From an uncultured Eubacteriales bacterium (lineage in GTDB: Bacteria; Bacillota; Clostridia; UBA1212; CASDQQ01): a DNA stretch of 32,867 bases. The stretch is from contig CAYMRI010000003.1 in NCBI GenBank assembly GCA_964392835.1, positions 1 through 32,867 of the forward strand, written 5' to 3'. Shown in pieces: positions 1 through 32,867 of the stretch. Numbering within the stretch: position 1 is the stretch's first letter; each line of letters starts with the position of its first letter. The notes below the pieces were generated by a model. That model had not been told where the DNA came from. It searched no databases and was given only the letters and a program-made list of their open reading frames with translations. The position numbers were made by a program, and so were the translations under genes.

Positions 1-261
1 GTTCAAACACGGACACACTGCCGCGAATCATTACCTTCATACCATTTTCCGGTTCAAACAACAATTTGTCAGCAGCCGTCTTAAACATGACACATTTTAA
101 AAGGCTACCGGCGTCCTTTAAAGTAAAATACAAGTGGCCGGAATAGTGCCGCTTGTAATTTGAGATTTCGCCCCGCACCCAGACGGAAGATAACACCCCG
201 TCATAGGCCATCAGACTTTTAATATAGCGATTGACATCGGATACAGTCAGTATTTGAGGCA
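1..261 (-). CDS. xseA: Exodeoxyribonuclease VII large subunit, N-terminal part; the gene continues beyond the window start
   Basis: Reverse-complement translation from the ATG at 261 reads MPQILTVSDVNRYIKSLMAYDGVLSSVWVRGEISNYKRHYSGHLYFTLKDAGSLLKCVMFK..., which matches the conserved XseA N-terminus (OB-fold, GEISN...SGHxYFTLKD). The ATG overlaps the nusB stop codon (ATGA). Confidence 0.8.
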
Positions 262-708
262 TCAGCGTTCCTCTTTCACAATGGTACCCGCCTTTTGCGC
301 ATCCCGATAAATATTCCCCAAAATGCCGTTGACAAAGGCACCCGATTCATCATGTCCATACCGTTTTGCCAAATCCACAGCTTCATTAATAGAAACATTT
401 ACCGGAATGTCTTTACGGTAAAACATTTCATAAATGCAAAGACGCAGGATTGCCACATCAATGCCGGGGATTCTGTTAAAGGCCCACTCCTTGGAGTACT
501 GCCGAATCTTTTCGTCAATCTCCTCTAAATGCGCCATTACCCCTTGGGAAATAGCGGTCACATATTCCGTATCCGCCTTTCGCAGTGCAGGAAGGATATC
601 CGCATCCCCCGCCAAATAGGTTTCCAGTTGATAAGGCACATCGTCCTTGTGATATTCCAATCCATATAATAAACGAACAGTTGCTTCTCTCGCTTCTCTT
701 CTTCCCAT
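262..708 (-). CDS. nusB: Transcription antitermination factor NusB
   Basis: The 148-aa ORF is NusB-like over its full length. The nusB-xseA synteny is conserved. Confidence 0.9.
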   Translation of the reverse strand: MGRREAREATVRLLYGLEYHKDDVPYQLETYLAGDADILPALRKADTEYVTAISQGVMAHLEEIDEKIRQYSKEWAFNRIPGIDVAILRLCIYEMFYRKDIPVNVSINEAVDLAKRYGHDESGAFVNGILGNIYRDAQKAGTIVKEER

Positions 709-720
709 GGTTCCTCCAAA

Positions 721-957
721 TCAGCGATAGCGTCCCGGCGGCAAAAGCCGATCCAGTATCTTACGCCAGAAATTCTTATCGCTTTCCATTTTCTTCCCTA
801 TATAATACCCCACAAAGGCACACAATGCAATAAAGAGTGCTCCTAAAATCCCAAACCAAATCACCGTCAATGCAACCGTAATTCCAATCAGAGCCCCAAT
901 GACTCTCCCTTTATGCAACTTATAATATGCAATTACGCTTTCCAGGAAATCTCTCAT
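721..957 (-). CDS. Small membrane protein, DUF2273-like (two TM helices); partner of Asp23/AmaP
   Basis: 78 aa with a central hydrophobic hairpin (GALIGITVALTVIWFGILGALFIALCAFVGYYIG). The ATG overlaps the amaP stop codon by 1 nt. A small membrane protein is found in asp23 operons. Confidence 0.7.
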   Translation of the reverse strand: MRDFLESVIAYYKLHKGRVIGALIGITVALTVIWFGILGALFIALCAFVGYYIGKKMESDKNFWRKILDRLLPPGRYR

Positions 958-1520
958 TATTCCACCCTACCTTTATACGCATTTTGCACACCATCTACCA
1001 CAATCTTTACATTGTTGGCCTTGACGCCGGTGGACTGTTCAATGGTTTGTACAATTCTTTTCTGTGCTTCTTCACAGATAACGGGAATATTGACATCGGA
1101 CAAAAATACTGCACGCACAGTCACATCTACCTCTTCGCCTTTCAACCGGATAATGGCTCTTGCGTCTTTGACGCCGCCTAATTTGGTCAGTACGTTCAAT
1201 GCAATATTTTCAAAAGTGGTTGCGGAAATTTTAATCAATCCCACACTGTTTTCTCTTACTACACTTTTAAACTCTCTGTCTCCGCGCGCCGCAATTAAAA
1301 AGGTATAGACATTAAACAGAAAACCGACTGCGCATACCGCTAATACCAATACCCAAATGGCAGGTTGCTGTAAAAACGGCCAACCAAGTACTTCGCCTAC
1401 TTGATAAAGGGCGCTTTTGGCATAAGGCAATTTGAATACGGTAAGGAAAAATCCTAAAAACCAGATTGCCATACTTAATATGGAATAAATTACCAGCAAA
1501 AATCTTGAAACTAATTTCAT
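957..1520 (-). CDS. amaP: Alkaline shock response membrane anchor protein AmaP (N-terminal TM helices plus an Asp23-like domain)
   Basis: 187 aa with two N-terminal TM segments and a C-terminal Asp23-like region (...VDVTVRAVF...NVKIVVDGV). It lies adjacent to asp23. Confidence 0.75.
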   Translation of the reverse strand: MKLVSRFLLVIYSILSMAIWFLGFFLTVFKLPYAKSALYQVGEVLGWPFLQQPAIWVLVLAVCAVGFLFNVYTFLIAARGDREFKSVVRENSVGLIKISATTFENIALNVLTKLGGVKDARAIIRLKGEEVDVTVRAVFLSDVNIPVICEEAQKRIVQTIEQSTGVKANNVKIVVDGVQNAYKGRVE

Positions 1521-1545
1521 TTGTACACCTCTTCCTCGGTATCTT

Positions 1546-1983
1546 CTATTTTACTCTTTGGGTAGATTTGTGTTTTTCTCCTTCTTCTGTCACCTTGGCA
1601 GGCTTTACAATATTCACACCCTGCACATGGATATTCACTTCCACTACACTGAGACCGGTCATGGACTCTACTGCTTCTTTTACTTTTTCCTGAATGTTCC
1701 AGGCCACTTCCGGAATTCGGAAGCCATACTCGATAATCACATACAAATCAATGGCAGCCTCAATTTGTCCCACTTCTACTTTTACGCCTTTGGTCAGATT
1801 CTTTCGGCCGAGAATTTCCGCCACATCTCCAACAATACCGCCACTCATACCGGCCACGCCCTCTACTTCTGTAGCGGCGATTCCGGCAATGACTGCTACC
1901 ACGTCATCTGTAATCCGTATTTTTCCCGTTTCGTCCATTGCTTCCGGCATTAAATTGTGAAGCTCATGCATTTGCTCATCCAT
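1546..1983 (-). CDS. asp23: Asp23/Gls24 family envelope stress protein
   Basis: 145-aa acidic protein with the characteristic Asp23 core (ITDDVVAVIAGIAATEVEGVAGM...). The RBS GGAGG lies upstream of the ATG. Confidence 0.85.
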   Translation of the reverse strand: MDEQMHELHNLMPEAMDETGKIRITDDVVAVIAGIAATEVEGVAGMSGGIVGDVAEILGRKNLTKGVKVEVGQIEAAIDLYVIIEYGFRIPEVAWNIQEKVKEAVESMTGLSVVEVNIHVQGVNIVKPAKVTEEGEKHKSTQRVK

Positions 1984-2029
1984 AGAAAGAACCTCCCATT
2001 CTTGATTATTTTATCACATTCCCCTTGTG

Positions 2030-2563
2030 TTAAGCAACCTTTCGAATATGGATTGCAGAATAATCCAAACCGGTATAGCGGACAATAATATCTGCAATCT
2101 GTGTTACTTGGGTTTCCGTCAGTTCCGTCGTCTTAATCAGGACATCCATTTCCCCCAAATCGCTGAAGCAGGCATAGGCATCCGTAAAGCCTTTTTCCCG
2201 AATAAGGCCCTCTACCTTGATTTCCTGTTCAGCCTGCTGTGTCAAATCTATAATTTTATCATACGCCTCCATTTTGGTGGTATCGGAAGCATTTTCAGCT
2301 GTGGTGATTGCTGCATAGGTTTCTTTTGTTTTTGCTCTTGCGCTATCCCTGTCCAACCGATTGGCATCAAAAGGCAGACCGGTATTTACAAACACATCCT
2401 GTGTGTCTTCTTCCCCGCCGCCGGCGCTGCTTTCCGGGGTAGAAGTTGCTTCTGCCGCCGTGTTCCCCTTCCATAAATTGGACAGCTCTTCATGTTTGTA
2501 ACCTACCACAAGCAATGTTACCGCCACTGCCAGCAATGCAATTTGTTTGGTTCCGATTTTCAT
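2030..2563 (-). CDS. spoIIIAH: Stage III sporulation protein AH
   Basis: Last gene of the spoIIIA block, with an N-terminal TM helix and a YscJ/FliF-like C-terminal domain. The start is trimmed to MKIGTKQ (ATG 2563) with RBS GGGAGGAA 6 nt upstream; the ORF-track start lies further upstream. Confidence 0.8.
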   Translation of the reverse strand: MKIGTKQIALLAVAVTLLVVGYKHEELSNLWKGNTAAEATSTPESSAGGGEEDTQDVFVNTGLPFDANRLDRDSARAKTKETYAAITTAENASDTTKMEAYDKIIDLTQQAEQEIKVEGLIREKGFTDAYACFSDLGEMDVLIKTTELTETQVTQIADIIVRYTGLDYSAIHIRKVA

Positions 2564-2641
2564 ATGCTTTCCTCCCTGGTAATCCCTTATCATTTCTTAT
2601 GTGATACCTATGCGTACCACAATACAAATATGCGTTGTAAC

Positions 2642-3181
2642 TCACCAAATGACCTGCACCTTGTGGGTAGGAACATCCAGCAACACCTCTAAGGTACGCA
2701 CAATTTTTTCCCGGATGCTGCTATCATAAGTACCGCTGACCACCACAGCCACGCCCCGTATGGTGCCGTAGGTTTCCGTTTTTACAAAAGGATATTTATT
2801 CCCCTGAGCATCTTCCACATAAACCGTTTCTTCCTGTTGCTGTCCGCTTTCCACCACACGATTACCACCTTGTCCATCCTCTTCGTGTGTTTTGTCCGAC
2901 TGCGAAGTGACATCCTTCTCCACCAGCTGCTCCCCGGAATTTTCATATGTAATCACCACAGATGCATGCTTTACACCGGAAATAGCACAGAGTAACTGCT
3001 CAATTTGCGCTTCTAATGTAGTCGCAGCAGTTTCCGTCACCAATTCCGTTTCAATCGCCGGTTCCTGTTCCTCTTCTACAGGGAAAAATTTTCCGGCAGC
3101 CATAAGCAAAACACCCGCCAAAATCAGTAGCAATGGCTTTTGAAACCGCCTCCAGGGTAATGTGATTTTCTTCTTATTCAT
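2642..3181 (-). CDS. spoIIIAG: Stage III sporulation protein AG
   Basis: Called on position in the operon, the single N-terminal TM helix and a conserved C-terminal region (...GVKHASVVITYENSGEQ...). It overlaps the spoIIIAF stop codon by 8 nt. Confidence 0.8.
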   Translation of the reverse strand: MNKKKITLPWRRFQKPLLLILAGVLLMAAGKFFPVEEEQEPAIETELVTETAATTLEAQIEQLLCAISGVKHASVVITYENSGEQLVEKDVTSQSDKTHEEDGQGGNRVVESGQQQEETVYVEDAQGNKYPFVKTETYGTIRGVAVVVSGTYDSSIREKIVRTLEVLLDVPTHKVQVIW

Positions 3182-3821
3182 CTTTTACCTCCACAAAGAT
3201 ACAATTTTCTTCCAATTGGAAGGCTTCCTGCAACACTGCATTCACAGCCGCCGCCCGAGGGTCGGTTGTCTGTTCTGCATTTTTTTCTTCCGCCTCGTCT
3301 GCAGGAATGACAGTAATACCGTGCAATGTAATTTCAATTCGCTCTATGGGTGCCATTTGGGAAAAACCGCTGTTGGGTGTTTGGGTAGCTTCCACCTGTT
3401 CTGACAACCCATAAGCGGTCACATAAACCCGTTTTACAATTCCGTACGTTTCCTTTTCATAATCCTCTTCCATAACAAAATCTACCTGTGCCTCTCCCAC
3501 ACCTTCCACGGCATTGACCAATTGACACATATATTCGGTCAACCGCTGCTTATATTCCTTTGTCACTTCCATCATCTGGTCCTCTGTAAAACTTTCCAGC
3601 TGTTCTGTGATTTGCGTTCTTTCTGTCTCATAGGAAAAATCCACCTCCTGCAGCAGGCTGTAAAAATCCCCCATGGGCAAAACAAGGGCAAACACCATGA
3701 CCAACCCCAATACCAGCATGCCTGTTTTTCGGCTTTGCCCTTCCGGCATAAGCATGGAACAGAGTTCTGCCAAAATGGCACAAGCCGCTACCAAAAGCGC
3801 CCATTCTTTTATGGTCTCCAT
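3174..3821 (-). CDS. spoIIIAF: Stage III sporulation protein AF
   Basis: Called on operon position and the two N-terminal TM helices. Confidence 0.8.
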   Translation of the reverse strand: METIKEWALLVAACAILAELCSMLMPEGQSRKTGMLVLGLVMVFALVLPMGDFYSLLQEVDFSYETERTQITEQLESFTEDQMMEVTKEYKQRLTEYMCQLVNAVEGVGEAQVDFVMEEDYEKETYGIVKRVYVTAYGLSEQVEATQTPNSGFSQMAPIERIEITLHGITVIPADEAEEKNAEQTTDPRAAAVNAVLQEAFQLEENCIFVEVKDE

Positions 3822-3825
3822 TTTA

Positions 3826-4764
3826 CTACCCTCCCGTTACATTGCTGACTACCGACAAAAACATCCCAATGGTAATGGTCAGCATCACTGCACATACGGT
3901 CACCAATCCAGCCATTAGTGAAATCGCCGTAGAGGCAGAACTAATGCAATTACAGATACGGGGCTCTGCCACCGGCTGTGTCAAAGCGGAAACCAGTTTT
4001 AAAAGTCCTGCCAACAACAGCAATTCCAATGCCGGCGCCATACACATGGTCAAAATGGTAATCATGGCACCGGCACCTGTGGTACTGTGAATTACCGCAG
4101 CAGAAGCTGATACCGCATCAAAAGACTCCGCTAAATACTGCCCTACCACCGGCCATGCCCCCACTGCAAACTTTGCCGTTTTTTGTGCCGCAGTTCCTTC
4201 CGCCACAGTCAAACAACTTTGCACGGACAAAATGGCTAAGTACACCGTCATGACAAGACCCAGCCCCCATAAAATTGCTTTTTTCAAAAAATCCACCAAC
4301 TGACTGATGGAAAATTCCGTAGACAGATTGTCCACCAAAGAAAGGGCCGCCAGCAAACAAGCAACCGGCAGAAAAATCGTACGAAACCCATTGCTTACAA
4401 TTTCTGTTGCTACCAAAAAGGAAGTCCCCATCCCCGTGGTAGCTGCCAAAGACCGGGTCGAAAGAGATGCTGTCAACAAAACCGGCGAAACTCCATTTAA
4501 TGTGGTAACCATTTTATCCATAGCACCTTCTGCAATTTCTTTTGCGTACAGCACATTCTGACCGATGAGCAAAGCAACACAACCATATTCCACCAAAAAT
4601 GCACTTTTTCCAATGCCTTCTCCCATGCCTCCGGTATCAAAATTTCGCAGCACCGCACAAATTAAGATGACGCCTGTAATGGTGGCCACAATACTAAGAT
4701 GCTCCTGTATACCTTGTGCCATCGTTTCTTTTATTAAAGAAAAAAGTTCTTCCGTCCAGCTCAT
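3826..4764 (-). CDS. spoIIIAE: Stage III sporulation protein AE (polytopic membrane protein)
   Basis: 312-aa multi-TM protein in the correct operon position. It overlaps the spoIIIAD stop codon by 4 nt. Confidence 0.85.
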   Translation of the reverse strand: MSWTEELFSLIKETMAQGIQEHLSIVATITGVILICAVLRNFDTGGMGEGIGKSAFLVEYGCVALLIGQNVLYAKEIAEGAMDKMVTTLNGVSPVLLTASLSTRSLAATTGMGTSFLVATEIVSNGFRTIFLPVACLLAALSLVDNLSTEFSISQLVDFLKKAILWGLGLVMTVYLAILSVQSCLTVAEGTAAQKTAKFAVGAWPVVGQYLAESFDAVSASAAVIHSTTGAGAMITILTMCMAPALELLLLAGLLKLVSALTQPVAEPRICNCISSASTAISLMAGLVTVCAVMLTITIGMFLSVVSNVTGG

Positions 4765-5147
4765 AACAGCATATCCGCAATGGTTTCAAGGATGTCCACC
4801 ATCAGTGGTAACGCAAAGCTTAATATAACCAGCTTCCCCGCAATTTGTACCTTTAACGCCATAGCTTCCTCCTTTGCATCTTTACAAACACTTGCCGCAA
4901 ATTCCGTCACATACACAATGCCAATGACTTTGAATATGACAGCAATCACATCTTCTTGCATAGCAGACATGCTTGAAATGTCCTGTATTTTTCCCAATAT
5001 CTCTTGTATCTGCGGAATACATGTTAACAAAAGCAGTACACCGATTGCCGCCGATAACAGCATGGCGAATTCCGGTCGCCATTGCCGAATGGTTAAAATC
5101 AAGCAACATCCCACAATGGCAAATCCTGCGATTTGCACCATATTCAT
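4761..5147 (-). CDS. spoIIIAD: Stage III sporulation protein AD
   Basis: 128-aa four-TM protein in the correct operon position. Confidence 0.85.
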   Translation of the reverse strand: MNMVQIAGFAIVGCCLILTIRQWRPEFAMLLSAAIGVLLLLTCIPQIQEILGKIQDISSMSAMQEDVIAVIFKVIGIVYVTEFAASVCKDAKEEAMALKVQIAGKLVILSFALPLMVDILETIADMLL

Positions 5148-5159
5148 GGCAATCCCTCC

Positions 5160-5354
5160 TTAAAATCCAAATAAGGATTTCACCGCATCAAACAGCTGGG
5201 CCACCTCTTGTACCACTACAATAAGGACAATCACCAAGCCCACAATGGTGGTCATCAATGCCTGTTCCTCCCGTCCGGATTTGGACAACAAAATATTCAA
5301 AACAGCAACCAGCATCCCCACTGCGGCAATTTTAAAGATCAAATCTACATTCAT
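5160..5354 (-). CDS. spoIIIAC: Stage III sporulation protein AC
   Basis: 64-aa two-TM protein (MNVDLIFKIAAVGMLVAVLNILL...) in the correct operon position. Confidence 0.85.
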   Translation of the reverse strand: MNVDLIFKIAAVGMLVAVLNILLSKSGREEQALMTTIVGLVIVLIVVVQEVAQLFDAVKSLFGF

Positions 5355-5376
5355 GTTTTTCTGTGCCCCTTTCCTG

Positions 5377-5904
5377 TTACATTAGAAAAATAGCAATGGC
5401 CACACCTACAACCGGTCCGATTTTCTGCCATAGGGGCTGATTCTTCTTCCTGGCTTCTTCTGCTTTTTCTTCCAACATCTGCACCTGCCCACCCATGGCC
5501 TCCATGTGGGAAAGTTGTCCTTCCACATCCGAATTCCCAAGCAATTGCCCCAATGCCTTGAGGGTTTCCCGTTCTTCCGCTGTCAAGGGAATTTGCTTGC
5601 ACGCCATTTCACAAGCCCGTTCCCAGGCCTCTGCTGCATCTGCCACTTCCTCTTCCAATTGGTCCAACATGGCGGCAAACAGAGTTTGTGCCGGTCCCTG
5701 GGATGCGGCAGCCTTCTGAAAACTGTCTTGCAACACCCCTTTGAAAAACACAATTTCATTTTTCAACACTTCTAACCTTTTTTGAAAGTCTCGTAAAAAT
5801 TCCACCCGCTCCTTATATTGATTGCCGTACGCCCTGCCAAACATGGTGGTCCCCACCACCAGCAGCACGGCTCCCACAAGGGATAACATGCTAGGCAATT
5901 CCAT
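5377..5904 (-). CDS. spoIIIAB: Stage III sporulation protein AB
   Basis: Called on operon position. The start is trimmed to MELPSMLSL (ATG 5904), which overlaps the spoIIIAA stop codon by 14 nt. Confidence 0.8.
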   Translation of the reverse strand: MELPSMLSLVGAVLLVVGTTMFGRAYGNQYKERVEFLRDFQKRLEVLKNEIVFFKGVLQDSFQKAAASQGPAQTLFAAMLDQLEEEVADAAEAWERACEMACKQIPLTAEERETLKALGQLLGNSDVEGQLSHMEAMGGQVQMLEEKAEEARKKNQPLWQKIGPVVGVAIAIFLM

Positions 5905-6853
5905 AGACCGCACCTCCATCCAGCACCTGTTTCACCGTCCCCACCCCACGACTTGCATCCAGCACAATGACTTTTTGAAAAATCCCTTCGGCAATCAGTT
6001 CTCTTGCTTCTTTTCGCAAGTCGGTAAATGCATTTTCCCCATATCCATGAGCGGTGGCAAGCAGGCGCACCCCTGCATTTGCCACCTGCCGAATGGCCTC
6101 TGCATCCCGGGCCCCACCAATTTCATCTACTGCAATCACATTAGGCGCCATGGAACGCAGCAACATCAGCATGCCGATTGCCTTAGGGCAACCGTCCAAC
6201 ACATCCGTCCGCTTTCCCACCTTGTTTTGGGGTACCCCTTTATAGCAAGCCGCAATTTCTGAGCGCTCATCCACCACACTCACATTGACACCGCAAAAAG
6301 GCGGCGTGGTGCTACCATCGGACAAAAGGCGCGTCAAATCTCGTAGCAGGGTGGTCTTTCCTGTTCCAGGCGGCGAGACAATCAGGGTACTGTAAATGTC
6401 ATGGGTATTTTTTAAAATATGAGGCAACACCCGCTGGCCACAACCTACAACCGGTTTGGCAACGCGGATGTTCAATCCGGAAATTTCTTTGATGTATTGT
6501 ACGGTACCGTCAGATGCCGGCACGATTTTTCCTGCAATGCCCACTCTATGGCCACCTTTTACGGTTAAGTAGCCTTGTTTAATCTCTTCCTGGTAGGCAT
6601 AGACAGAATTTTCATTCATGGAGGAAAAAAGGCTGTTGACTTCCTGTTCCTGCAGGGTTAAGACCTGGGTTGTTTCTTCTTTTACCAGCGTTCCGTTTTT
6701 GGAAATCAGCCATTCCTGCCCGCCGGCACGCACCCGCACCGGTTGCCGGGCCCGGATGCGAATTTCTTCCAAGTCCTTTCGACCCGCCACCGCCATTGCA
6801 ATGGGCTTGTTCATTTTTCGCAGCCATTCCAACAGATTTTGTTGTTCGTACAT
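5891..6853 (-). CDS. spoIIIAA: Stage III sporulation protein AA (AAA+ secretion-ATPase-like)
   Basis: Walker A motif PPGTGKTT and Walker B-like motif IAVDEIG are present. The start is trimmed to MYEQQNLLEW (ATG 6853) with RBS AGGAGG at 6864-6869. Confidence 0.85.
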   Translation of the reverse strand: MYEQQNLLEWLRKMNKPIAMAVAGRKDLEEIRIRARQPVRVRAGGQEWLISKNGTLVKEETTQVLTLQEQEVNSLFSSMNENSVYAYQEEIKQGYLTVKGGHRVGIAGKIVPASDGTVQYIKEISGLNIRVAKPVVGCGQRVLPHILKNTHDIYSTLIVSPPGTGKTTLLRDLTRLLSDGSTTPPFCGVNVSVVDERSEIAACYKGVPQNKVGKRTDVLDGCPKAIGMLMLLRSMAPNVIAVDEIGGARDAEAIRQVANAGVRLLATAHGYGENAFTDLRKEARELIAEGIFQKVIVLDASRGVGTVKQVLDGGAVYGIA

Positions 6854-6908
6854 AAAAAAACTCCTCCTTTGCATACACACTTACATGAAATGTATATGCA
6901 AGGAGGAG
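6854..6908 (-). terminator. Terminator-like hairpin immediately 5' of spoIIIAA whose 3' arm is the Shine-Dalgarno (CUCCUCCUUGCAUA-N19-UAUGCAAAGGAGGAG-U7-AUG)
   Basis: On the minus-strand RNA, 6908->6895 pairs with 6875->6861 (14-15 bp, 1-nt bulge), followed by UUUUUUU (6860->6854) and then the spoIIIAA AUG at 6853. This could terminate read-through from the ABC operon, or occlude the spoIIIAA RBS in longer transcripts. Confidence 0.5.
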
Positions 6909-6930
6909 ATTTCTATGACTGATATGTTGG

Positions 6931-6996
6931 GTTAACTACAAAATCCCCAAATCGTTATCTACTTTAGATAACCAAACGCCACTTTTGTAGTTAACT
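6931..6996. repeat. Inverted-repeat unit GTTAACTACAAAA-N40-TTTTGTAGTTAAC with a nested palindrome GTTATCTA-CTT-TAGATAAC (6954-6972)
   Basis: Perfect 13-bp arms at 6931-6943 and 6984-6996, directly downstream of the ABC transporter stop codon (6998). The same arms recur at 19.7-19.9 kb. Confidence 0.7.
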
Positions 6997-6997
6997 T

Positions 6998-8827
6998 CTA
7001 CCCTTCCCCGGCCACCAGCGAATAATTTTTAGACTGCAGGCGGAACATTTCCGCATATTTGCCGTTTTGCGCCATCAATTCCTCGTGACTGCCTCGCTCA
7101 ATAATGCGACCCTGTTCCATCATAAAGATGGTATCCGCTGCCTTGGTGGTGGAAAGTCGGTGGGAAATAAAGATAACCGTCTTGTCTTCCGCCGCTTCCA
7201 GCATAGAGTGGTTCACATGGTATTCACTCAGCGGGTCCAAGGCGCTGGAAGGTTCATCCAAAATCAGCACTTGCGGATTGCCTGCAAACACACGGGCAAT
7301 AGCCACTTTCTGCGCTTCCCCACCGGAAAAAACCGCGCCGTCCTCATGGAATTCCTTGGTTAGCTGGGTATCCAAACCAGCGGACAAATCAGACAACTTC
7401 TCTGTAAAGCCGGCCTTGTCCAAAGCGTCTCGCACTTCCTGCTCTCTGTCCTCTGCTTTATCCATCACCACATTTTCTGCCAGCGATGCTGCAAACATGG
7501 AAAAATCCTGAAAAGCCGTTCCAAAACATTCTCGATATGCTGTCAGCTTATAGTCCCGGATATCCTTTCCATCGTAACAAATAGCACCTTCTGTTGGGTC
7601 ATACAATCTAGTCAACAGTTTTACCAATGTGGATTTTCCGGCACCGTTATAGCCTACAATTGCCACCTTTTCACCCGGGCGAATATCAAAACTAATATCG
7701 TGCAAAGTGGGTTTTTCATTGCCCGCATAGGTAAAACTTACATTGCGGCAGGAAAAAGCAGCGGGTTTTGCCGGTGGCGGTAATGCATCCGGTTTATCCT
7801 GCATTTGAATTTCGTAATCCAAAAAACCGCGGAACTTTTCGGTGTATAAGCTGGACTTTTGGAATGCACTCACAGACTGTGCAACATTGTTTAAATGATT
7901 CTTTAATACCCAACTACCATCTAACATACCTGCTAAAGTACCATAGGTAATACTTTTCTGCACAATCGCACGATATGCCAAAAGGCCCGTATAGACACCA
8001 TCAATCAAAAATGAATTAAAAACAAAATTTCCAAAAAACATAAGGACGTAAAGTTTGAGGGAATATTTGTCTATCACATGTTTCATCTTTTCATTTGTTT
8101 GTTTAAAATCCTCTTGTAAACTTTCCTTTAAGGGATGTAATCGCATTTCCTTTGCATAATCCGGCAAATAGAAGACGCGATTAATATAGGACCGTTTTCG
8201 TTCAAAAGGCTTATAGTCTACATCCCGTTGAAACCACACTTTGTTGCTCTTTAATGAGGTTATAAACACCCCTAAAAAGGAACAGAAAATAATTAGCAAC
8301 CCGATGCCGTCCATCGTTAGCATAGCAATAGAAATACCGGAAATACCAACCAAACTTTTCATAAAAGAAGATACGTTGCCCAGCAACTGACATACTTGTT
8401 CTTCCGCTTGGGATGCCGCCCAAACAAAGTCGTTATAAAAATCCGGATTACTATAGCAGGTATAATCCAACTTTACCGCTTTGGCAAAAAGTTCCGTTTG
8501 CATCTTTTCTCCTAATTTTTGTCTCTGGCTTGGTTCAAAAACTTCATGGAAAAACGCAGCCAAAATCTGTATCGTTCCACAGTAAAAGAAATAAAGACAA
8601 CCACTGAAAATAACGCCGCCAAAGTCATGTGTCACCGTAACTGCATCCACCGCCAGTTTCATTAACAAAACACCCCAAATGACATCGTTTAATCCAAACA
8701 ACATTTGCAATAAAATATGGGTGATTGCATAAACAGGTGTAAAACGAAATGCATATTTTAGCATAAACAGGTTGTTTTTCAAAACACGACTGAATTTTTG
8801 CTTTTCCATCTTTTCTTGTGGTTTCAT
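6998..8827 (-). CDS. ABC transporter permease/ATP-binding fusion protein (type I exporter half-transporter, MdlB/MsbA-like)
   Basis: N-terminal six-helix TMD followed by an NBD with Walker A GYNGAGKST, signature FSGGEAQK and Walker B ILDEPSSALD. Its ATG overlaps the stop codon of the upstream ABC gene (ATGA). Confidence 0.9.
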   Translation of the reverse strand: MKPQEKMEKQKFSRVLKNNLFMLKYAFRFTPVYAITHILLQMLFGLNDVIWGVLLMKLAVDAVTVTHDFGGVIFSGCLYFFYCGTIQILAAFFHEVFEPSQRQKLGEKMQTELFAKAVKLDYTCYSNPDFYNDFVWAASQAEEQVCQLLGNVSSFMKSLVGISGISIAMLTMDGIGLLIIFCSFLGVFITSLKSNKVWFQRDVDYKPFERKRSYINRVFYLPDYAKEMRLHPLKESLQEDFKQTNEKMKHVIDKYSLKLYVLMFFGNFVFNSFLIDGVYTGLLAYRAIVQKSITYGTLAGMLDGSWVLKNHLNNVAQSVSAFQKSSLYTEKFRGFLDYEIQMQDKPDALPPPAKPAAFSCRNVSFTYAGNEKPTLHDISFDIRPGEKVAIVGYNGAGKSTLVKLLTRLYDPTEGAICYDGKDIRDYKLTAYRECFGTAFQDFSMFAASLAENVVMDKAEDREQEVRDALDKAGFTEKLSDLSAGLDTQLTKEFHEDGAVFSGGEAQKVAIARVFAGNPQVLILDEPSSALDPLSEYHVNHSMLEAAEDKTVIFISHRLSTTKAADTIFMMEQGRIIERGSHEELMAQNGKYAEMFRLQSKNYSLVAGEG

Positions 8828-10656
8828 TCTGCTACACCCCCTGCCAATCCGTACATTTCTGCCTGTAGTCGGAACATTTCAGCATATTTTTGATTGTTCG
8901 CCATCAAAACAGTATGGGTTCCATATTCTGTCACCTTTCCTTGCTCCATTAAATAGACTTGGTCTGCTAACGTAGCAGAAGAAAGACGATGTGAAATAAA
9001 TACTACTGTTTTTTCCACACATACCTTCTTTAGGTTTTCAAACATTTGATATTCCGCAATGGGGTCTAGTGCACTGGAAGGTTCGTCCAACACCGCAAAT
9101 TCGCAACCGCTGGCATAAAGTCTGGCAATGGACAACTTTTGAAATTCCCCTCCGGATAACACTAAACCGTCATCATCAAATTCCCTGGTTACCATGGAAT
9201 CCATTCCCTTTTCACTTTCCATCACTTTGTCATATATTTCCGCATTTTTTAGTGCCTCTTCCACCTTTTGTCGTTCCTGTTCCTCTACCGGATGCAACAA
9301 TACATTTTCTGCAATGGACATGGCAAAGGCATGATAGTCTTGAAACACAGCACCAAACAAGTTTCGATATTCTGCCACAGCGTATTCTTTTATATTGATT
9401 CCATCCAACAGAATTTCACCTTCCGTTGGATCATAAAGCCGAAACATCAACTTAATCAATGTGGTTTTTCCTGCACCATTATGGCCCACCAACGCAATGG
9501 TTTTTCCGGGATGTAATACCATATTCACATTTTGAAGTACAGGCGTTTTTGAACCTGCATAGGTATAAGATACATTTCGAAATTCTAATGTATGTGGCTG
9601 TTGTTTGGGAACCATTCCTGTTTGACTTTGCGAAATTTGAGGCTGATACTCCAAAAAGTCACGAAAATTTTGAATAAATAACCCATCCTTTTGCATTGTT
9701 GTAAACATATCTAAAAAGAATGTCAAATTCCAAGAAATTGTGTTAATGGCATTAATCAATACGACAAACATACCGGGTGAAATGGTTTTACTGATTAATA
9801 CGCGATATCCTGCATAAATAATTGCCAGCGGCCATCTACAAATTCGAAGCAATGTTTCCAAGATACGATATATTGCAATTTTTGCGCCTAATGTACGATA
9901 GTTATGCTGAAGTTCTTTAACCCCCTGTGCATAATGGTCTTTTTGCACTTGAAAAATATTTGTTAAGCGCAATTCCTTGGCATAGTTTTCCAAATAAACC
10001 GTACGATTCACATACTCTTTCTTTCGTTGCGGTTCAGTATTTGCTTGAATCAAATCATATGTAACTTTATGTTTTTTACTGGTTGCTCCAAGGGATCCGA
10101 CAATTGGAAAAATCAAAAAAATTAATGCAAATGGATCCAACATGAAAATAGTAGCCATAATCGTCGTTGCAGATAAAAATACACCGACAGTTCTTGTGAA
10201 ATTATCCAATATTCCGGCTACCCTGCCCCCGGTTTCTGAGGCTGCTCGCGTATACTTGGTATAAAATTCCGTACTTTCGTAACATGCTAAATCAACATCT
10301 GCCGCCTTATCAAACAACATTTGATTGACCGCCTGGTAGAAAGCAATATCCGTTTTTGCACGGTAGGATTGCCAATACCAACTTCCCCAAAGTTGAAAAG
10401 CCAATTGTATCAATACCGTGATTAGCACAAAAAGCAATACCACCCCAAAGGAACGTCCCTGTTCTAATGCACCAAATAATACACCCGTAAAAAGAACATT
10501 ATAATAGGAATTGGATAAACAACTGAGGGTTTGATAGATAAAATCTATCAGCACACGGCTTTTCTTTACCTTCCAAGCGATGCCAAGTAAGTAAAAATTG
10601 TTTTGTATCGCCTTGCGAAAAGAAATCTCCTTCTTTTCTTTCTTTTTTTGTTTCAT
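8824..10656 (-). CDS. ABC transporter permease/ATP-binding fusion protein (partner half-transporter; likely heterodimeric exporter)
   Basis: TMD followed by an NBD with Walker A GHNGAGKTT, signature LSGGEFQK and Walker B VLDEPSSALD. The start is trimmed to MKQKKKEKK (ATG 10656) with RBS GAGGTG 8 nt upstream; the ORF-track start is a GTG. Confidence 0.9.
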   Translation of the reverse strand: MKQKKKEKKEISFRKAIQNNFYLLGIAWKVKKSRVLIDFIYQTLSCLSNSYYNVLFTGVLFGALEQGRSFGVVLLFVLITVLIQLAFQLWGSWYWQSYRAKTDIAFYQAVNQMLFDKAADVDLACYESTEFYTKYTRAASETGGRVAGILDNFTRTVGVFLSATTIMATIFMLDPFALIFLIFPIVGSLGATSKKHKVTYDLIQANTEPQRKKEYVNRTVYLENYAKELRLTNIFQVQKDHYAQGVKELQHNYRTLGAKIAIYRILETLLRICRWPLAIIYAGYRVLISKTISPGMFVVLINAINTISWNLTFFLDMFTTMQKDGLFIQNFRDFLEYQPQISQSQTGMVPKQQPHTLEFRNVSYTYAGSKTPVLQNVNMVLHPGKTIALVGHNGAGKTTLIKLMFRLYDPTEGEILLDGINIKEYAVAEYRNLFGAVFQDYHAFAMSIAENVLLHPVEEQERQKVEEALKNAEIYDKVMESEKGMDSMVTREFDDDGLVLSGGEFQKLSIARLYASGCEFAVLDEPSSALDPIAEYQMFENLKKVCVEKTVVFISHRLSSATLADQVYLMEQGKVTEYGTHTVLMANNQKYAEMFRLQAEMYGLAGGVAE

Positions 10657-10719
10657 AATACAATTCACCTCTATTCGATACACTCATTGTAACATGTAGT
10701 TTTGAAAAAAACAAGCACA

Positions 10720-10752
10720 GGGGATAACTGGTAGAAACCTTGGGATAATTGG
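10720..10752. promoter_or_regulatory. LytTR-type direct-repeat box: GGGATAACTGG-N10-GGGATAATTGG (repeat starts 21 bp apart)
   Basis: Two near-identical 11-mers at 10721-10731 and 10742-10752 in the divergent promoter region between the ABC operon and the LytTR response regulator. The 9-11-bp repeats with a roughly 12-bp spacer match the AgrA/LytTR binding-site architecture. A TACAAT -10 element (minus strand, 10691..10686) lies 28 nt beyond the box toward the ABC genes. Confidence 0.5.
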
Positions 10753-10812
10753 TGTGGAATTTCTGCCAAAAGTGCATTAAAATAATAGTTAAAACATAAG
10801 GAGGAAACATTT

Positions 10813-11547
10813 ATGCTTACCATTGCCGTTTGTGACGATCAACATGTATTTGCCGACAAAGTGGTGCAGGAACTGAAACATTTATGCACAATCCATATGG
10901 CAAAGGGATTTGCATATGAAATTCTACAACCTTTTGAATCTGCAAAAGATGTATTAGACACACTTTCACAGAAAAACATAGACATTCTGTTTTTGGATAT
11001 TGAAATGCCGGATATGGATGGATTTGCGTTAGCCAAACAAATCCGCGAACAATACCCTGATTTGATGTTGATTTTTGTTTCCGCTTACGACGAACTTGTG
11101 TTTCAATCTTTTGTCTATCACCCCTTTTGGTTTTTGAGAAAAGCCAGAATTGAGCAAGAATTGCCTCACATTTTTACAAAAGCCATTGAACAATATATGT
11201 CCAGCAAAGAAGCGGAATTGTTTCAAACCAAAAACGGGAATGTTCTTCTCCCATTAAAAGAAATTTTGTATTTAGAAGCAGATCGCAATTATTACAACAT
11301 CTATTGCACAACAGGCGCATTGTACAAATGCCGTGGCACGCTTTCCGAATTAGAGTCTCGATTTAAGAAACACAATTTTTACCGGGTGCATTCTGCTTAT
11401 TTGATTAACATGGCACATATTTGGCAGATTTCTTCTGTAAGCAGTGTTACCATGAAAAATAACAAACTGATTCCGGTAAGCCGTCACAGAGCCACGGCGT
11501 TTAAAAATGCATATTCTGCATTTGTCCGCAGGAGGATTACACGATGA
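10813..11547 (+). CDS. LytTR-family response regulator (REC plus LytTR DNA-binding domain; AgrA/ComE-like)
   Basis: Receiver domain with the acidic pocket and the phospho-acceptor Asp (in LFLDIEMPDMDG), plus a C-terminal LytTR domain. RBS AAGGAGG lies 7 nt upstream of the ATG. Confidence 0.9.
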   Translation: MLTIAVCDDQHVFADKVVQELKHLCTIHMAKGFAYEILQPFESAKDVLDTLSQKNIDILFLDIEMPDMDGFALAKQIREQYPDLMLIFVSAYDELVFQSFVYHPFWFLRKARIEQELPHIFTKAIEQYMSSKEAELFQTKNGNVLLPLKEILYLEADRNYYNIYCTTGALYKCRGTLSELESRFKKHNFYRVHSAYLINMAHIWQISSVSSVTMKNNKLIPVSRHRATAFKNAYSAFVRRRITR

Positions 11548-12839
11548 TTTCTACATTGTTTGAAGTAGGGGCAAATCTGGTTGATACCATTTTGGCAATT
11601 TATTTTTTTACACGCTTTCATTTTGCATCTTTGCGGAAAAACTATTTTGTACTTCCATTTGCCATTTTCTTTTTTGGCGTTGCCCTTGTGGGTGATCGTT
11701 TCTTTCCCGGCTTCACAATATTTCCTATTCTAATGGGATTTTCTTTCTGCTTAGCCTATACCCTTCTTATATCCAAAAAGCACTATGTACGAGCCATTCT
11801 TTCCACATGCATTTTTTGGATTTCTTATATGTTAATCAGTAGCCTTCTATATATAATCATCTCTATGGTGATAAAGGATTTTGATGTGCTGATGCAGGAT
11901 GCCAACACCGGTTCCCCGCTTCGCTATTTATACTTACTTCTTGGAAAACTTTGTTTGTTTATGATATTGCAACTATTTCTTGTCATTTTTAGAAAAAATA
12001 CTGCTATGGAACTGAAAAACAGTCTTTTAGCTATTTTGTTCACCCTAATTACAGCCTTTGGACTTGGTGCTACCATGGTGCTGACGGCCCAACCCAATGT
12101 TGCAGAGGTTCAAAATGATCTTCTCCTCATTGTTCTTGCTTTTATTGCAGCCAATACGTTATTGTATATTCTCCTGGCACAGATGCAAAAGTTGCAGCAA
12201 CACAAATATGAACTGAAATTATTACAAGAAACGATGCAATTTGAAGAAAGTCGTTATAAAGAACTTTCTGCCATCCATTCTAATGCACAAAAAATGCAAC
12301 ACGATATTAAGAATCATTTGACGGTCATTTCCGGCTATCTGCAAGAAGAAAAAATTTCCGACTGCCACAAATATCTGCAGGAAATATTGGAGCAATCAGA
12401 GAAAGGCAATCAACATTTTTATTCCGGCAATGCAGTTTTAGATTATCTCATCAGTGCCAAAACCGCTTCTTTGCAGGATACTGAAGTAATCGTTTCCGGA
12501 AACGCAGGAGATTTTTCCGATATGAAAGAAACAGACCTGGCATGTCTCATAGGAAATATGCTGGACAATGCCATTGAAGGTTTGGAAGGCGTTGCCGAAA
12601 AACGTATTCAATTATTTTTCCATTTAGAAAACAACAATCAAATTATTATTTGTCAAAATACTATAAAGCACTCTGTACTGCAGACAAATTCGCAGTTGCA
12701 GTCCACCAAGCCAGACAAGGGCAATCACGGCCTGGGGCACAAAATCATTGCCAAAATTGTTGCCGACTATGACGGCATTTACGAGTATTACGAAGAAAAT
12801 GGTATGTTTGGATTGCAAGTCATTTTACCGCAAAAATAA
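11544..12839 (+). CDS. Membrane sensor histidine kinase, GHKL/HATPase_c_5 type (AgrC-like)
   Basis: Roughly six N-terminal TM helices, an H-box (MQHDIKNHLTVISGY) and an AgrC-type ATPase region (GHGLGHKIIAKI). Its start codon overlaps the stop codon of the response-regulator gene (ATGA). Confidence 0.85.
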   Translation: MISTLFEVGANLVDTILAIYFFTRFHFASLRKNYFVLPFAIFFFGVALVGDRFFPGFTIFPILMGFSFCLAYTLLISKKHYVRAILSTCIFWISYMLISSLLYIIISMVIKDFDVLMQDANTGSPLRYLYLLLGKLCLFMILQLFLVIFRKNTAMELKNSLLAILFTLITAFGLGATMVLTAQPNVAEVQNDLLLIVLAFIAANTLLYILLAQMQKLQQHKYELKLLQETMQFEESRYKELSAIHSNAQKMQHDIKNHLTVISGYLQEEKISDCHKYLQEILEQSEKGNQHFYSGNAVLDYLISAKTASLQDTEVIVSGNAGDFSDMKETDLACLIGNMLDNAIEGLEGVAEKRIQLFFHLENNNQIIICQNTIKHSVLQTNSQLQSTKPDKGNHGLGHKIIAKIVADYDGIYEYYEENGMFGLQVILPQK

Positions 12840-12982
12840 CCTCTTGCATGTCCATCAATTTTCGTTATCCAAAATTATATTTTTTTCATTTTTGGGAAAT
12901 AGGCTTTAAAAACAATAAATGAATGGAAGACAACTCCCCCTACGAAGCGTCTCCCATCTGCCTGGCTTCAAAGTTTATCTGT

Positions 12983-13720
12983 TTACCCTTCCGCTTTCCA
13001 GACCCCGTTTTCATAGTTTAAAAACACGGAGAACTGTTCCGTTTCAATATCGCCATCAGGCTTATAGAAGAAAAAGGTTGCTTTCAGCCGTTCCTGCTCT
13101 GCCGTAATCTCAGATAAATATAGTTCATAGCTTTCGGGGTTTGTCTGATATTCTTTTCCATATTCTACTCTCTCATCTATCAAAAATTCTAGTTCTTTCC
13201 AAGCTTCCCCATCTCGATATAAAATATATTTGTCTCCCACATAATTGAATTTTAAGTCAACCTTCATAATACTGGGCAGTTGTGTGATTGTCCCATCTGC
13301 ATATTTAAAAATAAATGCTTTTCGGTCACTCATGGCACCGGAATTCTCACAAGAAAAAACAATTTCTTGTGTTTCATCCCCATCTACATCAGTCGTAAAA
13401 TATTGTGTATGCAAAATTGCATACTCTTCCGGCAACATAGAGACATCAGCAATAAATGCAGCACCATTTATCTCAATTTCCAAGGTCAACGAAGCCCCAA
13501 GCCAAAGAGATTCCTCGCTGGTATAAGAAATTACAATTTCTTCAGCCTGCCCATCTTTCTCCAAATCCGACAAAAATTTTTCCTCATTCATGGCAACAGG
13601 AATGGGCGTCGATTCTGGGGTGGGCGTCGGAAACACCGGCTGTACACCCGCCCCGTTTTGACATGCTGAAAAACTAAATAAGCAAATGATACTGATAAAA
13701 ATGCTGATACCTTTTTTCAT
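12983..13720 (-). CDS. Lipoprotein of unknown function
   Basis: Signal peptide with a lipobox (MKKGISIFISIICLFSFSAC). The start is trimmed to ATG 13720 with RBS GAGGG. No recognisable catalytic motifs. Confidence 0.7.
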   Translation of the reverse strand: MKKGISIFISIICLFSFSACQNGAGVQPVFPTPTPESTPIPVAMNEEKFLSDLEKDGQAEEIVISYTSEESLWLGASLTLEIEINGAAFIADVSMLPEEYAILHTQYFTTDVDGDETQEIVFSCENSGAMSDRKAFIFKYADGTITQLPSIMKVDLKFNYVGDKYILYRDGEAWKELEFLIDERVEYGKEYQTNPESYELYLSEITAEQERLKATFFFYKPDGDIETEQFSVFLNYENGVWKAEG

Positions 13721-13850
13721 GTTTTCCCTCTTGTTAAAATTATACACCGTTCTCTCAACACTTTATTTTCTACAATTGTCTGTTTTAACGCCGATTTGTA
13801 GGAAAAACGGCCATTTTTTCTGCATTTAGCTCTTTTTTATTTGTTTTGTA

Positions 13851-13883
13851 GAAAAAACCCTATGCGCTTTCGAAGCATAGGGT
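13851..13883 (-). terminator. Intrinsic terminator downstream of the GH38 gene
   Basis: Stem CCCTATGC / GCATAGGG (13858-13865 and 13875-13882) with a 9-nt loop, followed on the minus strand by a U-run (plus-strand AAAAAA at 13852-13857). Confidence 0.6.
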
Positions 13884-13904
13884 TGTCAATAGAGCCTTAA
13901 ACCC

Positions 13905-16900
13905 TTACTCTTGTGACTCATACACCGCACATTCGCCCACTGTCATGGAAAGATTTCTGTAACTTACAATTCTGCCTTCCACACCGCCGTCTGCTGCCAT
14001 AATAAAGTCTTCGCTGATGATGTGATAGCCGGCTTCATTTACCTTTGCAGCCATATAATCTGCTACGGTCACATCGCCGCCGCTGACAAAGCCACCCGGC
14101 AATCCCGGATCAAAGCGGAACAATGCCAAATCGTCTGCAGCTTCTGCCAACTCCTCTTCCGGAATGGAAATCGCCAAGCTGAAACGAACCGTACCCGCTT
14201 TTACTCTGGTTTCCAGACCATATACGTCGTGTCCACTACCTTCGCCGCGAGGTAACCACATGGTGCCATCTTCATGTTTTTCCGCATGGGGATTTCTGGT
14301 GCCTGCACCGGTTCCTTTCCACTGATTGTTAATTACCATGGATAAGGATCTACCAATTAAGGTCACCTCATATTCTGCGCCATCTCCGTCCACCTTTATG
14401 TGGGTTGCACGAGAACCACCCATCACTCTGGTAATGGCATCCCCTTGTTTTTGCATGCCTGTATCTGCAATTTCAAAATTCTCGTCATCTTCGCTGACTT
14501 GTAAAGTAGCTGTAGAAGCACCCTTTACAATCCATTTTTGCACCAAAACTTTATCCTGTAAATCGATGATTTGGCCATTTTTCACAGTACCTTGATACAA
14601 AACAGAACCATCGCCATCCAAATCAATAATATCATATGGGGTAATCGAATCCGCCGCAGCTGTAATGCTACCTTCCACAACTTCTCCATTTTGATACACT
14701 TCAATGCCACTGATTCTGGTGCACTTATCCGACTCACTGCTGGTTGACTGGGTAACCATCACCCTTACATATTGACTGCAAACCGCAGCAAAAACATGTT
14801 CTGTAATAGCAAAACGGTTTCTGACAGCAGTTTCGTCCACCGTCTTCCATGCGCCGTCCACAAATACTTGCACAATAAAACGTGCGGTATTCAACACCTT
14901 GTCTTCCCCAGCCACTTCCGCATGTTTCAGCACAATGGTGTCGAAGGATTTTTGCACACCCATATCCACTAAAATCCAATTGGTTTTTGTAGAAAGACAC
15001 TTCCAATGGGTTTCCTTCTTGCCATCGGTGGCAAAATCCCCTTCATAGCCTGCTAATGCACCGCTGGTCATTGTTTTTGCACCCAATGCTAAATTTTCAT
15101 CATATTCAAAAATATAAGGTTTCAGACAAAAATCTTTATTTGGCATAGCATATTCAATGGCAGCCCCTTCAAAAGTTTCGCCCGTATTACTCATCCAAAG
15201 CACTTTACCTGTTTTATCCCCGGTATAAACAGTACTGATAGGATATCCTTCAATGTAGCAACCACTGCCGGTACCATGTTTTACCGTCAAGTTGTGTTTT
15301 TCCCTCTTTTCTTTTTTATCCAGCATTTGCGTTGCCAATTTAGCATTCACAGCATCCCCCACTAACGCAGTTGCCGCCGCTACTAAAATGTTGCTACCCG
15401 CAGGCAAGGTTACACTTTCAGCCCCTGCTACATCCAGCACATATTGGAACAAACAGAACTTGCCATACACTTTATCTCCGGATTTATCATGGGTATGCGA
15501 TGCACTGTACACCAAAGTGTCCTCTTTGATATAGCCATAGTAATCAGAACCATATTGATCCCAACCGCCGATATAGCTGTCAAAGCTCTGCATAGGCACT
15601 TCTACCGGTTTTCCATTCACCAAGAAGGTTGCAACACAATCCTCCTGCAAAGAAGCTGCCGCCACATACAATTTGGTAGCCTCTTTGGGCAATGCAATTT
15701 CTTCTCCGTTTGCCACCAAGCCTTGATGCAAACCATCGCTATTTTTTGCAAATGTATAAGAAATATTTCCCACCGTTAAAGTATCCGGCAACAATTCTGC
15801 AGGAATGGTCACATTTTCATCTGTAAAGCCATATTCTCCCCGCTTATCATTCCAAGAAGAAATAGCCACATTCACAGGCAGAGACACCATCTCATACTGT
15901 TTTTCCGTAAAATCAAGACTGCAAGGCGCCAGCTTTAACGCAAAGGTCTTGGGCTGGTAAGGTTTCATAGAGAAGGAAATTTCCCCGTTTCTTACTTGCA
16001 TGTCGGAAATATGTTCTTCATAACCATTCACTTCACGAGCAGACACAATGCCGCCTGCAAGCCAAAGAGAAGCTTTCTCCAACGGCTTGCCGAATCTTTC
16101 ATACACTCTGACAATCACTTCATCAGAATCTTCTGCCAACTTGATGGCTTTGATGTCTACCTGCTTGGTGCTGACAGAGGTAAAGGCATATTCTTTGGGC
16201 AGTACACCGGGGTGAGATGTGGTCTGGACCGCAATCAAAGGCTGATTGTATTTTTCCCCTTCCACCGTAGAAAGGCTTTCCGTAAAATCGCCTGCGCCAC
16301 CCATAATGGCATAGGAAAAACGGTTTTCACCCAGGTCTTGCATATCCTGTCTGGTTCCCGGCAAAAACGGATTTTGCGGTGTATGAATTCCTGTCAAGCG
16401 CAATGTGTTGTCACTTGGTTTATCCATACCGTACTTACAATCATTCAAAATGGTTACGCTGTAATTTCCGGTAGCATCCTTTAAATTTGCCCACTTGTGT
16501 ACCGGCACTTCATATTTCATTTCTTCATTATTGCCACGTTCTATAGCGCCAAGGCCTGCATCATAAACAGCTTTTTCACCGGAAACAGCAAGCGGGAACG
16601 CAACCTTTAACATAGCAGATTTCTCCGTCCAGTTAATGTTATTTTCCACATTGACATATGCGGCTTCCGCACCAAGGCGAATGATTTGCTTGTATGTGGA
16701 AACACCATCCTGTCGTACCACTTCCAAAGCAACCTGCACCGGACCATTTTCCACAATGCGAATTTCCGGCTTGCCACCTACCACAGAGCGGGGTTCTCTT
16801 TGTACATCTTTATATTGAATTTCCCAAGCACCCCAGAAGAAATAGCTGTTATCCAATACTTGATATTGAATGGGCGCTGCCAACAATTCTTTTCTATGTA

Positions 16901-18401
16901 ATTTGTCAAAAACACTTGCAATGTTGCCTGCTTCATCCAAAGTTACTTGATAGCGATTACTTTCCATTCCTTTTTCTGTTACGGAAAGACCTGTCTTTAA
17001 GGTGCATGGTTCTTTGGATTCCGTTACCAAATAGGTGCTATAGCCATCGGACATGACATCTGCCAAAAAGGCAATTTTCAACACATTTCCTTGCCGTTCC
17101 AAAATTTGAGAAGGTACTTCTTTCTTATCGCAGTTATATACTTTGATATTTGCCGGCACTTGACCTTGCGGGAAGGTCACTTCCGCTGTCACCACATCTT
17201 TTCTGGCAGTGGACACGCCGTTAAATACCACCAAAGGAGCACCACGACCTAAAGACGCCGTATCAACCTGTTCTGCAATAGTTTCCGTAGCGCTTGCCAA
17301 TTCCGATACCCACTGATTTAACGCAGTGATATAGTCGGCAAAGGATTCCTTATACACTCTTTGCAAACTGGTACCGGTAATGTCATCATGGAATTCATGG
17401 CGAATAAACAGTTTCCAAAGTTCTTCAATTTTTTCTTTTGGATATTTTTTCACACCTAACCAAGAAGCAAACACATTGGCTCTTTCTGTAAAATCAGCCA
17501 ACAATTCATTTTTTCTGTTAAATCGCTTGGTAGGCGCAACAGAAGTATAACTTCCTACACCGTGAGTGGTCATTAAAAGTTCCCCATCATAAACAGGCAA
17601 TGCGTTATATTCTTCTTCTGTTAGTTCATCTGCAAACTGGCCGGCATAAGCGCTGACAATTTGTACTTTGCTATCCGGATTTGCCACATCGTCACTGATA
17701 AATTTCGCAGAGCCCTCTGTAGGCGCACCACCTTCATCCCCTGTGCCATAATAACGAAAGGTTTTGGGAATTGCCATACCATTTACATGGTTGTAAAGTT
17801 CTTCATCTTGACCCCAAGAATGGTGAATTTGGGTTACATATTGGCCCGGATCTAAGGCAGCTACCACCTCACTGCCATCCATTCCTTTCCAAACACCCAC
17901 TTCAAAAGGAACCTTATTTCCACTGTTCCAAATGAGCTTTGCACTGGAAAAAGATTTCAGCCCCATGTGGTTCATAATGGTAGGCAAGGTATAGGCAAAG
18001 CCGAAGCAGTCGGGCAAGAAAATGTCATTGGAAACTTTGCCAAATTCTTTTTGGAAAAATCTGTTTCCATACAGAATATTCCGCATGAGCGCTTCCGGAG
18101 AAGATACGATGACATCGCCATTTTCCCAGGAGGAACCGGTGACAAACCATTTTCCTTCTGCAATATACCCTTTCAATCTTTCATAATCTTCCGGATAATA
18201 TTCTTTGATTAAATCGTACCGATAGGCACCTTCAAAATTAAATCTATAATTGGGATACTTATCAAATAAGTAAAAATTTTCTTTCAGTGTTCTGACCAAA
18301 TGCCGCTTTACCGTATCTTCCAAAGTCCAGTTCCAAACCGTATCCAGATGGGCATTTGCATTTGCGTATACAATGGGCTTTTTCTCTTGTGTATTTGCCA
18401 T
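13905..18401 (-). CDS. Glycoside hydrolase family 38 alpha-mannosidase with a C-terminal discoidin (F5/8 type C, CBM32-like) module; about 1498 aa
   Basis: N-terminus shows GH38 hallmarks (ANAHLDTVWNW..., ...DCFGF...). The C-terminal region has a discoidin-like segment (...GDFATDGKKETHWKC...NWILVDMG...). The start is trimmed to MANTQEKK (ATG 18401) with RBS AAAGGAGA. No signal peptide is present. Confidence 0.85.
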   Translation of the reverse strand: MANTQEKKPIVYANANAHLDTVWNWTLEDTVKRHLVRTLKENFYLFDKYPNYRFNFEGAYRYDLIKEYYPEDYERLKGYIAEGKWFVTGSSWENGDVIVSSPEALMRNILYGNRFFQKEFGKVSNDIFLPDCFGFAYTLPTIMNHMGLKSFSSAKLIWNSGNKVPFEVGVWKGMDGSEVVAALDPGQYVTQIHHSWGQDEELYNHVNGMAIPKTFRYYGTGDEGGAPTEGSAKFISDDVANPDSKVQIVSAYAGQFADELTEEEYNALPVYDGELLMTTHGVGSYTSVAPTKRFNRKNELLADFTERANVFASWLGVKKYPKEKIEELWKLFIRHEFHDDITGTSLQRVYKESFADYITALNQWVSELASATETIAEQVDTASLGRGAPLVVFNGVSTARKDVVTAEVTFPQGQVPANIKVYNCDKKEVPSQILERQGNVLKIAFLADVMSDGYSTYLVTESKEPCTLKTGLSVTEKGMESNRYQVTLDEAGNIASVFDKLHRKELLAAPIQYQVLDNSYFFWGAWEIQYKDVQREPRSVVGGKPEIRIVENGPVQVALEVVRQDGVSTYKQIIRLGAEAAYVNVENNINWTEKSAMLKVAFPLAVSGEKAVYDAGLGAIERGNNEEMKYEVPVHKWANLKDATGNYSVTILNDCKYGMDKPSDNTLRLTGIHTPQNPFLPGTRQDMQDLGENRFSYAIMGGAGDFTESLSTVEGEKYNQPLIAVQTTSHPGVLPKEYAFTSVSTKQVDIKAIKLAEDSDEVIVRVYERFGKPLEKASLWLAGGIVSAREVNGYEEHISDMQVRNGEISFSMKPYQPKTFALKLAPCSLDFTEKQYEMVSLPVNVAISSWNDKRGEYGFTDENVTIPAELLPDTLTVGNISYTFAKNSDGLHQGLVANGEEIALPKEATKLYVAAASLQEDCVATFLVNGKPVEVPMQSFDSYIGGWDQYGSDYYGYIKEDTLVYSASHTHDKSGDKVYGKFCLFQYVLDVAGAESVTLPAGSNILVAAATALVGDAVNAKLATQMLDKKEKREKHNLTVKHGTGSGCYIEGYPISTVYTGDKTGKVLWMSNTGETFEGAAIEYAMPNKDFCLKPYIFEYDENLALGAKTMTSGALAGYEGDFATDGKKETHWKCLSTKTNWILVDMGVQKSFDTIVLKHAEVAGEDKVLNTARFIVQVFVDGAWKTVDETAVRNRFAITEHVFAAVCSQYVRVMVTQSTSSESDKCTRISGIEVYQNGEVVEGSITAAADSITPYDIIDLDGDGSVLYQGTVKNGQIIDLQDKVLVQKWIVKGASTATLQVSEDDENFEIADTGMQKQGDAITRVMGGSRATHIKVDGDGAEYEVTLIGRSLSMVINNQWKGTGAGTRNPHAEKHEDGTMWLPRGEGSGHDVYGLETRVKAGTVRFSLAISIPEEELAEAADDLALFRFDPGLPGGFVSGGDVTVADYMAAKVNEAGYHIISEDFIMAADGGVEGRIVSYRNLSMTVGECAVYESQE

Positions 18402-18438
18402 AATTGTTCTCCTTTGCAACTTTGTTTTGCGTGAGGTC

Positions 18439-18467
18439 ATTGTACCAAATTCAAGGTGGTTTGACAA
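18439..18467 (-). promoter_or_regulatory. SigmaA-type promoter for the GH38 gene (-35 TTGTCA, 17-nt spacer, -10 TACAAT)
   Basis: On the minus strand, TTGTCA sits at 18467..18462 and TACAAT at 18444..18439, about 35 nt upstream of ATG 18401. Confidence 0.55.
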
Positions 18468-18468
18468 G

Positions 18469-18495
18469 AAAAAACCCTGCATTTTTCATGCAGGG
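18469..18495 (-). terminator. Intrinsic terminator after the acidic Cys-rich protein gene
   Basis: Stem CCCTGCAT / ATGCAGGG (18475-18482 and 18488-18495) with loop TTTTC. On the minus strand it is followed by a U6 run (plus-strand A-run at 18469-18474). Confidence 0.6.
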
Positions 18496-18517
18496 CTTTG
18501 GACAAACGTACTAAAAA

Positions 18518-18961
18518 TTATTCGCAGTCACAGCAATCGCAATCATCATCTTCGCAATCGCAATCACATTCCCAATCCACTTCGATTTCTTCTTCGCAAT
18601 TCGGGCAAACAAAAGATGTGCATTCGTCATTCAGCATATCAGCAGACAATTCAATGAGGGCACCACATTCCGGACATTCTACTTCTGCAATTACATCATC
18701 ATCTTCGCAGCCGCAACCACAATCGCAGTCATCGTCCTCTTCATAAATAGCCTCTTCCAAATCCGCCAAGTCTTCATCAATTTCATCCAGAAACTCATTC
18801 ATTTCATCTCTGGAATCTTCCAAATCTTCTACGGACAACACCACATCATCCAACAATTCCATCAATGCCAAAATTACTTTTCCTTCTTTGGTATCGTTGC
18901 TGATTTCTAAACCATCACACAAACCTTTTACATAATTATACTTTTCAGATAACAAACCCAT
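18518..18961 (-). CDS. Highly acidic Cys-rich small protein: N-terminal helical domain, a CPECG...CPNC zinc ribbon, and a (CD/CE)n tail
   Basis: 147 aa. The N-terminal half (MGLLSEKYNYVKGLCDGLEISNDTKEGKVILALMELLDDV...) resembles the CD1247-type N-terminal domain seen in Clostridia (recalled from memory, not searched). The C-terminus is EDDDCDCGCGCEDDD...CPECG...CPNC...WECDCDCEDDDCDCCDCE. RBS GGAGGTG lies 6 nt upstream. Confidence 0.7.
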   Translation of the reverse strand: MGLLSEKYNYVKGLCDGLEISNDTKEGKVILALMELLDDVVLSVEDLEDSRDEMNEFLDEIDEDLADLEEAIYEEDDDCDCGCGCEDDDVIAEVECPECGALIELSADMLNDECTSFVCPNCEEEIEVDWECDCDCEDDDCDCCDCE

Positions 18962-19018
18962 ATTGCACCTCCAAATAATTTTTAAAAACTTTTATAGTCT
19001 TTTCCTTTTTCCAAAGGA

Positions 19019-19573
19019 TTATGCTCTTTCCATGTATTCCTCTGTTCTGGTATCAATTCTAATAAGATCACCTTGATTGATGAACAACGGTACTTTTACT
19101 TTTGCACCGGTTTCTACAACAGCCGGCTTGGTTGCACCGGTTGCGGTATCACCCTTAAAGCCCGGTTCTGTTTCGGTTACTTCCAATACTACAAAGGTAG
19201 GCGGTTCAATACCAAATACATTGCCTTTAAAAGAAAGAATCTTAACTTCATCATTTTCCTTTACAAACTTCATTGCATTTTCTACAACAGATGCATTAAT
19301 CGGTTCTTGATCATAAGTTTCTGTATCCATGAAATAATACAAATCTTCGTCCTTATACAAGTATTGCATTACTCTTCTTTCCACACGTGCTTCTGTAATC
19401 TTATCGGTGGGGTTGAAGGATCTTTCTACTGTTGCTCCTGTAATTACATTCTTAATCTTTGTTCTTACGAAAGCCGCACCTTTACCGGGCTTTACGTGTT
19501 GGAATTCTACAATTACCCAAACACTGTTATCCATTTCAAATGTTACGCCGTTTCTAAAATCACCAGCTACCAT
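19019..19573 (-). CDS. efp: Elongation factor P
   Basis: EF-P is recognisable along its full length. The start is trimmed to MVAGDFRNG (ATG 19573) with RBS GGAGG 9 nt upstream. Confidence 0.9.
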
Positions 19574-19632
19574 AATTAAAAACCTCCAAGTATTTTTCAT
19601 TTTATCGCATTCGTATATACAATATTAGTTCT

Positions 19633-19661
19633 ATTGTACACGAATATCAGCACTATTTCAA
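19633..19661 (-). promoter_or_regulatory. SigmaA promoter for efp (-35 TTGAAA, 17 nt, -10 TACAAT)
   Basis: On the minus strand, TTGAAA sits at 19661..19656 and TACAAT at 19638..19633. The predicted transcription start is about 50 nt upstream of the efp ATG. Confidence 0.55.
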
Positions 19662-19730
19662 GTTTTTCCTAAAAAATTTTCTTGGGGTTGCCAGCGCTTT
19701 CTTAACTTCAAATTGATATTTTTCAGGGAA

Positions 19731-19786
19731 TTTGTAGTTAAAAAACTTTGTCAAAGAATCAACGTAGGGAGCTTTTAACTACAAAA
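19731..19786. repeat. Inverted-repeat unit TTTGTAGTTAA-N33-TTAACTACAAAA (same arms as 6931-6996)
   Basis: Arms at 19731-19741 and 19775-19786. The spacer is unrelated to the other copies. Confidence 0.7.
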
Positions 19787-19815
19787 CAGCATTTTCATAA
19801 CAAAATGTAATTAAA

Positions 19816-19827
19816 GTTAACTACGAA
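19816..19827. repeat. Degenerate solo half-site GTTAACTACGAA
   Basis: Matches the arm motif at 11 of 12 positions. It lies between the two complete units. Confidence 0.4.
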
Positions 19828-19845
19828 TTGGTGTTTTTTTAACTG

Positions 19846-19902
19846 TTTGTAGTTAATTTGATTGTTGCATGTGCATCATGGGAAAAGAATTAACTACAAA
19901 AA
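19846..19902. repeat. Inverted-repeat unit TTTGTAGTTAA-N33-TTAACTACAAAAA (third copy)
   Basis: Arms at 19846-19856 and 19890-19902. The spacer is again unique. Confidence 0.7.
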
Positions 19903-19963
19903 GGCATTTTTGAAGAAAATGCAGTTAAAAATTGGGGCCTCCCATTTGAAATTCCAACTAACG

Positions 19964-19996
19964 AAAACCGGAAGGTTTTTACCCCTTCCGGTTTTT
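19964..19996. terminator. Bidirectional intrinsic terminator downstream of floT
   Basis: Stem CCGGAAGG / CCTTCCGG (19968-19975 and 19984-19991), flanked by A4 on the left and T5 on the right. Confidence 0.6.
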
Positions 19997-20012
19997 GCTT
20001 GTCAGAAACTGC

Positions 20013-21437
20013 TTATTCTGTTTTTTCTTCTGCTTCAACAGCCTTTTCCTGTTCAATTTCTTTTCCCAGGAAGGAGGGCAATTCCATACCTGCATTTTTG
20101 AACATTTCATTCATCGGCGGAATAGACTTCATCATGCTGGACAGGAAATTGGAGGTGGTAGAGCCTTCCCCGTTGTTAGCACCGCTGTCCCAAACGGTAA
20201 TCTTATCAATCTTCAGATTCTTCACAGCTTCTACCTGAATCTTAATCAGCTCTTCCATCTTATCGGCCAACATTAACCGCATTGCATCGGATGCATCTCC
20301 ACCGGCAGCTTTTACCACTTCTGCAAAACCTTCTGCCTGCTTGGTTAAGATTTCTTGCATACCACGAGCTTCCGCCTGCATCTTGGCATAAATCGCATCC
20401 GCTTCACCACGGGCTTTTCTACGAATCATTTCCGCTTCTGCTTCTGCTTCTAATTCCAATTTCTTTTTGGCAATTTCAGCCTGTACAATGATGTCGGCTT
20501 CCAAGGTTGCCTGTTCTCTGGCAGCACGGGCTTTTTCCGCCTCTTGTTCTGCGGAATAAGCTTCTGTCAAAGCGTTTGCCGCTTGGATTTTTTCTGCAGC
20601 AGTTGCCCGGCGAAGAGCTTCTGCTTCTCTTTCACGACGGGTTGCATCGGAAGCTGCAATTTCTGCCTTTGCTTCGTTTTCACCCTGGATCGCAACAGAG
20701 TTTGCAGATGCCACTTCAATTCTCTGGTCACGGAGCGCATGCGCTTCACCGATAGAACCATCTCTTTCCTTTTCAGCCACAGATTTCTTTGCATCGTTGA
20801 TTGCCTTTGCAGCCGCTTCTTTACCCAATGCTTCAATGTAACCGGATTCATCGTTAATGTCCGTTACATTCACGTTAATCAAACGCAAACCGATTTTCTT
20901 CAATTCCGTTTCCACATTATGGGAAATCGCATCCAGGAACTTATCTCTGTCCATGTTGATTTCTTCAATGTTCATGGTTGCAACAACCAAACGCAACTGA
21001 CCGAAAATAATATCTTTTGCCAATTCCTGTACTTCTGCAGGACGCAATCCCAACAGACGTTCTGCCGCATTTTGCATAATGGTAGGTTCTGTAGAAATAC
21101 CAACGGTAAATCTGGACGGAACATCAATACGAATGTTCTGACGAGACAATGCGTTTTTCAAATCCACACTAATGGAGATGGGCGTCAAATCCATATATTC
21201 ATAAGCTTGAAAAACAGGAATTACCAACGCTGCGCCACCATGAATACATTTTGCAGACCGACTGGTACCATCCTTATTAGATCCCACTTTACCATAAATA
21301 ACCATAATTTTGTCAGAAGGACATTTCTTGTAACGGGATAATACCAACAAAAGCAAGCTGAAAATCACAACCGCTATCACGCCTACCAAAATAGGAACAT
21401 TCCCTCCTGCGTTTAACAATAAAAATACATTTTGCAT
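20013..21437 (-). CDS. floT: Flotillin-like protein FloT (SPFH/band-7 domain plus an EA-rich coiled-coil region)
   Basis: N-terminal TM helix, an SPFH domain, and a long Ala/Glu-rich coiled-coil (...EAEALRRATAAEKIQAANALTEAYSAEQEAEKARAARE...) typical of flotillins. ATG 21437 is used; the GTG 3 nt upstream is the ORF-track start. Confidence 0.9.
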   Translation of the reverse strand: MQNVFLLLNAGGNVPILVGVIAVVIFSLLLLVLSRYKKCPSDKIMVIYGKVGSNKDGTSRSAKCIHGGAALVIPVFQAYEYMDLTPISISVDLKNALSRQNIRIDVPSRFTVGISTEPTIMQNAAERLLGLRPAEVQELAKDIIFGQLRLVVATMNIEEINMDRDKFLDAISHNVETELKKIGLRLINVNVTDINDESGYIEALGKEAAAKAINDAKKSVAEKERDGSIGEAHALRDQRIEVASANSVAIQGENEAKAEIAASDATRREREAEALRRATAAEKIQAANALTEAYSAEQEAEKARAAREQATLEADIIVQAEIAKKKLELEAEAEAEMIRRKARGEADAIYAKMQAEARGMQEILTKQAEGFAEVVKAAGGDASDAMRLMLADKMEELIKIQVEAVKNLKIDKITVWDSGANNGEGSTTSNFLSSMMKSIPPMNEMFKNAGMELPSFLGKEIEQEKAVEAEEKTE

Positions 21438-21471
21438 CACTACATTTCTCCTTTTTTGTTTATTATATTTT

Positions 21472-22044
21472 TTAAATTTTATCTATTTCTTTCATACGGA
21501 CAATTTCCATCCGTATCACCCGCATCCCAATCGGCTTTAATCCATCTTCCACATTGGGTACTGCCATTTCCAAAAACTGATATTTATCTGCCGGCATTTC
21601 TTCTGCATCGGCTATCATCTGTTGCAATTGCCCCCGTGCAATATCCTTTACTAAAGATTCTACTACAGACTGCTTTATCCCAATCAAATGTTGTGCTGCC
21701 TGATTTAACAAATCCGGTTCCGTGGAAATGCCTGCTGTAACTTCAACTTTTAGTCCAGCTTCTTCCACTTCCACCTGAATGGATACCGGCTCCAAATCCA
21801 AATAAGCATAGGATTGCAAAATCGGAATCACCACAGTTGCACCGCCATTTATGCATTTAAATGTAATCGGGTTTCCATCCGCATCCGTCCCCAAGTATCC
21901 GTAAATTACCATAACCTTGCCGGGCGGGCACTTTTTGTAACTAATGGTAACCCACACCACACAGCCAATCAGTAAGATAACGATTGCACCAACAAAAAAC
22001 GGCAACGAAGCATTTGCCTGCAATTCAATTACTGATTCTTTCAT
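21472..22044 (-). CDS. Short SPFH-domain protein, a paralog of the FloT N-terminal domain that lacks the coiled-coil region
   Basis: 190 aa; it aligns with the FloT N-terminus (YKKCPxxKxMVIYG...KCIxGGAxxVIP...GISTEP...GQL). RBS GGAGA lies 9 nt upstream. Confidence 0.8.
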   Translation of the reverse strand: MKESVIELQANASLPFFVGAIVILLIGCVVWVTISYKKCPPGKVMVIYGYLGTDADGNPITFKCINGGATVVIPILQSYAYLDLEPVSIQVEVEEAGLKVEVTAGISTEPDLLNQAAQHLIGIKQSVVESLVKDIARGQLQQMIADAEEMPADKYQFLEMAVPNVEDGLKPIGMRVIRMEIVRMKEIDKI

Positions 22045-22059
22045 CTCTTTCAGTCTCCT

Positions 22060-22722
22060 TTAATCTACATCCAGTGTTTCTACCAGCACTGTCCCACCGT
22101 CAATCACATCTATGATTTTCACGGTACTACCCGTCTTTATCGGGCTATCTTGCTTTGTCTTTGCTTCCAACTCCACGTAGCGATCCTGCAGTTCCATGGT
22201 AATCTTTCCTGTAGAAGTACCGGATGCCGGTATGGTCAGATAGACAGTTGCCTTCTTTCCAATTGCATTTTTCACATCGATATTACCGTTGCTTTGCAGT
22301 TTGTAAATCAATTTGAAAAATAATGCAATCAAAAACGCTGCCAAACAGCCTCCCAGCACAGCCCCCACAATGGACAAAGCGGTATTTACACCGACATCCA
22401 CCAAAACCACGCCAAGCCAACCGCCAACTGCGAAGAAAGCAATAATGCCCCGGACGGTCAGCAATCGCAAGCCATCCACATCACTCAGGTCATCTGCTCC
22501 GGTATCTGTATCCACATCTGTATCTACATCTGCATCCACATCTGCATCCACATCTGCATCTACATCTGTATCCATATCGGAAGCATCTCCATCTGTGCCA
22601 TGGCCCAGGCCAAACAGACTTAGTACTGTCTGCAAAATCAGTATGACTGTGGCCGGAATGGCAGCAATCGCAAAAACCTGTTGTAACCCGGTTAAAGCTT
22701 CCCACCAAGCGCCTATACCCAT
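22060..22722 (-). CDS. NfeD-like membrane protein (YuaF-type; C-terminal OB-fold) with an internal Asp-rich (DVDA/DVDT)n repeat
   Basis: TM helices plus a C-terminal beta-rich domain (...KATVYLTIPASGTSTGKITMELQDRYVELEAKT...) typical of NfeD partners of flotillins. RBS GGGGGA lies upstream. Confidence 0.8.
   Translation of the reverse strand: MGIGAWWEALTGLQQVFAIAAIPATVILILQTVLSLFGLGHGTDGDASDMDTDVDADVDADVDADVDTDVDTDTGADDLSDVDGLRLLTVRGIIAFFAVGGWLGVVLVDVGVNTALSIVGAVLGGCLAAFLIALFFKLIYKLQSNGNIDVKNAIGKKATVYLTIPASGTSTGKITMELQDRYVELEAKTKQDSPIKTGSTVKIIDVIDGGTVLVETLDVD
22506..22577. repeat. Six imperfect 12-bp tandem repeats (ATCTGYATCYAC) inside the NfeD gene, encoding (D-V-D-A/T)n
   Basis: Direct reading of 22506-22577. 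Confidence 0.8.
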
Positions 22723-22741
22723 GTTTCATTCCCCCTTTTCT

Positions 22742-23266
22742 TCATTTTTGTATAATCTCTTGGTATAACCTGTCTGCGCGCCTTTGTAAGTGATTGGCCT
22801 CATAGGATAATGTCATAATGCGCAGGGCATTTTTCAACTTATCCTTTTCTGCCTCTGTTCCCTGGTAATTTTCCAGTTCCTTCCTTATGGTTGCCTGTAT
22901 CACATCGCTGTCCATGCTTCCCTTTTCCGTCAAGGTAGCCGTTACATGGCAAAAATATTGATACAATGCACTATCCAGAATAATATCATCGGCAGTATCC
23001 ACCAAGTTCCCATTCACATATGAAATCAAACTGGCAATCCGCTCCAATTGCATGGTATCCCTTAGGGCATGAATCATAAGTATTCTGGCACATTGCTCTT
23101 TAGAATACCGTTTTCCCACCGGGCGACTGACAAATCCACGCTTTACCCAATTTTGAATGGTAGCCGGTTCAATTTTCGTTATGGTACATAACTGCGACAA
23201 CGCCAAACCATCAGTCATTTCAAAAAAAGGCATCAAGTCCTCCAGCACAGTCCTTTGCTGTTCCAT
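22742..23266 (-). CDS. DUF1836-like protein with an N-terminal MerR-like helix-turn-helix; first gene of the putative flotillin operon
   Basis: HTH-like segment LSQLCTITKIEPATIQNWVKRGFV. The start is trimmed to MEQQRTV (ATG 23266) with RBS GGAGGG 7 nt upstream. The family name is recalled from memory, not searched. Confidence 0.55.
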   Translation of the reverse strand: MEQQRTVLEDLMPFFEMTDGLALSQLCTITKIEPATIQNWVKRGFVSRPVGKRYSKEQCARILMIHALRDTMQLERIASLISYVNGNLVDTADDIILDSALYQYFCHVTATLTEKGSMDSDVIQATIRKELENYQGTEAEKDKLKNALRIMTLSYEANHLQRRADRLYQEIIQK

Positions 23267-23308
23267 TGCCATCCCTCCTTTTTCCAGCATTGCTCGGTTA
23301 TGTTTCTT

Positions 23309-23338
23309 ATCTTATCACATGGTCATTTGACTGTCAAT
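23309..23338 (-). promoter_or_regulatory. Putative sigmaA promoter for the DUF1836-nfeD-SPFH-floT operon (-35 TTGACA, about 18 nt, TGnTAAGAT -10)
   Basis: On the minus strand, TTGACA sits at 23338..23333 and TAAGAT at 23314..23309, preceded by a TG extended -10 element. Confidence 0.4.
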
Positions 23339-23345
23339 AGGGTTC

Positions 23346-23918
23346 TTAAGAATTTTTAAAAAATAATCCAATTACTTCGCCGTGAAATAATAAAAAGGTC
23401 AAGGCATAGAAGCAACAGGCGCCTAACAATGTTACAAACCCCCAGCCAACCTTTCTCCATCCGCCATCAGCATGCAAGATTTTTCCAATCCCAAACAGCA
23501 GCACCACCCCAATCAAAGCACCAAACCCATCAATTACCACGTCTGCCACCAGAGCGCCGCGTCCGGAAAAAATTTGATGTATTTCATCGGTTATAGCATA
23601 AAAAACAGTCCATCCCAGCGCAAATAACCCTGACATCTTCACAGAGAAGCCCCTTTTATAAAAATGCACTGTCCCATAGCTTAAAAGAAATAAAATAGCA
23701 TAGGCTGCCATGTGGGCTGTCTTTCGAACCAAGAGCGTAACAGGATGCAACATCGTTTCTGTCAATTCTACGCCCTTTCCATAAAACAGTTCTGCAAGGA
23801 AAGAAGTCATTCCGGCGCTGGTCTGATTGGAATCCGCAACGCCTTGGGCAGACATGAAAAAAATGAATGCCATCCATCCCAGTGTCAATCCTGCAAATAT
23901 CCAAAAACTTCGCTTCAT
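23346..23918 (-). CDS. VanZ-family membrane protein
   Basis: 190 aa with four to five TM helices and the VanZ signature region (...RKTAHMAAYAILFLL...). RBS GGAGGTG lies upstream. Confidence 0.8.
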   Translation of the reverse strand: MKRSFWIFAGLTLGWMAFIFFMSAQGVADSNQTSAGMTSFLAELFYGKGVELTETMLHPVTLLVRKTAHMAAYAILFLLSYGTVHFYKRGFSVKMSGLFALGWTVFYAITDEIHQIFSGRGALVADVVIDGFGALIGVVLLFGIGKILHADGGWRKVGWGFVTLLGACCFYALTFLLFHGEVIGLFFKNS

Positions 23919-24004
23919 ATTTCACCTCCGATATACCCCTCATTATACATAACTCTATAAAATATTCATACACTAAAAATAAAGTTTTTGACAAAGAGGT
24001 CTTC

Positions 24005-24868
24005 ATGAAACAACTAATTGCTTTTTTCAAAGGTATTTTAATTGGCATTGCCGCTGTTATCCCCGGTCTTTCCGGTAGCATCTTTGCCGTGGTGGTGGGG
24101 CTTTATGACAAAATGGTAGAAGCAGTCAGTACATTATTCCGTCGCACCCATTTTCGGAAAAATGCGGTTTTTCTGCTTCCCATTCTTTTGGGCATCGGCG
24201 TAGGCGTACTGCTTTCTACCAAGGCGGTTTTATGGGTATGCGAAAATTATACCGGTCCTGCCTACGCATTTTTCATTGGTATGGTACTGGGAAGTCTGCC
24301 TTTGATTTTCAAAAAAACATCTCAAATTCCCTTTCAGGTTCAGAACTTGATTCTTCCTTGTATTACCTTTTCGGCATTGGTGGGGATTACGCTATGGATG
24401 GGCGCACCGGAAGAGACTTCCATGGTAGCCATTTCAGCCATCACGTCCTGGAAGGATGCATTGATTGTGGTAGGCGCCGGCATGTTTTCCTGTGCCCTTA
24501 TGGCAATTCCCGGTGTCAGCGGTTCTGTTATGCTTATGGTCATTCATCAATATGGTACGGTTTATCATGCCGTATCCAATTTAACAGAATCTTTCGCAGC
24601 ATGGCCCATTGTCGGGCTATTTGCTTTCGGTGCAATCATTGGTTTTTTAGGAATTGCCAAATTATTGCACTGGTTGCTGGAACACACCTCTGCCCTTACT
24701 TATTACGGAGTAGCCGGGTTAATCGGCGGTGCAGTATTCGCCCTATTCTACCAAGGCATTTTACCGGTATTACAGGGTCTCAGTCCCTTTTATTGCCTAG
24801 GGCAAAGTTTTGTTTATCTGGGGTTCGCTCTCTTGGGATATCTAATCATCCGACGGCAGGAACAATAA
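24005..24868 (+). CDS. DUF368 membrane protein (family linked to polyprenyl-phosphate transport)
   Basis: Two copies of the DUF368 motif (AVIPGLSGS and AIPGVSGS) in a polytopic membrane protein. The start is trimmed to MKQLIAFF (ATG 24005) with RBS AAAGAGG 5 nt upstream. Confidence 0.8.
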   Translation: MKQLIAFFKGILIGIAAVIPGLSGSIFAVVVGLYDKMVEAVSTLFRRTHFRKNAVFLLPILLGIGVGVLLSTKAVLWVCENYTGPAYAFFIGMVLGSLPLIFKKTSQIPFQVQNLILPCITFSALVGITLWMGAPEETSMVAISAITSWKDALIVVGAGMFSCALMAIPGVSGSVMLMVIHQYGTVYHAVSNLTESFAAWPIVGLFAFGAIIGFLGIAKLLHWLLEHTSALTYYGVAGLIGGAVFALFYQGILPVLQGLSPFYCLGQSFVYLGFALLGYLIIRRQEQ

Positions 24869-24895
24869 AAAGGACCGTAGATTTCTCTACGATCC
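24863..24895 (-). terminator. Intrinsic terminator after the downstream GH43 gene
   Basis: Stem GGACCGTAGA / TCTACGATCC (24872-24881 and 24886-24895; one mismatch). On the minus strand it is followed by a U-run (plus-strand AATAAAAA at 24863-24870). Confidence 0.55.
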
Positions 24896-24913
24896 CTAAA
24901 AACAGTCTGAAGT

Positions 24914-26446
24914 TTATTCTGTTACATATGCATATGCTTTAAATTCAAAGATACCATATCTTGGAAGTTCTCTCCACCGGGACGGGTCACTAAGGGTTTT
25001 AGAACCGTAATTTCTGGTCAAACTTTCGCAATCAACCAAAGTGATACGGATATATTTTGCTTTCATAACGCCTTCATCAACACGTGGTGTAGTACGAACT
25101 CTTCCACTGGTTTGGTCAGCATATTCGTTCCAATTTGTACCATCTGTAGAAAAATCTATCTTATAACGATAGTACTTGGAGCCAAACTCAAAATATAATG
25201 CCGTTTTTTGAATTTCATATTCCTGTGCCAGCTCAATTAAAATTTCCTTTTCGCCTTCATCATTGGCAGTTTTAAATATTGAGCTGAAGCTTCCGTCTAC
25301 CAAATTCTCCGGCAGATAAATTCTTTCCTTTTGATCGGAAGTGTATGTAACCGTAGCACCCTCTGCCACATTTTTCAAAGTTGCTTCTTCTGCGGAAGTA
25401 GTCACACCCAACAAAATACCATCATAGGAAGCATTTACTTTTTGAATGGTGCCATCTTCATTAAAAATCATGTCATCTACACATACTTGCCGAAATCCTT
25501 GTCCATTAAACGGAATGCTCTGTCTATGATAAACCATAACATATCTTCCGGGTTCCAATTCAATGGTAGAGTGGTGGCCGGTTCCTACCAAATCTTCATC
25601 TGCAGATTCCAATATGGTCCCATAAATGGTATACGGACCATAAATACTGTCTGCCGTCGCATATCCTACACGATAATCTCTTCCGGTCCAATTTCCTTCA
25701 GAATAGAGTAGATAGTACTTACCATCCTTTTTAAAGATTTCCTGTCCTTCACGATAAGTATAACTCAGTTCTTCAATTTGTTTGGTTTCAATAACTTCCC
25801 TGGGATTTTCCGGATTTAACTTGGTAATGGCGGTAAATAAATCGCCACTGGCCTGATGTTCATACATAAGATAAGTAATATAGAGACTGCCATCGTCATC
25901 CATAAACGGCTGTGGGTCAATGGTTTTGTTGTCCGGGAACAAATCATCGCCATGTACGGTAAACGGTCCTTCTGGAGAGTCACCGGAAGCCACCATAATT
26001 TTGTAGTCGGCCAATGTGAAGAAAAGATAATATTTTTCACCTATTTTTATCATGGATGGTGCCCAGAAATAGTTGTCTGCTCCGTCAAAACTCTTCCCAT
26101 TTTCATTCAGCAGTTCCATTTCCATAACGGACCAATTTACAAAGTCTGTGGACTTCCAAATCATAGGTTTCCCACCATTGCCGTTTAACACATAACCATC
26201 TGTGGTAGAATAGATGTAATAGGTATCATCAAATTTGCAAACAGATGGGTCTGCATGGTAGCCCGGCAAAATAGGGTTCTTTAATTGTGTAATAGTAGTA
26301 ACCGTACCATCCTCATTTTGAATGACCGTTCCGGCAGGCAAAGTTGGCGTCGGAGTGTCCTCTGCTCCGTTGTCACAGGCAGCTGCCATGCTAAGTAACA
26401 AAGTCATTGTCAACAACAAGCAAAACATTCTAATTCCTTTTTTCAT
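24914..26446 (-). CDS. GH43-family glycoside hydrolase lipoprotein with a C-terminal discoidin/CBM32-like domain (paralog A)
   Basis: Lipoprotein signal (LLLSMAAAC) and the GH43 N-terminal motif NPILPGYHADPS, with a five-bladed beta-propeller-type sequence. The C-terminal roughly 150 aa resembles the F5/8 type C domain. RBS GAGGAG lies upstream. Confidence 0.85.
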   Translation of the reverse strand: MKKGIRMFCLLLTMTLLLSMAAACDNGAEDTPTPTLPAGTVIQNEDGTVTTITQLKNPILPGYHADPSVCKFDDTYYIYSTTDGYVLNGNGGKPMIWKSTDFVNWSVMEMELLNENGKSFDGADNYFWAPSMIKIGEKYYLFFTLADYKIMVASGDSPEGPFTVHGDDLFPDNKTIDPQPFMDDDGSLYITYLMYEHQASGDLFTAITKLNPENPREVIETKQIEELSYTYREGQEIFKKDGKYYLLYSEGNWTGRDYRVGYATADSIYGPYTIYGTILESADEDLVGTGHHSTIELEPGRYVMVYHRQSIPFNGQGFRQVCVDDMIFNEDGTIQKVNASYDGILLGVTTSAEEATLKNVAEGATVTYTSDQKERIYLPENLVDGSFSSIFKTANDEGEKEILIELAQEYEIQKTALYFEFGSKYYRYKIDFSTDGTNWNEYADQTSGRVRTTPRVDEGVMKAKYIRITLVDCESLTRNYGSKTLSDPSRWRELPRYGIFEFKAYAYVTE

Positions 26447-26468
26447 AATTTTTATCTCCTCATTTATT

Positions 26469-28001
26469 TTATTCTGTTACATATGCATACGCTTTAAATT
26501 CAAAAAGACCATATCGGGAAAGTTCTCTCCAACGTTGTGGGTCACTAAGATTTTTAGAGCCGTAGTTTCTGTTCATATTTTCGCAATCGGTCAATGTAAT
26601 ACGAATATATTTTGCAGTCACAACCCCTTCGTCCACCCGAGGTGTTACTCTTACTTTCCCTGATGTCTGATCGGCATAGAGTGTCCAATTTTCATTGTCA
26701 GTAGAAGTTTCTATTTTATAGCGATAATATTTAGAACCAAATTCAAAATATAATTCTGTCTTTTGGATTTCATACTCCTGCGCTAATTCAATATAAATTT
26801 CTTTTTCGCCATCGTCATTTGCTGTTTTAAACAATGTTTGATAAGTCCCATCCACCAAATATTCCGGTACATAAATTCTTTCCTTTTGGTCGGAAGTGTA
26901 GGTAACGGTAGCACCTTGTGCCACATTTTTCAATGTTGCTTCTTGGGCAGACGTGGTAACACCAAGGACAATACCATCATAAGATGCTTTTACTTTTTGA
27001 ATGGTGCCATCCTCATTAAAAATCATATTGTCTACACAAACCTGGCGATAACCAAAGCCTATAAAAGGAATACTTTGTCTATGATAAACCATGACATATT
27101 GGCCGTCTTTTAGCTGCAATGTAGAGTGATGCCCTGTACCCACCAAATCTTCATCGGCAGATTCCAAAATGGTACCTTTTATTTCATACGGGCCATAAAT
27201 GCTATCCGCCATGGCATATACCACATGATAATCCGTTCCGGTCCAAACGCCTTCGGAAAACATTAAATAATATTTCCCATCTTTCTTAAGAATTTCCTGC
27301 CCTTCACGATAGACACGACTCAATTCTTCTATTACTTTTGTTTCAATCACTTCTGTAGGGTCTTCGGGATTTAATTTTGTGATGGCAGTAAGCAAGTCCC
27401 CACTCGCTCCGTCTTCATACATCAAATAGGTGATGTAAAGGCTGCCATCGTCATCCACGAACGCTTGCGGGTCAATGGTTTTATTCTTAGGAAAAAGGTC
27501 ATCTCCTTGCACGGTGAAAGGACCCATTGGAGAATCGCCTGTTGCCACCATAATTTTATAGTCTGCCAAAGTGAAGAACAAATAATATTTTTCTCCAACT
27601 TTTGCTAAAGATGGTGCCCAGTAACCATCTCCTGCGTTACTAAATTTTTTGCCTTTGTCGTTTAATAATTCCATTTCCGTTGCGTTCCAATTGACAAAGT
27701 CTGTGGAAGTCCAAATCATAGGCCAACCACCATTGCCACTGACAATATAACCGTCTGTGGTGGAATAAATATAATAAGTATCGTCAAATAAATATGCGGA
27801 AGGGTCTGCATGATATCCCGGCAAAATAGGATTTGCCAACTGGGTTATCGTGGTAACCGTACCATCCCCATTGTCTATGACAGTGCCAACTGCCGGCGTA
27901 GGTTCCGGGGTATCCTCCGTTCCTTGATCACATGCAACTGCCATACAGGTCAATACTGTAATCAACAATAATAAAATACCGGTTTTTATTACTTTTTTCA
28001 T
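26469..28001 (-). CDS. GH43-family glycoside hydrolase lipoprotein with a C-terminal discoidin/CBM32-like domain (paralog B)
   Basis: About 75% amino-acid identity to paralog A over the full 510 aa. The signal peptide and lipobox LTCMAVAC are present. It lies 22 nt upstream of paralog A. Confidence 0.85.
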   Translation of the reverse strand: MKKVIKTGILLLLITVLTCMAVACDQGTEDTPEPTPAVGTVIDNGDGTVTTITQLANPILPGYHADPSAYLFDDTYYIYSTTDGYIVSGNGGWPMIWTSTDFVNWNATEMELLNDKGKKFSNAGDGYWAPSLAKVGEKYYLFFTLADYKIMVATGDSPMGPFTVQGDDLFPKNKTIDPQAFVDDDGSLYITYLMYEDGASGDLLTAITKLNPEDPTEVIETKVIEELSRVYREGQEILKKDGKYYLMFSEGVWTGTDYHVVYAMADSIYGPYEIKGTILESADEDLVGTGHHSTLQLKDGQYVMVYHRQSIPFIGFGYRQVCVDNMIFNEDGTIQKVKASYDGIVLGVTTSAQEATLKNVAQGATVTYTSDQKERIYVPEYLVDGTYQTLFKTANDDGEKEIYIELAQEYEIQKTELYFEFGSKYYRYKIETSTDNENWTLYADQTSGKVRVTPRVDEGVVTAKYIRITLTDCENMNRNYGSKNLSDPQRWRELSRYGLFEFKAYAYVTE

Positions 28002-28040
28002 AATTCACATTCCTTTTGATTCATTTGCACTTGCTTAATT

Positions 28041-29465
28041 TTAGATTATATATGATTTCAGCCGTTCTTTCAACAGATTCCTTGTGGTTTCAGGATTGGC
28101 TTTTCCTTGCATTTCCTTCATAATAAGTCCCATGAAAAAAACAAGCGCTTTCTCTTTTCCTTCCTGATATTCTTTGACGGCTTTGAGATTATTGTGTAAC
28201 ACACAGTCAATAACAGGTAAAATTATTTTTTCATCGGAAATCATTGCCAAGTTATGTTCTTTTACATAGCTTTCCGGGTCTGCGCCTTCCAAGCAAACAG
28301 CTTGTAAAACTTGCTTTCCCACATTTCGATTAATAGTGCCCTGATTGACCAATCCAACTATTTTCCCAAACACAGCACCATCGATATTTCCCTTTAAAAG
28401 TTGCATCCATTCACTCATAATCCAATTTGCAACATCCTTGGGCTGTTGACAAACCGCAGTTGCTTTTTCAAACAACTCCCCTATTTTTTTAGAAGTAATT
28501 AAAAATTCCGCATCATAGGAAGACAGCCCAAACTGGTTTATGTACCGTAACTTTCTGGCTTCCGGCAATTCCGGCAAAGAATTTCTGATTGCATCTATCT
28601 GCCCTTGCAAAATTTTGACCGGTGGCAAATCCGGGTCCGGGAAATAACCATAATCAGAGGCATTTTCCTTCAACCGCATAGCCTGACTCTCACCTTTTGT
28701 ATCATCCCATCGGCGGGTTTCTTGAGATATGCTGCCACCGGCTTCTAATACTGCAATCTGCCGTTTCTTTTCTTCTTCAATCGCTCGTGCAATAGCCTTA
28801 AAGGAATTGAGGTTTTTCATTTCCGTGCGAGTACCGAAAGCTTTTTGTCCTACCGGGCGCACTGACAAATTCACGTCCACACGCAGGGAACCTTCCTCCA
28901 TTTTGCAGTCAGAAACTTCTATGAATTGTAAAATGTTTTTCAATTGTTCTAAAAACGCCACCACTTGCTGTGCATCACCAAAATCCGGTTGGGTCACCAA
29001 TTCCAAAAGCGGTATGCCGCATCGATTGTGGTCTACTGCTACCTCACCGGTGTTGGCATCATAGGTCAACTTCCCCGCATCCTCTTCCATATGAATTTCT
29101 CGTATGCGGATTTCTTTTTGCGCACCTTGTTCTGTTGATATCATAAGATGCCCATTTTGACAAATAGGTTCATAAAATTGTGTAATTTGATACCCCTTGG
29201 GCAAATCCGGGTAAGAATAATTTTTCCGATCAAAAGATGTATTTTTAATAATTTCGCAGTTGGTGGCAAGGCCGGCTCTCACAGCATATTCTACCACTTG
29301 CGGATTTAGTGTCGGCAGCGCACCCGGCTTACCGGTACAAATAGGACAACATTGTGTATTGGGTGCCGCTCCAAACTGGGTACTGCAATTACAAAACATC
29401 TTAGCTTTAGTGGACAATTCCACATGTACTTCCAACCCGATAACGGGTTCATACTGTTTTATCAT
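28041..29465 (-). CDS. gatB: Asp-tRNA(Asn)/Glu-tRNA(Gln) amidotransferase subunit B
   Basis: Full-length GatB: N-terminal VIGLEVHVEL, then NTQ, DRKNYSYPD, CKMEEGSLR, NLNSF, ETRRWD, and a YqeY-like C-terminal domain. RBS GAGGAAAG lies upstream. No gatC or gatA is present in this window. Confidence 0.85.
   Translation of the reverse strand: MIKQYEPVIGLEVHVELSTKAKMFCNCSTQFGAAPNTQCCPICTGKPGALPTLNPQVVEYAVRAGLATNCEIIKNTSFDRKNYSYPDLPKGYQITQFYEPICQNGHLMISTEQGAQKEIRIREIHMEEDAGKLTYDANTGEVAVDHNRCGIPLLELVTQPDFGDAQQVVAFLEQLKNILQFIEVSDCKMEEGSLRVDVNLSVRPVGQKAFGTRTEMKNLNSFKAIARAIEEEKKRQIAVLEAGGSISQETRRWDDTKGESQAMRLKENASDYGYFPDPDLPPVKILQGQIDAIRNSLPELPEARKLRYINQFGLSSYDAEFLITSKKIGELFEKATAVCQQPKDVANWIMSEWMQLLKGNIDGAVFGKIVGLVNQGTINRNVGKQVLQAVCLEGADPESYVKEHNLAMISDEKIILPVIDCVLHNNLKAVKEYQEGKEKALVFFMGLIMKEMQGKANPETTRNLLKERLKSYII
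28045..28073 (-). promoter_or_regulatory. SigmaA promoter for the GH43 tandem (-35 TTGAAA, 17 nt, -10 TATAAT), embedded in the 3' end of gatB
   Basis: On the minus strand, TTGAAA sits at 28073..28068 and TATAAT at 28050..28045, about 45 nt upstream of the GH43-B ATG at 28001. Confidence 0.5.
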
Positions 29466-29952
29466 TTTTCTTTCCTCGCAAAAAACGGTTTACACGGAAT
29501 AAAAACGGCCTGCACGGTCTGCTCCATCCCCAAAGTGTTACAAACCCGTTGTATTTCTTGTTGTCAACAGAGAACTTTTTCCCTTTTCGTTCAATGGCCT
29601 CCACTACAGCAACAATTTGCCCCGAGGTAATCTGCTCCGTCCAAGTTTGGGCATCTCCGTTGATTTCCAGTCTACCGGTCTTATCTTTTTTGATCATGCG
29701 ATGTAGCACATAAGTTCCGTCTTCCCGTCGAAAGAGGACAATGTCTTTCTTTTTAGGAACCCTTTGCTTTGGCGACACCAAAAACACTTTATCCCTTTGG
29801 GGATGTAAAGTAGGCGTCATACTGGTTCCGGTAACCACCAGTGGAAACACTCCACCGCTTTCCACAACATCAAAAATGACAGGTGCCAACTTTTCAGCAG
29901 CAAGCACCTGCCTGATTTCTTTGATTCCTTTTGTATTTCTTTCTTCAGCCAT
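29449..29952 (-). CDS. Soluble S26-type (SipW/Sec11-like, Ser-His dyad) signal-peptidase-like protein
   Basis: Catalytic-box order typical of archaeal/ER-type signal peptidase I: VVTGTSMTPTL (Ser box), KDIVLF, and VLHRMI (His box). No N-terminal TM helix is present. It overlaps the gatB start by 17 nt and the PqqD-like gene stop by 8 nt. Confidence 0.6.
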   Translation of the reverse strand: MAEERNTKGIKEIRQVLAAEKLAPVIFDVVESGGVFPLVVTGTSMTPTLHPQRDKVFLVSPKQRVPKKKDIVLFRREDGTYVLHRMIKKDKTGRLEINGDAQTWTEQITSGQIVAVVEAIERKGKKFSVDNKKYNGFVTLWGWSRPCRPFLFRVNRFLRGKKNDKTV

Positions 29953-30211
29953 CCAGCAACCCTGCGGCTTTCATATTGGAAATCATCACATCAATATCCT
30001 GTGTAGCCTGCTGGGGTGTCACTTCAAATTCTCCTACCATAGCCGCCACAGCTTCTTCTTTGGTATGCTCTTCCTGCAAAAACTGCCACAAAAACGCAGC
30101 TGTTTCATTTAAAGAAATCATACCGTTTAATTCGGCAGCCCGTTCTCCTACCGGCACTACCATCCAGGAAGAGGCGATTTTTCGAAGAACAAATCCTGAT
30201 TTTATTTTCAT
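29945..30211 (-). CDS. PqqD-family protein (RiPP recognition element-like peptide chaperone)
   Basis: About 88 aa with the PqqD pattern: a beta-hairpin start (GFVLRKIASSWMVVPVGE), LNETAAFLWQFL, and a C-terminal helix ...DIDVMISNMKAAGLL. The ATG at 30211 is the likely start; the ORF-track start is a TTG. Confidence 0.65.
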   Translation of the reverse strand: MKIKSGFVLRKIASSWMVVPVGERAAELNGMISLNETAAFLWQFLQEEHTKEEAVAAMVGEFEVTPQQATQDIDVMISNMKAAGLLDG

Positions 30212-30284
30212 AATACGCAAACCCGTCCTTTACCCTTAATAATTGTATTGTAGTATACAAACGGCGGGCATGCAAGAGGTGTTT

Positions 30285-31604
30285 TTATTCTGTTATTTCT
30301 GTTTGCACCAGCATCTTGTTTTCTCTGTCATAGAAAAAATCAATATTCTCATAAGAAAAGGTTTCTTCATTATACCGTTGTACATAAAATCCGTCTGCAC
30401 CTAATGCATGAAACACTTCTCCTTCGTAACTTCCTAACAAATACAATTCTGTGCCGTCATAGCCAACTACACAAAACAAAGGCTCTTTCCTCGGGGTATA
30501 ATCGAAAAACTGTGTATTCATAGCATCTGCTGCCTGCATTGTCAAAATAACGGCGCCGGTATCTGCATCCTGTTCCAAAAAGCGTTTCATATCGGTCATG
30601 GATGCAGCATAATAGCCAGCAGGAATTTCTTCTCCATAGTTCAATGTCATACTTGTATCATTTACTGTTACCTTTACTCCATTTTCTAAATACTCCACAG
30701 CCACGTTGTCCAAAGTTCCGTCCGCATCCAAATCCAGTTTTGTTTTTTTCAGTGCTTCTATATTTTCATCAAATGGTGTTTCAATCTGTTGCACTTCGCA
30801 AGGTTCAAAGACACACCTTCTTTCTACGGTCATATCTGTTTTCAGCAGTTCTCCTTTTCGAATCACTTGGTTTTTGTCAACGACAAACCGCCGATAGCCA
30901 TAAGTACCATAGTCAAATAAATATATGGTATCCCCACCTTTTTTTATCACAGTAACTTCTTCCAGGTTGTCTGTGGTATACCAGGCACCGGGCACACAAA
31001 AATCCAACAACAAATAGCTAATCCAGTATGTATAATCATAACCGGCACTCCGAAGAGGATTTTCCTGTTCCTCCCATTGGTCCTCTTTCTTTACATAATA
31101 ACCATTGTAATAACCTTGATTCTTTTTTAGATACCATTGCGACCCTCTGGAAAAATAATAATATTGGCAGTTGGTAATTCCTTGGTCTAAACGCCAGTCA
31201 TCTAAAATTACTTCCCCTTCCATTTTGCTACCATTGGAGTGCTCAATTAAAATTTTACCGCCACCTGTCTTTCGCGTCTCCAGAAAAGCATTTTCCATAT
31301 CTTCAATAATTTGGGTACATTGTGCTGTTCCCATTGCATAAGTACCCACTTCCATTTCAACGCCATTGTACAAAAGAATTCCTGTAACGGCTAACATTAC
31401 AATCATTACAATGGTTGCCAGGCAGGCAAATGCATAACGGGCATACCGACTCTTCGGCTTTACCACCGGCGCATCTACAAAGACCATATGATACATTTCC
31501 GTCTCCACCGAGCCTTCTGCCTGACACTTTTCCACCAGCCGCTGTTTCATATCATCCTGCATTGTTATTTTCTCTGCAGCCTTTTTTAATAAACGCATAT
31601 CCAT
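30285..31604 (-). CDS. Single-pass anti-sigma factor with a roughly 370-aa extracytoplasmic domain of unknown fold (Tyr/Trp-rich)
   Basis: The roughly 60-aa N-terminal cytoplasmic segment and one TM helix (YAFACLATIVMIVMLAVTGILLY) give an anti-sigma topology. The start codon sits 1 nt after the sigma stop codon. Confidence 0.65.
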   Translation of the reverse strand: MDMRLLKKAAEKITMQDDMKQRLVEKCQAEGSVETEMYHMVFVDAPVVKPKSRYARYAFACLATIVMIVMLAVTGILLYNGVEMEVGTYAMGTAQCTQIIEDMENAFLETRKTGGGKILIEHSNGSKMEGEVILDDWRLDQGITNCQYYYFSRGSQWYLKKNQGYYNGYYVKKEDQWEEQENPLRSAGYDYTYWISYLLLDFCVPGAWYTTDNLEEVTVIKKGGDTIYLFDYGTYGYRRFVVDKNQVIRKGELLKTDMTVERRCVFEPCEVQQIETPFDENIEALKKTKLDLDADGTLDNVAVEYLENGVKVTVNDTSMTLNYGEEIPAGYYAASMTDMKRFLEQDADTGAVILTMQAADAMNTQFFDYTPRKEPLFCVVGYDGTELYLLGSYEGEVFHALGADGFYVQRYNEETFSYENIDFFYDRENKMLVQTEITE

Positions 31605-31605
31605 A

Positions 31606-32070
31606 TCACAGAAACTCCTTTCGATATTTTTCTTCCAGCAGCTTACGACCTTTTTGCAGGCGCATTTTTACTGCGGAGGGAGTTTTCTCAATCATGCGGG
31701 CAATTTCTTCCACTTTATATTCCTCTACATAATGGAGCAACAGTACCGTTTTAAATTTTTCCGGCAGCGCCATAAGTGCTTCCATAATGCCAAGTTCTTC
31801 TTTTTCCATGGAAAAATGTTGTATGGATTCCAGTTCCACCTGTGGATGTCTTATGCGCGCCCGCAACACATCCCGGCATTGATTGGTGGCCACAGTCACC
31901 AACCAAGCCTTTTCTTTTGTTTCGTTTTCAAAACTTGGCGCCTTCTGCATATATTTCATCAGTGTTTCCTGCACCGCATCTTCCGCATCTTTTTCATTTC
32001 CCAGCAAACACAAGCAAATGCGAAGCAGTGTATTGCCATAGGTATGTATAATTGTTTCAATGGAATCCAT
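31606..32070 (-). CDS. ECF-type RNA polymerase sigma factor (sigma-70 regions 2 and 4)
   Basis: 154 aa, with a region-2-like segment (...EDAVQETLMKYMQK...) and a region-4 HTH (...EEIARMIEKTPSAVKMRLQKGRKLL). RBS GGGAGG lies upstream. Confidence 0.85.
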   Translation of the reverse strand: MDSIETIIHTYGNTLLRICLCLLGNEKDAEDAVQETLMKYMQKAPSFENETKEKAWLVTVATNQCRDVLRARIRHPQVELESIQHFSMEKEELGIMEALMALPEKFKTVLLLHYVEEYKVEEIARMIEKTPSAVKMRLQKGRKLLEEKYRKEFL

Positions 32071-32174
32071 CTGCTTCCCCTCCCTTTTGATATAAAAACG
32101 CTGTGCAACTGTGTTTGGTCAATTTTTAGTATAAAAAATTATTGTCTGATTTGTGTCGGTCAGTTCAGATTGCA

Positions 32175-32322
32175 TCTCAGTCGTTACCGTCCTTTTACAT
32201 ACGGTATCTCAGAAGTTACCGCCCGCAGAAGGTGGGTATCTTTTTTTACACAAAGAAAATTTCATAAATAAATGGTTTTTTTACTGAATTTGGTGAGATA
32301 CCGTCATGTTCCGGGCGGTAAT
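32175..32322 (-). promoter_or_regulatory. Structured 5' leader of the sigma operon with interleaved complementary segments (alternative helices or pseudoknot)
   Basis: GGTATCTCA (32203-32211) pairs with TGAGATACC (32295-32303). TTACCGCCCG (32216-32225) pairs with CGGGCGGTAA (32313-32322). A direct repeat ATCTCAG-NN-GTTACCG occurs at 32175-32190 and 32206-32221. Confidence 0.4.
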
Positions 32323-32387
32323 TATTAAGATAGCGTACATAACAGGACGATAAAATCCGACATGCAATCCCAACCACCCGTGTGCCA

Positions 32388-32418
32388 CTAAAAAAGGCCC
32401 TGCCACCCGGGCAGGACC
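32388..32418 (-). terminator. Intrinsic terminator after leuS
   Basis: Minus-strand RNA GGUCCUGCC-CGGGU-GGCAGGGCC (9-bp stem with one G-U pair, 5-nt loop), followed by UUUUUU. Confidence 0.7.
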
Positions 32419-32443
32419 TTCTTCTATACACTTATTCCAATTT

Positions 32444-32867
32444 TTACTTACCAACCACAATATTCACCAAACGGCCGGGAACTACAATCACTTTCTTTAC
32501 AGCAGCACCATCGCCCATTTGAGCTTTCAGAGCCTCAATTTGTGCAACCACAGTGCTGTCTGCCAAGGCAATGGCTTCTACTTCTGCCGGTGTTGCCTCT
32601 GTCGGAACCACCACTCTGGCACGCACCTTACCATTGATCTGTACACCCAACTCTACTGTGGACTTTACAAGCGCTGCTTCATCATAGGCAGGCCAGTTTT
32701 GGGCATGCAATGGTTTTTCGTCCATGTTGGTCAATTCCCACAATTCTTCTGTCATATGAGGAGCTACCGGGTTTAACAATAACAACAGATTCTTGAAGTC
32801 CCCCTTTGACAAAGAGCCTGCAGCATATGCTTCATTGACAAAACTCATCATAGCAGCGATGGCGGTG
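32444..32867 (-). CDS. leuS: Leucyl-tRNA synthetase, C-terminal part; the gene continues beyond the window end
   Basis: The C-terminus ...VKKVIVVPGRLVNIVVGK matches the conserved LeuS tail. The upstream portion is consistent with a class I anticodon-binding domain. Confidence 0.7.
   Translation of the reverse strand, partial: TAIAAMMSFVNEAYAAGSLSKGDFKNLLLLLNPVAPHMTEELWELTNMDEKPLHAQNWPAYDEAALVKSTVELGVQINGKVRARVVVPTEATPAEVEAIALADSTVVAQIEALKAQMGDGAAVKKVIVVPGRLVNIVVGK

What the first reader, a model, noticed from the sequence alone, without database searches (positions are those of the whole stretch)
6931..6996. Recurrent 12-13-bp inverted-repeat module TTAACTACAAAA...TTTTGTAGTTAA in two distant intergenic regions
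The 12-mer and its reverse complement occur at 6931, 6984, 19731, 19775, 19846 and 19890, plus a 1-mismatch half-site at 19816. They always occur as convergent pairs spaced 33-40 bp apart with unrelated spacers. For a specific 12-mer, the expected count in 2 x 32.9 kb is below 0.01, so this is a genuine repeat family. Arms that are conserved while spacers vary suggest a dimeric DNA-binding protein site (centres about 45 bp apart, roughly four helical turns) or a stem-only-conserved RNA or DNA hairpin; both would resemble a small REP/MITE-like element. One copy lies between an ABC transporter stop and the spoIIIAA start. The other two lie upstream of the efp promoter.
Basis: seen in the sequence. 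Interest (0 to 1): 0.6.

Follow-up and report, generated by a model that had tools for sequence, protein, structure and literature searches.

The report
Dispersed hairpin repeat family, partly mobile
The recurring 11-base inverted repeat is real and marks a small family of hairpin-forming DNA repeats in an uncultured spore-forming Clostridia lineage: one copy has stayed a perfect hairpin across related species and another cluster is a recent 287-bp insertion, so it resembles the known small palindromic "REP/MITE-like" repeats of bacteria rather than something fundamentally new.

Summary
The repeat is real. The 11-mer TTAACTACAAA occurs exactly 6 times. With up to one mismatch it occurs 8 times against 1.1 expected, and all 8 sites sit in inverted pairs within two intergenic regions.

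Locus A (6931-6995) is a 65-nt nested hairpin with a 13-bp outer stem, an 8-bp inner stem and a 10x10 internal loop. The two exact pairs at locus B have the opposite arm order. Once the degenerate half-sites are counted, B resolves into four 38-46-nt hairpin modules arranged as two diverged units of about 115 nt.

Relatives were decisive. Element A sits at the orthologous position, 11-12 nt upstream of the spoIIIAA promoter, in species with 95%, 86% and 78% SpoIIIAA identity. All 21 stem pairs are Watson-Crick in all three complete copies, five pairs changed on both sides, and none changed on one side only. Locus B is a 287-bp insertion (19677-19963) in the T-tract of the flotillin terminator. 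It is absent from a conspecific strain that is 99.7% identical and from a sister species.

There is no match in Rfam, plasmids or phages. I could not reach the host genome, so copy number and any mobilising enzyme are unknown.

Best reading: a lineage-specific family of stem-conserved hairpin DNA repeats that works like REP/MITE elements but is not a strict member of either. Interest is modest.

The parts
6931..6995 (.). Element A: a 65-nt nested palindrome. Layout is outer arm 13 nt, spacer 10, inner arm 8, loop 3, inner arm 8, spacer 10, outer arm 13. It starts 2 nt after the ABC-transporter stop and ends about 12 nt upstream of the putative spoIIIAA -35 (AGTCATA).
   Evidence: (I2). Folding gives RNA -23.1 (- strand) and -19.3 (+ strand) kcal/mol with z -6.2 and -8.7, and DNA -13.2 kcal/mol with z -7.6. 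Orthologous copies are in L064, L147 and, partially, L065.
6931..6943 (.). Outer arm GTTAACTACAAAA. It pairs with 6983-6995.
   Evidence: 13 of 13 Watson-Crick pairs in window, L064 and L147. It is identical in window, L147 and L065, and L064 carries 2 compensated pairs.
6983..6995 (.). Outer arm TTTTGTAGTTAAC.
6954..6972 (.). Inner hairpin GTTATCTA-CTT-TAGATAAC. Its arms resemble the outer arm GTTAACTA.
   Evidence: 8 of 8 pairs in all three species, and 3 pairs changed on both sides (GTTATCTA, GTTGTCTA, GTTAACTC).
19677..19963 (.). Locus B: a 287-bp insertion made only of repeat modules. It lies in the T-tract of the flotillin terminator, upstream of the efp promoter, and is polymorphic within the species.
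   Evidence: The empty site CCGGTTTTTTTTAGGAAAAAC is seen in L068/L135 (flanks 99.7% identical) and in L076. The filled allele is seen in L136 and L138-140. Contig L137 ends exactly at the junction.
19702..19741 (.). Module b1: TTAACTTCAAA-N18-TTTGTAGTTAA.
   Evidence: DNA fold z -3.4.
19775..19820 (.). Module b2: TTAACTACAAAA, then the inner hairpin GCATTTT/AAAATG, then a degenerate right arm AAAGTTAA.
   Evidence: It is homologous to b4 (alignment z 10.2).
19817..19856 (.). Module b3: TTAACTACGAA-N18-TTTGTAGTTAA. It shares its first TTAA with the end of b2.
   Evidence: It is homologous to b1 (z 6.4).
19890..19928 (.). Module b4: TTAACTACAAAA, then the inner hairpin GCATTTT/AAAATGC, then AGTTAA.
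19731..19785 (.). Exact tail-to-tail pair TTTGTAGTTAA-N33-TTAACTACAAA.
19846..19900 (.). Second exact tail-to-tail pair, again with a 33-nt spacer.
19964..19996 (-). Intrinsic terminator of the flotillin gene. Its T-tract is the insertion target of locus B (context feature).
   Evidence: (I16).
13766..13806 (.). Probable degenerate family member C1: TTTTCTACAATTG...GATTTGTAGGAAAA. It has the same 18-nt core gap as b1 and b3 and lies just downstream of the GH38 terminator.
   Evidence: Alignment to b3 gives z 4.2, with 0 of 500 shuffles as good. It folds weakly (z -1.1). As a single core-pair hit it is not significant on its own (0.57 expected).
13814..13857 (.). Possible further remnant C2: TTTTTTCTGCATTT...TTTTGTAGAAAAAA, abutting the GH38 terminator T-tract. 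Uncertain.
   Evidence: Similarity to b4 is not significant (z 1.2).

Best explanation
The 11-mer marks a lineage-specific family of short, non-coding, hairpin-forming DNA repeats. The conserved stem core is CTACAAA/TTTGTAG, usually extended to TTAACTACAAA/TTTGTAGTTAA. What is conserved is the base-paired stem. Loops and interiors vary in length and sequence, so the unit most likely acts as a folded hairpin at the DNA level (single-stranded DNA or cruciform) and not as a double-stranded dimer operator or an RNA.

Copies arise as insertions of pre-existing module DNA next to intrinsic terminators. Locus B is a 287-bp, four-module insertion in a terminator T-tract that is still segregating in the population. 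A copy can also persist for a long time. Element A is fixed upstream of the spoIIIAA promoter across species and is kept a perfect two-stem hairpin by paired substitutions.

Shown: the repeat family, hairpin potential, compensated substitutions, orthologous conservation, and the insertion polymorphism with its exact junctions.

Inferred: that a trans-acting enzyme recognising hairpin plus core spreads the modules (by analogy with the Y1/HUH transposases of REP and IS200/IS605 elements), that more copies exist elsewhere in the genome, and that any host effect is secondary.
For: - Enrichment and obligatory pairing. There are 8 sites at <=1 mismatch against 1.1 expected, all in inverted pairs. 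There are 10 arm pairs against 0.4 in shuffles and 7 core pairs against 0.57.
- Homology beyond the arms. b1 aligns with b3 (z 6.4) and b2 with b4 (z 10.2). A and b1 share TTAACTACAAAWTCCC. C1 aligns with b3 (z 4.2).
- Stems under a pairing constraint. All 21 stem pairs are Watson-Crick in window, L064 and L147. Five pairs changed on both sides and none on one side. Six of the ten window/L064 differences lie in three compensated pairs.
- Arms better conserved than surroundings. Arm spacing ranges from 16 to 41 nt. The arms are 13/13 identical in species whose neighbouring gene DNA is only 74-90% identical.
- DNA level rather than RNA. In L147 the element lies between an intrinsic terminator and the promoter -35, a gap that is probably not transcribed. 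There are no G-T pairs in 63 stem cells, and both strands fold equally well.
- Mobility. The 287-bp indel has an empty site in a 99.7% identical strain and in a sister species. One contig ends exactly at the junction. The two internal units are only about 70% identical, so the insert existed before it landed here.
- Indirect signs of further copies. k=31 contigs from at least four samples break reproducibly so that a 32-nt piece of A and an 88-nt piece of B are left out. The 88-nt piece ends exactly at the TTAA end of b1. That is the pattern expected if those pieces also occur in other contexts.
Against: - Genome-wide copy number is unknown. The host lineage is absent from the genome and metagenome collections I could scan, so I see only 2-3 loci in 32.9 kb.
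- The 287-bp insert has no terminal inverted repeats and at most an ambiguous 2-nt TT duplication.
- L064 shows that the flanking TTAA of element A belongs to the inverted repeat and is not a target duplication.
- No transposase is known.
- A's arms are conserved more strongly than expected for a selfish relic. In L064 the inner and outer arms became the same sequence (GTTGTCTA), which points to sequence-specific recognition or gene conversion and would also fit a host regulatory site.
- Paired substitutions in a DNA palindrome can arise by template-switch correction without selection (my own knowledge, not tested here).
Confidence: 0.5

Rival explanations
1. The arms are operator half-sites for a sequence-specific double-stranded-DNA-binding regulator, possibly a sporulation regulator. 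Element A would be a four-site operator just upstream of the spoIIIAA promoter, and locus B an accidental extra cluster of sites.
For: - Element A always ends 11-12 nt upstream of the conserved AGTCATA...GCATATACAT promoter-like block, whatever gene lies upstream: the ABC transporter in window and L064, GH38 plus its own terminator in L147.
- The arms are 13/13 identical across species while the flanks diverge.
- Inner and outer arms resemble each other in every species and changed together to GTTGTCTA in L064. A shift in protein specificity predicts this; a pure structural constraint does not.
Against: - Half-site order and spacing are inconsistent, with centre distances from 11 to 52 bp and both head-to-head and tail-to-tail arrangements.
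- The sites in A are nested (-> -> <- <-), not side by side.
- Locus B is dispensable, being absent in a 99.7% identical strain.
- Relatives at 84% (L066/67) and 64% (L082) keep the promoter block without the element.
- No match to any operator consensus I could recall. The LytTR regulator encoded in the window has different candidate sites.
Confidence: 0.2
2. The hairpins are recombination (att-like) sites at which DNA segments are inserted or exchanged. Element A and the remnants at 13766-13857 would bracket a 6.9-kb two-component-system/ABC island, and locus B would be a gene-less array of such sites.
For: - In L147 and L066 the GH38 gene lies directly upstream of A/spoIIIAA. In the window a 6.9-kb block (6998-13747) sits between them.
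- Element A lies at one end of that block. At the other end, CTACAAAAC and the C1/C2 remnants lie right after the GH38 terminator.
- The type of A's interior does not follow the SpoIIIAA tree. L065 (95%) has an L147-like right spacer, which suggests exchange within the element.
Against: - The remnants at the far end are weak. C2 is not significant and C1 is borderline.
- No recombinase gene is visible in the window genes annotated through relatives.
- Another gene-content polymorphism in the same strains (21455-22053) has no such motif at its junctions.
- The arms do not fit the integron attC core sites.
Confidence: 0.1
3. Element A is a structured RNA element in the 3' untranslated region of the ABC operon, either a stabiliser against exonucleases or an RNase III site. 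The B modules would be related RNA hairpins.
For: - Stable folds: -23 to -32 kcal/mol with z about -6 to -7 on the sense strand.
- The element starts 1-2 nt after the ABC stop codon in window and L064.
- Compensated stem changes.
Against: - In L147 the element follows a canonical terminator and precedes the promoter, so it is probably not transcribed.
- Both strands fold equally, and there are no G-U pairs in 63 stem cells.
- No Rfam family matches, even at E<=5.
- No U-tract follows it, so it is not an intrinsic terminator.
Confidence: 0.08
4. Chance recurrence of an A/T-rich word, or an assembly artefact.
For: Single unrelated hairpins carrying the same 11-mer arms occur by chance in many phyla. 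Most are extended bidirectional terminators.
Against: - None of 100 shuffles reaches the observed count.
- The same sequences are assembled independently from several samples and by different assemblers.
- Orthologous copies exist in three other species.
Confidence: 0.01

Closest known systems
REP / BIME / REPIN elements (GTAG-tagged repetitive extragenic palindromes; PMC3733652, PMC2817692, PMC8266576)
   Same: Both are short extragenic palindromes that occur singly, as inverted dimers with 20-100-bp spacers, and in clusters. Both contain the invariant tetranucleotide GTAG/CTAC. Both are often found next to gene ends and terminators. In both, the stem is conserved more than the loop, and dimers can fold into one long hairpin.
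   Different: Here GTAG lies inside the conserved stem and is not a single-stranded tag beside a separate stem-loop body. The stems are A/T-rich. Copy number and any RAYT gene are unknown. The host is a Clostridia lineage, and the words Clostridi/Firmicutes do not occur in the main text of the 2013 survey. Element A has a nested two-stem design in which both stems carry nearly the same sequence.
Bacterial MITEs (for example Correia/NEMIS, RUP, bcr1; review PMC3184786)
   Same: Both are non-coding and intergenic, have terminal inverted repeats of about 11-14 bp, fold into hairpins, and show presence/absence polymorphism between strains.
   Different: The modules are only 38-65 nt. No target-site duplication was found. 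The polymorphic 287-bp insert has no terminal inverted repeats of its own. No parent insertion sequence is known.
IS200/IS605-derived palindrome-associated elements (PATEs) and their Y1/HUH transposases (PMC6006769)
   Same: Both lack terminal inverted repeats and target duplications at the insertion. Both rely on hairpins that would be recognised in single-stranded DNA. Insertion next to a specific short sequence or a hairpin is typical of this group.
   Different: The resemblance rests on analogy only. No transposase, no defined left or right end and no conserved target tetranucleotide were identified here.
Integron attC sites
   Same: Both are imperfect palindromes of 57-141 nt lying directly after a gene's stop codon. 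Their structure is conserved more than their sequence, and they act as folded single strands.
   Different: The arm ends do not fit the RYYYAAC/GTTRRRY core sites. There is no integrase and no cassette array, and the neighbouring genes are core genes.
Kiritimatiellae/Lentisphaerae repeat GCCCTTACGGGC-TTAACTACAAAC-N22-GTTTGTAGTTAA-CGCCGTAAGGCG (found)
   Same: The arm 12-mer TTAACTACAAAC/GTTTGTAGTTAA is identical, and it occurs in many copies per genome.
   Different: It comes from an unrelated phylum. It has G/C-rich stem-loop bodies outside the GTAG, a classic tail-to-tail REP-dimer layout that the Clostridia modules lack. The shared 12-mer may be coincidence.

Membership tests
REP (GTAG-tagged repetitive extragenic palindrome) | GTAG tetranucleotide at one terminus of a 20-40-nt palindromic unit, next to a stem-loop body (stem 5-13 bp, loop 2-20 nt; PMC3733652) | tested here: not met
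   GTAG/CTAC is present and invariant, but it is base-paired inside the conserved stem (TTAACTACAAA/TTTGTAGTTAA). No separate stem-loop body flanks it on either side.
REP (GTAG-tagged repetitive extragenic palindrome) | High copy number per genome (tens to more than 100; PMC2817692) | not testable with these tools
   The host lineage is absent from the genome and metagenome collections. Only 2-3 loci are visible in 32.9 kb. Contig-break patterns hint at further copies.
REP (GTAG-tagged repetitive extragenic palindrome) | A cognate RAYT (Y1 transposase) gene in the genome, usually flanked by REPs | not testable with these tools
   None of the window genes annotated through relatives' contigs is a transposase. 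The rest of the genome is not available.
REP (GTAG-tagged repetitive extragenic palindrome) | Occurrence as inverted dimers and clusters with 20-100-bp spacers | tested here: met
   Locus B holds four modules with 33-nt spacers, and element A is an inverted pair with a 39-nt interior.
MITE | Terminal inverted repeats | tested here: met
   Each module has 11-14-bp inverted arms. The 287-bp insert as a whole has none.
MITE | Target-site duplication flanking the element | tested here: not met
   In L064 the outer TTAA of element A is replaced by TTGT...ACAA, which is an inverted sequence and not a direct one. Comparing the empty and filled B sites leaves at most an ambiguous TT.
MITE | Presence/absence polymorphism at otherwise identical sites | tested here: met
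   The 287-bp locus B is absent from L068/L135 (flanks 99.7% identical) and from L076.
MITE | A parent insertion sequence with matching ends | not testable with these tools
   The genome is unavailable. The B region has no match in plasmids or phages.
Intrinsic (Rho-independent) terminator | G+C-rich stem followed by a U-tract | tested here: not met
   The scan finds no terminator-like site at A or within the B modules. The stems are A/T-rich and no T-run follows them.
Known structured RNA family (Rfam 15) | Covariance-model match | tested here: not met
   No hit at gathering thresholds, and only chance-level miRNA-like hairpin hits at E<=5.
Integron attC | R''/R' core sites RYYYAAC ... GTTRRRY at the ends of an imperfect palindrome, plus an integron integrase nearby | tested here: not met
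   The arms read GTTAACT.../...AGTTAAC. GTTAACT fails RRR at the third R and AGTTAAC fails YYY (read directly). No integrase is found among the annotated neighbours.
Palindromic operator of a dimeric transcription factor | Fixed half-site orientation and spacing, repeated at regulated promoters | tested here: not met
   Centre-to-centre distances range from about 11 to 52 bp and both arm orders occur. Element A's fixed distance to the spoIIIAA promoter is the one feature that fits.

The most novel reading that the evidence does not exclude
The hairpin is a sequence- and structure-specific DNA site, read as a folded two-stem hairpin that displays the same duplex motif twice. A dedicated protein in this spore-forming lineage would use it to insert or exchange DNA next to terminators: a cassette or island capture system in Clostridia that is not an integron. 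Element A would mark the junction of a 6.9-kb sensor-kinase/ABC island with the sporulation operon spoIIIA, and locus B would be a gene-less array of such sites.
Probability: 0.1. Interest if true: 0.65.

Novelty: new variant of a known kind. Interest (0 to 1): 0.33.

Why it matters
Small palindromic repeats are well described in Proteobacteria but hardly at all in Clostridia. This family gives a clean example with a dated contrast between two copies. One old copy is held as a perfect nested hairpin across species, with five compensated stem changes. One young insertion is still polymorphic inside a population and has exact junctions in a terminator T-tract.

If the genome-wide census confirms a family, it could be used as a strain marker for this uncultured lineage. 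It would explain recurrent assembly breaks in its metagenomes. It would also point to an unidentified hairpin-specific DNA enzyme in spore-formers. If instead element A turns out to be a host operator, it would be a new cis-element of the spoIIIA promoter. In either case the practical impact is modest.

Tried and rejected
- Genome-wide census. I scanned TTAACTACAAAN{15,45}TTTGTAGTTAA in genome contigs (61 loci), metagenome contigs (52 loci) and viral contigs in both arm orders (3 loci). The host lineage is not present in any of them. The hits are chance extended terminator hairpins plus an unrelated PVC repeat family, so no census was possible.
- Known RNA. Rfam gave nothing at gathering thresholds or at E<=5.
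- Tandem Repeats Finder found nothing in locus B, because the units are too diverged.
- blastn of the B region against plasmids and phages found no match.
- TTAA as a target-site duplication. Rejected, because L064 has inverted flanks at that position, not direct ones.
- Terminal inverted repeats of the 287-bp insert. None found.
- Binding sites of the neighbouring LytTR regulator. Rejected. Its likely sites are 21-nt-spaced GGGATAAYTGGT repeats at 10721-10753.
- Spo0A, Rex, BirA, CodY, DnaA and other operator consensus sequences recalled from memory. None fits; this was not a formal test.
- Invertible-segment model for the contig breaks. Rejected, because the break positions do not coincide with the arm boundaries (reasoning).
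- Protein-based retrieval of other copies. Impossible, because all six reading frames of the modules are full of stop codons.
- Motif at the junctions of a second strain polymorphism (21455-22053). Absent.

Full report
**1. Observation**

The window is a complete 32,867-nt contig (42% G+C) from an uncultured Clostridia lineage. Its SpoIIIAA is only about 50% identical to those of Acetivibrio and Ruminiclostridium.

The 11-mer TTAACTACAAA is exact at 6932+, 6984-, 19731-, 19775+, 19846- and 19890+. One-mismatch copies lie at 19702+ and 19817+. That makes 8 hits against 1.10 expected, and none of 100 shuffles reaches 8. The strict 12-mer is exact only four times. All copies are intergenic.

Locus A lies on the gene-sense (-) strand, 2 nt after the stop of an ABC-transporter gene (6998) and upstream of spoIIIAA (start 6853). 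Locus B lies between the intrinsic terminator of a flotillin (Band_7) gene and the sigma-70-like promoter of efp.

**2. Anatomy**

Locus A (6931-6995) is a 65-nt nested palindrome, written here on the + strand:
- outer arm GTTAACTACAAAA (13 nt)
- spacer of 10 nt
- inner arm GTTATCTA
- 3-nt loop
- inner arm TAGATAAC
- spacer of 10 nt
- outer arm TTTTGTAGTTAAC

Both strands fold well. RNA folds give -23.1 and -19.3 kcal/mol with z -6.2 and -8.7, and the DNA fold gives z -7.6. The inner arms resemble the outer arms (GTTATCTA against GTTAACTA).

In locus B the two exact pairs have the opposite arm order, TTTGTAGTTAA-N33-TTAACTACAAA.

Counting the degenerate half-sites, B consists of four A-oriented hairpin modules: b1 19702-19741, b2 19775-19820, b3 19817-19856 and b4 19890-19928. 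They are arranged as two tandem units of about 115 nt that are only about 70% identical. b1 is homologous to b3, and b2 to b4, beyond the arms (z 6.4 and 10.2). A and b1 share TTAACTACAAAWTCCC.

A probable degenerate b-type copy (13766-13806, z 4.2 against b3) and an uncertain one (13814-13857) lie right after the GH38 terminator.

None of these sequences is terminator-like or matches an Rfam family. All reading frames are closed.

**3. Element A in relatives**

I used SpoIIIAA homologues and their contigs.
- L064 (86% identity, same ABC gene upstream) has the element at the same place, reading GGTTGTCTACAAAA...GGTTGTCTAAAGTAGACAAC...TTTTGTAGACAACC.
- L147 (78%) has GTTAACTACAAAA-CCCTCGAAAG-GTTAACTCACTGAGTTAAC-TTTTTGCGA-TTTTGTAGTTAAC. 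There the upstream gene is GH38 with its own canonical terminator.
- L065 (95%) is a contig that begins inside the element and keeps the right arm.

The right flank is orthologous in all four. The element always ends 11-12 nt before a conserved AGTCATA...GCATATACAT block, which I read from general knowledge of sigma-E promoters as the spoIIIAA promoter (inference).

All 21 stem pairs are Watson-Crick in the three complete copies. Five pairs changed on both sides (two outer and one inner in L064, two inner in L147), and none changed on one side only. Six of the ten window/L064 differences are in compensated pairs.

The outer arms are 13/13 identical in window, L147 and L065, although the adjacent gene DNA is only 74-90% identical.

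The element is absent in L066/L067 (84%) and in L082 (64%), which nevertheless keep the promoter block.

Two details remain unexplained.
- In L064 the inner and outer arms both became GTTGTCTA.
- L065's right spacer resembles that of L147 and not the window's.

**4. Locus B is an insertion polymorphism**

EF-P homologues led to a Logan contig from the same sample series (L068/L135) whose EF-P and flotillin are identical in protein to the window's. Its flanks are 99.7% identical to the window, but its flotillin-efp spacer is 150 nt instead of 439 nt.

The empty site reads CCGGTTTTTTTTAGGAAAAAC. The window has CCGGTTTT + 287 nt + TTTTTTAGGAAAAAC. A sister species (L076, GCA_052847735.1) also has the empty site.

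Other samples carry the filled allele (L136, L138-140). One contig (L137) ends exactly at the junction, as expected when both alleles coexist in a sample.

The insert lies in the terminator's T-tract. It has no terminal inverted repeats and at most a 2-nt TT duplication. Because its two units are only about 70% identical while the flanks are 99.7% identical, the module array must have existed elsewhere before it was inserted here. More distant relatives have no such modules upstream of efp.

**5. Hints of further copies (inference)**

Logan contigs (k=31) from several samples break at the same bases.
- For A, the ABC-side contigs end at element position 45 and the spoIIIAA-side contigs start at position 18. 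Only the two 31-mers of a 32-nt central segment are missing.
- For B, the two sides leave 28 nt uncovered. By the same logic this implies an 88-nt segment that ends exactly at the TTAA end of b1.

This is the pattern produced when a segment also occurs in another sequence context. I could not verify it without reads, and strain heterogeneity is the alternative explanation.

**6. Wider searches**

Scans of GTDB representative genomes, JGI metagenomes and viral contigs for arm-N-arm patterns did not find the host lineage. They returned chance hairpins, mostly bidirectional terminators whose A/T tracts happen to be flanked by TTAACTAC/GTAGTTAA.

They also returned a real multi-copy family in Kiritimatiellae and Lentisphaerae in which the same 12-mer sits between G/C-rich stem-loops. 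That layout is the classic tail-to-tail GTAG-REP dimer (definitions from PMC3733652). The B region has no match in plasmids or phages.

**7. Interpretation**

Three observations argue for a folded hairpin and against a duplex dimer operator:
- every site is in an inverted pair;
- loop lengths vary from 16 to 41 nt;
- stem changes are compensated.

Three observations argue for a DNA-level role over an RNA-level role:
- L147's copy lies between a terminator and a promoter;
- there is no G-T pair among 63 stem cells;
- the two strands fold equally well.

The 287-bp indel shows that module DNA moves. The best reading (about 0.5) is therefore a lineage-specific family of stem-conserved hairpin DNA repeats that behaves like REP/BIME or MITE elements. 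It would probably be handled by an unidentified hairpin- and core-specific enzyme; that step is inferred by analogy with Y1/HUH transposases and was not shown.

It is not a strict member of either family.
- REP: GTAG is inside the stem and there is no separate REP body. Copy number and RAYT could not be tested.
- MITE: there is no target-site duplication.

Rival readings:
- A double-stranded operator of the spoIIIA promoter (0.2). For it: the fixed promoter distance, strong arm conservation and the concerted inner/outer change. Against it: inconsistent spacing and orientation, and the dispensability of B.
- An att-like recombination site bracketing a 6.9-kb two-component/ABC island (0.1). This is suggestive, but the far-end remnants are weak.
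- An RNA 3'-UTR element (0.08).
- Chance (0.01).

One caveat applies to all of these. Paired changes in DNA palindromes can arise by template-switch correction without selection (general knowledge, not tested here).

**8. Verdict**

Interest is modest (0.33), mainly for the contrast between a long-conserved, compensated copy and a segregating young insertion, and for the unknown partner protein.

Noticed in passing
L005, L008-L011, L014-L018, L024-L027, L031-L033, L041, L043, L047-L048, L055, L062-L063 (Kiritimatiellae MAG JAFGHX01); L009, L020, L022, L030, L056 (JASLPY01); L051, L085, L088, L090, L101, L105, L117, L132, L134: A multi-copy repeat in Kiritimatiellae and Lentisphaerae: GCCCTTACGGGC-TTAACTACAAAC-N~22-GTTTGTAGTTAA-CGCCGTAAGGCG. 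It appears on about 28 contigs of one MAG. It shares the exact 12-mer arm with the Clostridia modules, but it has G/C-rich stem-loops outside the GTAG, like tail-to-tail REP dimers. The shared arm may be coincidence or may reflect related recognition.
   Followed up: partly
window 6854-6921 (- strand sense): The spoIIIAA leader contains the hairpin CTCCTCCTTGCATATACAT...GTGTGTATGCAAAGGAGGAG followed by T7 and the ATG. It looks like a terminator whose 3' arm is the ribosome-binding site, and a sigma-E-like -10 (CATATACAT) lies inside it, with the -35 AGTCATA upstream. Read-through transcripts would be terminated and their RBS masked, while promoter-initiated transcripts would be free. It is conserved in L064, L065, L066 and L147, and shorter in L082.
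   Followed up: partly
window 6998-13747: A 6.9-kb block (254-aa ORF, histidine kinase, LytTR response regulator and two ABC-transporter genes) lies between GH38 and spoIIIAA in the window and L064. It is missing in L147 and L066, where GH38 is directly upstream, and in L082, where an HD-domain gene takes its place.
   Followed up: partly
window 10721-10753: Direct repeats GGGATAACTGGT and GGGATAATTGGT lie 21 nt apart in the divergent promoter region between the ABC operon and the LytTR regulator gene. This is the spacing typical of LytTR binding sites.
   Followed up: no
window 21455-22053: A second strain polymorphism: a 190-aa gene (21472-22044, - strand) is present in the window and in L136-L140 but absent from the 99.7% identical strain contig L135. 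No hairpin motif lies at its junctions, which sit in repeated RBS-like AAAGGAGA sequence.
   Followed up: partly
window 32163-32374: A large imperfect inverted repeat (79-nt arms, 72% complementary, 54-nt gap) in an intergenic region. It contains repeated ATCTCAG..GTTACCG-like words and may be an operator-rich divergent promoter.
   Followed up: no
window 22479-22590 and 24914-28001: A 12-nt tandem repeat (CATCTGNATCCA-like, at least 7 copies) lies inside ORF 22060-22722. Separately, two adjacent paralogous 510-aa genes are 73-79% identical.
   Followed up: no
L001/L002, L141-143 (locus A); L069-73, L136-140 (locus B); L065: Logan contigs from several independent samples end at identical bases inside the elements. 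They omit a 32-nt piece of A and imply an 88-nt shared piece of B whose end coincides with the module boundary. I read this as evidence that these pieces also occur in other sequence contexts, but I could not verify it.
   Followed up: partly
L042, L106, L122 (Firmicutes bacterium CAG:145 and metagenome equivalents); L049 (Acutalibacteraceae); L003/L060/L084 (Clostridia HGM12957): Other Clostridia carry single hairpins that start with TTAACTACAAAACAG..., the same 15-16-mer as module b2. They look like extended bidirectional terminators. Only one copy occurs per locus and no family was evident.
   Followed up: partly

What the first reader, a model, noticed from the sequence alone, without database searches (positions are those of the whole stretch)
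29449..32070. ECF sigma / anti-sigma pair hard-wired to a PqqD-like RRE protein and a soluble SipW-type (Ser-His) signal-peptidase homolog
Four minus-strand genes are packed with 1-nt, 64-nt and 8-nt junctions and then overlap gatB by 17 nt. They are an ECF sigma factor, a single-TM anti-sigma factor with a large extracytoplasmic domain, a PqqD-family protein and an S26 archaeal/ER-type signal-peptidase-like protein. The PqqD fold is the peptide-binding module that recruits RiPP maturases. The peptidase has the Ser box GTSMTPTL and the His box VLHRM but no membrane anchor or signal sequence. Known anti-sigma site-1 cleavage uses membrane signal peptidases (the RsiV paradigm), whereas PqqD proteins normally partner with radical-SAM, lasso or cyclodehydratase enzymes; none of those is present here. 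A soluble Ser-His peptidase plus a peptide-recognition chaperone translationally coupled to a sigma/anti-sigma pair is not an arrangement I know to be described. One hypothesis is a dedicated regulated-proteolysis module in which the PqqD-like protein presents a segment of the anti-sigma factor, or a small unannotated peptide, to the peptidase. The alternative is a minimal RiPP-like leader-processing pair.
Basis: partly seen in the sequence, partly recalled or inferred. Interest (0 to 1): 0.78.

Follow-up and report, generated by a model that had tools for sequence, protein, structure and literature searches.

The report
Orphan RiPP leader-peptidase pair beside sigma genes
The small PqqD-like protein and the soluble signal-peptidase-like protein are a recently described type of peptide-guided leader peptidase pair from natural-product pathways, stranded here without the rest of its pathway, and its position next to the sigma/anti-sigma genes is a lineage-specific accident, not a functional link.

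Summary
The four genes, their junctions and their domain assignments are real. The proposed functional link is not supported.

- **Family:** The 167-aa protein is a soluble SEC11/SipW-type peptidase with invariant Ser44, His84, Asp100 and Glu106. The 88-aa protein is a lasso-type PqqD RRE.
- **Known kind:** This pairing was described in 2026 (Popov et al., PMC13381572). [quoted passage not shown] - **Usual context:** In at least ten independent Clostridia loci the same pair sits in a cassette. The cassette holds a radical SAM enzyme, an HprK/ScmC-like protein, NTP_transf_5, an ABC exporter and [W/Y/F]xxP…ENIA precursors. None has an adjacent sigma/anti-sigma pair.
- **Close relatives:** One has the pair without sigma/anti-sigma. 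One has a lipoprotein gene in that slot. One keeps sigma/anti-sigma but shows a deletion scar where the pair was.
- **Conserved unit:** The unit kept is promoter-like element–PqqD–peptidase–gatB, under purifying selection.

It is an orphan, probably trans-acting, RRE-dependent leader peptidase pair.

The parts
29449..29952 (-). 167-aa soluble SpI-like (SEC11/SipW-type, Ser-His) peptidase, homolog of the RiPP leader peptidase LppS. Conserved residues are Ser44, His84, Asp100 and Glu106. It has an N-terminal helix (residues 19-31) and two C-terminal helices.
   Evidence: Family hits PF00717/PF10502/TIGR02228. Conserved S44, H84, D100 and E106. Best PDB sequence and fold match is SEC11C, with Ser, His and GD aligned. 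Model pLDDT is 83.6. hhalign to LppS gives 98.9% probability, E 2.6e-17. It is 35% identical to Anaerocolumna WP_073589069.1, from SSN cluster 4 of the Popov dataset. No transmembrane segment. dN/dS is 0.13-0.25.
29945..30211 (-). 88-aa discrete PqqD-like RiPP recognition element (RRE), lasso-B1/LppB type. An alternative TTG start at 30220 gives 91 aa.
   Evidence: PF05402 at 1.8e-16 and lasso_PqqD at 4.7e-10. The family profile hits TbiB1, TfuB1, LppB (9x8z_B, 3.8e-5) and PbaB1. It keeps every invariant position of the cassette RREs. dN/dS is 0.06-0.12. Natural PqqD-peptidase fusions exist (P0137).
30241..30280 (-). Conserved promoter-like element in the spacer upstream of PqqD (…CTCTTGCxxxC…TTTGTATACTACAATACAATT). 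It also lies directly upstream of gatB in the relative that lost the pair.
   Evidence: The element is conserved in the window, L011, L014, L025 and L024 while the flanking spacer diverges. The generic sigma-70 scan did not call it, because the window's -35 hexamer is weak. Its function is inferred.
28041..29465 (-). gatB, the amidotransferase subunit B gene. Its start lies within or next to the end of the peptidase ORF, and its ribosome-binding site lies inside that ORF's 3' end.
   Evidence: GatB_N at 7e-118 and NF004012 at 5e-184. The PqqD-peptidase-gatB order is kept in the window, L011, L014 and L025.
31606..32070 (-). ECF-type sigma-70 factor. It is a neighbour, not part of the peptidase module.
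   Evidence: Sigma70_r2 plus r4_2, and TIGR02937 above its cut-off. It is present without the PqqD/peptidase pair in L024 and absent from L014 and L025.
30285..31604 (-). 439-aa single-pass membrane protein, a putative anti-sigma factor with an ectodomain of about 360 aa. It is lineage-restricted and fast-evolving.
   Evidence: One transmembrane segment at about residues 58-78. No Pfam or NCBIfam hit. Only 3 homologs among 5.8 billion proteins. dN/dS is 0.20. The structure model is unusable, with pLDDT 34.5.

Best explanation
The PqqD-like gene and the 167-aa gene encode a two-protein, RRE-dependent leader peptidase of the LppB/LppS kind.

**Proposed mechanism:**
- The small winged-helix RRE binds a [W/Y/F]xxP motif in the leader of a ribosomally made precursor peptide.
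- The RRE docks against the N-terminal helix of the soluble SEC11/SipW-type Ser-His peptidase.
- The peptidase then cuts off the leader. In the related Clostridia cassettes the cut is probably after the conserved …EN of the …ENIA[S/T]S motif.

**State in this genome and its close relatives:**
- The pair is an orphan. The rest of the usual cassette is not in cis. The missing parts are the radical SAM enzyme, the HprK/ScmC-like kinase, the NTP_transf_5 transferase, the ABC exporter and the precursor genes.
- The pair sits between a conserved promoter-like element and gatB and is kept under purifying selection.
- Its substrate is therefore most likely encoded elsewhere in the genome, so the pair would act in trans.

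**The neighbours:** The ECF sigma and putative anti-sigma genes are an independent, variable insert in the slot between leuS and this operon.

**Shown here:** homology, conserved catalytic residues, genomic contexts, separability of the two pairs, and purifying selection.

**Inferred:** peptide binding, the cleavage site, action in trans, and promoter function.
For: **1. Published precedent.** LppS is a soluble SipW homolog. It cleaves the LppA leader only when the RRE LppB is present, and S29A, H68A and D93A mutants are inactive (PMC13381572).

**2. Homology to that precedent.**
- The window peptidase family aligns to LppS over 127 columns, from the N-terminal helix into the C-terminal extension. 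hhalign gives 98.9% probability and E 2.6e-17. Pairwise identity is 24%, E 1e-7.
- Ser44 aligns with S29, His84 with H68, and Phe57 with the conserved F42.
- Glu106 lies 6 residues after the GD motif, the same offset as D93 in LppS.
- The window peptidase is 35% identical to a member of that paper's RRE-associated SSN cluster 4.

**3. Fold.** The model has pLDDT 83.6, and SEC11C is the top sequence and fold match in the PDB.

**4. Context census.**
- Every informative locus outside the window's lineage has the pair with a radical SAM enzyme and a ScmC/HprK-like protein. These loci are L001, L003/4, L012, L015, L017, L018, L019, L020, L023, L027/28 and L029-31.
- Most of them also carry an ABC exporter, and several carry NTP_transf_5.
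- Each carries 1-2 small ORFs that begin MKK[W/Y/F]xxP…ENIA[S/T/Y]S.

**5. Natural fusions.** PqqD-peptidase and NTP_transf_5-peptidase fusion proteins exist.

**6. Selection on the orphan pair.** dN/dS is 0.06-0.12 for PqqD and 0.13-0.25 for the peptidase, against 0.13 for gatB, at dS 0.4-1.2.

**7. Precedent for split systems.** The LPP dataset lists SpI genes whose RRE and precursor lie elsewhere in the genome.
Against: - No precursor-like ORF is detectable anywhere in the 32.9-kb window or in L011, L014 or L025. This was tested with a leader HMM run with --max and with motif scans.
- No kinase, radical SAM enzyme or transferase is detectable there either. A substrate is therefore assumed, not seen.
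- The rest of the genome could not be examined.
- Identity to the characterised LppS is low (24%).
- The acidic residue at the D93-equivalent position is Glu, not Asp.
- One close relative (L024) has deleted the pair, so it is dispensable in at least that lineage.
- No biochemical data exist for this Clostridia subfamily.
Confidence: 0.7

Rival explanations
1. The PqqD-like protein would present a segment of the anti-sigma factor to the soluble peptidase. The four genes would then form a dedicated regulated-proteolysis module that controls the ECF sigma factor.
For: The genes are adjacent and on the same strand in the window and in L011. Signal peptidases perform site-1 cleavage of RsiV; this is established knowledge, not tested here.
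Against: - The two pairs are separable among close relatives. L014 is leuS-PqqD-peptidase-gatB with no sigma/anti-sigma. L025 has an unrelated lipoprotein gene in that slot.
- L024 keeps sigma (92% identical) and anti-sigma (73% identical) under purifying selection, but the pair is deleted. A 41-nt remnant of the PqqD 5' end remains.
- A conserved promoter-like element separates the two units.
- The peptidase has no anchor or signal peptide. It cannot reach the roughly 360-aa extracytoplasmic domain.
- The anti-sigma sequence has no match to the leader motif.
- At least ten cassette loci have no adjacent sigma/anti-sigma pair.
Confidence: 0.04
2. The pair is a non-functional remnant of a decayed RiPP cassette. 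It would persist only because gatB's ribosome-binding site and start codon are embedded in its 3' end.
For: All other cassette genes are missing in cis. L024 shows that the pair can be deleted as long as the last ~20 nt carrying the gatB ribosome-binding site are kept.
Against: - Both ORFs are intact in four species-level lineages.
- dN/dS is 0.06-0.25 at dS up to about 1.2, comparable with gatB.
- All family-invariant and catalytic residues are retained.
- Constraint from gatB's ribosome-binding site could explain only the last ~20 nt.
Confidence: 0.1
3. The pair has been co-opted for a non-RiPP, housekeeping substrate. It would perform RRE-guided maturation of a cellular protein, possibly linked to the gatB operon it is embedded in.
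For: The PqqD-peptidase-gatB arrangement and its tight junctions are stable in four lineages. Purifying selection acts without any RiPP genes in cis.
Against: No candidate substrate was identified. gatB association is absent from all other family members. L024 does without the pair. Split LPP systems with components elsewhere in the genome are documented, which is the simpler explanation.
Confidence: 0.1

Closest known systems
LppB/LppS of linear polyphosphorylated peptide (LPP) clusters in Bacilli (Popov et al., Nat Commun 2026, PMC13381572)
   Same: - Both have a discrete PqqD-like RRE gene next to a soluble archaeal/ER-type signal-peptidase homolog of about 150-167 aa, with the two genes adjacent or overlapping.
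- Both have conserved Ser and His residues, a GD motif and an acidic residue 6 positions after it. Both also have the N-terminal helix and the C-terminal helical tail.
- The window peptidase family matches LppS at profile level, with 98.9% probability.
- Related Clostridia cassettes share the HprK-like, NTP-transferase and MsbA-like exporter genes and a [Y/W]xxP leader. They are often embedded in capsule loci.
   Different: - Identity to LppS is only 24%. The window protein belongs to a sister subfamily, that paper's uncharacterised SSN cluster 4 type.
- The Clostridia cassettes add a radical SAM enzyme. They use a …ENIA[S/T]S junction instead of …FET|AQS.
- The window has only the RRE-peptidase pair. 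It has no kinase, transferase, cassette-type exporter or precursor in cis.
- The D93-equivalent position is Glu106.
Lasso peptide B1/B2 split leader peptidase (for example TbiB1, TfuB1, PbaB1)
   Same: The RRE is of the same lasso-type PqqD family; the family profile hits TbiB1 at 2e-8 and TfuB1 at 5e-8. The logic is the same: the RRE binds the [Y/W]xxP leader and presents it to a separate peptidase. Fused versions exist in both systems.
   Different: The peptidase here is a Ser-His S26-fold enzyme, not the transglutaminase-like Cys protease B2. There is no macrolactam cyclase.
SipW / SEC11 (S26B signal peptidases)
   Same: They share the catalytic fold and the Ser-His-Asp signature. SEC11C is the best PDB match in both sequence and fold searches.
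   Different: The window protein has no membrane anchor. It scores far below the SipW equivalog cut-off, 13.8 against 190 bits. Its genomic partner is an RRE, not secretion or biofilm genes.
RsiV/sigma-V type regulated proteolysis, in which signal peptidase performs site-1 cleavage of an anti-sigma factor
   Same: An S26-family peptidase gene lies near an ECF sigma gene and a single-pass membrane protein gene.
   Different: In that system the protease is a membrane-anchored housekeeping signal peptidase acting outside the membrane (established knowledge). Here the peptidase is soluble, and it is not co-conserved with the sigma/anti-sigma pair.

Membership tests
RRE-dependent SpI-like leader peptidase pair (LppB/LppS type) | S26B (SEC11/SipW-type) fold with conserved Ser, His and acidic residues | tested here: met
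   S44, H84 and D100 are invariant and E106 is conserved in at least 90% of homologs. These residues align to the SEC11C Ser/His/GD and to LppS S29/H68. The fold search returns SEC11C first.
RRE-dependent SpI-like leader peptidase pair (LppB/LppS type) | No membrane anchor or signal peptide on the peptidase | tested here: met
   The highest Kyte-Doolittle 19-residue average is 1.73, in a segment containing charged residues. The model shows an N-terminal amphipathic helix, not a transmembrane helix.
RRE-dependent SpI-like leader peptidase pair (LppB/LppS type) | Discrete PqqD-like RRE encoded next to the peptidase | tested here: met
   PF05402 at 1.8e-16, with an 8-nt gene overlap. The family profile hits LppB (9x8z_B) at 3.8e-5 and lasso B1 proteins.
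RRE-dependent SpI-like leader peptidase pair (LppB/LppS type) | Sequence homology to LppS (WP_029196374.1) | tested here: met
   hhalign gives 98.9% probability, E 2.6e-17, over 127 columns. BLASTP gives 24% identity, E 1e-7. The window protein is closer to the SSN cluster 4 member WP_073589069.1, at 35% identity and E 3e-20.
RRE-dependent SpI-like leader peptidase pair (LppB/LppS type) | Cleavage of a precursor leader only in the presence of the RRE | not testable with these tools
   This needs an in vitro or in vivo cleavage assay.
Complete LPP-like RiPP gene cluster | HprK/ScmC-like kinase gene in the cluster | tested here: not met
   phmmer with three ScmC queries found no hit in the window, L011, L014 or L025. 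Pfam annotation of the window genes shows none.
Complete LPP-like RiPP gene cluster | NTP_transf_5 transferase gene in the cluster | tested here: not met
   No hit in the window.
Complete LPP-like RiPP gene cluster | MsbA-like ABC exporter in the cluster | tested here: not met
   The only ABC genes are 19-23 kb away (6998-10683). They match the cassette exporter weakly, at 1e-24 to 1e-26, against 1e-131 to 1e-176 between cassettes.
Complete LPP-like RiPP gene cluster | Precursor ORF with a [Y/W/F]xxP leader | tested here: not met
   The leader HMM, run with --max and E up to 10, found every cassette precursor it was built from and none in the window, L011 or L014. The L027/L029/L030 precursors were found by reading the ORFs. 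The LPP-type motif scan was negative.
ECF sigma/anti-sigma regulated-proteolysis module with a dedicated protease | Protease genes co-conserved with the sigma/anti-sigma pair | tested here: not met
   L014 and L025 have the pair without sigma/anti-sigma. L024 has sigma/anti-sigma with the pair deleted. At least ten cassette loci have no adjacent sigma.
ECF sigma/anti-sigma regulated-proteolysis module with a dedicated protease | Recognisable anti-sigma domain in the 439-aa protein | tested here: inconclusive
   No Pfam or NCBIfam hit. The topology and the 1-nt junction fit an anti-sigma factor. The N-terminal motif is shared with the serpin-domain protein that follows a paralogous sigma in L024. 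The structure model is unusable.
Bona fide type I signal peptidase SipW | NCBIfam equivalog score and an N-terminal membrane anchor | tested here: not met
   NF046067 scores 13.8 bits against a 190-bit cut-off. TIGR02228 scores 26 against 51.85. No transmembrane segment.

The most novel reading that the evidence does not exclude
In this Clostridia genus an RRE/SpI-like leader peptidase pair has been captured into the gatB operon. It has been kept under purifying selection for a long time with no RiPP genes in cis. It may therefore now mature an ordinary cellular protein or peptide by RRE-guided cleavage, not a natural-product precursor. The anti-sigma factor is the least likely such substrate.
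Probability: 0.1. Interest if true: 0.6.

Novelty: new member of a known kind. Interest (0 to 1): 0.25.

Why it matters
The case shows that tight spacing on one strand is not evidence of a functional module. Three neighbouring genomes were enough to separate the two gene pairs.

- **For annotation:** The 'S24/S26 peptidase' and 'PqqD family protein' here should be read as an LppS/LppB-like leader peptidase and its RRE.
- **For natural-product mining:** The useful by-product lies outside the window. Clostridia carry a radical-SAM-containing relative of the LPP cassette with a clear precursor signature ([W/Y/F]xxP…ENIA[S/T]S). The 2026 paper listed this subfamily only as an unanalysed cluster.
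- **For biology:** An orphan pair kept under selection hints that these peptidases can work in trans, away from their cassette.

Tried and rejected
- **Locus searches with wide alignments:** The search for related loci with A1 and A2 failed because there was no conserved 7-10-column stretch. The narrower A3 gave only 7 genome loci and 2 metagenome loci. The census therefore rests on about a dozen independent loci, not hundreds.
- **Anti-sigma homologs:** The search gave 3 proteins. A wide co-conservation test from that side was impossible, but one of the three (L024) proved decisive.
- **Anti-sigma structure:** The model had pLDDT 34.5 and was unusable, so no fold search was run on it.
- **Literature searches that found nothing relevant:** PqqD + S24 + radical SAM, 'SynChlorMet', PF14907, HPr kinase + PqqD + nucleotidyltransferase, and HprK + radical SAM + RiPP + PqqD.
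- **Rfam:** No family reached its gathering score in the window. The only E-value hit was a spurious miRNA-precursor match that reflects a long hairpin.
- **Generic promoter scan:** It gave no more sites than shuffled sequence and missed the conserved element upstream of PqqD.
- **Precursor search in the window:** The LPP-type regex and the Clostridia leader HMM were both negative.
- **Window ABC exporters:** I considered whether the two ABC genes and the LytTR system (7-13 kb) belong to the module and rejected it. They are 19 kb or more away, separated by housekeeping genes, and only generically similar.
- **Not possible with these tools:** multimer prediction of PqqD + peptidase + peptide, and inspection of the rest of the genome.

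Full report
**1. What is in the sequence**

One search confirms four minus-strand ORFs packed between leuS (C-terminus at 32444-32851) and gatB (28041-29465):
- a 154-aa ECF sigma factor (31606-32070);
- a 439-aa protein (30285-31604), 1 nt downstream of sigma;
- a PqqD-like ORF (29945-30211 from ATG, or to 30220 from TTG);
- a 167-aa ORF (29449-29952).

The 167-aa ORF overlaps the PqqD ORF by 8 nt and gatB by 17 nt.

Profile searches give these results:
- Sigma70_r2 and r4_2 hit the sigma factor.
- PF05402 hits the small protein at 1.8e-16.
- PF00717, PF10502 and TIGR02228 hit the 167-aa protein. PF00717 is above its Pfam cut-off. The NCBIfam SipW and archaeal-SPase models are below their equivalog cut-offs.
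- The 439-aa protein has no hit.

The 439-aa protein has one strong transmembrane segment near residues 58-78. The 167-aa protein has none. The rest of the window is an ordinary spore-forming Clostridia chromosome. It holds the spoIIIA operon, nusB, efp, glycoside hydrolases, a LytTR two-component system and two ABC genes. It holds no radical SAM, lasso or cyclodehydratase gene.

**2. What the 167-aa protein is**

- Its homologs keep Ser44 (GTSM), His84 (VLHR) and Asp100 (GD) invariant, and Glu106 in at least 90% of sequences. No conserved Lys is present.
- A full HMMER scan finds a large family: 337 representative clusters at E below 1e-30 and 4031 at E below 1e-10. Almost all members are 145-170 aa.
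- The best solved relatives are the eukaryotic signal peptidase subunits SEC11C and SEC11A, with Ser, His and GD aligned.
- An AlphaFold model (pLDDT 83.6) has an N-terminal helix, an S24/S26 beta core and two C-terminal helices. It retrieves SEC11C first in the PDB.
- Some family members are fused to a PqqD domain or to an NTP_transf_5 domain.

**3. Its usual genomic company**

More distant homologs (37-53% identical) were traced to their contigs. In every informative locus outside the window's own lineage, the PqqD-peptidase pair lies in a cassette. These loci are L001, L003/4, L012, L015, L017, L018, L019, L020, L023, L027/28 and L029-31.

The cassette contains:
- a radical SAM enzyme of the peptide-maturase type;
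- a ScmC/HprK-related P-loop protein (PF27840);
- usually an MsbA-like ABC exporter and an NTP_transf_5 protein;
- one or two 80-100-aa ORFs that begin MKK[W/Y/F]xxPxhxxhxhxhxENIA[S/T/Y]S.

The cassettes are often embedded in capsule-type loci with Wzz, CpsB, LytR_cpsA_psr and glycosyltransferase genes. None has an adjacent sigma/anti-sigma pair. L015 has an unrelated ECF sigma 4.5 kb away on the other strand.

**4. It is a known kind**

A full-text search led to Popov et al., Nat Commun 2026 (PMC13381572). That paper describes 'linear polyphosphorylated peptide' (LPP) clusters of Bacilli.
[quoted passage not shown] The clusters often sit in capsule loci.
- Precursors carry YxxPxVLxHQxIxFETxxS.
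- LppS cleaves the leader only with LppB present. S29A, H68A and D93A mutants are dead. The RRE-leader beta sheet packs on the N-terminal helix of LppS.

Using the LppS sequence from the paper's Supplementary Data 1, I compared it with the window protein.
- The window family aligns to LppS with hhalign probability 98.9% and E 2.6e-17.
- Pairwise identity is 24%.
- Ser44 matches S29, His84 matches H68 and Phe57 matches F42.
- Glu106 lies 6 residues after the GD motif, exactly as D93 does in LppS.

The window protein is 35% identical to Anaerocolumna WP_073589069.1. That protein belongs to the paper's RRE-associated SSN cluster 4, which also includes Dehalobacter and which the paper left unanalysed.

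The RRE family profile hits the lasso B1 proteins TbiB1 and TfuB1, and also LppB and PbaB1. The window RRE keeps every invariant position of the cassette RREs.

The Clostridia leader matches the LPP leader in register. Both have an aromatic residue at position 1, Pro at position 4 and Glu at position 15. The residue before the junction sits at position 16, and a Ser/Thr sits at core position 3-4. I therefore infer cleavage after …EN.

**5. The sigma/anti-sigma link does not hold**

Close relatives of the window share leuS, gatB and GH43 synteny (gatB 72-78% identical). They show five arrangements of the leuS-gatB interval.

| Locus | Arrangement between leuS and gatB |
|---|---|
| Window, L005-10, L011 | sigma, anti-sigma, PqqD, peptidase |
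| L014 | 325-nt spacer, PqqD, peptidase; no sigma/anti-sigma |
| L025/26 | unrelated 271-aa lipoprotein gene, PqqD, peptidase |
| L024 | a second sigma, a serpin-domain membrane protein, sigma (92% identical), anti-sigma (73% identical), then gatB after 105 nt |

The 105-nt spacer in L024 contains three recognisable pieces:
- the conserved promoter-like element;
- 41 nt of the 5' end of the PqqD ORF, 85% identical to window 30205-30165;
- the last ~20 nt of the peptidase ORF, which carry gatB's ribosome-binding site.

This is a clean deletion scar.

The unit conserved in four of five arrangements is therefore promoter-like element-PqqD-peptidase-gatB. The slot upstream of it is variable. The anti-sigma protein has only three homologs in 5.8 billion proteins. 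In addition, a soluble cytoplasmic peptidase could not reach the roughly 360-aa ectodomain, and the anti-sigma sequence has no leader-like motif.

**6. Is the orphan pair alive?**

Yes, by sequence evidence.
- Between the window, L011 and L014, dN/dS is 0.06-0.12 for PqqD and 0.13-0.25 for the peptidase, at dS 0.4-1.2.
- For comparison, dN/dS is 0.13 for gatB, 0.08-0.10 for sigma and 0.20 for the anti-sigma.
- The leader HMM and phmmer searches find no precursor, kinase, radical SAM enzyme or transferase in the window, L011, L014 or L025.

The LPP dataset documents SpI genes whose RRE and precursor lie elsewhere in the genome. In L003, L017 and L018 the PqqD-peptidase pair sits at the edge of the cassette, separated from the other genes. 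This fits a mobile two-gene sub-module.

**7. Verdict**

The best-supported reading is an orphan, probably trans-acting, RRE-dependent Ser-His leader peptidase pair of the LppB/LppS kind. It is lodged in the gatB operon and sits by accident next to a lineage-specific ECF sigma and putative anti-sigma insert (confidence about 0.7).

The rivals and their weights are:
- a functionless remnant, about 0.1;
- co-option for a non-RiPP substrate, about 0.1;

Novelty is low for the window itself. It is a new member, in an unusual orphan context, of a kind described in 2026. The more interesting lead is outside the window. It is the radical-SAM-containing Clostridia relative of the LPP cassette and its precursor family, which I could not find described in the searched literature.

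Noticed in passing
window 32163-32374 (leuS-sigma intergenic region): A ~210-nt imperfect long hairpin with 79-nt arms that are 72% complementary. The RNA minimum free energy is -90.6 kcal/mol, z = -9.0 against shuffles. Homologous sequence is present in L014, L024 and L025 and is largely deleted in L011. It borders the variable slot between leuS and the PqqD-peptidase-gatB operon. No Rfam family reaches its gathering score. It could be a MITE-like element or a structured RNA.
   Followed up: partly
L001, L003, L012, L015, L017-L020, L023, L027, L029-L031 (for example L003 7741-12847, L019 5042-11836): Clostridia relatives of the LPP cassette carry an added radical SAM enzyme and 80-100-aa precursors. 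The leader is MKK[W/Y/F]xxP…ENIA[S/T/Y]S, and many precursors have a Cys near the C-terminus. The cassettes often sit in capsule loci. The main text of the 2026 LPP paper does not mention radical SAM. Its SSN cluster 4 appears to be this subfamily.
   Followed up: partly
L024 509-2849: A close relative has an extra ECF sigma gene followed by a 616-aa single-pass membrane protein. The ectodomain of that protein is a serpin plus BspA-type LRR repeats. Both genes are inserted between leuS and the sigma/anti-sigma pair. The N-terminal motif (…I.ITSDIQQRVIQNC) resembles that of the window's 439-aa protein.
   Followed up: partly
L024 4679-4773 versus window 30280-30165 and 29469: This is a deletion scar. 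The promoter-like element and 41 nt of the PqqD 5' coding end are joined to the last ~20 nt of the peptidase ORF, which carry gatB's ribosome-binding site. It shows that the pair was lost from an ancestor that had it.
   Followed up: yes
window 6998-12839: A low-GC stretch (0.37-0.39 against about 0.44) holds two tandem ABC ATPase/permease genes of about 610 aa on the minus strand. A divergent LytTR response regulator and GHKL histidine kinase pair lies next to them. This may be a peptide-signalling or export island. It is only generically similar to the cassette exporter.
   Followed up: no
window 28041-29465: gatB stands alone, with no gatC or gatA nearby. It is followed by two paralogous GH43 + F5/8-type-C genes. 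Its ribosome-binding site lies inside the 3' end of the peptidase ORF.
   Followed up: no
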